This document shows positions 1-64,000 of a stretch of DNA of 64,000 bases, piece by piece. The notes beneath the pieces are model-generated. The model saw only the letters and a list, made by a program, of their open reading frames with translations, was not told the origin of the DNA and made no database searches. Source of the stretch: Chthoniobacterales bacterium (GTDB taxonomy: Bacteria; Verrucomicrobiota; Verrucomicrobiia; Chthoniobacterales; DASVRZ01); the NCBI GenBank assembly GCA_036388355.1, contig DASVRZ010000135.1:5240-69239 (forward strand), in the 5' to 3' direction. The translations under genes and the position numbers were made by a program. The stretch's first letter is position 1; each line of letters starts with the position of its first letter.

Positions 1-289
1 CGCGCAGGAAATACTGGTTGGCCTTTCCCCCGCCGGCGTGCTGGGTGACGATGACGCCGGGGATGGTTTCGACGATTTCGCCGGTGCGCAGGAGGGGTCG
101 AGCGGAAAGCGCGTCGCCGCTGACCACGCCCTCGCTGGAGGTGGTGGCGACGCCGGTGAGGTCGTCGTCACGCCCGGTGACGGTCATGGTGTCGAGAGTG
201 ACCGGAGCCTCGGGTGCCGGGCGAATGACTTGTGCGTGGAGAGAGCCGAATGCACACAAGCTCAGAGCGACCAGGGTTGGAGGTTTCAT
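1..289 (-). CDS. TonB-dependent receptor, N-terminal part (gene continues past the 5' window edge)
   Basis: Own reverse-strand translation from the ATG at 289. It gives MKPPTLVALSLCAFGSLHAQ (signal peptide), then ...LDTMTVTGR...RTGEIVETIPGVIVTQHAGGGKANQYFLR, a plug-domain signature. Absent from the ORF track because no stop lies in the window. Confidence 0.65.
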   Translation of the reverse strand, partial: MKPPTLVALSLCAFGSLHAQVIRPAPEAPVTLDTMTVTGRDDDLTGVATTSSEGVVSGDALSARPLLRTGEIVETIPGVIVTQHAGGGKANQYFLR

Positions 290-341
290 CGCGAGGGTCT
301 TCAGGGACGAAGGGAGGGATGTCAAGCAACGTTCCTGCTGC

Positions 342-366
342 GGGGGAGGGGGTGGGAAGGGCGGGG
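342..366 (+). other. G-quadruplex-type G-tract run (GGGGG A GGGGG T GGG AA GGG C GGGG) inside a G-rich stretch at about 304-430
   Basis: Read directly from the sequence. Five G3+ tracts have 1-2 nt loops. The run lies 53-77 nt upstream of the TonB-receptor ATG, on the template strand. Confidence 0.4.
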
Positions 367-439
367 AAATCGGGATCTTGGGAGCGTTGGCGTCGGGTGG
401 GCGGTTTGAAGGAGGGAGGAGTCGCCGCGGGACTGCTAC

Positions 440-468
440 TTCCGGGGAGCGCAGGCGGCTCGCCTGCA
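440..468 (-). repeat. REP-like GC hairpin repeat, left arm (inverted copy)
   Basis: ttccggggagcgcaggcggctcgcctgca is the reverse complement of 555-583 except at 2 positions. Those two changes are compensatory within the internal hairpin CAGGCG-GCT-CGCCTG. Confidence 0.6.
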
Positions 469-554
469 CCCTTCGGCGGCCCGCCGAAGGGAGGTAGGGA
501 CGTCCATTACATAGATGACGGCCACCAAGATGTTTCCGGCGGGCCGCCGGAAAC

Positions 555-583
555 TGCAGGCCAGCGGCCTGCGCTCCCCGGAA
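555..583 (+). repeat. REP-like GC hairpin repeat, right arm
   Basis: tgcaggccagcggcctgcgctccccggaa contains the hairpin CAGGCC-AGC-GGCCTG. Its first 25 nt are identical to 37126-37150. Confidence 0.6.
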
Positions 584-656
584 TCCCAGCGCTTCCCGTG
601 ACGCTGCAGCCGCGCTGACACTGCGCAGCAATTTATACGAAGCGAGAGGGGCCTTC

Positions 657-875
657 TTAGACCTGCACCATTTCCCCGACTTCGACTTGCTGCGTTTCGA
701 GCGTCAACGGCAGGCCGCGTTCGGCTCGAACTTCCAGGCAGGCGGCGATAGCTTCGCGAATGTTGGCAATCGCTTCGTCGCGAGTGTCGCCCTGGCTGAC
801 GCAGCCGGGAATGGAAGGGCACTCGGCAATCCACACGCCGTCTTCATCCCGCTCAAGAGTGGTCATGAACTTCAT
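657..875 (-). CDS. hicB: HicB-like antitoxin (UPF0150 / HicB N-terminal fold), 72 aa
   Basis: MKFMTTLERDEDGVWIAECPSIPGCVSQGDTRDEAIANIREAIAACLE is the classic HicB/UPF0150 core (DG.W.A..P..PG....G.T.EEA..N..EAI). Confidence 0.75.
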   Translation of the reverse strand: MKFMTTLERDEDGVWIAECPSIPGCVSQGDTRDEAIANIREAIAACLEVRAERGLPLTLETQQVEVGEMVQV

Positions 876-987
876 AGCATCATCCTACCCGCTTTCGTGC
901 TTTTGGAAAGTCGCACGTTTCTCCTCGGGATGAGCGAATGGACCCTTGTCTCACCGCTGAACGCGAACGTTTTGGTCGATCCTTCGG

Positions 988-2175
988 CTAGGCCAGCACC
1001 ATCTCTGCGATCTCGCCGCCGATGGCTAGGGACGCCGTCGCAGCGGGGGAGGGGGCGTTGAAGAGGTGCAGGGCGTTGGCGCGTTGCACGAGCTGGAAGT
1101 CTTGCACGAGTTCGCCGGTGGCGGTGATGGCTTGGGCGCGGACGCCAGCGCCACCTGGAGCTAGATCTGCTTCCTCGATCTCCGGAACTAACTTCCGGAG
1201 GGATTGGGCGAAGAGGCGGCGGCTGAAGGAGCGCAAGGTTTCGTCCCAACACATGCGTGGATACTGCGCCATGAATTTCCACAATCCGGGGAAGGACAAC
1301 GCGTCGGCCAGGTCGGGCAGGGAGAGCTTGGTCTTGGTATAACCTTCGCGCGCCAGGGCGAGCACCGCGTTGGGGCCGGCTTCCACGCCGCCGTGGATCA
1401 TGCGCGTGAAGTGGACGCCGAGGAAGGGAAACTTCGGGTCGGGCACCGGATAGATGAGGTGTTTTACCAAATGGGTGCGGTTGGCGCGCAGTTGATAGTA
1501 TTCTCCACGAAAGGGCAGGATGCGGCAGCCGGGATCTTCTTTTGCTAACAGTCCGATGCGGTCGCAATGCAAGCCGGCGCAGTTGATGAGATAATCCGCC
1601 GCCCATTCTTTAGCGGGCGTGATGATTTTCCATCCTGTGCGGTCGGGTGCTAGCTCGGTGACGCGCGCGCCGGTTTCCACGTGCCCGCCGTTACTAACAA
1701 TATCGCGGCTCATGGCGTCGCAGACGGCGCGGTAATCAACGATGCCTTCCTCGGGCACGCGCACGGCAGCGATACCTGCGACGTGCGGCTCGATCTCGCG
1801 CATGGCCTCGCGTTCGAGCCATTGCAGATCGCCCAGGCCGTTTTGCTGTCCGCGATCGAGCAAAGTCTTCAGTCGGGCTACTTCCTCGGCATCCGTAGCG
1901 ACGACCAGCTTCCCGCAGATCTCGTGGGCGATGGCGTGTTCCTCGCAGAAGCGGATCATTTCCCGAATGCCCTGCACCGCGAGCCGAGCCTTGCGCGAGC
2001 CGGGTTTGTAGTAGAGCCCGGCGTGGAGCACCCCGCTGTTATGCGTGCTCTGGTGGTTGCCCACGCGTGCCTCTTTTTCGAGGACTGTGACGTGCAAATT
2101 GGGACGTTTACGCAGCAACTTCAACGCGGTCGCAAGTCCGACAATTCCCCCGCCGATGATGATTATGCTTTGCAT
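988..2175 (-). CDS. lhgO: L-2-hydroxyglutarate oxidase (FAD-dependent)
   Basis: N-terminal Rossmann motif IIIGGGIVGLATA. Full-length resemblance to LhgO/YgaF (NHQSTHNSGVLHAGLYY, ...LHLFNAPSPAATASL). Confidence 0.8.
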   Translation of the reverse strand: MQSIIIIGGGIVGLATALKLLRKRPNLHVTVLEKEARVGNHQSTHNSGVLHAGLYYKPGSRKARLAVQGIREMIRFCEEHAIAHEICGKLVVATDAEEVARLKTLLDRGQQNGLGDLQWLEREAMREIEPHVAGIAAVRVPEEGIVDYRAVCDAMSRDIVSNGGHVETGARVTELAPDRTGWKIITPAKEWAADYLINCAGLHCDRIGLLAKEDPGCRILPFRGEYYQLRANRTHLVKHLIYPVPDPKFPFLGVHFTRMIHGGVEAGPNAVLALAREGYTKTKLSLPDLADALSFPGLWKFMAQYPRMCWDETLRSFSRRLFAQSLRKLVPEIEEADLAPGGAGVRAQAITATGELVQDFQLVQRANALHLFNAPSPAATASLAIGGEIAEMVLA

Positions 2176-2283
2176 GTTTGGGAGCCAAGGTGCCCGGAGC
2201 CGGTGGCACGTTCAAGCTTTCGCAGAGGGCACGAGGAAGCAGTTTCTCTCGCGGAGGGTGGGGCGAGGGGTTACGAGTTCTCC

Positions 2284-2505
2284 ATGCCGGAGCGAAACAT
2301 TTTCGAGGAGATCAAAGCTTACAGCGGCTCCTCCGAGACGCGGATCGATCTGGACCTGAACCTTCCTGAAGTGTTGCCGGGAGAGGCTTTGCTGCCGTTA
2401 CCTGAGCCTTCTTATGAAGCAGTGATGGCGCACGCGCGGTGGTTGCTCAAGATGGGGTATGGTCAGGCGAGGGTAGCGAGGAATCCTGAGCCGTTCGTGA
2501 TGTAG
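2284..2505 (+). CDS. Small hypothetical protein (73 aa), tentative
   Basis: An in-frame ATG inside track ORF 1681..2505 lies in the lhgO/ftsZ intergenic gap. The peptide MPERNIFEEIKAYSG...SYEAVMAHARWLLKMGYGQ has gene-like codon usage. No recognisable family. Confidence 0.3.
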   Translation: MPERNIFEEIKAYSGSSETRIDLDLNLPEVLPGEALLPLPEPSYEAVMAHARWLLKMGYGQARVARNPEPFVM

Positions 2506-2544
2506 CGGATTCTAGGCGACCGCCTGACCTGAGGAAGCGCTTAG

Positions 2545-3888
2545 TTAAATTCGGAAGCCGCGGCGGAGGACGGTGGGGACGTCCAGGTCCTGGCCTTCGA
2601 CGATGGTCGGTTCGCTTTTCTCGAAGCGGCCGCGGGAGACGGGTTCGAATTGGAGCACTTCTTGTTTCACTTCCTTGGTCTTTTCTAGAGCTGGGGTGGC
2701 GGCAGGCTTTGGGTCGGCGGCGGGTGGGGGAGTGCGGCCTATGGGTCCTGCCTGACGCGCCGGCGGTGTTTGGCGGACGGGTGCCGGCGTGTCCTCCAGG
2801 AGGATTTCGGCTTCGAGAGCAGGAAGAGCGGCGACTTCTGGAATGATGACCTCGGGAGCCGCAGGGCGAAGTGTTTCCACCGTTGGGAGGGCTGCAGGGG
2901 TCTGGATGAGCGGATATGGCTGGCCAACGGTGCTGATCAAGGTGACGGCGAGCTTTTGCCCCAGGCGGGGGTCAATCGTGGTGCCGAGGAGGAGCTGCGT
3001 TTCGTCGCCGACGTGGCGGTTAAGCTCGTTCATGAGGATCTCGACTTCGGCGAGAGTGAGGTTCGCGGAGCCGGCGACGTGAACGAGGAGGTTGCCGGTG
3101 CTCTCGAGGAGTTTGGCGCGGTCCATGAGCGGGTTGCGCAGGGCGTAGGCGAGCGCTTCGTGGGCGCGGTTGTCGCTGTCGCTCTCGCCGTAACCGAAGA
3201 GGCAGCGGGGATCGTCGCTGCGGAGGACATGCAGCAAGTCGTCGATCCCGACTTTCATAATTCCCGGACGCGCGAGAATGGCGAGGATACTGCGGAGGCA
3301 TTCGCTCATGGTTTGATCCGCGGCCGTGAAGGCTTGCTGGATGCCGGCTTTCGGCGCGATGAGTTCGGACATGCGGTCATTTTCAAAACAGATGACGGCG
3401 TGACAGAGCTGGCGCAGATGATCGAGCGCGGCGATGGCCTGCTGGTTGCGGCGTTTTCCCTCGAAGGTGAAGGGCAGCGTGACGATGGCAATGACCAACG
3501 CTCCGGCTTCGCGAGCGGCGTGCGCCATGAAGGGAGCAGACCCGGAACCGGTGCCGCCGCCAAGACCGGCCGTGATGAAAACGATCTGGTTGCCTTCAAC
3601 GGCGGCGCGTAACTCCGGGAGCGCGTCCTGCGCCGCGGCCATGCCGACTTCGGGATCGCCGCCCGCGCCGAGACCGTGGGTGAGGGAGTGGCCGAGGAGA
3701 ATTTTCTGCGCCGCGACGGTGGAGGAGAGCGCCTGCAGGTCGGTATTGATGGCGACGAGGTCGGCGGCGTCCAGGCCTTCAATGATCAGCCGGTCGATAA
3801 CGGTCGATCCTGCGCCGCCGACTCCCACGATTTTCCGGGTGAGCGGGACGAATGGAGGGGAGGGGTGGGAGCGCGGAATCTCGATCAT
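2545..3888 (-). CDS. ftsZ: Cell division GTPase FtsZ
   Basis: Tubulin signature GLGGGTGSGSAP and N-terminal GVGGAGS. C-terminal conserved peptide DLDVPTVLRR after a Pro/Ala-rich linker. Confidence 0.97.
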   Translation of the reverse strand: MIEIPRSHPSPPFVPLTRKIVGVGGAGSTVIDRLIIEGLDAADLVAINTDLQALSSTVAAQKILLGHSLTHGLGAGGDPEVGMAAAQDALPELRAAVEGNQIVFITAGLGGGTGSGSAPFMAHAAREAGALVIAIVTLPFTFEGKRRNQQAIAALDHLRQLCHAVICFENDRMSELIAPKAGIQQAFTAADQTMSECLRSILAILARPGIMKVGIDDLLHVLRSDDPRCLFGYGESDSDNRAHEALAYALRNPLMDRAKLLESTGNLLVHVAGSANLTLAEVEILMNELNRHVGDETQLLLGTTIDPRLGQKLAVTLISTVGQPYPLIQTPAALPTVETLRPAAPEVIIPEVAALPALEAEILLEDTPAPVRQTPPARQAGPIGRTPPPAADPKPAATPALEKTKEVKQEVLQFEPVSRGRFEKSEPTIVEGQDLDVPTVLRRGFRI

Positions 3889-3893
3889 GATTT

Positions 3894-5108
3894 CTAGCGG
3901 CGGAAGATTTTCTTAAAGGGATTAAAAAGCTTGGTAAGGATGCCTTCGTGCGGCTGCTCGGAACGGACGGCCTGGGCGTATTTCACGAGGCCAATGGCGG
4001 TGGAATACTGCGGATTCTGAAAAGCCGACGTGATGCCGGCCATGGTGCGGGCGTGGGTGAGCGTGGCTTCCATGCCAAAGACTTCGCTCGCTAGATGATC
4101 GATGCCTTTGAGCAAACTGCAGCCGCCGGTGATGTGCACGCCGGAGCCGACCATGTCGAACTTTGGGTCGTTTTCAAGGCGATGGAGGAGCAGCTCGAAA
4201 GTCTCCTTCATGCGCATATGGATGATGGTGTTGAGCTTTTCCCGCTCGATCTCGCGTCCGGCGAACCCGGTTTCGTCCTTCAAGAGGACCTTTTCGCCGG
4301 GCATGGTGTTGCCGAGGATGACGCTGCCTTCTTCGATTTTCAGCCGCTCGGCGCGCGCCATCGGTATCTTTAGCAACATGCTAATATCGTTGGTGATGTG
4401 ATCGCCGCCGACCGCTAGAACGCCGCTTTGGCGAACGGCGCCGTCGTGGTAGAGAACGTAATCCGTCGTGCCGCCGCCGATATCGAGAACGAGCGCGCCG
4501 AGGTTTTTCTGCTCCTGATCGAGCACAACCTGAGCGGAGGCGAGGCCGTTGAGAACGACGTCGGCCACCTTGAGCGGGATCTCCCGCACGCAACGGAGGG
4601 TGTTGTGGATGCGGTTGCGAATGCCGTGAATGATGTGGTAATCGGCTTCAAGTTTTCCGCCGAAAATCCCGACCGGATTCAACACGCCTTCGCGGTCGTC
4701 GATGTAATAATGCTGGAGGATCTGGTGGAGAAAAGAGTTTTCCCCAGGAATGCTCACCTCGATGGCGCTGGCTTTGACGTTAGCAATGTCTTCCTCGTCG
4801 ATCTCGCCTTTTTCCTCGGGAATGGTGACGACGCCTCGGCTGTTGAAGCTGAGAATGTGCGAGCCGGTGATGCCGACAAAGACGTTGTCGATTTCGATGT
4901 CGGACTTCTGCTCCGCATCGACGAGCGCGTCGTGGAGACATTGCTGCGCGGTGTCGAAGTCGACGATTTCCCCTTTGCGAATTCCGCGGGAGGGCACCTG
5001 GCCGACGCCGAGGATTTTGATCGTGCCATCCTCCTGATCTTCTGCGACGACGACGCAGATCTTGCTAGTGCCTATCTCCAGGCCGACGACAATGTCATCC
5101 CTTGCCAT
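3894..5108 (-). CDS. ftsA: Cell division protein FtsA (actin-like ATPase)
   Basis: IVVGLEIGTSKICVVVAE, DIGGGTTD and GVHITGGCSLLKGI motifs. I chose the start at the internal ATG (MARDDIVVGLEIG), because the track ORF extends 39 codons upstream into ftsQ. Confidence 0.93.
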   Translation of the reverse strand: MARDDIVVGLEIGTSKICVVVAEDQEDGTIKILGVGQVPSRGIRKGEIVDFDTAQQCLHDALVDAEQKSDIEIDNVFVGITGSHILSFNSRGVVTIPEEKGEIDEEDIANVKASAIEVSIPGENSFLHQILQHYYIDDREGVLNPVGIFGGKLEADYHIIHGIRNRIHNTLRCVREIPLKVADVVLNGLASAQVVLDQEQKNLGALVLDIGGGTTDYVLYHDGAVRQSGVLAVGGDHITNDISMLLKIPMARAERLKIEEGSVILGNTMPGEKVLLKDETGFAGREIEREKLNTIIHMRMKETFELLLHRLENDPKFDMVGSGVHITGGCSLLKGIDHLASEVFGMEATLTHARTMAGITSAFQNPQYSTAIGLVKYAQAVRSEQPHEGILTKLFNPFKKIFRR

Positions 5109-6120
5109 TGGTCGACTTGCTCTTTTTGTTAGGAGTGGTGATGGGAACGGCTTTGCGGACAGGAACGGCTTCGGGGCCGAAGCGTTTTTCAGGAAGAGCG
5201 AGGTCGACGGTGTCGAGGCGCACAAACGTTACGGGCACGTTCTTCTGGACGAGCAGGTTCACCGTTTCCATTTTCTGCTGGTTGGCGTCGCAATAATCGA
5301 GGAGCAAACGCAGGCGCTGGAGTTGGCTGTCGAGGTCGTCGAATGAAAGGCGAGCGGTGGTGCGTTCGCGATCGCGCACTTCCATGCTGTAGCCGTTGCC
5401 GAGGTCGATCCATTCGATGTCGAAGCGACCGGCGAGGGTGTCGGAGGCTTTCTGGATGAGGCTGAGAGAGGTGAGCACATCGCTGGACGTGATCTTTTTG
5501 CCGACCCGGAGGTTGTCGGTGGGAACGCCCGCGATGACGGGCAGTCGCAGATATTCGGGAAGAATGGAACGGCTCTTCAGGACGATGCCCGAGGCGTCGA
5601 TCATGAGGGCGGTGGTATGATCGAGGGAGGCGGCCTGCTCGCGATTGGCGGCGAGCCAGGCGACGGGATGGCGCTCGCGAATGCTAATCTTCAGCGTGTC
5701 GGGCAATGAGCGTTGAATCTGCGCATCCTCGACCTGCGGGATGTCGAGCAACGCCTGCCGCGCTTCGGGGAGAGAGACGGAGAAAATGTTAACCCCGCGT
5801 TTGAGCTTAGCGGCGGCGATGATTTGTTCGCGCGGAAGCGTGCCTTCGTTTTCCACTTCGATCTGGTTGAGGACGTAGGTGGGGTTCGCGAAAAACAGAC
5901 GGTCGAGGCCGAAGCGCACGCCATAGACGACGCCGACGATGACCGAGGCAAAAATGAGGATCTTGCAGCCGAAAAGAATGATTCGCTGATTGCGCTGCGA
6001 GCGCGCCTTGTCGGAGCGGATATTTACATCGAGCAGATGCTGCGATTTTTTGCGACGCTTGTTGATACCCCGGCGGTTGTTCTGCCGAGGCGCGCCGTTG
6101 CTGCGGCTCTCGAACATCAT
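5095..6120 (-). CDS. ftsQ: Cell division protein FtsQ (POTRA domain)
   Basis: Basic N-terminus, one TM helix (IILFGCKILIFASVIVGVVYGV), then a POTRA-like YVLNQIEVENEGTLPREQIIAAA...IRERHPVAWL. Sits between ddl and ftsA. Confidence 0.85.
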   Translation of the reverse strand: MMFESRSNGAPRQNNRRGINKRRKKSQHLLDVNIRSDKARSQRNQRIILFGCKILIFASVIVGVVYGVRFGLDRLFFANPTYVLNQIEVENEGTLPREQIIAAAKLKRGVNIFSVSLPEARQALLDIPQVEDAQIQRSLPDTLKISIRERHPVAWLAANREQAASLDHTTALMIDASGIVLKSRSILPEYLRLPVIAGVPTDNLRVGKKITSSDVLTSLSLIQKASDTLAGRFDIEWIDLGNGYSMEVRDRERTTARLSFDDLDSQLQRLRLLLDYCDANQQKMETVNLLVQKNVPVTFVRLDTVDLALPEKRFGPEAVPVRKAVPITTPNKKSKSTNGKG

Positions 6121-7031
6121 GGAGTGGCTCCTTTCAGACGCGCCTTCGAGAGTTCAATGATGCGTTCGCAAAGCTGAGCCATGCTGAAGCCCGCGACTCC
6201 GGCCGCTTCGGGGAGAAGGCTCGATTCAGTCATTCCAGGCACGGTGTTTACTTCCAACACAAAAGGCTCGCCAGTGCTAGATAAAAGCACATCGACGCGG
6301 CTGTAAACTTGCAGGCCGAGCGACCGATGCGCGGCCAGGGCGAGTTCCTGGATGCGTTTCGTTAGCATCTCGTCGAAGGGAGCGGGGCAGAAGTGTTCCG
6401 CGGCGCCGCCGGGATTCAGCCAGGGATATTTATTTTTGAAATCGTAAACGCCATCCTGCGGGCAGATGAGAATAATCGGCAGCGCGAGGTCGCCGAGAAT
6501 GCCCACGGTGAGTTCGTCGCCCTGGATGAATTCCTCGACGAGGATGTCTTCGCCGTATTCGGTCACGGAGGTGAGCGCCGCGTCGAGTTCGGCCTGCGTC
6601 TTGCAAATATAAACGCCGACGCTGGAGCCCTGGCGGGGAGCTTTCACCACGAGAGGCAGCGAAAGAGTTGGACGGGCACCGCTGCGGAGCGTCTCGCTTT
6701 GCGGAGTGGAAATGCCTGCGGCGGTGAACGCCTGTTTGGAGAGGATCTTGTCGAAGGCGAGGCGGTTGGCTTCGGGTGCGTCACCCGAATAGACGATGCC
6801 GCGCTTTTCCAGCTCAGCCTGGAGATCGCCATCTTCGCCGTAGGTGCCGTGGATGACGTTGAAAGCGATATCGACGCCCGCCGGAATGGCGAAATCGGCG
6901 TTTCTAACATCGACTTCCGTGACCGTGTGGCCTGCCGCGCGGAGAGCTGTGGCTACCGCGCTGCCGGAACGCAGAGAAACGTCCCGCTCGGCTCCAGGTC
7001 CTCCTAACAAAACAGCGATATGTAAGCTCAT
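6117..7031 (-). CDS. ddl: D-alanine--D-alanine ligase
   Basis: IAVLLGGPGAERDVSLRSG, HGTYGEDG and LEVNTVPGMTESSLLP are ATP-grasp Ddl motifs. Confidence 0.93.
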   Translation of the reverse strand: MSLHIAVLLGGPGAERDVSLRSGSAVATALRAAGHTVTEVDVRNADFAIPAGVDIAFNVIHGTYGEDGDLQAELEKRGIVYSGDAPEANRLAFDKILSKQAFTAAGISTPQSETLRSGARPTLSLPLVVKAPRQGSSVGVYICKTQAELDAALTSVTEYGEDILVEEFIQGDELTVGILGDLALPIILICPQDGVYDFKNKYPWLNPGGAAEHFCPAPFDEMLTKRIQELALAAHRSLGLQVYSRVDVLLSSTGEPFVLEVNTVPGMTESSLLPEAAGVAGFSMAQLCERIIELSKARLKGATP

Positions 7032-7037
7032 AAAAAT

Positions 7038-9329
7038 CTAAACAGGCGGCTCGCCGACGATCTGCACTTCGGTTTCCAGCTCGATGCCGCGTTCGGTGCG
7101 GGCGGTGTGCTGAATCTGACGGATCAGGCGCATCACTTCCGTAGCACTGGCGCCGCCGTCATTAACGATAAAATTACCATGTACCTCCGAGACACGGGCG
7201 GGGCCGACGTGGCTGTTCTTCAGTCCGAGTTCCTGGACGAGTTTGCCGGCGGGAACATCTGCAGGGTTCTTGAAAATACAGCCAGCGCTAGCGGCAATCG
7301 GCTGGCTGCCTTTCCGCTTCTCCATCGAGGTGCGGGTGAGTTGATCGATTTCTTGCTGATCGCCCGGAGTGCCTTGGAACACGGCCGAGACGGCGTAATT
7401 TTTCGCCAGCATCGGCACGCTGCGGTAGCGGACCTTGATCTCGCTCGGAGTGACTTCGTGCAATTGCCCAAACGAGTCGAAATAGCGGAAGCTAACCACC
7501 TGAGAAAAGGTATCGGCGTTCATCGCGCCTGCATTCATTCGGAGGCTGCCGCCGACACTGCCGGGGATACCTTCCATCCATTCGAATCCTGCGAGGTTGG
7601 CGTTCTTCGCTGCCGCCGCGAGCTGCTTGAGCCGCACGCCGACACCCGCGCGGATCGTCGTTCCTTCTACCGTGAGCTGCGCAAATTCGCCGTCGTTTAG
7701 ATGAGCGACGATTCCGGGGACGCCGCCATCCTGCACCAGCAGGTTCGATCCGCGGCCCACCACCATGAAGGCGAGATCGTTTTCGCGCGCATAGCAAATC
7801 AAGGAGGCGAAGGCTTCCTCGGTTTGTGGTTCCACCCAGAATTGCGCCGGGCCGCCGACCCGCAACGTGGTGTGGCGGGCGAAAGGTTCGTAAAGCTTGA
7901 CGGTGTGAGGTCCGGTAAACGCCTGGATCTGATCCACATGCCGCAAGTCGCCGATGAGCCGCGTGCCTTGCTCGTGAATGTCGCCTGCGCCGAGCGTGAG
8001 AACGAGATCGCCCTCGGTTAGCTGCGGCGCAATCTCCTTCCAGAGGAGCTCTTTTCGTGGGCGATAGAAAATGTTCGTCATCCCCAACGCCTGCGCAGCA
8101 TCGACAATGGTCTGCCCGCTGATTCCCGGAATCGGCGCTTCACTCGCGGCGTAAACATCGGTGACATACACCTGATCGGCGAGGGTAAAGGCCTGACCGA
8201 ACGCGTCTTTCAACGCCGCAGTGCGGGTGTAGCGATGCGGCTGGAAGAGAACAATAATCCGCTTCGCACCCTCGGAGCGGGCGGTGGCGAGAGTGGCTTT
8301 GACCTCCGTCGGATGATGCCCGTAGTCGTCCACAACTCGGATGCCGCGCTCGTTGTATTTCACCTCGAAACGGCGACGCGCGCCGCGGAAATTCTCCAGC
8401 GCCTCCCGGATTTTTCCCGCTTCGACGCCTAGCTCGCTGGCCAGAGCAATGACGGCGGTGGCGTTGCTCACATTATGCGCGCCGGGAATGTTTAGGACAA
8501 ACGACCCGAGCCGTTCCTTGCCGCGGCTCACCTCGAAAGTGGTCTGGAAGTTGCCCGTGCTAACAACCGTATACCGATACCGGCAATCGGCACCGGTCCC
8601 GTAGGAAACGGCTCCCGCGTGTTTTCCACAAACACGCGCGGCGTGAGGATCATCGCCGCAATAGACAACCATCCCGGGCGTCTGGGAGATGAGTTGCTCG
8701 AAAACGGTCTCGATGTGCGCGAGGTCTTTATAGAAATCGAGGTGTTCCTCCTCGATGTTCAGGATGATCGCGTGCTCGGGATGATAGTTGACCAGTGTGC
8801 CGTCGCTTTCGTCGCCTTCGGCCACGAAATTCTCGCCGAGGGCATCCCAATAGGCGTTGGTTCCGAGGATCGGAATCTCGGCGCCGACATAATGCGAGGG
8901 ACGCAATCCGCCGACGCGCAAGACGTGAGCCGCCATCGATGACGTGGTGGTTTTCCCGTGCATGCCGGCGACAACGATACCTTTCTTGGCACCCATGATT
9001 GCGCTGAGGGCTTCGGCGCGGCGGATCATCGGCAGGCACAGGCGAACGGCTTCGTCGTAGGCCGGGTTGCCGCTTTTGATGGCAGAAGAGTAAATGACGA
9101 ACTCCGTATTTTGCACGGATTTGGCGGTTTGTTGCGCACGGAAACGCAGGCCGAGCCCGGTGAGACGCTCCACTTCGCGGCTGGAGGTGCGGTCGCAACC
9201 GCTCACGCGGTGGCCCAGGGCGAGGAGCAAACCGGCGATGCCGCTCATGCCGGAGCCAGCGACTCCGAGGAGATGGATCTGCCGCGGTGGGCCCGTGAAA
9301 ATCGATGTGAGCTCAGCAATGGTGGACAT
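7038..9329 (-). CDS. murC/murB: Fused UDP-N-acetylmuramate--L-alanine ligase / UDP-N-acetylenolpyruvoylglucosamine reductase (MurC N-terminal, MurB C-terminal)
   Basis: Residues 1 to about 465 are MurC (GVAGSGMSGIA, GMHGKTTTSSM, DDYGHHPTE). Residues about 480-763 are MurB (HTTLRVGGPAQFW, VVGRGSNLLV, AGCIFKNP, SEVHGNFIVN). It is a single uninterrupted 763-aa ORF. Confidence 0.92.
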   Translation of the reverse strand: MSTIAELTSIFTGPPRQIHLLGVAGSGMSGIAGLLLALGHRVSGCDRTSSREVERLTGLGLRFRAQQTAKSVQNTEFVIYSSAIKSGNPAYDEAVRLCLPMIRRAEALSAIMGAKKGIVVAGMHGKTTTSSMAAHVLRVGGLRPSHYVGAEIPILGTNAYWDALGENFVAEGDESDGTLVNYHPEHAIILNIEEEHLDFYKDLAHIETVFEQLISQTPGMVVYCGDDPHAARVCGKHAGAVSYGTGADCRYRYTVVSTGNFQTTFEVSRGKERLGSFVLNIPGAHNVSNATAVIALASELGVEAGKIREALENFRGARRRFEVKYNERGIRVVDDYGHHPTEVKATLATARSEGAKRIIVLFQPHRYTRTAALKDAFGQAFTLADQVYVTDVYAASEAPIPGISGQTIVDAAQALGMTNIFYRPRKELLWKEIAPQLTEGDLVLTLGAGDIHEQGTRLIGDLRHVDQIQAFTGPHTVKLYEPFARHTTLRVGGPAQFWVEPQTEEAFASLICYARENDLAFMVVGRGSNLLVQDGGVPGIVAHLNDGEFAQLTVEGTTIRAGVGVRLKQLAAAAKNANLAGFEWMEGIPGSVGGSLRMNAGAMNADTFSQVVSFRYFDSFGQLHEVTPSEIKVRYRSVPMLAKNYAVSAVFQGTPGDQQEIDQLTRTSMEKRKGSQPIAASAGCIFKNPADVPAGKLVQELGLKNSHVGPARVSEVHGNFIVNDGGASATEVMRLIRQIQHTARTERGIELETEVQIVGEPPV

Positions 9330-9338
9330 GGGGAGGGA

Positions 9339-10427
9339 CTATCGATGGCATTGTTGTTCGATCAAATCCACAACGGCTGCGGCTGCGTCTTGTTTGGAAA
9401 AAACTTTGGTCTTCGCCGCCATATTGAAGAGCAATTCGGGCTTGGTGAGCACGTTATGGAGGATTTCTGCGAGGTCTCCGCCGATGGCATTTTCCTCGCG
9501 GCACAAGATCGCAGCCCCCGAGCGCACCATGATCTGAGCGTTGTGGGTTTGGTGATCCTCCGCGGCGTAAGGGTAGGGAATGAGGACGGACGGGATGCCG
9601 AAATAGGACAGCTCAGTGAGGCTCGCCGCACCGGATCGGGAAATGGCGAGATCGGCCACGGAATAGGCTTCCTGCATTTCGTGATGGAAGGCGGCGACGT
9701 AAGCGGCACGTCCCTGGCGGGCGTATTCTTCGCGAACGGTTTCTTCGCCCTGCTTGCCGGTGAGATGAATGACCTGGAGCTCGTCCGCCGGAAAAGTCGC
9801 GAGCGCAGCGGAGGCGGCGCGGTTGAGACCTTGAGCGCCCTGGCTGCCGCCCATGATGAGCAGAGTGCGCATGCCTTCGCGCAGGCCGAATTTTTCGAAG
9901 ACCGCGTGACGATTCACCGGACTCCGCAGGCTGTGCCGAACGGGCGTGCCGGTGATGGCGGTGCGGGCTTTCGGGAAAAGCGGGGCGCACTCTCCGAAGC
10001 CGAGCAACACCGTGGAGGTGAAGCGGGAGGTGAGTTTATTCGCCTTGCCGGGAATGGCGTTGGACTCGTGAATGAAGGTGGGAACCTTGCGCGCGCGGCC
10101 CGCCAAAATGGGCGCGGTGGAGGTGAAGCCGCCCATGCCGAGAACGGCGTCGGGCGCAAAGCTCTCGAAGATGTGGCGACATTTATTATAGCTGCCGACG
10201 AACCCGACCATGAACTTGGCAATCGCGGGCGAAAAGACGCTCGGCATGCCGACGGAGGGAAGTTTTTCGAGCCGCACATCGGTGCGCCCTTGCGTGGCGA
10301 GGGAGTCGATTTCTTTTTCCGAGATGAAGATGAGAACCTGATGCCCGCGCTCGAGGAGAACGTCAGCTACAGCCAGGCCGGGAAACAGATGGCCTCCGGT
10401 GCCACCACATGCGATCGCGATATTCAT
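9339..10427 (-). CDS. murG: UDP-N-acetylglucosamine--N-acetylmuramyl-(pentapeptide) pyrophosphoryl-undecaprenol GlcNAc transferase
   Basis: MNIAIACGGTGGHLFPGLAVA and GGSQGA motifs, plus dcw position. Confidence 0.93.
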   Translation of the reverse strand: MNIAIACGGTGGHLFPGLAVADVLLERGHQVLIFISEKEIDSLATQGRTDVRLEKLPSVGMPSVFSPAIAKFMVGFVGSYNKCRHIFESFAPDAVLGMGGFTSTAPILAGRARKVPTFIHESNAIPGKANKLTSRFTSTVLLGFGECAPLFPKARTAITGTPVRHSLRSPVNRHAVFEKFGLREGMRTLLIMGGSQGAQGLNRAASAALATFPADELQVIHLTGKQGEETVREEYARQGRAAYVAAFHHEMQEAYSVADLAISRSGAASLTELSYFGIPSVLIPYPYAAEDHQTHNAQIMVRSGAAILCREENAIGGDLAEILHNVLTKPELLFNMAAKTKVFSKQDAAAAVVDLIEQQCHR

Positions 10428-10430
10428 GGG

Positions 10431-11576
10431 TTACAGGCGGATGGTGTTCCGGGTTTTGGCCGCGAGGACCTGGGTCATTGGCGCGAAGTCGACAACCTCG
10501 CTGCGGCGGTGAATGCTAATCAGGATGCCCACGAAAAGCAGGCAGAGGCAGAGGTTCGATCCGCCGTAGCTCACGAAGGGAAGCGGCATGCCTTTATTCG
10601 GGAGTAAAGCAGTGGTGACACCAATGTTGATAGCGGCCTGAATGGCTAGAAGCATCACGCAGCCGAAGCCTAGCAAGCGCCCGAAGTGATCTCGTGCGCA
10701 GAGGGAAATATAGGTGCCGGAGAGGAGGATAATGACATACAGCGAGACGATGCCGAGGGTGAAGCCGAGCCCGAGTTCCTCGCCGACGACGGGGAAAATA
10801 AAGTCGGTGTGCGCGTAGGGCAGGAAGAGCAATTTTTGGCGGCCGTTGCCCAAGCCGAGGCCTTCGACGCCGCCGGAACCGAAGGCGATTAAGCCCGCCC
10901 ATTGCTGCAACCCGCCGGCTTCCTTGTATTTCTCGAGGTGGAGAAACGACGTGATGCGTTCTGCGCGTTCCGGCATTTGCGTGATGATGAAGGCGAGGCC
11001 GATGACGCCAGCCAAAATGAGCGGGAGGAAGTAGCGAAAGCGGCTGCCGGCCACAAACATCACCGTGAACATGGTGCTCGCGATGAGGATGGTGGCGCCG
11101 AGGTCCGTCTCGATCACGATCAGGCCGAGAAGGACCCCGACGACGCCGCAGGGAATGAGGAACCCGTGAACGAAGGTTTGCGTCTTTTCCTGATGCTTCG
11201 AGAACCAGGCGGCGAGGAAGATAACGCTCGAAAGCTTGGCTAGCTCAGACGGTTGGAAGCTAAAGCCGCCGATTCGCAGCCAACGATAGGAGCCGTTGAT
11301 CTCACGGCCAAACGGAGGCAAACAGAGGATGAGCAGAACGACGGTGAGGCCGAAAAGGTAGGGCCAGAGTTTTTGCCAGAGATGGTAGTCGGTCATCGAC
11401 ACTATGACGGCGCTGACGAGGCCGAGGGCTAGCCAGGCCGATTGCTGACGGAGAAACTTGGAAGTGTCGCCGTGGTTATCTGCCGCGAAAGCACCTGTGC
11501 TCGAAAGCATGACGAGCCCCACTGTGAGAACAGCGAGGACCGCAACGACTAACAGGTAAACTCCGCGGGACGACAT
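10431..11576 (-). CDS. ftsW: Lipid II flippase / peptidoglycan glycosyltransferase FtsW (SEDS family)
   Basis: Polytopic membrane protein with SEDS motifs (QPSELAKL, HTDFIFPVVGEELG, LPNKGMPLPFVSYGGS). Confidence 0.9.
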   Translation of the reverse strand: MSSRGVYLLVVAVLAVLTVGLVMLSSTGAFAADNHGDTSKFLRQQSAWLALGLVSAVIVSMTDYHLWQKLWPYLFGLTVVLLILCLPPFGREINGSYRWLRIGGFSFQPSELAKLSSVIFLAAWFSKHQEKTQTFVHGFLIPCGVVGVLLGLIVIETDLGATILIASTMFTVMFVAGSRFRYFLPLILAGVIGLAFIITQMPERAERITSFLHLEKYKEAGGLQQWAGLIAFGSGGVEGLGLGNGRQKLLFLPYAHTDFIFPVVGEELGLGFTLGIVSLYVIILLSGTYISLCARDHFGRLLGFGCVMLLAIQAAINIGVTTALLPNKGMPLPFVSYGGSNLCLCLLFVGILISIHRRSEVVDFAPMTQVLAAKTRNTIRL

Positions 11577-11578
11577 GG

Positions 11579-12364
11579 TTACTTCTGAGGAATGATCAAC
11601 TTCTGCCCGATCTGAAGTTTCTTGGGATCCATGATCTTGTTAGCTTCCACCAGATCGACGTATTTGATGCCGTTCTTCTTGGCGATGAGGACGGGGTTGT
11701 CGCCTTTTTGCACGACGTAGATTTTGCCTTCGCCAGCTGGGACGGGCTCAGCTGCAGCGACAGGCTTCGGAGCGGTCGCAGGAACGCTCACCGGCGCGGC
11801 TGGGGCTGCCTTGGTGGAGGTGACCACTTTCGGGGGAGCGGCGACCTTCGTTTGAGCAGCCGGAGCTGTAGGAGCGGCTGTTTCCGCTTTTTGGTTCTGG
11901 GAGAGTTGCAGCAATTTCTGGACGTTCAGTGGCACAGGCTGCGCGGTGGATTTCGCTGGGATAACCAACTTGTCCCCGGGCTTGATCGAGCTGTTTTCCG
12001 AGAGGTGATTGGCGGCTTCCAGGTCGTTGCGGGTAATGCCAAAGGTGGAGGCGATACTGCCGAGCGTATCCGCGCCAGAGACGACGTAGAGGCGGCTGTC
12101 GGACGGGAGAACGGGGGCCTTTTCCGAGAGGCCTGCCGCAACGGGAGCGTCAGTGTCTTCTGGTGTGGATTTTTTCAGGGAGCTGAAGGCGAGAATACCG
12201 CCCACCGCAACAACGTGCAGCAGCATGACCACGAGAAAGGCGCGGGAGAGCCGCACGTTCGGCTCATCGGTATCGTAATCCTCCGCGATCGGCATGGTAG
12301 CGCGACGCGTGGTGGCGTTCATTTTCTTGGGCTGGGGTTTTTGGAACAAGTTCTTGATGTTCAT
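11579..12364 (-). CDS. Bitopic membrane protein with two LysM peptidoglycan-binding domains
   Basis: One TM helix (FLVVMLLHVVAVGGILAF). LysM1 is YVVSGADTLGSIASTFGITRNDLEAANHL...PGDKLVIP. A Pro/Ala-rich linker follows. LysM2 is YVVQKGDNPVLIAKKNGIKYVDLVEANKI...IGQKLIIP. There is a 4-nt ATGA overlap with murD. Confidence 0.85.
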   Translation of the reverse strand: MNIKNLFQKPQPKKMNATTRRATMPIAEDYDTDEPNVRLSRAFLVVMLLHVVAVGGILAFSSLKKSTPEDTDAPVAAGLSEKAPVLPSDSRLYVVSGADTLGSIASTFGITRNDLEAANHLSENSSIKPGDKLVIPAKSTAQPVPLNVQKLLQLSQNQKAETAAPTAPAAQTKVAAPPKVVTSTKAAPAAPVSVPATAPKPVAAAEPVPAGEGKIYVVQKGDNPVLIAKKNGIKYVDLVEANKIMDPKKLQIGQKLIIPQK

Positions 12365-13704
12365 GGTGCGGTCGGTGTGAGTTTGGAAAGGTTTCTAGCT
12401 GCCTGGCGAAATTGTTCCCCGCGATCTGCGTAGTCGCGGAACATGTCAAAGGAAGAGGTGCCCGGGGAAAAGAGAACGGTGTCTCCGGTGCGGGCGAGAG
12501 TGTGGGCCTTCTGGACGGCTTCCTGCAAGCTTGATGTTAGAAAGCATGGCGCCGCTGCGGCCCAGTCGTTGCGAATTCTTTCAGCCATTTCGCCGATGAG
12601 AATGGCGGCGGAAACTTTCTCGCTGATCAAAGAGTGGAGCGAGGCGAAGTCGAAGCCTTTGTCTTTGCCGCCTGCGATGAGAATGACCTTCCGCGGATCG
12701 AGCGTGAGCGCCTTGGCGAGGGAATCGACGTTGGTGGATTTCGAGTCGTTAATATAGCGAACGCCGTCCACGGTGGTGACGAGTTCGCAGCGGTGAGGCG
12801 ACGGGCGGTAGGCCTGCAACGCGGGAAGCAGCGCAGAAAACGGGAGCCCCAGCGCGGTGCCTGTGGCGAGCGCAGCCATGAGGTTTTCGATATTGTGCAG
12901 GCCGATGAGCTGAAAGGAGTCGAGTCGGGCAACGGGTTCGCCGCGGTAAGCTATGGCCTCATCAGCGATCGTAAAATCGGCGGGCAAACCGTAGGCGCTG
13001 AAGGTGATCTTCTGCGCGACTAGCTCGGGTAGATCATCCGCGGCGTTGCAGACGGCGAAGTCTTTCGTGGTTTGGTTCTCGAAAATCCGCAGCTTGGCCG
13101 CACGATACTCTTCCATGGAGGCGTAGCGGTCGAGATGATCCGGGGTGAGGTTTAGCCAGAGCGAGATGTGCGGGCGGAAAGTGGAAATCGTTTCCAACTG
13201 AAACGAGCTCACTTCCAGAGTGACGAGATTCAGCGAGTCCTGCTGCTCTCCAACAACTTCCGAAAAGGGCAGGCCGATGTTGCCGCAGGCGACGGTGGGC
13301 TGGCCTGCGCTGTTGAGCATGGCGGCGATCAGCTCAGTTGTGGTGGTTTTGCCGTTGGTGCCCGTGATCGCGACAACAGGTCTGGTGCAATATTGGTAGG
13401 CGGCCTCGAGTTCGCCGGTTAGCGGAATGCCGCGATCCGAAAACTGTTGGGCAAAACGGCTGGCGAGATCAATGCCCGGGCTGACGACCGCAGTGGAAAA
13501 TGTTTGGTCGGAAACGACCGCATCCTCGCCGGTCAGAACGGTGATGCCGCTCTCGCGCAAAGCAGCCGCCCGAGCCTGGAGTGCCTCGCTGTTGCCGGAG
13601 TCAAGCACGGTGATTTTCGCCCCTTTGGAGGAGAGCAAACGCGCGACGGATTCGCCGCTCCGGGCGAGTCCTAACACCGCGATATGTTTTCCGGCGACGT
13701 CCAT
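12361..13704 (-). CDS. murD: UDP-N-acetylmuramoylalanine--D-glutamate ligase
   Basis: VAITGTNGKTTTTEL P-loop and WLNLTPDHLDRY, a Mur ligase domain layout, and dcw position. Confidence 0.93.
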   Translation of the reverse strand: MDVAGKHIAVLGLARSGESVARLLSSKGAKITVLDSGNSEALQARAAALRESGITVLTGEDAVVSDQTFSTAVVSPGIDLASRFAQQFSDRGIPLTGELEAAYQYCTRPVVAITGTNGKTTTTELIAAMLNSAGQPTVACGNIGLPFSEVVGEQQDSLNLVTLEVSSFQLETISTFRPHISLWLNLTPDHLDRYASMEEYRAAKLRIFENQTTKDFAVCNAADDLPELVAQKITFSAYGLPADFTIADEAIAYRGEPVARLDSFQLIGLHNIENLMAALATGTALGLPFSALLPALQAYRPSPHRCELVTTVDGVRYINDSKSTNVDSLAKALTLDPRKVILIAGGKDKGFDFASLHSLISEKVSAAILIGEMAERIRNDWAAAAPCFLTSSLQEAVQKAHTLARTGDTVLFSPGTSSFDMFRDYADRGEQFRQAARNLSKLTPTAP

Positions 13705-13707
13705 GGT

Positions 13708-14817
13708 TTAGCGAAGCTTGAGAGTGGCGAGGCCGAGGAGCGCGAAGATGAGCGACAGGATCCAGAAGCGCACGATGACGGTGTTTTCCTTCCAGCCCAT
13801 GAGCTCGAAATGGTGGTGGATGGGCGACATTTTGAAGACCCGCTTTCCCGTCGTTTTAAAGCTGATGACCTGAATGATAACGGAGCACGCCTCGATGACG
13901 AAAATGCCTCCGACGACCACGAGCAGGAGCTCTTGTTTGCAGCAAATGGCGACGACGGCGAGCATTCCGCCGATCGAAAGAGAGCCGGTGTCGCCCATGA
14001 AAACCCGCGCCGGGTGGGCGTTGAACCAGAGGAATCCCAAGCCAGCGCCGGCCAGTGCCATGCAAGCCACGGTGAGCTCGGAGGCTTGGAGGTTATGTGG
14101 AATCTGGAGATAGCGTGCGACGACGAAGTTTCCCGTGCACCAGGACAATACCGCGTACGCAACTGACGTCGTGATCGTGCAACCCGTAGCGAGTCCATCG
14201 AGTCCGTCGGTGAGATTTACGGCGTTCGAGGTGCCTGCGATTATGGCGGTATAGAACACGAATGCGCCGATTAACCCGAATGCGAAAATGGGTTCTTTAT
14301 AGAAGGGAATGTAGAGTTCGCGCGTCTGGGAAGCCGACGCCGGATCCCACAAGAGGAACGCGGTGATGCCTGCTGCTAGAACAATCTGGCCGACTAACTT
14401 CAGCCGTCCAGGGAGGCCGGCCGAGTTCTGCTTTTTGACCTTTAGATAATCGTCGATAAACCCAATGGTTGCGAGATAGACGATGGTGAAGAGGACCAGC
14501 CACACGAAATGGTTGTCGGATCTCGCCCAGAGCATGGTGGACACCACGACAGACCCCATCAAGAGCACACCGCCCATGGTGGGAGTGCCCTTTTTCGCTC
14601 CCTGGAGTTCGAACAGCTTATTGACCTCTTCCTTTGTGCGAATCGGCTGACCCACTTTGAGGGAGATCAACTTGCGGATAACGAAGTTTCCAAAGACCAA
14701 GCACAGGAGAAACGACGTGATCGCCGCCATCGCCGCGCGAAAGCTAATGTACTGGAAAACATTCAGTGCCGACTGAAGAGCCGGATCACCGCCGAGCTGG
14801 GAAAGATAGTACAACAT
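13708..14817 (-). CDS. mraY: Phospho-N-acetylmuramoyl-pentapeptide transferase
   Basis: GTPTMGGV, NAVNLTDGLDGLA and PIHHHFEL motifs. Confidence 0.95.
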   Translation of the reverse strand: MLYYLSQLGGDPALQSALNVFQYISFRAAMAAITSFLLCLVFGNFVIRKLISLKVGQPIRTKEEVNKLFELQGAKKGTPTMGGVLLMGSVVVSTMLWARSDNHFVWLVLFTIVYLATIGFIDDYLKVKKQNSAGLPGRLKLVGQIVLAAGITAFLLWDPASASQTRELYIPFYKEPIFAFGLIGAFVFYTAIIAGTSNAVNLTDGLDGLATGCTITTSVAYAVLSWCTGNFVVARYLQIPHNLQASELTVACMALAGAGLGFLWFNAHPARVFMGDTGSLSIGGMLAVVAICCKQELLLVVVGGIFVIEACSVIIQVISFKTTGKRVFKMSPIHHHFELMGWKENTVIVRFWILSLIFALLGLATLKLR

Positions 14818-16199
14818 TAGCGTGTAGTGGCTGATGAAACGGGTTCGAGGCTGAGGGCGAGCTCATCGATCACTTGTTCCATACGGGCGGAGCGGCTGCC
14901 TTTGACGAGCACGCAATCCCCTGGCTGGAGCAGGGTAAGCAGAGCGGCGGCAGCCTGCCGGGTGTCGGCGGTGCGAATGACGCGCGTGGCGGCGGATTTC
15001 TCGGCTTCGTCCGCAATCCATTCCGCGGTCTTTCCGACAGTGACGAGAATATCGACATCCTGACTGGCCGCTCCCACTTTGCGATGCCCCTCCTCCGCGT
15101 ATTCGCCCAGTTCCCCCATTGCGCCGAGCACAGCGACGTGTTTTCCCATGCTGGAGATGGATTCCAGTGTGGCCAAAGCGGCGAGCATAGAATCGGGATT
15201 TGCATTATAAGAGTCGTCGAGAAAATGGATGCCTCCGATTTCCTTGCTTTCCAAGCGTCCGCTGGTGAGCTGGATTTTCCCAAGCGTATCGACAGCCGTT
15301 TTGAGAGAAATACCGTGAGCCAGTCCCGCGGCCAGGGCGAGCATCGCGTTGCCGACCATGTGATTGCCGGGAATCGGGAGAAACGCGGGAATCGTCTCGG
15401 ATTGATAGCTGACGAGGAAAGTGGTTCCGTCGGCGGCAGTGTTGAGCTCGGTTGCGCAGACGTCGCCCGCCTCGATCCCGGCGGTAATGACTTTCGCTTT
15501 GCAGCGTTTTGCGATGGAAGGAGTGAACGAGTCGTTCGCGTTGAGAATGACTACACCTTCAGCCGAAACCGCGAGAGCCAGCTCCGATTTTTCTTGAGCG
15601 ATGGCTTCCTGAGTTTTCATGAACTCGATGTGCGCAGTGCCAATGTTAGTGATGATCGCCACGTCGGGCGCGGCAATCGCGGCGAGGGGAGCGATCTCAC
15701 CGGGATGATTCATCCCCATCTCCAGAACCGCGACCTGATGTGAATCGTCGATTGAGAGGACTGAAAGCGGCAGGCCGATGTGGTTGTTGAGGTTGCCCTG
15801 CGTTTTGATGACGGAAAAGCGGCTTCCGAAGACCGCCGCGGTGAGATCCTTTGTACTGGTCTTGCCATTGCTGCCGGTGATGCCGACGACGTGGCATTGG
15901 AGCGACGTGCGGTAGTTCTTTGCCAGCGTCTGCAAACCGTCGAGCGTGTCGTTCACCCGAATGACAGCCGCTTCGCTTTCCACATTTTGATCCACCAACA
16001 CCGCGGAAGGAGCGGAGGCGGTGAACTCGCGCACAAATGTGTGCGCGTCGTGGTTAGGTCCTTTCAGAGCCACGAACAAATCACCCGGCTGCACGGTTCG
16101 GCTATCCGTCACCACACGGCGAACGGTAACGGAATCCGGCCCGGAAACGAGTTTCCCGGCGGCCATCTGAGCGATTTGCGATGCGGCCAGTGGGTTCAT
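14817..16199 (-). CDS. murF: UDP-N-acetylmuramoyl-tripeptide--D-alanyl-D-alanine ligase
   Basis: GITGSNGKTSTKD, AIITNIGTAHIEF and DDSYNANPDSM motifs. Confidence 0.93.
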   Translation of the reverse strand: MNPLAASQIAQMAAGKLVSGPDSVTVRRVVTDSRTVQPGDLFVALKGPNHDAHTFVREFTASAPSAVLVDQNVESEAAVIRVNDTLDGLQTLAKNYRTSLQCHVVGITGSNGKTSTKDLTAAVFGSRFSVIKTQGNLNNHIGLPLSVLSIDDSHQVAVLEMGMNHPGEIAPLAAIAAPDVAIITNIGTAHIEFMKTQEAIAQEKSELALAVSAEGVVILNANDSFTPSIAKRCKAKVITAGIEAGDVCATELNTAADGTTFLVSYQSETIPAFLPIPGNHMVGNAMLALAAGLAHGISLKTAVDTLGKIQLTSGRLESKEIGGIHFLDDSYNANPDSMLAALATLESISSMGKHVAVLGAMGELGEYAEEGHRKVGAASQDVDILVTVGKTAEWIADEAEKSAATRVIRTADTRQAAAALLTLLQPGDCVLVKGSRSARMEQVIDELALSLEPVSSATTR

Positions 16200-17680
16200 G
16201 AATCGCTCATTTTCACGGGCTGCGCGTCCACGGCGTTCTGGACCATCTCCACATCGTTGAAAGGAATGATGTGATCGGCGAATTCCTGATTGGTCTCGTG
16301 TCCTTTGCCGGCGATGAGGACGATGTCGCGAGGCTCCGCGAGCGCAATGGCGCGGAAGATCGCCTCCTGACGGTCTAGCACGGTTTCAAATCTGCCTGGG
16401 CGCATCGCCTTGGTGATCTCGCCGATGATGGTTTCCGGGTCTTCCTTCCGCGGATTGTCGGAGGTGACGATGGAGTAATCTGCGTATTCCGTGGCCACGG
16501 CACCCATCTTCGGGCGTTTGGCGCGGTCTCGATCACCACCGCAGCCGAAAACGACAATCAGCCGACTGGGTGAGAGTTCGCGGAGCGTGCGAAGGACGTT
16601 CAGGAGAGCGTCGTCCGTGTGCGCGTAGTCGACGTAAACCTGGAACTGCCGCTTGATCGGCACGGCCTCCAGTCGACCGGGAACCTGCGGCGCGCTGGCG
16701 AGCGCTTTCACGCACTCACGCAGCGGCAGCCCCACAGCGCGGGCAGCGGCGAGAGCGGCTAGCGAGTTGTAAACATTGAAGCGACCGATCAGCGGGAGGC
16801 GGACGAGGTAACTTTTTCCGTCGGCGTCGAGTTGGTAGGTGGTAATGCTGCCATCCGTGCGAATGTTAGTCGCGCGATAATTCGCGGCAACTCCCAGGCC
16901 GTAGGTGACGAGGCGCAGCTCCTTCTCGAAGCGCGTGACGAGTTGCTCGCCGTGCGTGGAATCGATGTTGATGATTCCCACGCCCTTCTTGCGTTTTTGC
17001 TCGGCGAGTTGCAGGAACAGCAACGCCTTGGCTTCGAAATAGGCCTGGATGGTTTTATGATAATCCAGATGATCCTGTGTGAGGTTCGTGAAGATAGCGG
17101 CGTCGAATTCCAGCCCGCGGACGCGGTCCTGCATCAGCGCATGCGAGGAGACTTCCATCACCGCAGCTTTGTCGCCCGCATTCAGCGTCTGGTAGAGCAT
17201 GTCGTTGATTTCCAACGACTCAGGGGTGGTGCGCGAGGCAGGAAGCAGCCGGCGTCCGATCTCATAGCGAACCGTGCCGAGCAGCCCAGACCGAAGGCCA
17301 TTCGACTCCAGAAGATGCTTGAGCAGGTAAGTCGTCGTGGTTTTTCCGTTCGTTCCGGTGACGCCCACCAATTTCAGCTTGGAACCCGGGTGGCGGTAGA
17401 ATGCGCAGGAAAGGTCCGCGAGTGCCTTGCGGCTATCCGGCACCTGGATCGTGGTGATCTTCCACGGACTTGTGGAAGCGTCGGTGACCACCGCTTCAGC
17501 GCCACGGTCAATGGCGTCGCGCACGAATTCAGCGCCGTCCTGTTTCTCCCCTTTGAGCGCTACGAAGAGCGATCCGGGAGTGACTCGGCGGGAGTCGTAA
17601 GCAATGTTAGTAATGTCACGTTCAGCCGATCCAATAACCTCCTGGACCGGAGTTTTCGTGAGCAAGGTTTTCAATAGCAT
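16196..17680 (-). CDS. murE: UDP-N-acetylmuramoyl-L-alanyl-D-glutamate--2,6-diaminopimelate ligase
   Basis: GVTGTNGKTTTTY, FTNLTQDHLDYH, DYAHTDDAL and GCGGDRDRAKRP (DNPR motif present). Confidence 0.93.
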   Translation of the reverse strand: MLLKTLLTKTPVQEVIGSAERDITNIAYDSRRVTPGSLFVALKGEKQDGAEFVRDAIDRGAEAVVTDASTSPWKITTIQVPDSRKALADLSCAFYRHPGSKLKLVGVTGTNGKTTTTYLLKHLLESNGLRSGLLGTVRYEIGRRLLPASRTTPESLEINDMLYQTLNAGDKAAVMEVSSHALMQDRVRGLEFDAAIFTNLTQDHLDYHKTIQAYFEAKALLFLQLAEQKRKKGVGIINIDSTHGEQLVTRFEKELRLVTYGLGVAANYRATNIRTDGSITTYQLDADGKSYLVRLPLIGRFNVYNSLAALAAARAVGLPLRECVKALASAPQVPGRLEAVPIKRQFQVYVDYAHTDDALLNVLRTLRELSPSRLIVVFGCGGDRDRAKRPKMGAVATEYADYSIVTSDNPRKEDPETIIGEITKAMRPGRFETVLDRQEAIFRAIALAEPRDIVLIAGKGHETNQEFADHIIPFNDVEMVQNAVDAQPVKMSDS

Positions 17681-17687
17681 AAAAAAA

Positions 17688-19493
17688 TCAGCGCTCGCGA
17701 ACGCCTCGGGTGTTGGAAACTTTCTTCAGATCGTCCTTGGCAGCGGCCAAAAGAGCGGGATCGGGGTGCAGATCGAGCAGGCGCGCCACACGTTGGGCGA
17801 CCTTGGAAAAAATGGGGGCCGCCACCAGGCCGCCGTAGTTGCCGTTTGGAACGGTGTTAGCATCGTCCAGCAGCACATAAGCGACAAAAGCGGGATCTTC
17901 GGCAGGCATAAAGCCGCAGAAGCTGACGATATATTTACCGGCCAGGTACCCGCCGCCGGTGGGATTCACTTTTTGCGCGGTGCCGGTTTTTCCTGCCACG
18001 CGGAAACCTTCGACCCCGGCGAGTTCCGCGGTGCCTTTTTTGGTGACAACGTCGGCGAGAGAGGCCACGATCCGCTTGGTGGTGGCTTCCGAAACCACGC
18101 GCCGCACGGCGACGGGCTCAAACTTGGAAACGACGTGGCCATCCTTCGCGGTGATCTTGCTAACGACCTGAGGCATCATGAGCATTCCGCCATTTGCGAT
18201 CGCTGCCATCGCGGAGGTTAGCTGAATAGGCGTAACGCAAACTGCATGGCCCATCGGCACGCGAGTGATAGCGACTTTGTCTCCATTGAAAGGAGGATTT
18301 ACCTGGCCGCTGATTTCGCCCGGAAGATCGATACCGGTGCGGTCTCCAAATCCGAAGCGGCGCACGTAGTCGTAGAAACGCTGTTCTCCCAGCTGGAGAG
18401 CCAGTTTGGCCACACCGACATTGCTCGATTTCATGAGGATGTCGTGCACGGTCATGTCGCCGTAAGGATGGTGATCGCGCAGCACGCGGCCTCCATAGTG
18501 GAACCGGCCCGCTTCGCAGTAGATGCGGGTGTGATCGTTAACAATCCCTTCCTCGAACGCAGCCGCGGTGGCCACAATCTTGAAAGTAGAACCGGGCTCC
18601 ACCATGTCGAGAATGGCATGGTTTTTCGTCACTTCCGGCGGTGCATTATTAGCATCGTTGTTATCGAACATCGGCCACGAAGCCATGGCCATGATGGCGC
18701 CGGTCTGCGGCTTCATGACGATGATCGTCGCACCCTTCGGCTTGTATTTTTCGCAGGCTGCCTTCAGCTCCGACTCTACAATGGCCTGGATCCCGAGATT
18801 GATTGTCGTCTGGACGGTAAAGCCATCCTGCGCAGGCCGTTCCTGACCGCGGTAAAGGAGGATCTCGCGTCCGGTGCGATCGCGTTCCGTGAAACGATAG
18901 CCATCATGCTGCTGCAGATAGGTATCCATGCTTTTCTCAATGCCGGATAGCCCACGATGCTCATGGTCGAGATAGCCGAGAACGTGGCAAAGCATGTCGC
19001 CATTCGGGTAAACGCGTTTGAAATCCTCGATGAAATAGATGCCGCGCAGGCCTCGCTTGTTGAGCTCGCTTTGCAGGGCGTGAGCTGCGAGTTGATCGAC
19101 TTCTTTCTTAAGGACTATGAAGCGGCGATTTGTCTGAATCTTCGCGGTCACCTCCTCGACCGAGAGATCGAGATGTTCCGCCACGAGCGCTGCTATCTCC
19201 GCGGCGCGGGCTTGGGATTTCTCAGATTTCGACGGATTCGAATTGAGGATGTGGGAGGCGTCGGCATACACCGTCTGCACGGAAGTGTTATCCGCGAGCA
19301 CTTCGTGGTTAGCATCGACGATTCGGCCGCGCTGGGCATAGACCGGCTTCTTGACAATGTGCTTGGCGTGCGCCAGAGCGGCATAGTCATCGTGTTGATT
19401 GACTTGCAGGTAAATCAGGCGGGCCGAATAGCCGCTGAATATCGCTACGAAGCCAATGCAAACGATGAGAGCGCGCGTCTGGCAGCTTTTCAT
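17688..19493 (-). CDS. ftsI: Peptidoglycan D,D-transpeptidase FtsI (class B PBP)
   Basis: N-terminal TM helix and dimerisation domain. Transpeptidase motifs STFK (EPGSTFKIV), SSN (KSSNVG) and KTG (AGKTGTAQ). Confidence 0.93.
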   Translation of the reverse strand: MKSCQTRALIVCIGFVAIFSGYSARLIYLQVNQHDDYAALAHAKHIVKKPVYAQRGRIVDANHEVLADNTSVQTVYADASHILNSNPSKSEKSQARAAEIAALVAEHLDLSVEEVTAKIQTNRRFIVLKKEVDQLAAHALQSELNKRGLRGIYFIEDFKRVYPNGDMLCHVLGYLDHEHRGLSGIEKSMDTYLQQHDGYRFTERDRTGREILLYRGQERPAQDGFTVQTTINLGIQAIVESELKAACEKYKPKGATIIVMKPQTGAIMAMASWPMFDNNDANNAPPEVTKNHAILDMVEPGSTFKIVATAAAFEEGIVNDHTRIYCEAGRFHYGGRVLRDHHPYGDMTVHDILMKSSNVGVAKLALQLGEQRFYDYVRRFGFGDRTGIDLPGEISGQVNPPFNGDKVAITRVPMGHAVCVTPIQLTSAMAAIANGGMLMMPQVVSKITAKDGHVVSKFEPVAVRRVVSEATTKRIVASLADVVTKKGTAELAGVEGFRVAGKTGTAQKVNPTGGGYLAGKYIVSFCGFMPAEDPAFVAYVLLDDANTVPNGNYGGLVAAPIFSKVAQRVARLLDLHPDPALLAAAKDDLKKVSNTRGVRER

Positions 19494-19861
19494 TTTTGGG
19501 CGAGTATTTTGCTAGAGGCGAGCGCGTCGGCAATAATCGTTGGCTGATGGCCGGAAGCATTCAGGCGCACGACACGAGTCTGGTCGATCTCCACCAGCTT
19601 AATGAAGCCGCTTTGCAGCTGACGTTGAAGCGTCGAGTAGGAGGTGAGGGCGGTGACCTGTGAGCCGAGCGCACGGTTCTCGTCGTTCAACCGCTTCAAG
19701 GAGCCTTCCAATTTCTGGCGGTCGTCGGCGAAAGCGATGGTCTGATTCTTAATCGAGACGTAGCTCAGACCCAAAACGCTGAGGCCTGCGAAGACCACCA
19801 GCCACCAGAAGAAGGTGGCGGCGCGAACGGTGTTGGCATTTTTCCGACGATTGCGAGACAT
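19490..19861 (-). CDS. ftsL: Cell division protein FtsL-like (bitopic, coiled coil)
   Basis: Basic N-terminus, TM helix FFWWLVVFAGLSVLGLSYV, then a heptad-like segment (LEGSLKRLNDENRALGSQVTAL). Sits between rsmH and ftsI, with a 4-nt overlap with ftsI. Confidence 0.7.
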   Translation of the reverse strand: MSRNRRKNANTVRAATFFWWLVVFAGLSVLGLSYVSIKNQTIAFADDRQKLEGSLKRLNDENRALGSQVTALTSYSTLQRQLQSGFIKLVEIDQTRVVRLNASGHQPTIIADALASSKILAQK

Positions 19862-19876
19862 GGGATTTGGGGCTTT

Positions 19877-20938
19877 CTAATTTCTTTGCACGGCGCGCAG
19901 TCGTGCACTGCGGGCGCGGGGGTTGCGTTGAAGTTCGGTAGTACTAGCAGTAATGCTTTTGCGGTTGATCTGGTGATAGACACACGCCGGATTGGGCCGC
20001 GGGGCGGGCCACTCGGGGCGGTCGAGGGTTTCCTGGCTTCGCGAGCGAAAGTCCTGTTTCACCAGGCGATCTTCGAGCGAATGGAAGGTGATGACGGCGA
20101 AGCGCGCACCCGAATTCAATATATCTGGCGCTGCTTTCAGGATGGACTCCAGGGCACCGAGCTCGTCGTTAACGGCGATGCGCAGGGCTTGGAAAATCTG
20201 GGTAGCGGGATGTCTCTTGCCCCGGCGCGGGAGAATGGCTTCCACTGCGCCTGCTAGCTGGCCGGTCGTCGAAAACGGCCGGTTTTCCCGAACTCCCACG
20301 AGGTGCTTGGCGATGCGCACGGCGCTCGGCTCCTCGCCATAACGGCGGAAGATACGGATGAGCTCCTCGACGTCAGCCGTGTTCACGAGATCGGCTGCGG
20401 TGCGCGGGGCCGATTGATCCATGCGCATGTCGAGAGGGCCGTCGGCCTGGAAGCTGAAGCCGCGAGTGGCGGTGTCGAGCTGATGCGAAGAAACGCCGAT
20501 GTCGAGCAGGAGCCCGTCAATTTTCGAAATGCCTAGTTCGCTGAGAACACGAGCTAGATCTCGGAAATTCGCGCGCACAGGATGGAACGCCTCGCCAAAA
20601 GAGGCGAGCCGCGCCGTGGTGTGGCTCAGCGCGTCGGCATCCTGATCGAGACCGATGACGTGCGCGCCCGCACGCAGAAGAGCCTCGGTGTGGCCGCCGC
20701 CGCCGAGGGTTCCATCGACGAACATTTGCCCGGGCTGAGGCGCGAGGACGGAGAGCACTTCCTCCGCGAGGACGGAGATGTGGCGAAACCCTGAGGAATC
20801 TTGCGAGTGAGGAGTAGGATCCACGTTTTTCTCCAGGTAAAGAGGGTCGGCTGAGGCGTCCGCGTCGGAAATGAGTTTGTCCGTACGCAGGGCCGCCGGA
20901 TCACAAACCAATGCTGTCGGCCACTTCGCAGTAGACAT
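19877..20938 (-). CDS. rsmH: 16S rRNA (cytosine1402-N4)-methyltransferase RsmH/MraW
   Basis: HISVLAEEVL, VDGTLGGGGHTE, LLDIGVSSHQLD and FHSLEDR motifs. The start is uncertain: ATG at 20938 (38-nt overlap with mraZ) or TTG at 20911. The track ORF start at 21139 is an out-of-frame run through mraZ. Confidence 0.88.
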   Translation of the reverse strand: MSTAKWPTALVCDPAALRTDKLISDADASADPLYLEKNVDPTPHSQDSSGFRHISVLAEEVLSVLAPQPGQMFVDGTLGGGGHTEALLRAGAHVIGLDQDADALSHTTARLASFGEAFHPVRANFRDLARVLSELGISKIDGLLLDIGVSSHQLDTATRGFSFQADGPLDMRMDQSAPRTAADLVNTADVEELIRIFRRYGEEPSAVRIAKHLVGVRENRPFSTTGQLAGAVEAILPRRGKRHPATQIFQALRIAVNDELGALESILKAAPDILNSGARFAVITFHSLEDRLVKQDFRSRSQETLDRPEWPAPRPNPACVYHQINRKSITASTTELQRNPRARSARLRAVQRN

Positions 20939-21356
20939 CTTGTTTCTCCTCGATTGTCGCCTTCCAGCGGTCCGGATTCCAAATTTCGAAACGTGCGTCG
21001 CCGCCGGCCATGACCACGTCCTGGCTGATGTCGACTCGCTTGCAGTATTCCTCGGGCAAAAGCATGCGCCCTTGGCGATCCACGCTGGTTGGCTGTGCTT
21101 GCGAATAAAAATTGCGAAGGAAAATGCGCTTTTTCGCATCTTCGAGGTCGGTTCTCAGCTCAATCTTGCGCCCGATCGACTTGAACTCCTCGGGCGGCAT
21201 GACGATGAGGTACTGATTCTTCTGGTCAGGAATGACGAAAAAATCCTCCGCCTCGGCCCGGCGCCACTTGGACGGCACCGTCACGCGACCCTTGGGGTCC
21301 ACGGCGTGGCGAAATTCGCCAGCGTAAACGGGGGTAGGTGTGAGGGTGGTGTCCAT
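20901..21356 (-). CDS. mraZ: Transcriptional regulator MraZ
   Basis: Duplicated SpoVT/AbrB-type halves with D.KGR..VP / D.QGR..LP motifs (VDPKGRVTVPSKWR, VDRQGRMLLPEEY). First gene of the dcw cluster. Confidence 0.93.
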   Translation of the reverse strand: MDTTLTPTPVYAGEFRHAVDPKGRVTVPSKWRRAEAEDFFVIPDQKNQYLIVMPPEEFKSIGRKIELRTDLEDAKKRIFLRNFYSQAQPTSVDRQGRMLLPEEYCKRVDISQDVVMAGGDARFEIWNPDRWKATIEEKQDVYCEVADSIGL

Positions 21357-21385
21357 GAAGTAACATTGGAAGAGCAGGCTTTATG

Positions 21386-21432
21386 CCCCATTTTCCTCCA
21401 TATCGCCCCCCTTTTTGCCACCAAACGCCCCA
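21386..21432 (-). promoter_or_regulatory. Putative MraZ operator: five direct TGGNG/GGGGG boxes with about 10-11 bp phasing upstream of mraZ
   Basis: Reading the minus strand gives TGGGG(cgtt)TGGTG(gcaaaaa)GGGGGG(cgata)TGGAG(gaaaa)TGGGG. Box ends fall at 21432, 21423, about 21411, 21400 and 21390, which is 30-76 nt upstream of the mraZ ATG. Confidence 0.45.
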
Positions 21433-21484
21433 AATCGTCAAACAAATTCGCAGTTTGGCTCACATTCTTGCGACTTTTCGCGGG

Positions 21485-21844
21485 CTAAGGTTCGTCGAGG
21501 GGACGTTTCTCCTGGTCTCGCACATTCACCATAACGGCGAAGGTGCTGAAAACGTCCGCGCCCGTCGTGGCGTTCACCGCCCAGACGAGCACTTTGCAGG
21601 ACGTGGTGCCGCGGGATTCCACCTGGCTGAAGATCTTGATGATGTTGCCCTGCAAGACGGGCGACGAGAAATCGAACTGGCCGAAAAGCTTCGTCACAAA
21701 GGAAGCGTGCGGGAAGAGGAGGGTCGCCGCCTTGTAAGCCATGTCGTCGGCCCATTTCATCATGTTGCCGCCGAAGAGCGTGCCGGAGTGGTTGAGAAAC
21801 TCCGGGCGGATGAGGAGGGTTTTTTCGTGGCGCGCGCCGAGCAT
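21485..21844 (-). CDS. Acyl-CoA thioesterase, hotdog fold (YciA-like)
   Basis: NHSGTLFGGNMMKWADDMAY ... GTTSCKVLVWA resembles the 4HBT/YciA-type hotdog thioesterase pattern. Confidence 0.7.
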   Translation of the reverse strand: MLGARHEKTLLIRPEFLNHSGTLFGGNMMKWADDMAYKAATLLFPHASFVTKLFGQFDFSSPVLQGNIIKIFSQVESRGTTSCKVLVWAVNATTGADVFSTFAVMVNVRDQEKRPLDEP

Positions 21845-21860
21845 AAGATGAAGTGCGGGC

Positions 21861-24278
21861 TTACCGCTGATACCGCAGAAGGTGTTCGCCGAGGAGTGGC
21901 GGGAAGTCGAGGCTCTTTCTCCGGCTGTGCGTGTCGAGGAAGCGAGCTGCGGCGGTTTGCAACTCGGTCCAGCGGCTCCACGGCAGCGCGGGAGCGGCGG
22001 CGACTTGCCGGAGCAGGCTGTGCCACTCGAGCTGGGCGCGTTCGATGTCGCCCGGGCGCAGGGCCATGGTGAGAAGTTTGCTGCGGTTGGTGCCAGGCGA
22101 GGAGAGCTCGCGCATCACGTCGCCCGCGCCGTCGCCAAAGCCGACTGGAACTCCGAATTCCAGATATCCGGGGAACTCCGCCCGCTCGTAGGTGTGCGAG
22201 CAGACGAATCCGAGGCGTCCGCCGTAAGGAGAGTCGTCCCCGGCGAAACGGTGGCCCGCGCGGATGTTCGCCAGGTCGAAAATGAGATCGTCGATCGGGT
22301 AATCCGGTTTCTCCAGAGCGGCGGCAATGGCCAAACCTTCCCCGTGGGAGAAATAGCTGAAGATTTGCCCGCGCTGAGTGGGTTTCCCATCGGGAGCGAT
22401 GAGACCGAGTCGGCGCCAGGCCATTGCGGGCGAGTTGGCAGGATCCAGGGCCTCGCAATCGGCCTTGTGCAGACACGGCTGGCAAATGGCGGGGAGTTCG
22501 CGGCGAGTCGGCGGATCGATGAGGACCTTGCCGTGAGAGTCGAGATAGCCGGTGATCGGCGAGCCCGCGAAGGAAAACTGCGCGACGATGAGGTTGTTGC
22601 GCACGACGGGAGGAAGCGGCTGACCGGCGGAAAGCTTCGCAACGTAGGGCCAAACGACCTCGTGGAAGGATCTCTCGTCGAAGCGTTTGGTTTCTTTTAG
22701 GCCGCTCTCGCGAAGGAGTTTCCGCACGGGCTGCGTCGGTTGGAAAACGTCGTCCGCAACCGTGGCGACGGTGATTTCCCGGCCATAGGTTTTCTCCGGT
22801 CCCGTCGTGAGCTTGCAGAGGTTGCCGGTGCCGAGTTGATCCAGGGCTTCCGGCTGCGAGAGAACCGGAAGCCAGCGGGGGCCGCGCTTTACAACGGCCC
22901 GCTCCAAGGTGAAGACGAGCGGAGCGGGCTGGATTTCCCATTCATTGCGGCTGTTCAGCATTTCCACATCGAAGCGGCGAACGAGCCGGGCGCGTTCCGC
23001 GTCGGTGCGCAAGCCGCAGGGGATGATTTCCCAATGCAAACCGACTTCAAACCCGGTGCGGACCTCGTGGGTGCTGAAGAGCTTTTTGGTGAGGTCGATA
23101 GCGGCGGAGCAGGGATCATCGCCGTGGTCCACGGCCGCTTGCATGACGCTGACGAACGAGGGCCAATCAATGCTGTTGGGACGTCGCACGCGTTGGGGGC
23201 GCGCGTCGAAGAGCCGCGGAAGATCGGGAGTGGAAAGGACGTAGCCTTTTTCATCCAGGCCTCGACGACCGGCGCGTCCAAACATTTGCAGTAGCTCGTC
23301 GGAGCGGAGTTCGTGGGTGTGGTGGCCGGATTGATAACTGGTGCCGGTGACCATCACGCTGCGGACGGAGAAATTAATGCCCGCCGCAAGCCCTGTGGTG
23401 GAGACGATCACCCGGAGATGTCCGCGTTTCGCCAGCGGCTCGATCAACCCCGCGCGCACGGCGTAGGAGAGCCCGCTGTGATGCCAGGCGACGCGGTTGG
23501 TGAGTAGTTTGGTGAGGAGTTCGCCGGCGAGTTGCCGCTGTTCGTGGGAGAGCGGCAGCGGGTCGGGTGCGGGGAGAGAACTCGCGATCGCGATGGCGAG
23601 ATCTTCGGCAGTTTTGCGGCGCGGCGCGAAGATGAGCAGGGGAGACAGCTGGTTGGAAATGGCGCGGGCGACGAGCTTCGGCCAGTAGCCGGTGATGTTC
23701 GACGGGATCGGCGAGCGGAGGTCGTGCGCCATGATTTCCTCCAGGGGAACAGGCCTCTCGTCGGTGCGGACGAGAGCCGCTTTTCGTCCGAGACGCTCCA
23801 GCCAATCGGCCACGGATTGCGGGTTTTCCACGCTGCCGCTGAGGAGGAGCAGTTGCGTCTGCGACGGAGCCAGTGCGAGGCAAAGCTCATAATTAACGCC
23901 CCGCTGCGCGTCACTGAGGAGCTGATATTCGTCAATGACCAGCAGTCGCGGACCGCGTCGCTGGAGAAAGGCGGCTTTCTGGGTTTCAAGCGTCGCGACG
24001 ATGACGCGGGCGTGGAGGTTTTCCGAAATGTCCCCCGTCGCGATGCCGACATCCCAGCCGCGGGCGCGCCATTCGGCGAGTTTGTCGTTGGCGAGAGCCC
24101 GAGTCGGAACGGTAAAAATCGCCTGCCCGCGGAGCGCCGGGTAGAGCATTTCGAAGACAAACGTCTTCCCCGCACCCGTCGGCGCGTGGACAACCACGTC
24201 GTGCCCATCCCGTAGCAGCCGCACCGCCTCCTGCTGCCAGAGGTCGGGCAGAGCAAGACCTATTTCCAAACCGCGCAT
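21861..24278 (-). CDS. SF2 DExH-type helicase, Ski2/HelY-like (805 aa)
   Basis: Motif I HAPTGAGKT, motif II DEYQ, motif III SGS, motif VI MFGRAGRRG. The C-terminal half has a Ski2/DSHCT-like segment (AWRRLGLIAPDGKPTQRGQIFSYF...AIAAALE). Confidence 0.8.
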   Translation of the reverse strand: MRGLEIGLALPDLWQQEAVRLLRDGHDVVVHAPTGAGKTFVFEMLYPALRGQAIFTVPTRALANDKLAEWRARGWDVGIATGDISENLHARVIVATLETQKAAFLQRRGPRLLVIDEYQLLSDAQRGVNYELCLALAPSQTQLLLLSGSVENPQSVADWLERLGRKAALVRTDERPVPLEEIMAHDLRSPIPSNITGYWPKLVARAISNQLSPLLIFAPRRKTAEDLAIAIASSLPAPDPLPLSHEQRQLAGELLTKLLTNRVAWHHSGLSYAVRAGLIEPLAKRGHLRVIVSTTGLAAGINFSVRSVMVTGTSYQSGHHTHELRSDELLQMFGRAGRRGLDEKGYVLSTPDLPRLFDARPQRVRRPNSIDWPSFVSVMQAAVDHGDDPCSAAIDLTKKLFSTHEVRTGFEVGLHWEIIPCGLRTDAERARLVRRFDVEMLNSRNEWEIQPAPLVFTLERAVVKRGPRWLPVLSQPEALDQLGTGNLCKLTTGPEKTYGREITVATVADDVFQPTQPVRKLLRESGLKETKRFDERSFHEVVWPYVAKLSAGQPLPPVVRNNLIVAQFSFAGSPITGYLDSHGKVLIDPPTRRELPAICQPCLHKADCEALDPANSPAMAWRRLGLIAPDGKPTQRGQIFSYFSHGEGLAIAAALEKPDYPIDDLIFDLANIRAGHRFAGDDSPYGGRLGFVCSHTYERAEFPGYLEFGVPVGFGDGAGDVMRELSSPGTNRSKLLTMALRPGDIERAQLEWHSLLRQVAAAPALPWSRWTELQTAAARFLDTHSRRKSLDFPPLLGEHLLRYQR

Positions 24279-24323
24279 CCTCCAACTGAAAGGTGTTGCG
24301 CGTCCGTTGCAAGGGGAACGTCG

Positions 24324-24746
24324 TTACGAGGTGCCCGGATCGTAAGATCCGCCGTAGCTCGCCTTGTAGAGAGCCAATCCAGTGAGTCGGCTGATTTCCT
24401 GAAAGTGTTTATCGAGCGAGTAAACCCGGCAGTTGTTCTCGATGGCTATCGTTGCGATAACGACATCATTCCAGGGAACCGTGACTCCCGAATCACGGAG
24501 CTTCCAGGACATCTTTTTGGCGGACTCCCAGACGGAGTCCTTCATAGGAACATAAGGAATAATGTCGAAGAAGAAGCTCAGCGGCTTGCGCATCTCCTGC
24601 CGGGCTGCACCCAGTACCTCCAGCTTTACCGGACCGCAAAAGGCAGCTTCATATTCCTCAAGAAGGCTTTCCAAGGCTACTTTGACGTGAAGATCTCCTT
24701 TGGGCCGAGAGGCCTCGATCCACACCGACGAATCCACAATGACCAT
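24324..24746 (-). CDS. vapC: VapC-type PIN-domain ribonuclease toxin
   Basis: MVIVDSSVWIE (first acidic residue), NDVVIATIA, and SLDKHF near the C-terminus give a PIN acidic-residue layout. There is a 1-nt TAATG junction with the upstream antitoxin. Confidence 0.85.
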   Translation of the reverse strand: MVIVDSSVWIEASRPKGDLHVKVALESLLEEYEAAFCGPVKLEVLGAARQEMRKPLSFFFDIIPYVPMKDSVWESAKKMSWKLRDSGVTVPWNDVVIATIAIENNCRVYSLDKHFQEISRLTGLALYKASYGGSYDPGTS

Positions 24747-24952
24747 TACTTGTCGAACTTATCGGGATCGTAGTCGGGCTCGAAAGCATCCGCGAATGCA
24801 CCTTCCCGGATGAGTCTGCCAAACTCTTTAGCTTTTTGCCGTTTGACGAATTCCTCAACAGCCAAGCTGATCGCGGGACTTTTCTTGCTCTCGCCAGTGA
24901 TGGCTTCTAGGTCTTTCAAGACGCTTTCATCGATGTCGACTGTGATTCTCAT
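24746..24952 (-). CDS. vapB: VapB-type antitoxin (ribbon-helix-helix / DUF2191-like), 68 aa
   Basis: MRITVDIDESVLKDLEAITGESKKSPAISLAVEEFVKRQ is the typical small antitoxin that precedes VapC. Confidence 0.8.
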   Translation of the reverse strand: MRITVDIDESVLKDLEAITGESKKSPAISLAVEEFVKRQKAKEFGRLIREGAFADAFEPDYDPDKFDK

Positions 24953-24999
24953 GAAGCAACGTGATGCAGAATGATGAAATGTAAAGCTCTATATGATGC

Positions 25000-26148
25000 T
25001 TATAGTCGCTTTAGATACTGAAGTGCTCTCTCCACCTCATCTTCAGTATTATAAAAGTGGGGGCTGAAACGCAGGTAATCCCGACCGCTACGGTCGAAGC
25101 GGTGGGAGACGATGACGTTTTTTGCCGTCAGCTCGTCGAAGTAGGGCTTCATCGCCTTCTCCGGGTGTCGAAAGGTCACAATTCCGCTCCGCGCGGGACC
25201 ACTCATGGGACTGGCAACCTCAAACCCCAGCTCCGTCACGCCTTCGGCAATCTGCTGCCGAAGCGCCAGAATGCGTTCACTCACCGTCTCCATCCCAATT
25301 TCCAGCAGCATCTCGATCGAAGCCAGCATCCCGTAAATGCCCGGAGTATTCAGCACGCCGGGTTCGTAGCGTTGGGCCGAATCGACAAAAAGAATCTCCG
25401 CCTGCGTAATGAACTGCGGAGACTGAATATTCCACGCGCCGAGCAGCGTTGGCCGAAGCTTCTCGAAGTGCTCGCGCTTCACGTAAACGATCCCCGCCGC
25501 CATCGGCCCGAGCAGCCATTTGTGCGCGTCGGCACTCAGGAAATCCACATGCTCCACGGTCGTGGGAAACGCCCCCAGCGTCTGGATCGCATCCAGCGAA
25601 AAAAGCACCCCGCGATCATGCAACAGCCGCCCAATCGCATCGTGATCGATCCGATAGCCGGTCAAAAAATGACACGAGGCCAGCGCCACCAGCTTCGTCC
25701 GTGGAGTAATCGCCGCCGCGACGAGTTCTGGCGTGATTTCCCCCATCTTCTCCGGCTGGAGATAACGCAATTTCACTCCCAGCCGCTCCAGCGCCAGCCA
25801 CGGGTAAACGTTCGCTGGATAGTCCTCCTGATAACACACCACCTCGTCGCCCGGCTCCCAATCCAGTCCATTGGCAAAAAGACTCAGCCCTAGCGAGGTC
25901 GGGCCGAGCAGCGCGATCTCGTCCGCCTGTGCACCCAGCAGCTTCGCGCAGACCCGACGGGTCCTGGCAATATCGCGCAGCACCGCAGCAAATTCCTGCC
26001 GCTCCGTCGTGCTCTGCCGCGTGTAATCTATCATCGCATCGGCCACGTATTGCGGAAACGTCGTCACCGCCGCGTGTTCCATGAAGATGTGCTCTCGCGC
26101 AATCGGGAAATTCGCCAATCGAGTCGCTTCGTCGGTCCAGAGGTTCAT
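25000..26148 (-). CDS. Class V aminotransferase-fold PLP enzyme (cysteine desulfurase/NifS-like family)
   Basis: FLSADAHKWLLGP (PLP-lysine motif) and an overall class V fold pattern. Specific activity cannot be assigned. Confidence 0.75.
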   Translation of the reverse strand: MNLWTDEATRLANFPIAREHIFMEHAAVTTFPQYVADAMIDYTRQSTTERQEFAAVLRDIARTRRVCAKLLGAQADEIALLGPTSLGLSLFANGLDWEPGDEVVCYQEDYPANVYPWLALERLGVKLRYLQPEKMGEITPELVAAAITPRTKLVALASCHFLTGYRIDHDAIGRLLHDRGVLFSLDAIQTLGAFPTTVEHVDFLSADAHKWLLGPMAAGIVYVKREHFEKLRPTLLGAWNIQSPQFITQAEILFVDSAQRYEPGVLNTPGIYGMLASIEMLLEIGMETVSERILALRQQIAEGVTELGFEVASPMSGPARSGIVTFRHPEKAMKPYFDELTAKNVIVSHRFDRSGRDYLRFSPHFYNTEDEVERALQYLKRL

Positions 26149-26390
26149 GGCTTCGGCGTCCCAGGCGGCGGCGTTTCGCGCGGCGCACGGATCGTGAATT
26201 CCTTCACCACCATCTTCTCGCCCGTCTCCGGGTCCACGTATTTCGCCTGGTCGAACTTAAACGACGGCTCAGGCGGGGGCGGCACCCGCCATTGCGGCGG
26301 AATCACCGGTCCATCCTTGATCATCATAAAGAGCAACCCGTGCACGGCGACCACGCCAATGAAGAGGAGAAACCAGACTTTCCGGCTCAC
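26145..26390 (-). CDS. Small bitopic membrane protein, Pro-rich ectodomain (81 aa)
   Basis: TM helix VWFLLFIGVVAVHGLLFMMI followed by PPQWRVPPPPEP. It has a 4-nt overlap with the downstream aminotransferase gene and a 4-nt gap after the upstream gene. Confidence 0.55.
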   Translation of the reverse strand: MSRKVWFLLFIGVVAVHGLLFMMIKDGPVIPPQWRVPPPPEPSFKFDQAKYVDPETGEKMVVKEFTIRAPRETPPPGTPKP

Positions 26391-26394
26391 AACC

Positions 26395-26757
26395 TCAGGA
26401 TTTCCGGGCGCGCTGACCTTCCTTAATCAGCTCCCAAGGCACCGTCGTTTCCGCGCCGGTTTCGTCCTCGGTCATCGGCAGTTTGGATCGGAAAAGGAAA
26501 TCGCGAATCGTGTTTTTATGCAGCACCCGATGGATCACCACGCCCTCGGGACATTTCCCAAAGTAAATGCGGTAATCCGTCGCGCGATATCTGTAAAAAC
26601 TCTTCCCATCGCGCGTCACTGTCGTGAACCGCGTCTTGTCCAGCTTGTCGAGATCCTCCGGCAAAAGCTGAAATTCGCTCAACAAATCGAGCTGCGTCAG
26701 TTTGGGAATTGCGGCCATTTCAGCGGCGCTGATTTCATTAAAAATAATCTGGAACAT
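26395..26757 (-). CDS. RelE/ParE-fold protein (toxin-like) with C-terminal extension; no adjacent antitoxin
   Basis: MFQIIFNEISAAEMAAIPKLTQLDLLSEF...KSFYRYRATDYRIYFGKCPEGVVIHRVLHKNT matches the RelE/ParE layout (..Y.L.VGDYRIIY......V.I..I.HR...). Confidence 0.5.
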   Translation of the reverse strand: MFQIIFNEISAAEMAAIPKLTQLDLLSEFQLLPEDLDKLDKTRFTTVTRDGKSFYRYRATDYRIYFGKCPEGVVIHRVLHKNTIRDFLFRSKLPMTEDETGAETTVPWELIKEGQRARKS

Positions 26758-26763
26758 CGGAAG

Positions 26764-27852
26764 CTAGGGCTGGAGAAAGATCCGGGGCACACGTTTGCTG
26801 ATGCCCGTGAGGATTTCCCAGGGAATAGTGTCGGCGAGTTGGGCGATCTCGCCAGCCAAAATGTGCGTGCCGAAAAGTTCCACCTCATCGCCAATCTCGG
26901 CAGGAACGTCCGTCACATCGATCATGATCTGATCCATCGTCACGCGCCCAAGCACCGGGCAGCGCTGGTCTCGCAGCAGCACGTGCGCACCGCGATTGGA
27001 GAGCCGCCTCTGATACCCGTCTGCATAGCCCGCGGAGATCGTCGCCACACGCGTCGGAGCCTTCGTTACGAAGCTGCGGCCATAACTCACCCCGTGACCC
27101 GCCGGCAGCGTGCGAATCAGCGTCACCCGGCTTTTCAGCGTCATGACGGGTCGCAATTTTCCCTGAAATTCCGGCACGGGCGACGCCCCATAAAGCATCA
27201 ATCCCGCCCGGACAAATTGCGCCGCATGCGTGGAGAAATTGATAATCCCTGCGCTGTTCAGCATGTGCCGCGAGGGCGCTTCCGAGGTCAGCGCGTGATA
27301 CGCCTCCAACTGCGACAACGTGAAAGCCTCATCCTCATCCGCCGAAGGCAAATGTGTCGCCACCGCCTCGATCTGGAGATTCGGCATCGCCCGGATTTTC
27401 TCCAGAGCTGCCGGCCATTCCTCCGGCAGAAACCCCAACCGCCCCATCCCGGAATCCACCGCCAAATGAACCCGCGTCGGCCCCAGCCGCGAAAACATTT
27501 CCGCTTCCTCCATCGAAGAAATCGCAGGCATAAATCCATGACGCACCACCGACTCGCGCTCCTCCGGCAACGTCGCTCCGAGCAGCAAAATCTCTGCATC
27601 CGGCCACACCGCCCGCACATCCAGAGCTTCGCCTAAATTCGCCACCCCGAAATACTCCGTGTACTGACCGAGGGTCGTCAAAATCCCGCCCAATCCATGC
27701 CCGTAAGCATCCGCTTTCACGATGGCCATCAACTTCGCCTCCGACCCAATCCGCTCGCGCACCACCTCCAAATTGTGCGCCAACGCCGCCAGATCAATCT
27801 CCGCCCAGCAACGAAGCGGCCCATGCGGAGTCGGTGCAGGAAAGTCAGGCAT
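26764..27852 (-). CDS. alr: Alanine racemase
   Basis: AIVKADAYGHG (PLP-lysine motif) and GYADGY. Start set at MPDFPAPT (ATG at 27852), because the track ORF start at 27984 adds an implausible 44-aa leader. Confidence 0.9.
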   Translation of the reverse strand: MPDFPAPTPHGPLRCWAEIDLAALAHNLEVVRERIGSEAKLMAIVKADAYGHGLGGILTTLGQYTEYFGVANLGEALDVRAVWPDAEILLLGATLPEERESVVRHGFMPAISSMEEAEMFSRLGPTRVHLAVDSGMGRLGFLPEEWPAALEKIRAMPNLQIEAVATHLPSADEDEAFTLSQLEAYHALTSEAPSRHMLNSAGIINFSTHAAQFVRAGLMLYGASPVPEFQGKLRPVMTLKSRVTLIRTLPAGHGVSYGRSFVTKAPTRVATISAGYADGYQRRLSNRGAHVLLRDQRCPVLGRVTMDQIMIDVTDVPAEIGDEVELFGTHILAGEIAQLADTIPWEILTGISKRVPRIFLQP

Positions 27853-28080
27853 GAGCAGTAGAAGGAGAATCAATAAAACTGATTCCTCCGCGCACATCGA
27901 ACAAATTTCTTGGCAAGGAACAATGCCGAAGCACGCCACGTCCTTCGGAACTTCACGTGACGCCATCTGCTTTTTACTGCGCACCCCGCTGTGACTATCG
28001 GCTTCATCTTGGGGGGCGAAAGCATTCGCAGCACGAGCCGCGGTTGCCGTTTTCTTCTCACCTGTTTAGAACTGACGAAT

Positions 28081-28500
28081 ATGAAGGTCTATCTACTGTT
28101 CGCAGCCTTTCTCTCGATACTTCCTTTTTTCCATTTTGTAGTTCCTATTCTGCTGTCAAAGCTCAGTGGTTGGTCGAGGTTATCTGAACGTTTCTCCTCA
28201 TCGATCGAGCCATATGGAGAGGTCCACATAGGAGAGACTATAAGTATCAACACCACTCGGTATAGAGAAGTTGATATTTCCCTATCGGATCATGGCGTAT
28301 CTTTGAAACTCTCGATGTTGTCTCATCCAGACTTGTTCATCCCATGGCAGAATTTCTCGCGGGTTGAGGAGATAGACTATTACGGCGCAATGTTTTATCA
28401 CAAGCTAACGATCGGTGAGCCCGCAACTGATGTGATCACGTTAGATAAGCGAATTCCACTGCCTCCGCGTGCCCTTTCCATCGGGAAAGCTGAGAGCTAA
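28081..28500 (+). CDS. Hypothetical membrane-anchored protein (139 aa) in a low-GC islet
   Basis: Starts at MKVYLLFAAFLSILPFFHFVVPILL. GC is about 45% by eye, against about 60% in the flanks. No recognisable family. Confidence 0.5.
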   Translation: MKVYLLFAAFLSILPFFHFVVPILLSKLSGWSRLSERFSSSIEPYGEVHIGETISINTTRYREVDISLSDHGVSLKLSMLSHPDLFIPWQNFSRVEEIDYYGAMFYHKLTIGEPATDVITLDKRIPLPPRALSIGKAES

Positions 28501-28564
28501 CAAGGGCCGCGAGACGGAGCCAAGAGCTTGGGCGAGGGCGCGGAGGATACGCTGGAGCGAAAGG

Positions 28565-29080
28565 TCAGGCGCGGAGCGTTTGTTGTTGAAAGAGCAGCTT
28601 GCAGTTGAAGCTGGCGTCGAGGTGGTAAACAGAAACGGTGTCGATCGTGGATTCGCCGAGAGGCAACGGCCTGGATGCGATTTCCACGGCTGCGTCTCCA
28701 CTCACTGAATCTCCAACGCGCACCGTGCAGTGAGGATTGAAGGGCCACTGACTCTCAGAGAAAGAAATGCCGGAAAGGAGCAGCTTCTGATGAAGATGAT
28801 CGAACGGCGAACGGCTGGAAGGCTCCAGATAAAAGACCCCTGTTTTAGGAAAGCTGCGAATCGCTGAGAACCGACTGCAAAAAGGAGAAACATCCTTGAG
28901 CGTTGCAATCAGGTGACGCTCGATGAGCGACAAATCGGTTCCGACCGGAATCGGTCCTACTCCAGAGGAACCGGCGAGGGTAATTCTATGGGGAGGCTGG
29001 CGGGTGGGGAACAGAGCGAGGCACGCAACGCGTGTATTTCCGCGCGAATAGGCTCGGGAATTTCCGCAACAATGTAACAC
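28565..29080 (-). CDS. 2H phosphoesterase superfamily protein (LigT / 2'-5' RNA ligase-like)
   Basis: Two H-x-T-x motifs at the expected spacing: PHRITLAG and PHCTVRVG. Confidence 0.65.
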   Translation of the reverse strand: MLHCCGNSRAYSRGNTRVACLALFPTRQPPHRITLAGSSGVGPIPVGTDLSLIERHLIATLKDVSPFCSRFSAIRSFPKTGVFYLEPSSRSPFDHLHQKLLLSGISFSESQWPFNPHCTVRVGDSVSGDAAVEIASRPLPLGESTIDTVSVYHLDASFNCKLLFQQQTLRA

Positions 29081-29125
29081 GGATGTTCCGTTAGGTAAGA
29101 CATCGGCGTTAACAACGGCGTTAGA

Positions 29126-29980
29126 TCAATCCCGGAAAACGACGGTGCGGCCGCCGTGGATGAGGACGCGGTCGTGGATGTGGGCGCGGACGCCGCGGGA
29201 GAGGGCGAGGCGTTCGCAGTCGCGTCCGAGGCGGAGCAGATCGTCGGGTTGATGGAAATGCTCCACGCGCACGACTTCCTGGTCGATGATCGGGCCAGCG
29301 TCCAGTTCGCTAGTGACGTAATGGCACGTGGCGCCGATGAGTTTTACCCCGCGTTCGTAGGCCTTTTTATACGGGTTGGCGCCGACGAAGGAGGGCAGGA
29401 ACGAGTGGTGAATGTTCATGATGCGGCCCGCGTAGGTTTCGCAGAGATCCGGCGGAAGGATCTGCATGTAACGGGCGAGAACGATCAGATCGACACCCGC
29501 TGCAGCGACGGCCGCCTCGACTTGCGCAAAGCCGGGAGCTTTATCCTGCGGATCGATCGGCACGTGGAGAAAGGGCAGGCCTTCGCGCTCGATCATGGAG
29601 CGAAATTGCTCGTGGTTCGACAAAACCAGCGGGATTTCCATTTCCAATTCGCCGGAATGCCAGCGCCAAAGCAGATCGGCGAGGCAATGGCCGAGTTTGC
29701 TAACAAAGATGGCGACCCGCATTTTCTGCCTTGCATCGCGAAGGGTCCAGCTCGCCTGCAGCTCCTGCCCAATGGGGGCAAACTGCGCGCGCAATGTGGG
29801 GAGATCGACCTGCAGCGATTCGGTGGCGATCGCCATGCGGGTGAAAAACCAGCCGTTGAGCGGATCGGTGAATTGATTGACCTCGAGAAGGTTGCCGCCG
29901 CGTTCGGCGACAAAGTTCGTCATGCGCGCAAGCAATCCCACGCGGTCGGGGCAGGCCAGTTTTAGAATTGTCGCACTCAT
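29126..29980 (-). CDS. purU: Formyltetrahydrofolate deformylase
   Basis: N-terminal ACT domain (LKLACPDRVGLLARMTNFVAERGGNL) and a formyltransferase core (IMNIHHSFLPSFVGANPY, TCHYVTSELDAGPII). Confidence 0.92.
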   Translation of the reverse strand: MSATILKLACPDRVGLLARMTNFVAERGGNLLEVNQFTDPLNGWFFTRMAIATESLQVDLPTLRAQFAPIGQELQASWTLRDARQKMRVAIFVSKLGHCLADLLWRWHSGELEMEIPLVLSNHEQFRSMIEREGLPFLHVPIDPQDKAPGFAQVEAAVAAAGVDLIVLARYMQILPPDLCETYAGRIMNIHHSFLPSFVGANPYKKAYERGVKLIGATCHYVTSELDAGPIIDQEVVRVEHFHQPDDLLRLGRDCERLALSRGVRAHIHDRVLIHGGRTVVFRD

Positions 29981-30333
29981 GGGGTGAGATCATCGGTTTT
30001 GAAGTGCTCGCGGCAAGTGCAAAGAACAGGGCGAGGCGGCAGGGCTATTTTGGCGCGAGGCGTGTGAAGAGGAAACTTTTCCCAAGCCAAAGGGGATGCC
30101 AGGAGAAGCCACTTCTGCGCTCCTATTTAGTCTAAGACGCCCCGTTGCCCACGTCGGCATCCGCCGGATTCCTCCTTGGAAAGATCTAAGTGAACTTCCC
30201 GATCAGCGGCTGGATGCCGCGCCCTGCGAAGACAAATCCCAGCCCCCGCGAACTCCCCAGGGCGGATGGAGTGCCAGCCGGCGTGGTGCGTGGGTCGGAA
30301 CAATGGGCGGTTAGGAAGACGGAGGAAAACCTG

Positions 30334-32877
30334 CTACTTCTTGCGGCGGAGGCGACGGACGACGAGCCACGCGACACCCAATCCCAGTGCCCAAGGTGCC
30401 AGAAAGGCGAGGGCGACTCCAATCATTTGCACGCTCCAGAGGAGACTGGCGATGGCTTGGCTGGCGGTGCGGCGCAAGGTGGCGAGGAGGCCGGTGTTGT
30501 CGGCGACGATTTTGTTTTCCGTGACGAAATGGATGCTCAACTCAGCCGGTGCCTGGCTGTCCGTGGTGGAGACAGCGGCGGTGTCGCGGCGTTCCACGGA
30601 GAGTTCCTGCGGTTTGCCGAGGGCCTGAGCCTGCGCGAGCAGAGAAGCGTATTTGTTCAGCGGAAAACGCAGGACAACTTGGGCGGATTCGCGGCCGTCG
30701 GTCTGGCGCTGATATCCCGAATCGCGCACCGTCGCTCCGGCAGCGAGGGCCGCTTTTTTGAACTCCTGCACGCGGGTTTCAAGGTTGTCGGACTGCACGC
30801 GCAACCGCGTTTGCTGCACGCTCGGCTCCTCATCCGTGAGGCTGAGGCTGACCAGGATGGGTGCTGCGTCGTCGTTTTCCGCTGCCGAGCCGCTGCCGCT
30901 GCGCTGGACTTGATAGTCGCTGGCGCGTCCGAGTTTCTGCAAAGTGGCGACAAGCTCCGCGTGTTTTGCGGCCGGGACACGAACGACGAGGGTCGCGTTG
31001 CCGCCGCCGTTCTGCGGACGCACGAGATTGGAATTCACCACCTCGGCACCGGCTTCGGCGGCGGATTTCTTCGCGGCATCGAATGCCTGGTCGAGATCGC
31101 GAGTGAAGACGGTAAACCGGATCTGGCGGCGCGTTTCCTGATCGTGCTGGATGCTCACGCGGAAGCTGGCGGGGGCGTTTTCCACCTTGGCGTTTTCCGT
31201 TCCTGAGGTGGCGGCACTGCCATTTTGTGCGGTGCGCTGGGTCTGCGAATTGAAGTTTTGGATGCGGCCCAAGCCTTTGAGCTGATGCAACGTGGACTCC
31301 GCCGCCGGGGCCGGGATGAGGAGTTGCATCGTGGCGTTGACGCGTCCGTTCGCGTCGCGGGTAACGCTCGCGTCGCTGATCTGAGCCTTCGCCGCTTCCG
31401 CGATGCGTCGGGCTTCGGCGTAGGTTTTCTCCACGTCGGCCGCGAGCAAATCCAGGCTGCCGGATTGCTGTAGGAGAAACGCGGCGGGCTGCGTTAAATC
31501 CTTCTCGTAGAGACTGATCGTGACGGTGGCGTAGGAAACGAGGGAGTCGTAAAGCTTGAGTTCGCCTTGCATGGTCTCAATGCTTTCGCGAACGCGGCCG
31601 AGTTCCTTCTCGACCTGCAGGATGTCGCTGATCTTGCCCTTGGCGTCGGCCAACATCTCGAGAAGGCGCTCTTCCATGCGCTGAGCATTGCGGAGGCGGG
31701 CCGCAGTGTCGGAGTATTCCTTGGTGACGTCCTGAGTGCCGAGGGTCTGATTTTTCACCTCGCCGAAGGAACGCAGCTCGAGGAGGAAACCATCCAGGTG
31801 TTGCGGGAGGACTTTGATAACGACAGTGCCGCGCAGTTTTCCGTTGCCGCCGCGGGCGGAATTTTTCGTGGCTACGTAACCGCCCGCTTGAGTCGCGGCG
31901 GTGCCGAGTTTGTCGAGCGCAACGTCGAAGCTGGCAACTTCGAGTTCCACGCTAGCGTTGCGGATGAGCTTGCGAGCGTCGACCAAGCCTGGGTTGGGCT
32001 CAGCAGGCTGTTGAGCGGGGGCGAGGGATTCCCCGGCTTGATCGGCAGCGGCGGCTGGCGCTTCATCGGCTGGGGTGACAGGAGCTTGAAGGATGGCAGG
32101 AGTACCAGCAGGTTGAGGGGCGGCAGGCACGCTTTTGCGAGCTGCTGTCAGTGGACCGGTGGAATCTCCCTTGCTACGTGAGCGGCTGTTGCCCTCGTTC
32201 TTTTGCTCGAAATCCGCCCGATCTCCCTTCGAAGGGGCGTTCAGTGCGAGCTGTTGCTTCATCGGGAATGCTGCTGCATCACTGATCCCACTTGCATTGC
32301 TTTCCTTCGCTGCACCATCAGCCAGGAAGTAGTCCTGATCTTCGCCAAGCTTTTGGGGAGAATCGCCGAACGCGCCAGAGCGGCCCAGTTTGCGCGAATC
32401 CTCGGCGGTGTCGGAGGCGGCAAAAGCAAAATCACTTCCGCGCTCTTTCTGCGAAGCAGAATGCACCGCCAGCGGCGTTGTTGGCATTTCCACTCCGGTT
32501 AGTTTATTTCCCACCGTCACTAGTAATGTTAATGCCGCGAGCACGCCCGCCGTCTGCACGCCGCGCAAGCCCATCAGCCAGGCAATCGTTTCCGGAACCC
32601 GCGCCAGCCACGACTTCCGCTCGCCTGCACGGAATGCCAAGACGAGCTTGTTCTCGAAATAGGGAGACGGACGCTCCTGCTCAAAGGTGTTAGTCAGCGT
32701 TTCATTCATAGATTCGGTTTCCTGGTAAAGCCCCTGGCAACGAGGGCAGGCGGCAAGGTGATCTGCGAAAGCCAGCCGCTCCGTCTCAGAGAGCGCGCCT
32801 AACAACGCGGCAGCCGCCCAATCGTCGAAATCGTCGTGGATCGACTCGGGTGTTAGTGGTTCGTTCTCAGCCTTCAT
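30334..32877 (-). CDS. Anti-sigma factor (zf-HC2) fused to a large DUF4349-like extracytoplasmic region, 847 aa
   Basis: N-terminal HLAACPRCQ zinc-finger anti-sigma motif, then a TM helix (GVLAALTLLVTVG). A disordered region of about 170 aa follows, then a DUF4349-like coiled-coil block, three further alpha/beta modules and a C-terminal TM helix. There is an ATGA overlap with the ECF sigma gene. Confidence 0.8.
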   Translation of the reverse strand: MKAENEPLTPESIHDDFDDWAAAALLGALSETERLAFADHLAACPRCQGLYQETESMNETLTNTFEQERPSPYFENKLVLAFRAGERKSWLARVPETIAWLMGLRGVQTAGVLAALTLLVTVGNKLTGVEMPTTPLAVHSASQKERGSDFAFAASDTAEDSRKLGRSGAFGDSPQKLGEDQDYFLADGAAKESNASGISDAAAFPMKQQLALNAPSKGDRADFEQKNEGNSRSRSKGDSTGPLTAARKSVPAAPQPAGTPAILQAPVTPADEAPAAAADQAGESLAPAQQPAEPNPGLVDARKLIRNASVELEVASFDVALDKLGTAATQAGGYVATKNSARGGNGKLRGTVVIKVLPQHLDGFLLELRSFGEVKNQTLGTQDVTKEYSDTAARLRNAQRMEERLLEMLADAKGKISDILQVEKELGRVRESIETMQGELKLYDSLVSYATVTISLYEKDLTQPAAFLLQQSGSLDLLAADVEKTYAEARRIAEAAKAQISDASVTRDANGRVNATMQLLIPAPAAESTLHQLKGLGRIQNFNSQTQRTAQNGSAATSGTENAKVENAPASFRVSIQHDQETRRQIRFTVFTRDLDQAFDAAKKSAAEAGAEVVNSNLVRPQNGGGNATLVVRVPAAKHAELVATLQKLGRASDYQVQRSGSGSAAENDDAAPILVSLSLTDEEPSVQQTRLRVQSDNLETRVQEFKKAALAAGATVRDSGYQRQTDGRESAQVVLRFPLNKYASLLAQAQALGKPQELSVERRDTAAVSTTDSQAPAELSIHFVTENKIVADNTGLLATLRRTASQAIASLLWSVQMIGVALAFLAPWALGLGVAWLVVRRLRRKK

Positions 32878-33440
32878 GGTCGTTCTCCTTTCTCTGGCAG
32901 ATGAAACATCCGCAGCCGGTCCCGCATGGTGGCGAGGGCCCGTCCCAGCACGCCGCGCAACGCGCCATCCGTCAAATCCATGGCCTCCGCGATCGCTCGG
33001 TAATCCAGCCCTTCCAAATAGCGCAACGTGAGTGCGGTGCGGTGACGCTCCGGAAGCGTGGCCAACGCTGCGTGCATTTCGCGGGATTGCTCCGCCGCGG
33101 CAAGAGCGCCATCCGGCGTCGGAATCGATTCGTCGCGAGCTTCGGGAAAATTCTCCTCCGGCAGAGTGGCGTGACGTTTCTTGCGCAGCCGGTCGCGGGA
33201 AAGATTGCGAGCAATGGTCGAGAGCCAGGCCACAAAACGCTCCGGCTCGCGTAACTGTCGGCGGTCGCGAAAGGCGCGGAGAAAGGTTTCCTGCGCGACA
33301 TCCTCCGCTTCCTCGCGCTCCTGCAACACCGCAAAAGCCACCGCATAGACCCGCATCGCGTTGGCCCGAATCAGTTCCTCGAAGGCGGAACGATCCCCGG
33401 CCAGGGCGGCTGCGATAGTCTCGGAATCGGGGGAAATCAT
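32874..33440 (-). CDS. ECF-type RNA polymerase sigma-70 family factor
   Basis: Region 2 (DVAQETFLRAFR) and region 4 (LTLRYLEGLDYRAIAEAMDLTDGALRGVLGRA). Start set at MISPDSE (ATG at 33440). Confidence 0.88.
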   Translation of the reverse strand: MISPDSETIAAALAGDRSAFEELIRANAMRVYAVAFAVLQEREEAEDVAQETFLRAFRDRRQLREPERFVAWLSTIARNLSRDRLRKKRHATLPEENFPEARDESIPTPDGALAAAEQSREMHAALATLPERHRTALTLRYLEGLDYRAIAEAMDLTDGALRGVLGRALATMRDRLRMFHLPEKGERP

Positions 33441-33653
33441 GGGTGCTTCTGTGAGCCTAGACGCCGCAGAAATGAAATCCGCGCGATTTATTTTCGGAGG
33501 TGTTTGGTTTTTATTCGAACGAGCGAAGAAAACTGCCACGTGACGCATGGATCGCCTGCCGGCCCCGGAGAATCGCCTCTTTGCACCCGGGTTTGATTAC
33601 GCTTGAGAGTTCTGGCTGCCCGCTTAACCTTGCGATCCGCTATTTTTCCCATC

Positions 33654-34727
33654 ATGCCACACATCAAGCTCTACATTCCTGGTCCCATCGAAGTCTCGGC
33701 GAAGACTGCCGCCGCGTTTACCCTGCCGATGATCGGCCACCGCAGCGCCGATTTCAAAGCGCTCTACGAGTCGGTCCACCCGCAATTGCAGACGCTGTTT
33801 GGCACAAAGCAGCCCGTCTTGATTTCCACCTCCTCGGCTTGGGGCGTGATGGAAGGCGCGATGCGCAACCTCGTCTCGAAGCGCGTGCTGAACTGCATGA
33901 ACGGCGCCTTCTCCGACAAATGGCTCGACGTCTCAAAGCGTTGCGGCAAGGAAGCCGACGGTCTTCAAGTCCCATGGGGCCAGCCGATTCTCCCGGAGCT
34001 GCTGGACGAGAAACTCGCGACCGGCGCTTACGATGTCGTCACCGTGATTCATAACGAAACGTCCACCGGCGTGATGAGCCCGCTCAAAGACCTCTGCGCA
34101 GTAGTGGCAAAATATCCTGACGTTTCGTTAGTCGTGGATACCGTTTCTTCGTTCTCCGTGGTGCCGATTCCGATGGATGAATGGGGCATCGACGTGCTGC
34201 TCACCGGCAGCCAGAAAGCCCTCGCGATGCCTCCCGGCATGGCGTTGTTTGCCGTGAGCGAACGCGCCTACGCAAAAGCCGCCACCGTGAAGGATCGCGG
34301 CTATTATTTCGACTTCATCGAGTTCAAGAAAAACGCCGCGGAGTTCATGACCCCGAGCACGCCGACGATCGGGCACATCTATGCGCTCCGCTCGAAGCTG
34401 GAGGACATTTTCGCAGAAGGCGTCGAGGCCAGACACGCCCGCCACGCGCAGCTCAACGACCTCGTGCACGGCTGGGTGCGCGCGAACGGGTTTGAGTTCT
34501 TTGCTCCGGAAGGTTACCGCTCGAAGTCGCTCACCTGCGTCAAAAACAACCGCGAAGTGGACGTCGCCGCCTGGATCAAGCGCACGAAGACCAAGCACAA
34601 CTTCGTCTTCGACGGCGGCTACGGAAAAATCAAAGGAACCACCTTCCGCATTTCCAACATGGGCGACGAAACCGTCGAATCCATCCAGGCGGTGCTCGAC
34701 GGCTTGAGCGACACTCTGGAAGATTAG
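33654..34727 (+). CDS. Class V aminotransferase (serine/alanine--glyoxylate or phosphoserine aminotransferase-like)
   Basis: Starts at MPHIKLYIPGPIEV. SQKAL PLP-lysine motif (LTGSQKALAMPPG), then FRISNMG. Confidence 0.8.
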   Translation: MPHIKLYIPGPIEVSAKTAAAFTLPMIGHRSADFKALYESVHPQLQTLFGTKQPVLISTSSAWGVMEGAMRNLVSKRVLNCMNGAFSDKWLDVSKRCGKEADGLQVPWGQPILPELLDEKLATGAYDVVTVIHNETSTGVMSPLKDLCAVVAKYPDVSLVVDTVSSFSVVPIPMDEWGIDVLLTGSQKALAMPPGMALFAVSERAYAKAATVKDRGYYFDFIEFKKNAAEFMTPSTPTIGHIYALRSKLEDIFAEGVEARHARHAQLNDLVHGWVRANGFEFFAPEGYRSKSLTCVKNNREVDVAAWIKRTKTKHNFVFDGGYGKIKGTTFRISNMGDETVESIQAVLDGLSDTLED

Positions 34728-34748
34728 GCGCGCCGCTTCTCTGCTAAC

Positions 34749-35222
34749 ATGAAGTATATCTTCAGCTTGGTGGTGCCGTTCTATGCACTGGATCAGCTAA
34801 CCAAGCTCTGGGTCAGCCGCAGACTTCCTTTCGAGTCGGAAGAAATCATCATCCCCAAATTCTTCACGCTCGTTCATTGGGGGAATACCGGCGCAGCCTT
34901 CAGCATCATGCAAGGCTACGGCTGGTTTTTCGTCGTCCTGGCAGCCGTCGCCCTTCTCACGATGTCGTGGATGGCCTGGCGCGGACATGTGAAGGATACC
35001 CTCTCCAAGGTGTCCTTCTCGCTGCTCGCCGCCGGCATTTTGGGAAATGTGACAGACCGCATCCTCCACGGGCACGTCATCGATTTTCTGCTTTTCTATC
35101 TGCACGTGCCGTTTGCAAATCCCTGGCCCGCCTTCAACGTGGCTGACAGTTGCATCTTCGTCGCGGCTTTCATGCTCATTTGGCAATCGTTTCGTCAGGG
35201 AAACGTCACAGAGAAAAAGTGA
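34749..35222 (+). CDS. lspA: Lipoprotein signal peptidase II
   Basis: WGNTGAAFS, GNVTDR, VIDF and FNVADS motifs. Confidence 0.92.
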   Translation: MKYIFSLVVPFYALDQLTKLWVSRRLPFESEEIIIPKFFTLVHWGNTGAAFSIMQGYGWFFVVLAAVALLTMSWMAWRGHVKDTLSKVSFSLLAAGILGNVTDRILHGHVIDFLLFYLHVPFANPWPAFNVADSCIFVAAFMLIWQSFRQGNVTEKK

Positions 35223-35256
35223 ACGGTTGCGGGCATGGCATAGTCTCTCCTGAACT

Positions 35257-35688
35257 ATGAAATCCATCACCCGCATCGCATTCGCCCTCGTTCTGGCTGC
35301 CGCGCCCGCCTTATTGCAAGCGGCGGATCCGACTCCGCCCGCTGCCGAAACAGAAAAGGCTGCAGTTCCGCGACCTTTTCACGGGACCGTCGGCACGGTG
35401 TATCCTGACGAGAATTACTTCGACGTTCCTAACACCAACACCACAACCAGCCGCACCTTCAAGGTGGCTCCGCAGTCTAAGATCACCCGGGAAGGCAAGG
35501 AGATTACCATCAAGGACGTCAACGCCGGCGACGAAGTTCGTGGCATGGCTTTGAAAACTGGCGACCGGCAATACGAGGTGGTCTCGGCGAAAGTTGGCCC
35601 GAAGTCCGAGGAAGAAAAAGCGGCTGATCAAAAACGCAAAGAGAAGAAGGCGGCGAAGGAATCCGCAGAATCATCGGCGGCTGAATAG
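35257..35688 (+). CDS. Secreted hypothetical protein with Lys/Glu-rich tail (143 aa)
   Basis: Signal peptide MKSITRIAFALVLAAAPALLQA, a small beta-rich core, and a charged C-terminus. Confidence 0.6.
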   Translation: MKSITRIAFALVLAAAPALLQAADPTPPAAETEKAAVPRPFHGTVGTVYPDENYFDVPNTNTTTSRTFKVAPQSKITREGKEITIKDVNAGDEVRGMALKTGDRQYEVVSAKVGPKSEEEKAADQKRKEKKAAKESAESSAAE

Positions 35689-35763
35689 TGGGGATTCCGA
35701 TATCCGGGCGTCGTGGAGCGAAAATCTTCATGGCGCCCTTTCCTTTTCTGCTAAGCTGCGCGG

Positions 35764-37083
35764 ATGAGTTCACCCACGGAGATCGCCGCCCGCCGCATCA
35801 CTGCGCGCCTGCACGCAGCCGGGCATACGGCCTGGTTCGCGGGCGGCTGCGTGCGGGATCATTTGCGTGGCGTCGAACCGCATGATTTCGATATTGCCAC
35901 GAGTGCACATCCGGAGGAAGTGCAACGGCTCTTCCCCCGCAACGTAGCGGTCGGCGCGCACTTTGGAGTGATTGTGGTGCTGGATGGAGAGCTCTCCTTT
36001 GAGGTTGCGACGTTTCGTTCCGACGAGGCTTATATCGATGGGCGGCGGCCGACGGGGGTGCGGTTCACCACGCCGCAGCAGGACGCGGAACGGCGGGATT
36101 TTACAATCAACGCGATGTTCTTCGATCCGGAGGTTGGCGAGGTCATTGACTACGTCGAGGGCCGTGCAGATCTGGAAAAGAGGCTCATCCGCGCTGTTGG
36201 TGATGCAAGTCACCGGTTCGCAGAAGACAAACTCCGCATGCTGCGCGCGGTGCGGTTTGCCACCACCCTCAACTTCGAAATTGAGCCCTCGACTTGGAAA
36301 GCCATCCAACAATCTGCCTCCGAAGTCACTGCGGTCAGCGCTGAACGCATCCGGGATGAACTTCTCAAGATCTTCCGCTCCCCGCATCGCGTGCGTGGTC
36401 TGGATTTGTTAGATGAAAGCGGCTTACTCGCTGTCGTGTTGCCGGAGATTACTGCGCTGCACGGGTGCGAACAGCCTCCGCAGTTTCACCCGGAAGGCGA
36501 TGTCTTCGTGCATACGCGGATGATGTTAGGAATGCTCGCTCCTGAGGTGCCGGATTCCATATTTCTCTCGGTGCTCTTCCACGACATTGGCAAGCCCCGC
36601 ACGTTCTCCTACGACCCGGAGGAAGATCGCATCCGCTTTAGTGGACATGATGCCGTCGGGGCCAAGATGACGCTCGAAGTGATGCAGCGGCTGCGCTTTC
36701 CCAACGACGAGATCGAACGAGTCGTTGCGGCTGTGGCCAATCACATGGTCTTCAAAGACGTGACGAAAATGCGTGTGTCGAAGCTGAAACGCTTCATGGC
36801 GCGCCCCGACTTCGATCGAGAGATTGAACTGCACCGGGTGGATTGCAGCAGCAGCCACGGAGACCTCGGCAACATCGAATTCCTCCGGGAGAAGGCAGAG
36901 GAGTTTGCCAATGAGCCGCTCATTCCGCCGCCGCTCATCACCGGCCGAGATCTTATCGACCTCGGCCTCCGTCCTGGGCCGCAATTCAAAGAACTGCTGG
37001 AAATCGTCGAGACCGCACAGTTGGAAAACCGTGTCTCGACCCGCGAAGAAGCGCTTCAGCTCGTTAAAGAGCAGATCGGCTAG
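35764..37083 (+). CDS. cca: CCA-adding tRNA nucleotidyltransferase with HD domain
   Basis: FAGGCVRD...DFDIAT polymerase-beta head, RRDFTINAM, and HD domain LFHDIGKP. Confidence 0.88.
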   Translation: MSSPTEIAARRITARLHAAGHTAWFAGGCVRDHLRGVEPHDFDIATSAHPEEVQRLFPRNVAVGAHFGVIVVLDGELSFEVATFRSDEAYIDGRRPTGVRFTTPQQDAERRDFTINAMFFDPEVGEVIDYVEGRADLEKRLIRAVGDASHRFAEDKLRMLRAVRFATTLNFEIEPSTWKAIQQSASEVTAVSAERIRDELLKIFRSPHRVRGLDLLDESGLLAVVLPEITALHGCEQPPQFHPEGDVFVHTRMMLGMLAPEVPDSIFLSVLFHDIGKPRTFSYDPEEDRIRFSGHDAVGAKMTLEVMQRLRFPNDEIERVVAAVANHMVFKDVTKMRVSKLKRFMARPDFDREIELHRVDCSSSHGDLGNIEFLREKAEEFANEPLIPPPLITGRDLIDLGLRPGPQFKELLEIVETAQLENRVSTREEALQLVKEQIG

Positions 37084-37125
37084 GTAAGAAACTACGAGCC
37101 CGCAAACGAAGTGGCGCGCTGGAGG

Positions 37126-37150
37126 TGCAGGCCAGCGGCCTGCGCTCCCC
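37126..37150 (+). repeat. REP-like GC hairpin repeat (third copy)
   Basis: tgcaggccagcggcctgcgctcccc is 25/25 identical to 555-579. It lies in the convergent cca / DUF4864 intergenic region. Confidence 0.6.
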
Positions 37151-37244
37151 AGAAGAAGAGGCCGCCTCTTTGTTGCGAGGGCCGTTTCCGAGAGATCTTT
37201 CCGCTGCGGAGACAAACTACCTCCCGCGCCATCGAGCCGACACC

Positions 37245-37724
37245 TCAGGTTCGCGGTTCGCCTGCGGCGAATCGTTCTGAGCCCATCCGCAGCATTTGCA
37301 CGCCTTCGATTTTCCATTGGCCCTGCTCTTTGACGAACGCGTAGATCATCGGAACGGATTCGCCCCCACTGCTTACGTAGATCATCGCGGAGGCTCGAAG
37401 GTCGGCGGCAAATTGCGTTTGCCCGAAGTTCAAGCGCCCGGAGCGGGTGAGATGCGGATACGTTTGACGCACCATCTCGCTAAACTGGTCGAGCGGAAAC
37501 TTCTGGCGAATACCGCTGGCCGCAAATCCATAGGCGGTGGGAAAATCATTTCGCCGAAAGGCGGCGATCTGATCTCCCGCCAATTGATACAACTCCCGCG
37601 AGTTCCCCTGCGGCGCAGCCACAATTGGCAGCAACTTTTTACCGGTATAAGCCCGGCCCGCCACAAATCCTCCGACCAATGCTAGCAGCCCAACCAACAC
37701 GCTGGCTTTGATGCGAAGCCTCAC
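37245..37724 (-). CDS. DUF4864-like membrane-anchored protein
   Basis: TM helix ASVLVGLLALVGGFVAG, then ...AFRRNDFPTAYGFAASGIRQKF...IYAFVKEQGQWKIEGVQ (SnoaL-like/DUF4864 pattern). The GTG start at 37724 forms a GTGA overlap with the upstream stop. Confidence 0.6.
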   Translation of the reverse strand: MRLRIKASVLVGLLALVGGFVAGRAYTGKKLLPIVAAPQGNSRELYQLAGDQIAAFRRNDFPTAYGFAASGIRQKFPLDQFSEMVRQTYPHLTRSGRLNFGQTQFAADLRASAMIYVSSGGESVPMIYAFVKEQGQWKIEGVQMLRMGSERFAAGEPRT

Positions 37725-38032
37725 GGCACCACCTCCGCCAGCCGCCGCAGATAATGATAGGAGTAAATCCCGGTCGTATGGCCATCCGCCCAAGTGGGTT
37801 GCCAACCGTAGCCGCCGACATTTTGGTGACTACGCAAGACGAAGCTATTGGCGAAATACGTCACCTCCGAGTGCAGTACGTTGCCTAGGACATCGGGCTC
37901 GCCGCCGCAGGTGGCACAAGGGCAGGCGCGGCGCAGAAACTCCAGAGGCAGGTAGCTTTCGGAGCCGTCGGCCCAGGCGAAAGCAACCTCGTTGCCAATG
38001 GGTTGAATGTTAGTAAGAGCAAGAGTTTCCAT
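37721..38032 (-). CDS. DUF971 (gamma-butyrobetaine hydroxylase N-terminal-like) protein
   Basis: LPLEFLRRACPCATCGGE ... GGYGWQPTWADGHTTGIYSYHYLRRL is the typical DUF971 pattern. Confidence 0.75.
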   Translation of the reverse strand: METLALTNIQPIGNEVAFAWADGSESYLPLEFLRRACPCATCGGEPDVLGNVLHSEVTYFANSFVLRSHQNVGGYGWQPTWADGHTTGIYSYHYLRRLAEVVP

Positions 38033-38034
38033 AG

Positions 38035-39222
38035 TTATTCAGTGAGCCGGCTCGAATGCACTTCGCGGCCGCCTCGGAGCGCGCGCAACATGCCTTCCTG
38101 GAGGAACAGCTTCTGGTGCTCCTCCATGAGGTAACGATCCGTCATGCCGGAAAGATAGTCGCAAATCGTGCGGTGAAGACCTTCCTTGCGCACGCGTTGC
38201 GCGGCCGATTTACCGAGCAGCGACGGGCAGGAGACGTAGGCATTGAAAACATTCCGCAACATCGTGCAGGCGCGTTTATTCACGTCGGCGACCTTCGGGT
38301 GATAGTAGAGATTCTGATAAAGAAACTTCCGCAACTGCGCCGTCGCCTTCGTCATCGCAGGGCTGTAGGAGACGAGCGGCTTCTTCTGTTTGCTAACATC
38401 TGCGATGCTCTTAAGTCCGGCTTTTTCAATGTTCTTTGCGCTGGTGACAATCACGTCTTCCACCAGGCGATCTATCAAGCACCGAATCACAAAGGTGCGA
38501 AACTCCGGCCCCTTCAGTTTCTTGTAATCCTCCTGCACAGCGGCGCTCGTCTCGCTCCAGAGCGTGAGCTTTTCCAGTTGATCCACAGCTAACAATTCAA
38601 AATCCATCCCGTCGTCGAGATCGTGGCTGTAGTAGGTAATCTCGTCCGCAATGTTAGTGATCTGCGCCTCGAGGCACGGTGAGCTGCTAGGCTTGGAGTC
38701 GGGCTGAAAGGCTTCATGTTTGCGCAAGCCCTGGAGGACTTCCGAGGAGAGATTCAGACCAGGAAACTTCGGATATTTGTTTTCCAGCAACTCGACCACG
38801 CGCAGGCTTTGCGAGTTGTGTTCAAATCCGCCGTGTTCGTGCATGAGCTCATCGAGCATTTCCTCTCCGGAATGTCCAAACGGAGCGTGCCCCAGGTCAT
38901 GCGCCATGGCGATCGCTTCCGCGAGATCTTCATTCAGGCACAGCGCGCGGGAAATCGTCCGGCTAATGGAAGCGACTTCAATGGTGTGCGTGAGGCGGGT
39001 GCGCAGATGGTCGCCCGTGCCATTCAGAAAGACCTGCGTCTTGTATTCCAGACGGCGAAAAGAGCGCGAATGAATGATGCGTGCCCGGTCGCGCTGGAAT
39101 TCGGTGCGAAAAGCGTGTGACGTTTCGGGATATTTCCGGCCTTCGGACAGCGCGGACTTTTGCGCGTAAGGAGCGAGGGACGTGAGCTCGGAGGCTTCGT
39201 AGTTTTCGCGGGTTCGGAGCAT
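38035..39222 (-). CDS. dgt: dGTP triphosphohydrolase-like HD-domain protein
   Basis: FQRDRARIIHSRSFRRLEYKTQVF, RLTHTIEV and HDLGHAPFGHSGE motifs. Confidence 0.88.
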   Translation of the reverse strand: MLRTRENYEASELTSLAPYAQKSALSEGRKYPETSHAFRTEFQRDRARIIHSRSFRRLEYKTQVFLNGTGDHLRTRLTHTIEVASISRTISRALCLNEDLAEAIAMAHDLGHAPFGHSGEEMLDELMHEHGGFEHNSQSLRVVELLENKYPKFPGLNLSSEVLQGLRKHEAFQPDSKPSSSPCLEAQITNIADEITYYSHDLDDGMDFELLAVDQLEKLTLWSETSAAVQEDYKKLKGPEFRTFVIRCLIDRLVEDVIVTSAKNIEKAGLKSIADVSKQKKPLVSYSPAMTKATAQLRKFLYQNLYYHPKVADVNKRACTMLRNVFNAYVSCPSLLGKSAAQRVRKEGLHRTICDYLSGMTDRYLMEEHQKLFLQEGMLRALRGGREVHSSRLTE

Positions 39223-39237
39223 GGCGGCGGGGGGAGT

Positions 39238-39534
39238 TTACTCGTCTTCGTCGTCAGCGAAAATCTGTTTTCTCAAGCGGCGCTGCTCCTCCCGACCGGC
39301 CTTGCGCACCGCCAGCAAATCATACGCAGCGAGGAGGAAAATGAGAATGGTCAGCCACATGCAGGCGAACCAATAGATGAAAAACCACGTCACATGCGCG
39401 ATGAGCCACGGACCGAGGAACGTCCAGCCGACGAAGAGCATGACGAGCGCGGCAACCACCAGCACGGACAGCGCATGGCGGCGCTGCGTCTGGTCGCGAA
39501 TCAGGCCAATGCACGTCTGGAGGAGGAAACGCAT
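39238..39534 (-). CDS. Small polytopic membrane protein (98 aa)
   Basis: Only the C-terminal 98 codons of track ORF 39238..40092 are non-overlapping and hydrophobic: MRFLLQTCIG...WFFIYWFACMWLTILIFLLAAY, followed by an acidic tail. ATG at 39534. Confidence 0.5.
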   Translation of the reverse strand: MRFLLQTCIGLIRDQTQRRHALSVLVVAALVMLFVGWTFLGPWLIAHVTWFFIYWFACMWLTILIFLLAAYDLLAVRKAGREEQRRLRKQIFADDEDE

Positions 39535-39608
39535 ACTGCCGGGATCATTCGCCGAAAGCCTCCAGCGAAGCAAAGCGTTTTTCGGCTCCAACCGCCCTGG
39601 ACAGTGGC

Positions 39609-42137
39609 TCAGCGCCACTCGTGCCGCGGGTATTTGCGCTGCAATTGCTGCTTCAGAACAGGGTAACTTTCCTTCCAAAAAGTGGTGAGGCTTTGCGTTA
39701 CCTGCACCGGGCGATGATTGGGCGCGAGCACTTGAATGAGAACGGGAACGCGGCCCATGCAGACGGTGAGGTCGCGCTCGACGCCAAACAAATCCTGGAT
39801 GCGCGCCGCGAGCGTGGGCGGTCCGGTTTCGGCATAAACGAGCTTGATCGCCCGCGGCTTGGCGAGACCAGGAAGGTCGATTTTCTCCGGCGCGTGGGTG
39901 TCGAGCAGCTCGAGTTGGGAGCGGCTCAGCCAGCTTTTGACGGTCGGCCAGACGGACTTTTCCTTGATGTCTTTGTAGCCCATCGCGCCGAGGCAAAGCT
40001 GCTCGACCAAGGTGGTGCGATCTTCGAGGGTGAGCGGCGGCAGGCCGAAGTCCGGCGCCCATTCCGCCAAGCGATTGAGGCGAATGATCCATTGCTCGAC
40101 GGCGTGATCCCAGTTCTCCAGGACGAGACGTCCGGCGACGACTTCCTCCGCTAGAACGCGGGCGGCGTCTCCGGGAGGCGGCACTCCGGCCTTCGGCTTC
40201 TCCAGCGTGAGATCGCGAAAACGGCGGCTCGTTTCGGCTATGACTCGCCGCTGGATGGGGTCGAAACGGGCGATGGTGGACTCCGAGAAATCGGCCGGGA
40301 AAAGCTCGCGCAGCCAGTCTTCCTGAATCGCGGTGGCGAGTGTGAGAAGGGTATTCAGTTCCTTGTCGCGGCCTTCGATCTCGCGGATTTCGCCAATGAC
40401 TAACAACGGATGCTTCTGCACCACGCTCTCCCGCGCAAGGACGCCGCGCCGCGCGTGCACGAGTTCACATTGCAAGGTGCCGCTGTCCATCCGGCGCGCC
40501 ACTTGATCGGAAAAACCGGCGAGCAGACACTTTGCGAGCGCTTCTCCGTTCATCGGGCTCTCGCTCACGTCGAGTTTCTCGTCGGCGGCGATGCGCAGAA
40601 ATTGATCGAAAAGCTGCTGGATCTGCCGGGCGGTGGCGTAGTGGATTCCGAGTTGTTTGCTGCGATCGGGGCCGGCTTTCACCGCGTAACGCCAGGCGCG
40701 GATCGCGAGGAAAAAATCGGATTCCGCCTCCGAGCCGAGGATGTCGTCGCGCAGATCGTCCATCTTTCGGCCCTGGCTGCGGAGGAGAATGCCGCGGCCT
40801 TGCGTCATCGCTGCTAACAATGCACAGCCGCGGACGCAGCCGAGCTCCTGCGCCATCAAGAACATGCGCGCATATCGCGGATGCACGGGAAAGGCTAACA
40901 TCCGACGTCCGAGCGGCGTGATCGTTTGCTCCGCACGATCCACTGCGCCGAGATCCACCAGCAAATCTTCGGCGCGTTGCAGTCCGCGGGCGTCGGGTTT
41001 TTCCAGCCAACGGAAATCTTGGATGTTTCTAACATCGCCCGCTTTGAGCGTGAGCACGACTTCGCTGAGATCGAGCCGTTTGACCTCGGGCAAATCCTGC
41101 GGGGCCCGAAGCGTGTGCTCATGGGAGGTCCAGAGGCGCAGGCAACGACCGGGAGCCGTGCGTCCGGCGCGTCCGGCGCGTTGATCCGCCGAGGAGCGGG
41201 AGATTTTTTCCACGAGGAGGGTGTTGATGCCTCGCTGCGGATCGAATTTAGCGACGCGTGCGAGGCCTGCATCGACGACGATCGTGATGCCATCGATGGT
41301 GAGCGACGTTTCCGCAACGTTGGTCGAAACCACGACTTTGCGCGTGTCGTGTTTGCTGACGGCGGCGTCCTGATCGGCGGCGGGAAGTTCGCCGTGCAAG
41401 GGAAGGACTAACACTCCACGGCTGGTGCGCCGGATCGCTTCGATGGTGCGCTGGATTTCATATGCGCCCGGCATGAAGACGAGCGCGTCGCCGGTGGTTT
41501 TGGCGAGCAGTTTGTCCAACTCATCAGCAGCAAGATCCCAGATCGGGTAATCCGGGCCAACGGGTTTGTCGAGATAGTGGATGTCCACCGGGTGCATGCG
41601 CCCTTCGGAGGTGAGGACGTCGCAGGGGGAGAGATAGTCCTCGAGTTTGCCGGTCTCCAGCGTGGCCGACATGACGACAATGACCAAGTCCGGTCGTGTT
41701 GTTTCCTGCAAGTCCAGCGCGCGGGCAAGGGTGATGTCGCCGTAGAGATGGCGTTCGTGAAATTCATCGAAAACAACGACCTGGATGCCGCGCAGATGCG
41801 GATCGTGGATCATTTGTCGCAGGAGAATTCCTTCCGTGACGAAGCGAATCCGCGTTTGTTCCGACGTGCGGTTTTCGAGTCGGATCTGGTAGCCGACGAG
41901 GCTGCCGGTTTTGACGCTCATCTCGGAAGCGACGCGGTCGGCGAGCATGCGCGCAGCGAGGCGGCGCGGTTGCAGGAGGACGATCTGGCCGGTTTCGGTG
42001 AGTCCCGCCCGGTGGAGAATCTGCGGAATCTGGGTGGATTTGCCGGAGCCGGTGGGCGCGTGCACGAGCAGTCGCGCCTTGGGACGCCGTGCCGCCGCGA
42101 CAATGGCGTCGGCTATTTCGTAAATGGGGAGAGTCAT
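39609..42137 (-). CDS. hrpB: ATP-dependent RNA helicase HrpB (DEAH/RHA family)
   Basis: GSGKSTQIPQ, DEFHER, SAT, TNVAETSLTIDGI and QRAGRAGR, plus HA2/OB and HrpB C-terminal regions (842 aa). Confidence 0.92.
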   Translation of the reverse strand: MTLPIYEIADAIVAAARRPKARLLVHAPTGSGKSTQIPQILHRAGLTETGQIVLLQPRRLAARMLADRVASEMSVKTGSLVGYQIRLENRTSEQTRIRFVTEGILLRQMIHDPHLRGIQVVVFDEFHERHLYGDITLARALDLQETTRPDLVIVVMSATLETGKLEDYLSPCDVLTSEGRMHPVDIHYLDKPVGPDYPIWDLAADELDKLLAKTTGDALVFMPGAYEIQRTIEAIRRTSRGVLVLPLHGELPAADQDAAVSKHDTRKVVVSTNVAETSLTIDGITIVVDAGLARVAKFDPQRGINTLLVEKISRSSADQRAGRAGRTAPGRCLRLWTSHEHTLRAPQDLPEVKRLDLSEVVLTLKAGDVRNIQDFRWLEKPDARGLQRAEDLLVDLGAVDRAEQTITPLGRRMLAFPVHPRYARMFLMAQELGCVRGCALLAAMTQGRGILLRSQGRKMDDLRDDILGSEAESDFFLAIRAWRYAVKAGPDRSKQLGIHYATARQIQQLFDQFLRIAADEKLDVSESPMNGEALAKCLLAGFSDQVARRMDSGTLQCELVHARRGVLARESVVQKHPLLVIGEIREIEGRDKELNTLLTLATAIQEDWLRELFPADFSESTIARFDPIQRRVIAETSRRFRDLTLEKPKAGVPPPGDAARVLAEEVVAGRLVLENWDHAVEQWIIRLNRLAEWAPDFGLPPLTLEDRTTLVEQLCLGAMGYKDIKEKSVWPTVKSWLSRSQLELLDTHAPEKIDLPGLAKPRAIKLVYAETGPPTLAARIQDLFGVERDLTVCMGRVPVLIQVLAPNHRPVQVTQSLTTFWKESYPVLKQQLQRKYPRHEWR

Positions 42138-42568
42138 GGAAACACCGCCAAACCTTCCGCCACCGCCGCCTGCCGCTGCCGCTCATCAAACGTGTAAAAC
42201 GCGCTCACTCCTAACAAAGCGGCTGCCGCAACGTGCAACAGATCCAGGCTGCGAGTGGCCACGGTTGGAGTGTGCCGGTCGCTGAGTTCGAGAGCTTTCT
42301 CGTAAAGAGCGGCAGTGGGAGGAGTGGCTTCGATGAAGATGCCCGCGCCGAGCATGTTCTCCAGCAGCTGCCAAAGCTGATAAACTTCGCCTGGACTGAT
42401 CTTCTCGCGCACGACTGCCAGGTTGAAGCTATTTCGCAATTCCAGCAGGCTCAATGGCGTCAACGTGATAGCAGATCCCTCTTGCTGCAAAGCTTCTCTC
42501 GCTTGTTGCGATCTGTCCTCGATGAGAAATAGCGACGCTAGGAAGCTGGTGTCCGCGTAAGCGCTCAC
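42134..42568 (-). CDS. vapC: VapC-type PIN-domain toxin
   Basis: VSAYADTSFLASLF... and SLDLLHVAAAALLGVSAFYTFDERQ (PIN acidic residues). The GTG start forms a GTGA overlap with the antitoxin stop, and the stop forms an ATGA overlap with the hrpB start. The track merges this gene with an upstream out-of-frame stretch. Confidence 0.8.
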   Translation of the reverse strand: MSAYADTSFLASLFLIEDRSQQAREALQQEGSAITLTPLSLLELRNSFNLAVVREKISPGEVYQLWQLLENMLGAGIFIEATPPTAALYEKALELSDRHTPTVATRSLDLLHVAAAALLGVSAFYTFDERQRQAAVAEGLAVFP

Positions 42569-42843
42569 CGGTCTCCCCGGTCCAGGATAAACTCCATGTC
42601 TTCCTTGCTCAGCTTGCGGGATTCCAGATCCTCCCCGAAAACCTCCCGCTGGATGGCTTGGAAATCCGGCCATTTCACCGGGCCCGCTGGTTCCGCTGAT
42701 TTCGGCACGAGCTGCGCGACGATTTTCCCCCGCTTGGTGAGATTCACCGATTCGCCTTCCTCGATCCAGCGAAAGACTTTTGGGAAATGGTTGCGCAGAT
42801 CTGCAATGGTCGCCGTTTTCATTGTGAGACATTGATCTCTCAT
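42565..42843 (-). CDS. Phd/YefM-type antitoxin
   Basis: MKTATIADLRNHFPKVFRWIEEGESVNLTKRGKIVAQLVP is the canonical Phd/YefM N-terminus. The likely true start is the ATG at 42822. Confidence 0.8.
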   Translation of the reverse strand: MRDQCLTMKTATIADLRNHFPKVFRWIEEGESVNLTKRGKIVAQLVPKSAEPAGPVKWPDFQAIQREVFGEDLESRKLSKEDMEFILDRGDR

Positions 42844-42917
42844 GAGGGCGGCGGCAAATCATTTCTGCTTTTTGCCTGTTCCGCAGCGGTGCTCTCCATG
42901 ATCTTTAGCCGCATCTC

Positions 42918-44423
42918 ATGAAGCTCTTCCTCCGCACATTTTGGCCGTGGTTGGCGGCGATCTTGAGCGGGGTCCTGCTGACGCTTTGTTTCGCGCCGTA
43001 TGAGCAGGATTGGCTAGTCTGGGGCGCGTTGATTCCGTTGCTGGCGGTCGCGTGGTTTGGAAAGTTGCCAGCGTGGAAACGCTTCGTCGCGGGCTGGCTG
43101 GGAGGCGTTTTCTTCTTCTCGATGACCTTCTACTGGCTGGGAAAAGTCACCGTGCTCGGCTGGCTCGGTCTGACCTTTTACCTCGCGATCTATCCCGGCA
43201 TCTGGACGTGGCTTGCCGGATTTCCCGCTTGCCGGATTGCGCTCTCGAAGCCGCTGCCGGGACAATCTCCCTGGTGGCGTTCGGTGCGGAGCATTGTGGT
43301 GGCGGTGACGCTCGCTTCCGCCTGGGCGCTGCTGGAATGGGTGCGCGGCTGGGCCTTCGGTGGCTTTGGCTGGAATGGCCTGGGCGTCGCGCTGTTTGCC
43401 AACATACCGTTTGTGCAGCTCAGCTCCATCGGAGGCGTGCCGTTTATCTCGTGGCTGATCGTTTTCACCAATGCCGTCGCCGTCACGACAGTCGCGCGGC
43501 TGGTGGCGGAAGCGGGGCGGCTGACGTTTGCTTCGCGGTCGGATTTTACCTTCGGCGTCGCGTTGGTTCTGGGGTGTTTTACGTGGGGGCTGAGCCTCTC
43601 TTTCGATCAGAGCCATGACCGGGAAATCAAGGTTTCGCTGGTGCAGGCGGCGAGCGATCAGGAGCCGCTGCGCGACTATCTTCGCCTAACATCGCTAGCC
43701 GTTCTTCAATCGCCAGATCTGGTGGTGTGGCCGGAATCCGCTTCCGGCGCGCCGTTGCTCGATTCGCTGGACGAGTTGAAAAAATGGGCTGTCGAATATG
43801 ATCTGGAGAACTCCAAAACGTGGTTGATCACGGGTAGCCAGGAGAATTCCCCGGATGGTTCCTTTAACAGTGCTTATGCAGTCGCGCCCGGCAGACAGGG
43901 GATGCAAGCCTACCGCAAACGCCACTTGCTGCCCTTCTACGAGAGCGAGTTTGCTCCGGGAAAATCGGCCTCGCCGCTGTGGCTCATCGGCAGCGACACG
44001 CGATTCGGGCCGCTCATTTGCGTCGAGGACACCGTCCCCGCTCTATCGCGCGACAACGTCTCGGCAGGAGCTAACATTCTCCTAAACCTCACGGACGACG
44101 GCCTGTTCCAGGATCGCGTGGTGGAGCGCCAGCATCTTCTCAACGCGCTCTTTCGCGCCCCAGAAACCGGTCTGCCGCTAATCCGCTGTGCCCACACAGG
44201 CGTCACGGCGTTCATCGACCGGCAGGGGCGCATTTCGCAACAACTAGAGCCCGCGATTCCCGGCATTCTCACAGGGAAACTCGCTTTCCGCGCGCAGCCT
44301 CCACGCACCTTCTTTCACCAGTGGGGCTTTGTTTTCCCGATGTTTTGGACGCTGATTGTCGCGTGGCGTTTCCTGGCTGTGCGTTGGTGGGAACGCCGGA
44401 AGTCGGCAGCGACAAATAGCTAG
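42918..44423 (+). CDS. lnt: Apolipoprotein N-acyltransferase
   Basis: Polytopic N-terminus and a CN-hydrolase domain (LVVWPESA, YRKRHLLPF, PLICVEDT). Confidence 0.88.
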   Translation: MKLFLRTFWPWLAAILSGVLLTLCFAPYEQDWLVWGALIPLLAVAWFGKLPAWKRFVAGWLGGVFFFSMTFYWLGKVTVLGWLGLTFYLAIYPGIWTWLAGFPACRIALSKPLPGQSPWWRSVRSIVVAVTLASAWALLEWVRGWAFGGFGWNGLGVALFANIPFVQLSSIGGVPFISWLIVFTNAVAVTTVARLVAEAGRLTFASRSDFTFGVALVLGCFTWGLSLSFDQSHDREIKVSLVQAASDQEPLRDYLRLTSLAVLQSPDLVVWPESASGAPLLDSLDELKKWAVEYDLENSKTWLITGSQENSPDGSFNSAYAVAPGRQGMQAYRKRHLLPFYESEFAPGKSASPLWLIGSDTRFGPLICVEDTVPALSRDNVSAGANILLNLTDDGLFQDRVVERQHLLNALFRAPETGLPLIRCAHTGVTAFIDRQGRISQQLEPAIPGILTGKLAFRAQPPRTFFHQWGFVFPMFWTLIVAWRFLAVRWWERRKSAATNS

Positions 44424-44467
44424 TGCTCCTGCTGCTCCAGCAAGTGTTTTTCGGAAAACCTGCAGTC

Positions 44468-46093
44468 TCAGGCTCCAGCAGCCGGCGCCACGGCCTCCGC
44501 TCGCCGCACGTAGTGCCGCCAGTCGATCTGCGGAAACAAATTATCCCGCTCCTCGCAGAATTGCAGAAACGGCTCTTCGATTTTTCCCGCCAACAATTGC
44601 TTGTAAAGTCGCGTAAACCGCAGCACGTGATCCTTCGTGCGCTTGGTCCCGTATTCCTTCGCGGTGCCGGTTTTCATGAGAAATGCCCAATCGCTGCTCT
44701 GCGCCAGCAGGAGTTCCCGCGCCATCTGACTCAGCACGCGGTGTCGTAACGCATCGGTCTCGCCCGGTTCCGCCGTGGCCACTTCGATCATCCGAGTGGC
44801 CGCCACGTGCAGGTGCGGATAAATCCACGCGTTGCTTTCATCCAGCCACACCTCCCAATAGCCTTTGTGCCCCCAGCTTGAGGCGGATGGCATGATCATT
44901 TGCTGCGTAGGATGACCCTCCAGATACCGGCTCGGCGTCGTCAGCTCGAACACCTGCTGATCACACGCTGCTTTGCGAAGAAAAAGATTGAGAAACTCCG
45001 GTCCCTCGTGCCACCAGTGGCCAAACAGCTCAGCATCAAACGGCGCGACCACGATCGGCTCGATATTCGTGCCCTCCAGCAGCTTCTGAAATTGCGCGAC
45101 CCGATGATTCAGGAAATCGCCCGCATGCGCGTCGGCCGCCGCCATCGCCCAATCACGATGATACAAATCCTTGTGCGGCGTGCGCCCGGTGATCCGGTGA
45201 TACTTAATCCCCGTGGACTTCCGCGCTCCATCCGCTGGCAAATACGGCCGCAAGTAATCCAGCGACAGATCGTGCCCAATGTCCCGATAGAAATCCCGAT
45301 ACGCCGGATCGCCCGGATATCCTTCCTCCGCGCTCCAGACCTGACGCGACGAATCGCGATCCCTCGCCAGCACCGCCGGACCCGACGGCGTGTAACACGG
45401 TGCGTAAATGGCATATCGCGGCCGCGGCTGACCAAACATCAGCCCGTGCGAATCGATCACAAACCAGCGGATATTCGCCTCCTGCAAGACCTCCTCGATG
45501 CCCTGAATATATCCGCATTCCGGCAACCAAATGCCCCTCGGATCGCGCCCGAAACACTCCCTATACGAATCCCGAGCGATGAGAATCTGCGCCCGCACCG
45601 CCTCCGGATACGAGTGCATCAGCGGGAGAAATCCATGCGTCGCCGCGCAGGTGATGATCTCCAGCGAGCCGCGTTCTTGCAGCGCAGCAAATTGACCCAC
45701 CAGATCGCGCTCCCATTTCTCGTAGAGCTCCCGACATTCCACGAAATGGGCGTGATAACGCTTCGCCTGCTCCTGCATGAGCGGTTCGGCAATAGTCCGA
45801 TGCACCTCCTGGCGGGCAAGGCCGATCAGCCGATCCATGTGCCGGAGATAGCGGCGTTGCAGCAAGGGATCGCGCAACATCGCGCAGAGCGTCGGCGTCA
45901 GGGAGAGCGTCATGCGGAAGCGAATGCCATCCGCTTCCAGCCCGTGAAACATCTTCAGCAGGGGCAGATACGTTTCGGTGATCGCCTCGTAAAGCCAGTC
46001 TTCCTCCAGAAAATCCGCGTGCTCCGGGTGCCGCACGAACGGCAGATGCGCATGGAGAATGAGGGCAAGATGTCCTTTGCGGTCAGTAGGCAT
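44468..46093 (-). CDS. GH57-family 1,4-alpha-glucan branching enzyme
   Basis: GHLALILHAHLPFVRHPE, a GH57 catalytic core (WLPECGY), and a DUF1957-like C-terminus. Confidence 0.82.
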   Translation of the reverse strand: MPTDRKGHLALILHAHLPFVRHPEHADFLEEDWLYEAITETYLPLLKMFHGLEADGIRFRMTLSLTPTLCAMLRDPLLQRRYLRHMDRLIGLARQEVHRTIAEPLMQEQAKRYHAHFVECRELYEKWERDLVGQFAALQERGSLEIITCAATHGFLPLMHSYPEAVRAQILIARDSYRECFGRDPRGIWLPECGYIQGIEEVLQEANIRWFVIDSHGLMFGQPRPRYAIYAPCYTPSGPAVLARDRDSSRQVWSAEEGYPGDPAYRDFYRDIGHDLSLDYLRPYLPADGARKSTGIKYHRITGRTPHKDLYHRDWAMAAADAHAGDFLNHRVAQFQKLLEGTNIEPIVVAPFDAELFGHWWHEGPEFLNLFLRKAACDQQVFELTTPSRYLEGHPTQQMIMPSASSWGHKGYWEVWLDESNAWIYPHLHVAATRMIEVATAEPGETDALRHRVLSQMARELLLAQSSDWAFLMKTGTAKEYGTKRTKDHVLRFTRLYKQLLAGKIEEPFLQFCEERDNLFPQIDWRHYVRRAEAVAPAAGA

Positions 46094-46398
46094 ACGGCAG
46101 GCACACCACTAAACCGAAAATAGGGAATCGCGAAACCCGGAAATGGCCCTGAGTGGAATTGTTACAAAGCGCACGCCATAGCTTTCGGCTGGCCCGCGCG
46201 TCCTGCGCGTTTCTTTCGTCTGGGCGGCTGGAAAACTCCGCATGACAATCCCCTCCCTCGACGAATATTCCTCGGACTTGATCAAACGCGGGGAGAGAAT
46301 CTTCCTCACGTGCACGAATTGGCGAGTTGGGATCAATGAACGCCGCGCGGCGGGCACTCAATGGTTTACGCCGATCTGAATCCGTTTTAGAAAGGCAG

Positions 46399-46755
46399 AT
46401 GCAAAAACTCCTCTGCGCCCTCGCGATGACTCTCACAGCCCTTTACCCAGCAGCCGCCGAGCTGCCGACGGGGAGTGATCCACTGCTGCAGTGCCACAAA
46501 TTGCACTCCGACGGCGTGGGCTTGGTCGTTCGGGCGGGCGCTTCTTCAAAGTCGCGCAAACTGGGCACGCTCGAGGCGGGGCAGAAGGTGAAGCTCGATG
46601 GAGAGGTGCTTCCTGACACCGGAGCTGTTTACCCGATCATCAAGACTGACTCAGACGGAGGATACTGGATCAAGATTAAAGGCCCGAAAGTCGGCTACGT
46701 CCTCTTCGCTTCAAAGGATGACGAGGAGTTTCGTTACCTTATCCCCTGCGAGTAA
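46399..46755 (+). CDS. Secreted bacterial SH3-domain protein
   Basis: Signal peptide MQKLLCALAMTLTALYPAAA, then an SH3b pattern: LVVRAGASSKSRKLGTLEAGQKVKL...GYWIKIKGPKVGYV. Confidence 0.65.
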   Translation: MQKLLCALAMTLTALYPAAAELPTGSDPLLQCHKLHSDGVGLVVRAGASSKSRKLGTLEAGQKVKLDGEVLPDTGAVYPIIKTDSDGGYWIKIKGPKVGYVLFASKDDEEFRYLIPCE

Positions 46756-47015
46756 GGAAGGTGAGTCGCGGTTCGGTTTCTGTAGGTGCGAATGGAGCGG
46801 TGGTGATGTGAGTAGTGGTTTTCCTGCACCCTCACGGCAGCAACTTCTTTCTTCACTTCTGCGTCCGAACGTTTGGAAGAAGTCGCAATCATCTGCTTAC
46901 AAGAAGGCTCAATAGCTCGGGAGTTTCGATCTATTTTCCTTTCCGTTCGCTTCAAACTCACGCACCTGTTTTTTCTTCGTAGCTTCGGCACCGATTTGAT
47001 TAAAATACAGCCTCC

Positions 47016-48002
47016 ATGTCCTTCACACCCGCCGAAGCTCTCGATCTGCTGACCCGCGCCCAAGCGGATTCGCGCCTCGGCCATGCGTATCTCATCACCG
47101 GCGCGACCGGGAGCGGGAAACGCCAGCTCGCGACGGATATATTTCGGCTGATCAACGGGCTGCCCGAGGCGGATGGCGACGTTATTTCTTCGCATCCCGA
47201 CGGTTACACCGTGGAGCCGGAATCGAAGTCGCGTCGAATTGTCATTGAGCAAATCCGCGAGCTTGAACGGGCGTTGCACATGAAGTCGTCGCAATCGTCC
47301 AAGAAGCTGGGCGTCATCATAGAGGCCGACCGGCTCCAGCCGCAGGCGTCGAACGCCTTTCTGAAAACGCTCGAAGAGCCGCCTTCGAATTCGATGTTGC
47401 TCCTGTTGACCTCCGCCCCGGAGATGTTGCTGGATACGATTCTTTCCCGCTGCCTCATCCTGCAACTGCGCCCTCCCGCCGAGGTGGTCCGCAGCGAATG
47501 GGAGGTGCGGCTGCTCACCGCGTTGAGCGAGTATTTTGCCCAACCCATCTCGGCCAGCGGCGAACGTGAAATCCCGCAGATCTTCGGGCTGGTGCGCGAT
47601 TTTCAAGACATCCTGAACGACTGCAAAGACGCCATCGGCGCGGAAAACAAAGCGGAACTCAAAGCCGAGGAGAAACTCGTCAAGGGCGTCGTGGAAGCGC
47701 GGTATCTGGAAAAGCTCGAGGAACAATACGAGGCGATCGGTGCCGCCCGTAGTCAGCGGGAACGGACGAATCTAATCGAACTCCTCACTACGTGGTGGAC
47801 CGACGTATCGCGTCAACGCGCCGGCGCTCCGCACTTAGACTTGCCGCATTATGCCGCGCAAACCGCATGGCTGGCGCAGCAGGAAGACGTCCTGGCCACT
47901 CTGGAACGCCTCGAAGCGCTCGAAGAACTCAAGACGCACCTAGCTCAAAACATCAACGAGCCACTCGCCCTCGAGGCTGCATTCCTCAAAGCCTTCGCCT
48001 GA
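47016..48002 (+). CDS. holB: DNA polymerase III delta' subunit
   Basis: LGHAYLITGATGSGKRQLA and NAFLKTLEEPP motifs. Confidence 0.88.
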   Translation: MSFTPAEALDLLTRAQADSRLGHAYLITGATGSGKRQLATDIFRLINGLPEADGDVISSHPDGYTVEPESKSRRIVIEQIRELERALHMKSSQSSKKLGVIIEADRLQPQASNAFLKTLEEPPSNSMLLLLTSAPEMLLDTILSRCLILQLRPPAEVVRSEWEVRLLTALSEYFAQPISASGEREIPQIFGLVRDFQDILNDCKDAIGAENKAELKAEEKLVKGVVEARYLEKLEEQYEAIGAARSQRERTNLIELLTTWWTDVSRQRAGAPHLDLPHYAAQTAWLAQQEDVLATLERLEALEELKTHLAQNINEPLALEAAFLKAFA

Positions 48003-48345
48003 TCGCTGCACGGCGGCCTGGAAAGAAAGGCCACCGTCTGGAGGACGGACGGGGAGAGATGTTCCGAACCTCTTCATCCGAACCCAGAGAAAAATCATTT
48101 TGTGTCCAGTCGACTTGACCATAATTCCCGTCCAGCAAACCCCGAAGAGAAAGGTCTTCATCAAGCGCTGGCCAGTGCAAACCGAGAGGGGAAATGTCGA
48201 TCTGGTTTAGCTCCGCAGCCGTGCCTTTTGCCAGGCGAGGATTTGCTACAACCGGGAAGCGAACTTCGAGCCCACTTTCCATGCGGACTATAATTTGCCC
48301 GCCAGAGTAGGAGGCTGCTTGTGCTCGATCAACCAAGGTGCTCAT
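47986..48345 (-). CDS. DUF2442 domain protein
   Basis: IIVRMESGLEVRFPVVANPRLAKGTAAELNQIDISPLGLHWPALDEDLSLRGLL is the DUF2442 pattern. The start is taken at the ATG at 48345. The 3' end overlaps the holB 3' end by 17 nt (convergent). Confidence 0.7.
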   Translation of the reverse strand: MSTLVDRAQAASYSGGQIIVRMESGLEVRFPVVANPRLAKGTAAELNQIDISPLGLHWPALDEDLSLRGLLDGNYGQVDWTQNDFSLGSDEEVRNISPRPSSRRWPFFPGRRAAIRRRL

Positions 48346-48562
48346 GCCAGAATCTGATGATACGCCTGCGATTTTCTTCTGCAAGCTCTCTGGCTCTCGC
48401 CAGTTCCCTCGGCTTGAACCCATGGGATTCCCGAACATCCACTTCATCTTCCACGTTGAAGATCGCTTCCCCGTTACCTTTCCTCACGTGGACGTGGATG
48501 GGGCGATGATCGTTACTGTAGAAGAAAAAGCGAAAGCCTTCCTTCTCGAAAATCTGAGGCAT
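48329..48562 (-). CDS. DUF4160 domain protein (77 aa)
   Basis: MPQIFEKEGFRFFFYSNDHRPIHVHVRKGNGEAIF is the DUF4160 signature (F.FY..DH.P.HVHV). Overlaps the downstream DUF2442 gene by 17 nt. Confidence 0.75.
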   Translation of the reverse strand: MPQIFEKEGFRFFFYSNDHRPIHVHVRKGNGEAIFNVEDEVDVRESHGFKPRELARARELAEENRRRIIRFWHEHLG

Positions 48563-48662
48563 GGTGGATGAAAGCGGTTTTGAGGTCGTAAAGGAAGTCT
48601 GCAGCACCCTGCGCGGAAACCTTGCAAGTTCCTCCGCGCCAGCTAGATTCACGCCCCATTTT

Positions 48663-49664
48663 ATGAGCAAGCAATATCATGTAGCCATTGTTGGCGCGAC
48701 TGGAGCCGTCGGGGTCGAAATGATCCGTGTGCTGGAGCGTCGTCAATTTCCCGTCGGAAAACTCACGCTCCTCGCCTCGGCCCGTTCGGCAGGCAAGACG
48801 CTGGAATTCAAAGGCGAGCCTATCGTGGTGCAGGAGCTCACCGAGGCGTCTTTTGCCGGTGTGGATATTGCCCTCTTTTCCGCAGGCGGCGGCATCTCGA
48901 AACAATACGCGCCGCACGCGGTCGCGGCCGACGCGGTGGTGGTGGATAATTCCTCCGCCTTCCGCATGGACCCTAACGTGCCGCTCGTCATTCCAGAAAT
49001 CAACGGAGCCGACGCGCTGCAACATCGCGGGATTATCGCGAATCCGAACTGCACCACCGCGGTCACGCTCATGGCGCTGCACCCGCTGCACGAGGCATTT
49101 GGCGTCACGCGCGTGTGGGCTTCCAGCTATCAAGCCGTCTCCGGCACGGGCGCGGCCGCAATCGTCGAACTCGAGGAGCAGGTGAAAGCCATCGTCGGCG
49201 GAACCGAAGTGCCCCGCTCGGTGTATCCGTATCAAATCGCTTTCAACGCGTTGCCGCAGGTCGATTCGTTCCTCGACGACGGCTACACGAAAGAGGAAAT
49301 GAAGATGCAATACGAAGGCCGGCGCATTTTGCATCACCCGAATTTCCGGGCCTCCGTTACCTGCGTGCGCATTCCCGTTTACCGGGCGCACTCGGTGGCG
49401 ATTAGCGCAGAATTTGAGCGTCCAGTTTCCTTGGAAAAAGCGCGGCAAGCCTTGAGCCAGGCTCCTGGTTTGAAAGTGACCGACGATCCCGCAACGCAGA
49501 AATACCCGATGCCGATCTTCACTGCCGGTCAGGACGATTGCGAAGTCGGACGTCTGCGCGTGGATTGCGCCCTGGACAACGGCCTAACCTTCTGGGTCAG
49601 CGGCGATCAGATCCTAAAAGGAGCCGCGCTCAACGCGGTGCAAATCGCCGAGCTGCTGCTTTAG
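48663..49664 (+). CDS. asd: Aspartate-semialdehyde dehydrogenase
   Basis: VAIVGATGAVG, the active-site motif IANPNCTT, and SGDQILKGAALNAVQIAE. Start set at MSKQYH. Confidence 0.93.
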   Translation: MSKQYHVAIVGATGAVGVEMIRVLERRQFPVGKLTLLASARSAGKTLEFKGEPIVVQELTEASFAGVDIALFSAGGGISKQYAPHAVAADAVVVDNSSAFRMDPNVPLVIPEINGADALQHRGIIANPNCTTAVTLMALHPLHEAFGVTRVWASSYQAVSGTGAAAIVELEEQVKAIVGGTEVPRSVYPYQIAFNALPQVDSFLDDGYTKEEMKMQYEGRRILHHPNFRASVTCVRIPVYRAHSVAISAEFERPVSLEKARQALSQAPGLKVTDDPATQKYPMPIFTAGQDDCEVGRLRVDCALDNGLTFWVSGDQILKGAALNAVQIAELLL

Positions 49665-49673
49665 AGCGTTTGG

Positions 49674-52286
49674 TTAGCTCCACCAGACGACCGCGAAGTT
49701 GTAGGTCATGTGGAGGAGCACACAAGGAGCGAGGCGTCCGGTCTTTTTGAACAAAAGCGCACAGAGCACCCCGAGCAGGCCCACTGGCAACCACGAGAGT
49801 ACGGGATGGTAGATGGCGAAAAATGCCGCACTACCAAGGATGGCTTTCCAGCCACCCCACTCGCGATCCAATGCGCGAAAGAGCAGCCCACGAAATAGGT
49901 ATTCCTCTGCCAACGGTGCGAAAGCTACCGCCATAATTCCGTAGAACAATTTGTAGTTGGGGATTTTCGCCGCGATTCCTTTCGACTGTTGGATGATCTC
50001 CTCTGCCATGGGAAGTCGGCTCATGGCCTCTAAATAGCCGAACGCGCCAAGACCCAGCAGAAGTCCGCTGCCTAATCCTAGACAAAGAGCCAGCGCGAAG
50101 TGGACGTCCCGTTTACCGTCGCCGCACCAGTAGAGTTTTTTCTGATCGTGCAGATGGCTGGGGATTTTCCAACACCAGACGGCTTCCATCTTCACTCCAC
50201 GGTTGCGGAGAAAAATGGCCGTTCCCACGGAGACGCCGATGGCGCAGAGGCCGTAGCCAAAAGTCTGAGCGACGGCAAAGTTTTCCTTTCCTAGGAATAA
50301 CACCGCGACGCCAACGAGCACCGCCCCCACTTCCACCAGTAGGCTGATCGCGATCATGGCATTCATCAACGTGGGCGGCGGGGGCACTTTCTCCGACCAT
50401 GGGTCGTAGAGGTAGGGGAGCCGGGCGCGGAAGTTTTCCCACATCGCTGCGGCGGTAATCGTGGAATAAACGATGCCAACGACGGCGAGATTCCACTGCT
50501 GAGAGAAGATCCCGATCGCAAACGTCAGCATGCCCAGCGAAGCGGCCCAGCGGCGAGCGGCGGGTACTTTTTCCGGTTCTCCAGAAGACGAGGTGACGCT
50601 CACCAAGGTGACGCTTTTCTCCGCCATGCTTCGGGAAAAAAAGAACCAACCGACGCCGACAAGGGCGATTTTCCACGCATCAGCCGGAAAACGAAAAGCG
50701 GCAAACGCCAGCACCAAACCAACAATGCCCGTCGAGATCATCGACCAGAGCCACGCTTTGGCTTTGAGGAGGCTTTCCAACCCGCGCGGCCAGGTCAGTG
50801 GAATCCAAAGAGCCGCACCCTCCGAAGCAAGCGACTTGGGGCCGAGGATCCAGAGAAAATACGTCCCGACCAGGATGGCCACGCCGCAGAGATAGTTCCA
50901 TGCGCCGGCGGAGGCTTGAAGCACACCACGGAGGTTAAAGATTTGGAAGCCCGCGATCGTGAGCGGAATGAGAATGGTCTGCACGATGGCGCTGCGATCG
51001 CGGATGAACCAAAGGAACTCCTTGCGATAAAGCGGCTCGCGCCCGAAGCGAATCCGCGTGTCTTTCACCTTCGCAGGCAGGGAATCCGTTTTTCCTCCCA
51101 GCCCCTGCCGAAGACCCCACAGAGTAATGCCAACCGCTGAGCAGGTCACCACCACCGAGAAAAACAATCCATCGAACATACCCAGCGGGAGGGAAAAAGT
51201 GCCGCCGATTTGCCCGAGAAACCAACCCAGCCAAGGCCACGGCAATCCTGCCAGGGGCGCTAAAACTCTTCCTAGCGCCTCCATCACTTGCGACATCCCG
51301 GACGCCGAGAGGAGAAACAACATCATCAAGGCGTAGCCCAGCCAGCTGATAATCCCGATGACGGCGCCTTTGGTGCGTTGGGAAAGCCGCAGGATAACCA
51401 TCGTCTCCAGGGCCTTGCCCAGGCAGGCCGCAGAGATGGCCACAGGAATCCCAACAAGCACGGCGAGAAAAGCTCCCGTCATCGGGCCGTGGATAAATCC
51501 GTAAAGAACCCCTACGAAGACGGGGGCGGTGAGGTAAACCGGATTCGCGGCAACCGGCGATAACATTTCCGCCAGGAAGACGGCGCCGGGTCGCACTGGA
51601 TGACTTAAAAGCCATTCCCACATCGGATGACGGCGACGCTGAAGATCGAGTTCCAGCCCTTCCCCCTGACAAACGAGCATCACAAACCAAAGCAGCAGGA
51701 CCATAGAGCCGAGGAGGGCGGACAATTCCCCGGCTGGGATTGAGTGATAAAAACCAGTCTTAATGTCGGACTCCGGAACGAGATTTTTACGCCCGTAAAC
51801 CGCCACTGTATCGCGGAGACGTTTCTCTATCTCTTTCTTCGAGCCACCTCTTTCCAACTGGATCATGACCGCTTCATTGGAGAAAGAGGGCTCATGTTCT
51901 CGAACCTTCCCCTTGTTCTCAAAGAGCTCGACGGCCCCCAAAAAGCTCCGGCTGACGATCATTTTGCCTTCCCGCTCCACCTCCAACCGTTGTCCCGTCG
52001 TTACGGCCTCGCTCACCATGAACGCGGCGATAATATGCAACACCGACATTAAGACGAACGCGGCAACCATGGCCAATCGAGACCAGTCCGTCCCCTTCTT
52101 TTGAGTACGGTGTTGCAGCAATTCCTGCTGCCGCTTGCGACGTCCTTTCGCTCGTATTCGGCTCGCGGACAGCAGCAAACGCACTGTTAGCCAGAAGCCG
52201 GGTGAACTCAATTCCCGCCCTCCGGTTGGGCGGGACGGCTGGTCAGTTCCAGAAAGATGCTTTCCAAAGTGGCCTCTGCTCCACAA
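49674..52286 (-). CDS. Fusion: putative ABC-exporter permease (polytopic, about 600 aa) + C-terminal CPBP/Abi intramembrane glutamic protease
   Basis: More than 12 predicted TM helices. The C-terminal CPBP motifs are all present: EEYLFRG (EExxxR), FFAIYH (FxxxH) and HMTYN (HxxxN). The start is uncertain, since the ATG at 52286 overlaps the ATPase gene by 79 nt. Confidence 0.75.
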   Translation of the reverse strand: MWSRGHFGKHLSGTDQPSRPTGGRELSSPGFWLTVRLLLSASRIRAKGRRKRQQELLQHRTQKKGTDWSRLAMVAAFVLMSVLHIIAAFMVSEAVTTGQRLEVEREGKMIVSRSFLGAVELFENKGKVREHEPSFSNEAVMIQLERGGSKKEIEKRLRDTVAVYGRKNLVPESDIKTGFYHSIPAGELSALLGSMVLLLWFVMLVCQGEGLELDLQRRRHPMWEWLLSHPVRPGAVFLAEMLSPVAANPVYLTAPVFVGVLYGFIHGPMTGAFLAVLVGIPVAISAACLGKALETMVILRLSQRTKGAVIGIISWLGYALMMLFLLSASGMSQVMEALGRVLAPLAGLPWPWLGWFLGQIGGTFSLPLGMFDGLFFSVVVTCSAVGITLWGLRQGLGGKTDSLPAKVKDTRIRFGREPLYRKEFLWFIRDRSAIVQTILIPLTIAGFQIFNLRGVLQASAGAWNYLCGVAILVGTYFLWILGPKSLASEGAALWIPLTWPRGLESLLKAKAWLWSMISTGIVGLVLAFAAFRFPADAWKIALVGVGWFFFSRSMAEKSVTLVSVTSSSGEPEKVPAARRWAASLGMLTFAIGIFSQQWNLAVVGIVYSTITAAAMWENFRARLPYLYDPWSEKVPPPPTLMNAMIAISLLVEVGAVLVGVAVLFLGKENFAVAQTFGYGLCAIGVSVGTAIFLRNRGVKMEAVWCWKIPSHLHDQKKLYWCGDGKRDVHFALALCLGLGSGLLLGLGAFGYLEAMSRLPMAEEIIQQSKGIAAKIPNYKLFYGIMAVAFAPLAEEYLFRGLLFRALDREWGGWKAILGSAAFFAIYHPVLSWLPVGLLGVLCALLFKKTGRLAPCVLLHMTYNFAVVWWS

Positions 52287-52969
52287 CCTGCGCTCAACTC
52301 AGCCAGCGACCCTTGGGCAACCACACTTCCTTCGTTTATAATAATCGCGTGCGAACAGAGCTTGGTCACATGATCCATGAGGTGCGTGGAAAATAAGATC
52401 GTCTTACCCTCCTTCGCTTGTTGCTCGATCAGCCCGTAAAAAAGGTGGGTGGATTCCACATCCAGCCCGTTCGTCGGCTCATCGAGAATTAATAATTGGG
52501 GCCCGTGCAACATCGCCAGCAGCAGCCCAAGTTTCTTCTTCATCCCTCGCGAATAATCCTCGGCGTAATGATGAATATCGTCCGCCAGCCGAAGCTGCGC
52601 GATGGTGGGTGCCAACCGGTCCAGAGTCTGGGCGACATCAAGACCATGCATCGCGGCACTGAGTTCGAGGACTTCTCGACCCGAGAGATAGGAATAAAAT
52701 ACCGGCTCGTCGGGAAGAAATCCGATCAGTCGTTTCATCTCCACGCGATCCTCAAAAACATCGCGACCCGCTACTGTGATGGCTCCGTCAGTGGCTTTTA
52801 AAATGCCCATCAGAAGACGAAAAAGAGTCGTCTTGCCTGCTCCGTTTGGGCCGAGCAGTCCGCAAATTTGTCCGCTCGGAACAGAGAACGAAATATCCCT
52901 GAGCGCCACTATGTCGCCGAAGGACTTCGTGACGCGGTCGACGAGCACCAATGCGGAATCGGGAGGCAT
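52208..52969 (-). CDS. ABC transporter ATP-binding protein (ABC-2/NatA-like)
   Basis: Walker A GPNGAGKTT, signature YSRGMKKKLGL, Walker B LLILDEPTNGLD, and an H-loop (STH). Confidence 0.9.
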   Translation of the reverse strand: MPPDSALVLVDRVTKSFGDIVALRDISFSVPSGQICGLLGPNGAGKTTLFRLLMGILKATDGAITVAGRDVFEDRVEMKRLIGFLPDEPVFYSYLSGREVLELSAAMHGLDVAQTLDRLAPTIAQLRLADDIHHYAEDYSRGMKKKLGLLLAMLHGPQLLILDEPTNGLDVESTHLFYGLIEQQAKEGKTILFSTHLMDHVTKLCSHAIIINEGSVVAQGSLAELSAGCGAEATLESIFLELTSRPAQPEGGN

Positions 52970-53064
52970 GGCCAGAGAGTAACTATTCGCTCGATGATTT
53001 GTCGCGTTGAATTCATTTCAAAAAGGCTTCTTGTCCTGAGGTCTGGGAGGTTAACTTTTGAAGG

Positions 53065-54273
53065 ATGGCGAGCCGTTTTGCTTATTTATTGGAACGTTAC
53101 CCGGCGTTCACGCAGACGTTCATCGTTCGCGAGGTGGAGGAGATGCGTCGTCAGGGCGTGGATGCGCTCGTGGTCTCCCTTCGCGGGGGCGACACCGATG
53201 TGGCCGGTCACTTTCCGGCGAGCGCCACGTCCGACGTGCTCAATGGACCGGAGCCCGAAGCTCTAGTGGCGGAAATTAAGCGCCGCCGCGCTGCGGGTGA
53301 ACTGCCGAAGAAGATCAATCAACGCCTCGAAGCCTGGGGCAAGGAACCCGACAAACTCCGTCTCTACGAAGCCATTTGGGCGGGTGACCTCTTGCAAAAG
53401 CGCGGGGTGAAACACGTGCATGTGCACTTCGCCGGACTCGCCGCCCGCACGGCGTGTCTGATGAAAGAGTTGTATGGCATTTCGTTTAGTTTCACCGGAC
53501 ACGCGCAGGATATTTTCTGCAAAACGGACTACGCGCTCGATCTCGGAAAGCTCATTCGCGAAGCGACGGCCGTCGTGACAGTGGCGGAGTTTAGCGCGAA
53601 GCATTTGCAATTTACCTACCCGGCGATGGCTTGGAAGATTCATCGGGTTTACAACGGACTGGCCCTGCCCGCATTGCAGCCGGAGCGGAAGGAAACGGAG
53701 CCGCCGTTGATTTTGAGCGTGGGGCGGTTGATCGAGAAGAAAGGTTTCGCCGATCTGATTGCCGCCTGCGGGTTGCTGGTCGCGAAAGGGATCCAGTTCC
53801 AATGCCAAATTGTCGGCGATGGTCCACTGGAGGAAGCGCTGCAACGCAAAATAGAGGGGTGTGGAGCCGGGGAAGCGGTGAAGCTGGTAGGGCCGAAGTC
53901 GCAGACGGAGATCGAGCAGCTTTTGAAGAACACACGGGTTTTCGCTTTGGCGGCAGTCGTTCTGCCCGACGGGGACAGCGATAACCTGCCAACGGTCATC
54001 ACCGAAGCGATGGCTTCCGGCGTGCCGGTCGTCTCGACCCGGGTCGCAGGAATTCCAGAGCAGGTGGAGGACGGCCAGACAGGATTCTTAGTGGACGCAG
54101 GCGATGTGAATGCGCTCGCGGGAAGGCTGGAGGTGTTGTTAGGCGATAACGCGCTGGCGCACCGGATGGGCGATGCTGCTTTCGTAAAAGCGCAGGAGGA
54201 GTTCTCCCTCACATCAACGGTGGAAAAATTACGACAGCTTCTCCCACTCCGCCCATGGTGGAAGTTTTTCTAG
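53065..54273 (+). CDS. Glycosyltransferase family 4 (GT-B fold)
   Basis: LSVGRLIEKKGF and the E-x7-E region PTVITEAMASGVPVVSTRVAGIPEQVEDGQTGFLV. Confidence 0.82.
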   Translation: MASRFAYLLERYPAFTQTFIVREVEEMRRQGVDALVVSLRGGDTDVAGHFPASATSDVLNGPEPEALVAEIKRRRAAGELPKKINQRLEAWGKEPDKLRLYEAIWAGDLLQKRGVKHVHVHFAGLAARTACLMKELYGISFSFTGHAQDIFCKTDYALDLGKLIREATAVVTVAEFSAKHLQFTYPAMAWKIHRVYNGLALPALQPERKETEPPLILSVGRLIEKKGFADLIAACGLLVAKGIQFQCQIVGDGPLEEALQRKIEGCGAGEAVKLVGPKSQTEIEQLLKNTRVFALAAVVLPDGDSDNLPTVITEAMASGVPVVSTRVAGIPEQVEDGQTGFLVDAGDVNALAGRLEVLLGDNALAHRMGDAAFVKAQEEFSLTSTVEKLRQLLPLRPWWKFF

Positions 54274-54302
54274 AAAGCGACAGCTCGACCGGGCCTGTGG
54301 GA

Positions 54303-54413
54303 TCAAAACGCTCCGCGGCCGAATGTCGAAAAGAATAGCCAGCCTAACAACATAGCGATTCCAACAATTCCGACGAAGACGAAAACACAGCCCAAGCGTC
54401 CTCGTGAAGTCAT
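54303..54413 (-). CDS. Tentative 36-aa hydrophobic micro-ORF
   Basis: Own translation: MTSRGRLGCVFVFVGIVGIAMLLGWLFFSTFGRGAF. Below the track cutoff. No obvious SD. Confidence 0.2.
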   Translation of the reverse strand: MTSRGRLGCVFVFVGIVGIAMLLGWLFFSTFGRGAF

Positions 54414-54522
54414 GAATGTGTGAAGCTGCCTAACGTTCGCTGCATCCGCTGGTTAGGCTGCGTTCCGGTTCGATTGTAGAGCGAACCGCAAATATCGGTT
54501 CGCCGGCAAACCGCGAAAAAAG

Positions 54523-54645
54523 CTATGCCTTGTTGGCCATATCCTTCCGCAATTGCTTCAGTTCTCTCGTGACTTGATATATCCGAGCGTCGGCCTGAAT
54601 GATTTGGATGATGAGAAGGATGATGATGATAGTAAGCGGTTCCAT
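54523..54645 (-). CDS. Tentative 40-aa micro-ORF (TM helix + charged amphipathic tail)
   Basis: Own translation: MEPLTIIIILLIIQIIQADARIYQVTRELKQLRKDMANKA. Lies in a low-GC stretch. No obvious SD. Confidence 0.2.
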   Translation of the reverse strand: MEPLTIIIILLIIQIIQADARIYQVTRELKQLRKDMANKA

Positions 54646-54911
54646 ATAAGTAAGTTGGTCAGGATAGCAGAGCGCAAAGGAGGCTCATTTGGAACCAGAT
54701 TCGCTAAGCGTGCCGCTTCGGCAGCGCTGACGCCTAGGCAGAAAATGGTGTTGGAAGGAACTCACGGCAGCGATGATCAGCCGCTCTGGGTGATGATTGT
54801 CGGAGCGGAGTCCGTCGCAACGACTCGCCCTAGATTCAGGAACCAGGTGTTCCCCATCACGAGATAGGGCGATGGACGAACGAAGGGCTTGCTTGCCAGA
54901 CTGTCCGCGGA

Positions 54912-56192
54912 CTATTTCGCGATCGTGAACGTTTCGCCGGTTTCGGTTTCCTTGATCACCACCTGATCTTCGCGGAGGTCGAGCACGACGTATTTGCGTT
55001 TGCCGTCGTTTGGCAGCGTGAATTCCTGCCCGACCCGCAAGTGCTGCGCTTCTTCTGAGAAAGGGACTTTCACCGCCGCGTAGGAGGTGGCGGCGGGAGG
55101 TTGGACACCGGGGACGAGGCGAATCTTCTGTCCGTCTTTGTCGGTGACCACCATGTCGCTGCCGTCGTACGGTTCGCCGTCTTTGTCGTAGGATTTGCGG
55201 CCGCGAACTTTCGTGACGGTCCAGTCACCGACGGTCTCGCCTGTCTTTGCTTTCACTTGGGTGCCGGAGGCGTCCTGCAAAACTGCGGTGTCTTCCTCCA
55301 CCTTGCTTAGTGAATAAGGGAGACTTTCACGATGATAGCCGGCCCACCCTAGCTTGCCTGCGGATGGTGGATGGGAGGACGGATCAATTGGGCTGGTGTC
55401 GGCGAGAAATTCCTCGCTGTTCGTAAAGCCGTCCTCATCGGCATCTTTTGTGAAGATGTCTTTGTCGTTCAGGTCCAGGCCGTATTTCGCCCACCAAGCT
55501 TCCTCGGATGACGTTTTTAGCGACTTCAAATCTTTCAGCAACTCCGCACGCTCAGCAGGTTTCAGGGGCACTTCGGCGATAACTTCGGCGGGCACCTCGG
55601 GGGTTACTGCCTCTGCGGCTGCAGGCTCTGCGCCGGCTTCCAGGAGGAGCTTCTCGAGAGGAGCGTTACTGGCTTTGCGCGCATAGCCCAGCGGCGTAGC
55701 GCCTTCCGGGCTGGTGGTGTCCACTTCAGCGCCTGCTTTCAAAAGAGCTTTGGCGGCTTCGGTGTGACCTAACATGCTCGCCAACAGCAGTCCGCGGTTG
55801 AGATCGTCTTTGGAATGCTCTGCGAGCATTTCGATGGCTTCCACTTTGTTGCCATAGACGGCCTTCATCAGAGGCGTCCAGCCTTCCTTGTCTTTCTGGT
55901 CGTAAACAGCGCCTTGCTTGGTTAGCAGTTTAATAATCTTCGTCGCGTTGTTCTCGGCCGCGCCGATCAGCGCGGTGGAGCCGTTCCCAGCGGAAACGTT
56001 GACGTCCATTCCGCCATCGAGAAAGAGCCCGACCGCTTTCTCATCACCAGCGCGCGCGGCTCGGACAAAATCCTCTGCCGTGAACTGGTAATTCATCTTC
56101 AACAAATCCGACTTGGCGTGTCCCGAGTCGCGGCCGCAGGAGGTAAATAGGGCGACTGCTAGAAGGACGACAGCGGATTTGAGAGGAGTCAT
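54912..56192 (-). CDS. Ankyrin-repeat lipoprotein with TSP3-like acidic motif and C-terminal beta domain
   Basis: Lipobox LLAVALFTSC. About 4 ankyrin repeats (GSTALIGAAENNATKIIKLL, GWTPLMKAVYGNKVEAIEML, ...). DADEDGFTNSEEF motif. There is an ATGA overlap with the glgE stop. Confidence 0.8.
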   Translation of the reverse strand: MTPLKSAVVLLAVALFTSCGRDSGHAKSDLLKMNYQFTAEDFVRAARAGDEKAVGLFLDGGMDVNVSAGNGSTALIGAAENNATKIIKLLTKQGAVYDQKDKEGWTPLMKAVYGNKVEAIEMLAEHSKDDLNRGLLLASMLGHTEAAKALLKAGAEVDTTSPEGATPLGYARKASNAPLEKLLLEAGAEPAAAEAVTPEVPAEVIAEVPLKPAERAELLKDLKSLKTSSEEAWWAKYGLDLNDKDIFTKDADEDGFTNSEEFLADTSPIDPSSHPPSAGKLGWAGYHRESLPYSLSKVEEDTAVLQDASGTQVKAKTGETVGDWTVTKVRGRKSYDKDGEPYDGSDMVVTDKDGQKIRLVPGVQPPAATSYAAVKVPFSEEAQHLRVGQEFTLPNDGKRKYVVLDLREDQVVIKETETGETFTIAK

Positions 56193-58279
56193 GGGGCGCG
56201 GCGGATGCGGAGAATATGCGCCGGTTTGGAGTCGGGGTCCAGTTTCACAAACTGGCGGACGCCCTTCCAGGTAAACCGGTCGCCGGAGAGGAGGTCCTCT
56301 GCGAGGATCGTCTCGTCAGCGCCGATGCCCCACTGGCGCAGCGGAAGCTCGATGAATCCGCTTTGGGAGTAGGTGGCGTCGAGGTTCACGATGGTTAGGA
56401 GCGTGTTGTCTCCCGCGGGAGTGCGTTTGCTATAAGCTAGGAGCTGATCGTTCTCCACGCGGTGGAAACGCAGGTTGTCGTAGATCTGAAGCGCGCGGTT
56501 TTTGTGCCGGATGTGGTTTAGCGTGGTGATGAGCGGCTTGATGTTGCCGGGGCGATCCCAGTCGCGGGCTTTCCACTGATACTTCTCGGAATCGGTGTAT
56601 TCCTCTTTGCCGGGGGTCGGATCATTTTCGCAAAGCTCGAAGCCGCTGTAGATGCCGTAGATCGGCGAGAGGGTCGCGGCGAGGATGGCGCGGATCTTGA
56701 ACATGGAGCGTGGCGCATTTTGCAAGTGCCACGGGAGAATGTCGGGAGTGTTAGGAAATAGATTCGCTCGGAAGCAATCCTTCATCTCGGTCTGCGTGAG
56801 TTCGGTGAAATATTCCGTGAGCTCCTGCTTGGTGACGCGCCAGGTGAAGTAGGTGTAGCCTTGAGTGAAGCCTGCTTTTGCCAGGGCTTTCATCATTTTC
56901 GGCTTCGTGAAGGCCTCGCTGAGGAAGATGGTATCGGGATACTGGGCGCGGACTTCGGAGATGACGAATTCCCAAAATGCGACTGGCTTGGTGTGCGGAT
57001 TATCGACGCGGAAGGTGCGCACTTTGTGGCCGCACCAGAAGAGGATAATGTCGCGCATTTCCTGCCACAGATTTTTCCAGTCCTTGCAGTAGAAGTTCAG
57101 CGGATAAACGTCTTCGTATTTCTTGGGCGGGTTCTCGGCGTACTTGATCGTGCCGTCGGGGCGCTTGAAGAACCAATCCGGATGCTCGGCGACGTAAGGG
57201 TGATCCGGCGAGCTGTTGATCGCGAAATCGAGGGCGACTTCCATGCCGCGCTTCTCGATTTCTCCAACCAGCCAATCAAAATCTTCGAGAGTGCCGAGCT
57301 CGGGCGCAACATCCTTGTGGCCGCCGCCGTTGGGGCAGCCTTGATGGCGGTTGCCAATGGCGTAGGGCACGCCGGGTTCGCCGGGTTCGCAGGTGGTGGA
57401 GTTGTTGCGGCCTTTGCGATTGGAGAAGCCGATAGGGTGAATCGGCGGGAAATAGATGACGTCGAAGCCCATGGCCTTGGCGTCGTCGATGCGCGGCAGG
57501 CAATCGCGGAAGGTGGAGCCGCGGTCGGAGCGGCCCTCTGCGTTGCGCGGGAAGAATTCATACCAGGCGGCGAAGCCCGCCTCCTTGCGGTCTACGATGA
57601 CCTGCGGGTATGGCTTGAACTCGGTGGAGAGTGAGCGGTCCTGATGATGATGCATCAGGGCGATGAGCTCGGTGTTTTCGGAAATTCGGAAGACATCGGC
57701 GTTCGAGCCGGCGCGAATCTGCTCGGCAAAACGTTTGAGGATTTTTTTGTCGGCGGGCGGGCGCGCCTGTTTGGAGGCGGCTTCCACAATGGCCGCGCCT
57801 TCGAGGATTTCGCTGGTGAGATTGGTCAGACCGCCGTGAAATTTCTTCTCGTATTCGTGCTGCCAGGTTTGAAAAAGATCGGTCCAGGCCTCGACGGTGA
57901 CCTCGTAAGTGGCGACTTCGAAGAAAGAGCAGGAGCCTTCCCAGCGGTCGTTGACGATTGGGCTCATGACGGTCTGAAACCAGTTTTGGTCGCCGAGTTT
58001 GCGCCATTTGAGGCGGGCGGTGAGGATGTCGTGCCCGTCACGAAAGATATCGGCGGAGAGGATGAGATCGTCGCCAACAATGCGTTTGATCGGGTAAAGC
58101 CCGCCATCGAGGAGCGGGCTGACGTTTTCAATGACGACGGTGGTGCGGATGGTTGGGATCACAGGAAGATGGAAACAAAAAGGACAACGCGGGGCAAGGC
58201 CACTCTGGCTGGGGGAAACGTCGCTGACGTTCGAGGTTGGCGGATAAGAGGCGGCCGCAACGCAGGGAATGGCTCTCAT
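56189..58279 (-). CDS. glgE: Alpha-1,4-glucan:maltose-1-phosphate maltosyltransferase
   Basis: N-terminal DUF3416-type segment (VVIENVSPLLDGGLYPIKR), FRVDNPHTKP, and GH13_3 catalytic-region motifs. The exact start is uncertain. Confidence 0.88.
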   Translation of the reverse strand: MRAIPCVAAASYPPTSNVSDVSPSQSGLAPRCPFCFHLPVIPTIRTTVVIENVSPLLDGGLYPIKRIVGDDLILSADIFRDGHDILTARLKWRKLGDQNWFQTVMSPIVNDRWEGSCSFFEVATYEVTVEAWTDLFQTWQHEYEKKFHGGLTNLTSEILEGAAIVEAASKQARPPADKKILKRFAEQIRAGSNADVFRISENTELIALMHHHQDRSLSTEFKPYPQVIVDRKEAGFAAWYEFFPRNAEGRSDRGSTFRDCLPRIDDAKAMGFDVIYFPPIHPIGFSNRKGRNNSTTCEPGEPGVPYAIGNRHQGCPNGGGHKDVAPELGTLEDFDWLVGEIEKRGMEVALDFAINSSPDHPYVAEHPDWFFKRPDGTIKYAENPPKKYEDVYPLNFYCKDWKNLWQEMRDIILFWCGHKVRTFRVDNPHTKPVAFWEFVISEVRAQYPDTIFLSEAFTKPKMMKALAKAGFTQGYTYFTWRVTKQELTEYFTELTQTEMKDCFRANLFPNTPDILPWHLQNAPRSMFKIRAILAATLSPIYGIYSGFELCENDPTPGKEEYTDSEKYQWKARDWDRPGNIKPLITTLNHIRHKNRALQIYDNLRFHRVENDQLLAYSKRTPAGDNTLLTIVNLDATYSQSGFIELPLRQWGIGADETILAEDLLSGDRFTWKGVRQFVKLDPDSKPAHILRIRRAP

Positions 58280-58615
58280 TTTTGTGAGGCGTTCTCACTA
58301 CTGCGAGGCGTTTTAGGGGGCCTTCCCGTCGCCCGCTGGAGAAACGGTGACGCTTGTTCTTGTTAAGAAACATTGCTTTGGCCCCGACGGAGTGTCCTCA
58401 GCAGGAAACTGGATACTCCCACGGATTCACTGTCAGCCACCCACATGTTGCAACGACCTGCTTTCCTGATCGTGGGAACCCGGAAACCCTTGCCTACGCC
58501 CAGGATTCATTCCGAAGCGCAGTTGTTGCGAGCGCCTTTGAGCCAGAAGACAGCTCCCCAAACGCAAATCACCGGCGTTAACGATTCCCGAGCCGAGAGG
58601 TCGGCAGAACTGGGG

Positions 58616-60151
58616 CTAGCGGATGTCTTCCATCCAGGTTTTCACCAGGTAGCCGCTTACAACTCCATTGGAGATGGCGCCGAGGGCCTCGTCGAAATGG
58701 AAACCGGTATTGCCGGTCATCTTCGCTTTTTTAGCCACAATCGATCCATAAAAGTGGCCGCCGCCGGTAAAGTCGAAGGCATAATACGGGGCGTAAACCA
58801 CGCCCGTAAAATCCCCCTGCCCCGAGATATTAAATACTCGATCCTCGTATTGTTTGGGATTTGTAACGGGTAGAACCACTGGATCGACGCCGTAGATCTG
58901 AAGGTTGGCGGCTTTCCCCGAGCCGTTAGTGAAGGAGCCCGCGCCGATATTAACGTTGCCCTCGACATAGATCCGCAGAAAGACGTTTGTGCCCAAGGTG
59001 AATTTCGCTTGGGCGCTGATGCTCATATCGCCAGTGACCCAGATGTCGATATAAGCAGGTTTTGTGGGATCTGGATTAGTGACTTTGACATCGGCTTGGC
59101 TCCCGAGATCGATGCTGGTGGACTTGATTCGCACTGGCACCTCAGGATCGATGCTCGCAGCCAATTCTGTCGTGGAGTGACTGGTGAGAGTGTTGTTGTC
59201 GGTATACATCGGCCAGTTAGGTGTGGGCACTGCTGCAAATGACGTCTTGAAGTTATTCGCGACTTGTCCGGTAACTCCAGACGTGCCCAGAATAGTTCCT
59301 CGGTTAGACATGGCGTCGCCCTTTACCGTATTGCCGTTCAAGTTAGACAAGCTGCCATCCGCATTCGTAGCAATGTCTGCATTTTTTTGCGACTTGCTAG
59401 GGTCGTAGCGACCATTGGTGGATTTCAAGATGTTGCTGGAGTCGTAGCTATCAATCATGGCACCCCCAGTGAGGTTAATGGGGCCATTTGTCGTCATTGC
59501 ATTGGTACCGAGGACATTGTAATCCGGTTGGACGACTAGCTGCACGGTGCGGGAGGTCTGCGGGAGTTTGAGGACTCCGCCCGTGGCGTCGTTAGTAAAG
59601 TTGAGCTTCCGCAGATGGCTCTTGTGATTCTTTTTGCCGGAGAGCGTTCTAAGGGAGGCTTCCTCGGTTACAGATTTGGAGCCCGGGATCTCTGCCGTGC
59701 CCTTGGATCGTAGGGTGTACCAGCCTTTCTTGACCTCGGCCGGGGTGGTGGCAGTCGCCGCGGCCATCGACGGTGTCAGGGTCACAGTGGCAAACAGCTT
59801 GGTGTTGCCATCACCTGCATGAGCGGGGAGCGCGACTGGGGTGCTGCTTGCATGATAGGTGCGAGTCCAGCCGCCATCGGAAGTTTCCGTCCAGTCCGGT
59901 CCGGGAAAGCTGCCGCCGACGGGGTCGGGGTTGGCATTGATGGAAGCAATGGCAAGTTCCGCTCCGCATTCGGCTGCACGAAACGCTTCTTCCCAACTGG
60001 TGGAATGATAGGTGGCGCGATAATGGTTGGTAATCCGCGGAATCATGACGCCTGCGACCGACGCGAGAACGGTCATTACTCCAAGGGCCGTAAGCAGGGT
60101 GCTGCCGGCTGTGGTGCGCCTGAGGGCGGAGGCAAACAGGTTCGTTTTCAT
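58616..60151 (-). CDS. GspK/PilX-like large minor pseudopilin-associated protein (511 aa)
   Basis: N-terminus RRTTAGSTLLTALGVMTVLASVAG is a pseudopilin-like hydrophobic helix without Glu+5. The C-terminal block is GDFTGVVYAPYYAFDFTGGGHFYGSIVAKKAKMTGNTGFHFDEAL. Confidence 0.6.
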   Translation of the reverse strand: MKTNLFASALRRTTAGSTLLTALGVMTVLASVAGVMIPRITNHYRATYHSTSWEEAFRAAECGAELAIASINANPDPVGGSFPGPDWTETSDGGWTRTYHASSTPVALPAHAGDGNTKLFATVTLTPSMAAATATTPAEVKKGWYTLRSKGTAEIPGSKSVTEEASLRTLSGKKNHKSHLRKLNFTNDATGGVLKLPQTSRTVQLVVQPDYNVLGTNAMTTNGPINLTGGAMIDSYDSSNILKSTNGRYDPSKSQKNADIATNADGSLSNLNGNTVKGDAMSNRGTILGTSGVTGQVANNFKTSFAAVPTPNWPMYTDNNTLTSHSTTELAASIDPEVPVRIKSTSIDLGSQADVKVTNPDPTKPAYIDIWVTGDMSISAQAKFTLGTNVFLRIYVEGNVNIGAGSFTNGSGKAANLQIYGVDPVVLPVTNPKQYEDRVFNISGQGDFTGVVYAPYYAFDFTGGGHFYGSIVAKKAKMTGNTGFHFDEALGAISNGVVSGYLVKTWMEDIR

Positions 60152-60756
60152 ATCGATCGTTTGTTGAGGTTCCTCATGTAAATGGTCGCTGAACGGGTGG
60201 TTTTCAGGTCAGTGGAAGTCGCCATTCCTTTGAAGCGGGGCGAGAAGCTCAGTTGCGCGGTGACAGTGGAGGCGCTGGCTTCGAAGTTGAAATCGAAGTT
60301 ATCCACTTCGCTGGCGATTACCGAATGCGCTTCCTGCGTTCCGAATTTTACCTTCCGAATCAGAGCGCCATTATTCACCGAATAGGTGATCTCGTGTTCT
60401 TCGGTCGCCGCGCCGTAGGTCACATCGCTATTGGTAAACGAGAGATCCACTGGGGTCGCGTCTGAAGCAGGGTTGCCCTCGTCGTCGTAGGCGGAGTAAA
60501 ACGCTGGCACCTTAAGGGTGAGAACCTCGCTGCTGTAGGTGACTGAAAGCGCGCACCGTGCATCGCGGGCAATGTAATCGAGGGCACGAACTTGGTCGGC
60601 CGAAGCGGCCGCATAGTATTCGGTGGCTTTGTAGGAACGCTGCAGAGCGACTGAAGAGGTGATGAGGCCCGAAAGCATCATCGTACTCACGGCCAAGCCC
60701 ATCATGAGCTCGGTCATGGTGAAACCTGCGCTGGAACGAAAACGGTGGAGATGCAT
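60148..60756 (-). CDS. Prepilin-type N-terminal cleavage/methylation domain protein (GspJ-like pseudopilin)
   Basis: SSAG/FTMTELMMGLAVSTMMLSGL is a class III signal with Glu+5. Start at the ATG at 60756 (TAATG junction with the upstream gene). Confidence 0.8.
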   Translation of the reverse strand: MHLHRFRSSAGFTMTELMMGLAVSTMMLSGLITSSVALQRSYKATEYYAAASADQVRALDYIARDARCALSVTYSSEVLTLKVPAFYSAYDDEGNPASDATPVDLSFTNSDVTYGAATEEHEITYSVNNGALIRKVKFGTQEAHSVIASEVDNFDFNFEASASTVTAQLSFSPRFKGMATSTDLKTTRSATIYMRNLNKRSI

Positions 60757-61310
60757 TAGTCGTTCCTCCCGCTGCTGCCGCCCTGTGTGGACAACATATA
60801 GGCTTGGTGCGTGCGCGTCTGGCCCCTGGCGGACCATGTGCTGGTAACTGTAGTCATAATCGTCTGCTCGTTGGAGAGTGTGCCGTCGCCTGCCTTCACG
60901 GTGGAGATCGTCCCGCTGGCGTTGCGTGTCACGATGACGGTTGACGTGTGCATGGCAGGCGAGGCAGGCGCAGGAAACGCAGTCACCTGGACAACCACCT
61001 CGAGTCTCGCCAAGGCCGGGAATGTATTCCCAGAAAGAGCCCTGGTGATATCGACCGCGTCAGTTTGGGAATCGAAGGTAGTGTTGCGCATCTTATCGAG
61101 GATGTCGCGGGTGGATCCCTCGGCAGCGATGACTCCCTGACTGGAGCGCAGGAGCTGAAAAGCCTGGGTATTCAGAGCGAACATGCCGCTCATGAAGAGG
61201 ACCATGATGGTCGTGGCGATGAGGACTTCCACAAGGGTAAAAGCGGCCTCGGGCTGAGGCACAGAATTCTCCCTCGGAGCCCGCAGGCGGAAAGAAGAAA
61301 CAGCGTTCAT
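60756..61310 (-). CDS. Prepilin-type N-terminal cleavage/methylation domain protein (GspH/I-like pseudopilin)
   Basis: PEAA/FTLVEVLIATTIMVLFMSGMF is a class III signal with Glu+5. Confidence 0.8.
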   Translation of the reverse strand: MNAVSSFRLRAPRENSVPQPEAAFTLVEVLIATTIMVLFMSGMFALNTQAFQLLRSSQGVIAAEGSTRDILDKMRNTTFDSQTDAVDITRALSGNTFPALARLEVVVQVTAFPAPASPAMHTSTVIVTRNASGTISTVKAGDGTLSNEQTIMTTVTSTWSARGQTRTHQAYMLSTQGGSSGRND

Positions 61311-61782
61311 CTTGTCTTCTAATGGAGCATAGGGAGTGCCACTGGAAGGGCGGCGGGAGCTTTAATCTTGCGCATGCAACTCATTCATGAGAATTAACTG
61401 TTCAGAAGCGGGAGGCTTCCGGCTGTTGGGAGGTGCCGTGGCGAGGGCTGACGTTCAAGGCCCACCATGGCGCGGATGGTTCGGAGCAGCACTCTGGATT
61501 TGGATTTACACGACTGCCCCCGCCGCCGCTGCTCTAGCCTTGATCCCAGTATCCGGAGCCAGTGCTAATCGGCAGGATTGCACGATTCCACCTCTGTTTT
61601 TGGGAATCTAATATCTTTCGAAAAGTCCGCACCTACTCTCGCGCCTTGCTTTCCCCCGTTTCGGCATTCGGTGCCCATTCGAGCTGTAGTTCATAGACGT
61701 AGAACTTCGCTCGCGTTCTCCCGATAGCCGTCCTCGCGGCGTTTGCTTCCATCGCCCTTTTTACCCCTACCCAGAACGATCC

Positions 61783-64000
61783 ATGAAACGTCACCACCCC
61801 GCCTTCGTCCTCGCTGTTAGCTCCCTTTTCATCCTTGGCCCCGCCACTGCACAGGAAGCAGAATTACCGCAGTGGAAATGGACCGGCGCAATCGGCAACT
61901 GGACAACCGCAGCGAATTGGATGCCGAACACCGTCCCAACGAACGAAGTGATAGGAGAGGCGACAATTGATAACGGCGGTACTGCGGTCGTTTCCGAAGC
62001 GGCCGGCGTCACGTGGCTTTATGTAACCGAGGGTGCCCTCCAGGTGGCTGGCGGCGACCTCTCGACTAGCACCGTCTTTGTGGGCATTAACGGCGGGACC
62101 GGGAGCGGCAGCCTGGAGAGCGGTTCCTGGGACACCGACCAGCTCTCTATCGGCGAAGGTGCGGAAAGCACGGGAGCCGTGACGATCGATGGTGGCGTTC
62201 TTTCCAGCACTAATCTCTTTGTCGGCAGCGGCGGCGGAAGCGGACAATTCACATTCAACGGCGGCAGCCTGAATACTTCCCTTACCTTAATCGGCCGCGC
62301 CGGGAGCAGCGGCGACGCCAGCATCACAGGAGGCATTTGGACAAACGCCATCGAGCTGATCGTAGGTAGAGACGGAGCCCGTGGAAATCTGCAGATGGAG
62401 GGCGGCAGCCTTTCTACCGCCAGGCTGATGATCGGAAGACAAGATGTCCAGCCGCGTCCACGGGAGGACAGAGAGCCTCCCTCTACCAAGGAGTCGGATG
62501 TAACCCCGACAAATATTTCGGGCACCGTTCCCGCAGTCAGTGCCCTTGTCACGCTCAGCGGCACAGCCAGCGCACATGCCGGTGAGATCATCGTGGGCCA
62601 CGGCGTCAACGGATCGGGCACACTGGAAATCAGCGCTGCGCTCACGAGCAACAGCGCCTCGATTGGAGCCCACGGCGGAAGCGGTGTGGTCAACATTTAC
62701 GCGGGCACTTGGGAGAATGCGGGAACCTTAAAAGTCGGCGAAGGCGGTGGAAGTTCAGGCATGGTGGAGATTTCGGGAGGCACCGTGACGAGCGCTAGCG
62801 TGACCATCGGCGTTGCACTCCCGGCTAGCAAATCCAACCCTGCACCGACAGGCGGAACCGGGGAAGTTTTGGTGGGGCCAGGCGGCACTCTTGCCGCGAC
62901 GAGCAACATGACCGTTGGAGCGAGCACAGGCAGCACTGCTGAATTGCACCTGCAGGGCGGCGCCGTGAACACACCTGTTGCTTCTCTCGGCCTGGTGGCA
63001 AATGCAACGGGCAGTGCGGTGATTAGTGACGGCACGTGGAATGTGGCAAACCTAATCATCGGCAAGGCTGGAAACGGGACCATGGAGATCGCAGCCGGCG
63101 AAAGTCAGCAAGTGAATGTCGTCTCTCCCGCTGCGCCAACCGGCACCGTCGTCAGCACACAAACCGTTCTCGGCCAGGATGCAGGCTCTTTCGGCGCAGC
63201 GACCATTTCCGCTGGGCTGTGGACCAATGAAGAGGCGATCATCGTAGGGAGCAATGGGACCGGAACTCTCAACGTAACGGGGGGCGAGGTTCGCACAGGC
63301 ACTCTGGTTCTGGCCGAGAATGCCGGCTCCTCCGGCACATTGAATTACAGCGGTGGCGTCCTGAACGTCGCAGAGATCGGCACAGGTGCCGGATCAGCAA
63401 CCGTGAATATCCAGGTGGACGTCGACGCCGCCTTTTTACCGAAGCTGACGGGTTCCCTCAGTTTCACGAAGCTGGGTTCCGGCACGACCACCATCACGCA
63501 AGACGCCACCTATACTGGCACCACCACCGTCAGCAGCGGCACATTCATTGTCAACGCAGACCTCTCCTCCAGTGACGACACCCAGGTGCTGGAAGGCGCC
63601 ACCCTCGGCGGCTCCGGCACCCTTGGAGACGTCACCGTCCAGTTGGGCGGCCACCTTGCCCCCGGCAATAGCCCCGGCATCATCGAGATGGGCGACCTTG
63701 TCCTCGATGGCACGCTGGACATCGAGATCGACGGTCTGCTTCCAGGTGCTGAACACGATCAGGTCAGCGTTACCGGCACGGTGGCCTTGAGCGGAGTCTT
63801 TACGCTCGCGCTCAACTGCACTCCGGAGACTGGGGACATGTTTTTCCTCATCCTAAACGACGGGTCTGATGAGATCAGCGGCACCTTTGCTGATCTCGGC
63901 GACGGGGAGCAGTTTGCCACTCCAGACGGCCAGCAATGGCAGATCTTCTACACGGCCAATGGCGAAATGGTGCCGAGTCTGACCGGCGGAAACGATGTTG
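61783..64000 (+). CDS. Secreted autotransporter-associated beta-strand repeat protein (partial; continues past the 3' window edge)
   Basis: Own codon-by-codon translation from the ATG at 61783 found 739 codons with no stop. Signal peptide MKRHHPAFVLAVSSLFILGPATAQEA. About 16-18 degenerate 30-aa units (G.L.v.GG.L.t..l.iG..G.G). Then the canonical FTKLGSGTTTITQDATYTGTTTVSSGTFIVN repeat and LAPGNSPGIIEMGDLVLDGTLDIEIDG. Absent from the track because it has no stop in the window. Confidence 0.85.
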   Translation, partial: MKRHHPAFVLAVSSLFILGPATAQEAELPQWKWTGAIGNWTTAANWMPNTVPTNEVIGEATIDNGGTAVVSEAAGVTWLYVTEGALQVAGGDLSTSTVFVGINGGTGSGSLESGSWDTDQLSIGEGAESTGAVTIDGGVLSSTNLFVGSGGGSGQFTFNGGSLNTSLTLIGRAGSSGDASITGGIWTNAIELIVGRDGARGNLQMEGGSLSTARLMIGRQDVQPRPREDREPPSTKESDVTPTNISGTVPAVSALVTLSGTASAHAGEIIVGHGVNGSGTLEISAALTSNSASIGAHGGSGVVNIYAGTWENAGTLKVGEGGGSSGMVEISGGTVTSASVTIGVALPASKSNPAPTGGTGEVLVGPGGTLAATSNMTVGASTGSTAELHLQGGAVNTPVASLGLVANATGSAVISDGTWNVANLIIGKAGNGTMEIAAGESQQVNVVSPAAPTGTVVSTQTVLGQDAGSFGAATISAGLWTNEEAIIVGSNGTGTLNVTGGEVRTGTLVLAENAGSSGTLNYSGGVLNVAEIGTGAGSATVNIQVDVDAAFLPKLTGSLSFTKLGSGTTTITQDATYTGTTTVSSGTFIVNADLSSSDDTQVLEGATLGGSGTLGDVTVQLGGHLAPGNSPGIIEMGDLVLDGTLDIEIDGLLPGAEHDQVSVTGTVALSGVFTLALNCTPETGDMFFLILNDGSDEISGTFADLGDGEQFATPDGQQWQIFYTANGEMVPSLTGGNDV

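Follow-up and report, generated by a model that had tools for sequence, protein, structure and literature searches.

The TA pair that precedes the hrpB helicase gene in one Chthoniobacterales lineage is most probably an accessory module of the VapBC type, lodged in a variable slot between hrpB and the divergently oriented lnt gene. The arrangement was found in the MAG of a Chthoniobacterales soil bacterium, in a stretch of 64,000 nucleotides referred to here as the window, where the antitoxin gene (phd), vapC and hrpB all lie on the minus strand (Table 1). Both junctions between them are overlaps of 4 nt, as the original prediction for this locus had described: the antitoxin TGA (42567-42565) overlaps the vapC GTG (42568-42566) as GTGA (42568-42565), and the vapC TGA (42136-42134) overlaps the hrpB ATG (42137-42135) as ATGA (42137-42134). 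Such stop/start overlaps are typical inside TA operons (PMC5499597). They are also the commonest type of junction in the window, accounting for 9 of 38 co-oriented adjacent pairs, with ATGA in 8 of these 9, and the overlaps of phd-vapC-hrpB do not exceed chance expectation for the window.

Table 1. Features of the two TA-helicase loci, in window coordinates
Feature	Coordinates	Strand	Remarks
Antitoxin gene (phd; Phd/YefM-type N-terminal domain; VapB of Phd/YefM class)	42565..42822	-	85-aa ORF
vapC toxin gene (PIN domain, GTG start)	42134..42568	-	144-aa ORF; PF01850
hrpB, DEAH/RHA-type (DEFH) ATP-dependent helicase	39609..42137	-	842 aa; TIGR01970
lnt (apolipoprotein N-acyltransferase)	42918..44423	+	TIGR00546, 191.8 bits
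lnt-antitoxin intergenic region	42823..42917	.	95 nt; presumed promoter location for phd-vapC-hrpB
Unit 2 VapB antitoxin	24746..24952	-	68 aa; PF09957, 32.7 bits
Unit 2 VapC PIN toxin	24324..24746	-	140 aa; PF01850, 35.4 bits
Unit 2 DEAD/DEAH-box SF2 helicase	21861..24278	-	805 aa; Pfam DEAD, DEXQc_Suv3 (weak Suv3-like match), Helicase_C
Unit 2 helicase leader	24279-24323		about 45 nt; conserved with or without the TA pair

A VapBC pair with a Phd/YefM-type antitoxin

The identities first proposed for the three genes, i.e., a Phd/YefM-type antitoxin, a PIN/VapC toxin and HrpB, agree with the profile matches. VapC matches the Pfam PIN family (PF01850) with 47.5 bits, against a cut-off of 23.6, and its GTG codon corresponds to the first residue in an alignment of the 144-aa family. 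Five acidic residues, D6, E43, D97, D109 and D128, are invariant in 29 members of this family, the window VapC included; by analogy with PIN domains in general, they are presumed to be the acidic residues of the catalytic site. An AlphaFold2 model of the protein has a pLDDT of 93.7, and its best Foldseek matches are PAE0151, M. tuberculosis VapBC (5x3t), VapC20, VapC15 and FitB, with TM values of 0.66-0.72. Outside the strain, the nearest VapC reaches only 57% identity, and the closest sequence relatives are uncharacterised metagenomic proteins; a tblastn search of PLSDB gave no match to a plasmid copy.

The assignment of the antitoxin comes from its family more than from the single sequence, which scores 26.2-26.5 bits against PF02604 (PhdYeFM_antitox), just under the cut-off of 29.8. 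PF02604 is matched by 17 of 23 members of the antitoxin family, and the family profile matches both M. tuberculosis VapB46 (6jqy, E 1.6e-6) and Phd (E 6e-5), which places the protein in the Phd/YefM-type class of VapBC antitoxins. The N-terminal half is conserved in the alignment, and the C-terminal part diverges from the protein's own family. While the gene is present as originally predicted, its start had been set at 42843; it most likely lies at 42822 (MKTATI..., 85 aa), since all 22 aligned family antitoxins begin with MKTA and the JGI gene call is also 85 aa. The 92-aa ORF from 42843 is thus probably an over-extension.

Spurious ORFs are abundant in GC-rich DNA, and the two small ORFs might accordingly be read as a nonfunctional, decaying remnant or a mis-annotation, with overlaps that are mere accidents of ORF calling; the sub-threshold Pfam score of the antitoxin and its divergent C-terminal part would fit such a reading. 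It is scarcely credible, however, for a VapC of full family length that retains all the invariant acidic residues and gives a confident PIN model, paired with an antitoxin whose N-terminal half is conserved and whose family profile reaches VapB46 and Phd, both genes having been called by independent gene callers.

The same pairing is found throughout the VapC family, for which 80 loci were collected: a small antitoxin ORF lies upstream of the toxin gene in 60 of the 62 loci with enough upstream sequence. The genes on the 3' side are heterogeneous, including HTH regulators, a response regulator, an ABC ATPase and a pectate-lyase-like protein, and hrpB is downstream in none of the 63 loci with at least 600 nt of downstream sequence. 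At one locus of the family (L168), the next gene encodes a PLD-SNF2 helicase, with a 4-nt overlap.

The closest described counterparts are VapBC modules with a Phd/YefM-type antitoxin, such as M. tuberculosis VapBC46 and VapBC5. The window pair resembles them in the length of its PIN toxin (about 140 aa) and the conserved acidic residues of that protein, in its small upstream antitoxin with an N-terminal domain matching VapB46 and Phd, and in the 4-nt antitoxin-toxin overlap seen in TA operons (PMC5499597). It differs in that its relatives are uncharacterised and at most 57% identical, in the divergence of the antitoxin C-terminus from its own family, and in that the toxin gene runs directly into a large housekeeping-type gene. 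Judged by its sequence, the pair appears to be an ordinary chromosomal type II TA module of the VapBC kind, with predicted toxin activity. From what is known of the family, the antitoxin would bind and neutralise VapC and probably repress the operon through its N-terminal DNA-binding domain, while free VapC would cleave RNA.

Foreign origin was also considered on the basis of composition. Over the TA pair, GC falls to 0.55-0.58, but the GC3 z-scores are only -0.75 and +0.06, and composition is no mark of foreignness because the GC3 of the TA genes lies within one standard deviation of the window mean. No mobility gene was identified.

Upstream neighbours of hrpB

HrpB itself is a regular member of its family. 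It matches TIGR01970 over its full length with 599.6 bits (equivalog cut-off 546.15), contains the DEAD, Helicase_C, HA2 and HrpB_C (PF08482, 108 bits) domains, and its helicase motifs are invariant in the HrpB alignment. This domain set, HrpB_C included, is that of HrpB from Escherichia coli and other bacteria (TIGR01970), and only the upstream neighbour is unusual here. To our knowledge, HrpB is a helicase without established function.

With the conserved divergent lnt gene as the anchor for synteny comparison, the upstream neighbour of hrpB proves to vary among relatives whose HrpB is 82-92% identical to that of the window. In four loci with 92% identical HrpB, namely L004-L006 (GCA_039930045.1 and two Logan contigs) and L007 (GCA_038230215.1), the TA pair is absent and divergent lnt lies directly upstream of hrpB, at distances of 69 and 362 nt. 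The start of hrpB is kept within one codon between the window (MTLPIYEI) and its 91-92% identical relatives (MLPIYEI or MKLPIYEI), and the lnt-phd spacer of the window has only patchy similarity to the lnt-hrpB spacer of the TA-less relatives. In L009-L011 (HrpB 91%), the slot holds a gene for a 672-aa Na+/H+ exchanger, with lnt upstream of it in L011. The TGA of this gene overlaps the hrpB ATG as ATGA, and an overlap of this kind with hrpB is therefore not specific to VapC. Yet other upstream neighbours are found in L176, L178 and L008.

One further relative does share the toxin gene. In L177 (HrpB 89%), the 3' end of the same vapC is followed by a 39-nt spacer and then by hrpB, the two VapC sequences being identical at 28 of 37 residues by eye and 79% identical over a 24-residue BLASTP segment. 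Of the L177 sequence, 49 nt have no counterpart at this junction in the window, and since L177 keeps its spacer, the overlap in the window is best seen as a later compaction.

Beyond this small clade, no association between vapC and hrpB was found among 75 hrpB loci, drawn from other Verrucomicrobiota, the PVC group and other bacteria, or among the 63 VapC-family loci mentioned above. The VapC-family HMM matched none of 1211 ORFs upstream of hrpB in the 75 distant loci and in the close-relative loci L001-L011, and no Pfam PIN domain was detected in the 35 nearest co-oriented ORFs upstream of the distant hrpB genes.

These comparisons run against the original prediction, which had held the arrangement to be hard to square with an inserted TA cassette and had proposed a survey of hrpB 5' neighbourhoods: 91-92% identical orthologues do without the TA pair, an exchanger gene can form the same overlap, L177 has a spacer, and none of the 75 distant loci has an upstream PIN gene. 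The prediction had also named, as genomic evidence that would count against it, hrpB orthologues that lack the TA pair, with an unchanged start and a promoter of their own; TA-less orthologues do exist, with the start kept to within one codon and an upstream region of their own next to divergent lnt.

Two PIN modules beside two helicases

A second VapBC-helicase unit is present in the window, and the hrpB locus had been said to mirror it. The unit does exist, but its toxin and helicase genes do not overlap and are separated by a gap of 45 nt, its VapC has no significant sequence similarity to the first one, and the two units share no homologous toxin or antitoxin and have helicases from different families. 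Its TA pair is also variable among relatives, being absent in L172 and L173 and present in L175, where the VapC at the same site is 76% identical. One of the relatives discussed above, GCA_039930045.1, is devoid of TA modules at both helicases.

Nevertheless, both PIN genes of the window are immediately upstream of its only two Helicase_C genes, among about 69 ORFs. Random placement of two modules before both helicases would have a probability of roughly 5e-4, a post hoc value that is uncorrected for other coincidences. In addition, each adjacency recurs in a second, diverged lineage, L177 for the first unit and L175 for the second; because of this persistence, neither TA module is a very recent insertion.

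A precedent for a joint function is provided by PhoH2, which joins a VapC-like PIN RNase to RNA helicase activity under the control of the PhoAT antitoxin (PMC4826407; PMC5499597). PhoH2/PhoAT was the model for the original idea that phd, vapC and hrpB form a functional unit. In such a unit, the VapC RNase and the RNA-dependent ATPase/helicase HrpB would act together on RNA under antitoxin control. This would amount to a split PhoH2 analogue, possibly with a role in defence or stress, whose stoichiometry would be set by translational coupling. The two overlaps that bind the three genes together, the position of both PIN genes before the only two helicase genes, the adjacencies kept in L177 and L175, and the helicase gene that follows the toxin gene in L168 would all be in keeping with it. 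However, the close hrpB orthologues in which the TA pair is missing or a transporter gene has taken its position, the missing overlap in L177, the counts of 0/75 and 0/63 and the unrelated components of the two units make it very unlikely. The TA proteins moreover match no model in PADLOC-DB 2.0, with no defence-system assignment, and the matches of HrpB to Cas3 helicase cores in the same database are weak (18-23 bits).

A broader version, according to which PIN toxins were recruited beside SF2 RNA helicases as working partners in this Chthoniobacterales clade, giving a split and evolutionarily young PhoH2 analogue, would account for the position of both PIN modules before the only two helicases of the window as well as for the retention of each adjacency in a second, diverged lineage. 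The helicase would then unwind RNA or present it to the RNase, or else counteract the RNase. This too is a long shot, and a functional PIN-helicase unit is not supported by the sequence comparisons. PhoH2 combines PIN and a PhoH-type helicase in one polypeptide, whereas the window has separate genes and a DEAH/RHA-type HrpB, and the pairing is neither a fusion nor an invariable linkage, as it is absent in close relatives and in other family members. Beyond PhoH2, the literature yielded nothing specific on a link between HrpB and TA systems or on a VapC-helicase operon.

Tripartite TA systems offer another comparison. In TAC, for example, HigBA is accompanied by a SecB-like chaperone, and the third gene moves together with the TA pair. 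The window resembles these systems in its three co-oriented genes and compact junctions, but differs in that the gene 3' of the VapC family changes from locus to locus and, in the 63 loci, is never hrpB.

Transcription of hrpB and history of the locus

Co-transcription of vapC and hrpB, as first proposed, is very likely in this strain, judging from gene anatomy, as there is nowhere for a terminator between the overlapping genes. A scan of positions 39300-43100, with motifs that do not cover Verrucomicrobiota promoters, gave no sigma-70-like site in the TA region, vapC and phd included, and a single promoter-like site far downstream, near 39330. Terminator-like hairpins numbered 9 in the same interval, versus 4.0 +/- 2.4 in shuffled sequences, but they lie inside coding sequence and are uninformative. 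No operator-like inverted repeat of at least 7 nt was found upstream of phd by a simple scan of 42780-42960.

These features could suggest a regulatory capture, in which hrpB would have lost its own promoter and be expressed only from the TA promoter, without any protein interaction; the amount of HrpB would depend on the antitoxin:toxin ratio through conditional cooperativity and go up when stress leads to degradation of the antitoxin. Neither a terminator nor an intergenic promoter fits into the overlap, the scan found no sigma-70-like site inside vapC or phd, and hrpB of TA-less relatives is as close as 69 nt to lnt, so that the original promoter region would now be upstream of phd or displaced. 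As an explanation in its own right, capture is nonetheless unlikely: the motifs scanned leave room for an internal promoter in vapC, phd is not preceded by an operator-like repeat, and there is no sign of selection, L177 having retained its spacer. Such a capture would also be a consequence of insertion, and as such is compatible with an accessory module.

The accessory-module explanation implies the following history. The module would have been gained upstream of hrpB before the window and L177 lineages split, with loss or replacement in the sister lineages. In the HrpB tree, which is nearly star-like at 91-92% identity, neither an ancestral pair with several losses nor a spread by recombination is favoured over the other. 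A deletion of about 49 nt between vapC and hrpB, flanked by the short direct repeats TTTCCAT and TTTTCAT, may then have occurred in the window lineage and brought the vapC stop into overlap with the hrpB start. As a result, hrpB would now be transcribed by read-through from the phd-vapC promoter, and it may be translationally coupled to vapC. Both would be by-products of operon compaction and no evidence for a joint function of VapC and HrpB.

The locus is thus a cautionary case, in which a 4-nt overlap between a toxin gene and a large gene mimics designed coupling; such an overlap can result when a cassette has entered a variable slot and a short stretch of DNA is then deleted. If the PIN-helicase partnership were true after all, HrpB would gain a testable partner, and the PhoH2 principle would extend to separate genes. 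What the analysis newly brings to light is a VapBC family that is so far uncharacterised, has a Phd/YefM-type antitoxin and occurs commonly in metagenomes from soil and peat, and an hrpB gene that, in this Chthoniobacterales lineage, tolerates a wide range of upstream partners.

The phd-vapC-hrpB genes and their junctions

The region consists of three consecutive minus-strand ORFs that ORF calling and the sequence itself place without any intergenic space. The middle one encodes a PIN-domain protein (PF01850, 47.5 bits) and the last encodes HrpB, with 599.6 bits against TIGR01970 (cut-off 546) and the domains DEAD, Helicase_C, HA2, and HrpB_C; the antitoxin scores 26.2 bits against PhdYeFM_antitox, slightly below the cut-off of 29.8. 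The GTGA and ATGA junctions described in the original prediction are both present in the window sequence. Its start of the genes at 42843 most likely has to be moved, since MKTA, with which all family antitoxins begin, falls at 42822, giving an antitoxin of 85 aa rather than 92.

Positions of the features discussed (in the window, unless a comparison locus is named)
Feature	Position	Strand	Remarks
Antitoxin gene (phd)	42822-42565; TGA 42567-42565	minus	small, first of three; junction to vapC GTGA
vapC	GTG 42568-42566; TGA 42136-42134	minus	144 aa; junction to hrpB ATGA
hrpB	ATG 42137-42135; end 39609	minus	842 aa
lnt	42918-44423	plus	divergent, upstream of phd-vapC-hrpB
98-aa ORF			downstream of hrpB
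dGTPase gene	38035-39222		downstream, two genes 3' of hrpB
Second unit, vapB	24952-24746	minus	PF09957
Second unit, vapC	24746-24324	minus	PIN domain
Second unit, helicase gene	24278-21861	minus	805 aa, DEAD/DEAH
120-aa ORF	26395-26757		weak ParE-toxin match
81-aa ORF	26145-26390		same strand, just downstream of the 120-aa ORF
Exchanger/hrpB overlap	L009 2898-2901; L010 3904-3907; L011 4001-4004		ATGA
Tandem array	L007 4703-4947		lnt-hrpB spacer
vapC and PLD-SNF2 gene	L168 2810-6027		4-nt overlap
vapC and truncated PLD-SNF2 gene	L169 94-677		first 45 codons of the PLD-SNF2 gene only

The toxin-antitoxin (TA) pair forms a genuine module, intact and belonging to a family that recurs. At E <= 1e-5, VapC has 475 relatives; almost all of them are 144 aa in length, and the nearest beyond the window strain is 57% identical. 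In an alignment of 29 relatives, D6, E43, D97, D109, and D128 are invariant and the GTG start aligns to family residue 1; the top Foldseek matches of an AlphaFold2 model built on this alignment (pLDDT 93.7) are PIN/VapC structures (TM 0.66-0.72), with PAE0151, M. tuberculosis VapBC (5x3t), VapC20, VapC15, and FitB among the matches. A set of 80 metagenomic VapC-family loci includes 62 with enough upstream sequence, and a small ORF overlaps the toxin start in 60 of these. The antitoxin family profile matches M. tuberculosis VapB46 (E 1.6e-6) and Phd, and PF02604 is matched by 17 of 23 family members; together with the PIN/VapC evidence, this identifies phd-vapC as a pair of the VapBC type whose antitoxin is of the Phd/YefM class.

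A 4-nt overlap carries little information in itself. Exact 4-nt overlaps join 9 of the 38 co-oriented adjacent gene pairs in the window (eight ATGA, one GTGA), 1-nt overlaps join two further pairs, and the 4-nt overlap is the textbook arrangement within TA operons (PMC5499597). The nearby dGTPase gene matches the PADLOC dGTPase model (310 bits); its score is above the cut-off of the housekeeping equivalog NF002326 (439 bits, cut-off 390) and below that of the anti-phage dGTPase model (231 bits, cut-off 400).

A variable slot upstream of hrpB

Genomic contexts were taken for every HrpB at 74-92% pairwise identity. All three contigs with an identical HrpB, which belong to one strain (a Chthoniobacterales MAG), have the phd-vapC-hrpB layout. 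At 92% identity, hrpB lies next to divergent lnt, without the TA pair, at 69 nt in L004-L006 (GCA_039930045.1 and two Logan contigs) and at 362 nt in L007 (GCA_038230215.1), and in L176 it follows the end of an unrelated gene and a 96-nt gap. Three loci at 91-92% (L009, L010, and, in GCA_043758065.1, L011) carry a gene for a 672-aa Na+/H+ exchanger (Na_H_Exchanger and TrkA_C domains) between lnt and hrpB. The upstream neighbour is the 3' end of the window's vapC followed by a 39-nt spacer in L177 (89%), a divergent glycosyltransferase gene in L178 (83%), and mutS in L008 (74%). The hrpB start is constant to within one codon (MTLPIYEI in the window, MLPIYEI or MKLPIYEI in relatives), and the exchanger TGA overlaps the hrpB ATG as ATGA: the window's type of junction, formed with a completely different gene. 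The arrangement had been held hard to reconcile with an inserted TA cassette. That argument gives way before hrpB orthologues that lack the TA pair, keep their start, and in some loci have other genes in the slot; the genomic part of what the original prediction named as evidence against itself is found in L004-L007.

The second hrpB codon (window 42132-42137 and homologous positions) is ACT (Thr) in the window, AAA or AAG (Lys) in L009, L011, and L177, and missing in L004 and L007; among the window, L004, L009, L011, and L177, an A follows the ATG wherever the upstream gene is co-oriented. The L007 spacer is filled by a tandem array of period 21 nt (about 10 copies) with a higher-order period of 63 nt (3.9 copies, 85% matches), and no such array occurs in the lnt-hrpB or lnt-phd spacers of L004 and the window.

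The L177 contig opens within a gene that ends, over its last 39 codons, in LDLLHAATALLLEVDAFYTFDERQRLAASGEGLTVFPLR*. These residues form the C-terminus of the same VapC as in the window, with 28 of 37 residues identical by eye and a BLASTP match of 79% over 24 residues (E 4e-12). The 39-nt spacer before the hrpB ATG is T-rich, and when the two DNA sequences are aligned, the window is 49 nt shorter than L177, the missing block being flanked by the near-repeats TTTCCAT and TTTTCAT. A small slippage-type deletion has thus probably created the overlap of vapC with hrpB in the window lineage; an insertion in L177 could also account for the difference. By either route, the vapC-hrpB overlap is confined to a single lineage. 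In the HrpB tree, which is nearly star-like at 91-92% identity, L177 branches just outside, and VapC diverges faster than HrpB; together, this fits a single old acquisition of the TA pair with later losses or replacements, and spread by recombination is a possible alternative.

PIN and helicase genes beyond the close relatives

A survey of hrpB 5' neighbourhoods drew on 80 loci from other genomes (Verrucomicrobiota, Kiritimatiellia, Lentisphaerae, Planctomycetota, and others; HrpB 37-62% identical), 75 of them with usable upstream sequence, and returned no PIN gene beyond the window's clade. The VapC-family HMM matched none of 1211 ORFs upstream of hrpB, L001-L011 included, except in the window strain, and Pfam detected a PIN domain in 0 of the 35 nearest co-oriented ORFs, which encode phosphoesterases, FKBP isomerase, NAD kinase, PgpA, RidA-like proteins, Hsp20, and others. 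Overlaps of 4 nt or 1 nt with hrpB also occur in L037, L043, L045, L046, L082, and L083. Conversely, 63 VapC-family loci extend at least 600 nt beyond the toxin gene, and tblastn found neither HrpB nor a relative of the second helicase in them. A tight co-oriented gene follows vapC in seven of these, with mixed functions (HTH regulators, an ABC ATPase, a pectate-lyase-like protein, an unknown 713-aa protein, and one PLD-SNF2 helicase). The gene calls behind these counts were crude, the longest ORFs being taken greedily, so that single cases could escape, but a conserved association would not.

Often, hrpB is the distal gene of a compact operon with unrelated partners. Five Opitutae loci (L043, L045, L046, L047, and L051) have a conserved gene for a 151-153-aa Metallophos_2 phosphoesterase directly 5' of hrpB; in three of these loci the two genes share 4 nt or 1 nt. 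In L168, a VapC-family member 45% identical to the window's precedes a 923-aa PLD-nuclease and SNF2 helicase protein, which could be a defence-type gene beside a TA pair.

Pfam finds exactly two PIN and two Helicase_C genes among 69 window ORFs, each PIN gene directly 5' of a Helicase_C gene. Random placement of two modules before about 65 genes would give this with a probability of 2/65 x 1/64, about 5e-4, a post hoc figure; the double adjacency is suggestive at most, having been spotted in hindsight among many possible coincidences that would be equally striking. The second unit had been said to mirror the first, which is true of gene order. Toxin and helicase genes are separated there by 45 nt, without overlap, the two VapCs have no detectable sequence similarity, the antitoxins are of different classes, and the helicases are of different families. 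Orthologues of the second helicase in GCA_039930045.1 (88%) and GCA_038228695.1 (81%) directly follow an aminotransferase gene without a TA pair, and L175 (85%) has the TA pair at the same site. A leader of about 40 nt before the helicase start is kept in all four, so that the cassette fits neatly into the space between this leader and the stop codon of the aminotransferase gene. Both TA modules are absent from GCA_039930045.1. A functional PIN-helicase link, for which PhoH2 offers a precedent (PIN and PhoH RNA helicase domains in one protein, controlled by the PhoAT antitoxin; PMC4826407), is very improbable, and is retained mainly because both window PIN genes precede helicase genes.

The 805-aa helicase, encoded beside the mraZ/dcw cluster, matches helicase-core regions of the Hachiman HamB and PDC-M23B models (up to 93 bits); its synteny and conservation in relatives point to a housekeeping role. 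The 120-aa ORF with its ParE-toxin match (E 0.005, 17.8 bits, below cut-off) and the adjacent 81-aa ORF may represent a third TA-like pair in degenerate form.

Expression and standing of the module

Window scans identified no promoter or operator for phd-vapC-hrpB. Going by their families, the antitoxin would neutralise VapC and repress the operon, and free VapC would cleave RNA. The gene anatomy suggests that hrpB is co-transcribed with phd-vapC in the window strain, where its translation may also be coupled to vapC. No hrpB context read by eye, in the window or its relatives, has a strong Shine-Dalgarno sequence before the gene, so translational coupling is not obviously required. The genes and overlaps of the original prediction stand, its interpretation is borne out only in part, and its functional unit is not supported, the slot being variable and the pairing without recurrence. 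More probably, phd-vapC is an accessory module of the VapBC type that occupies a hypervariable site 5' of a helicase gene of housekeeping type, and its overlap with hrpB is a secondary compaction.
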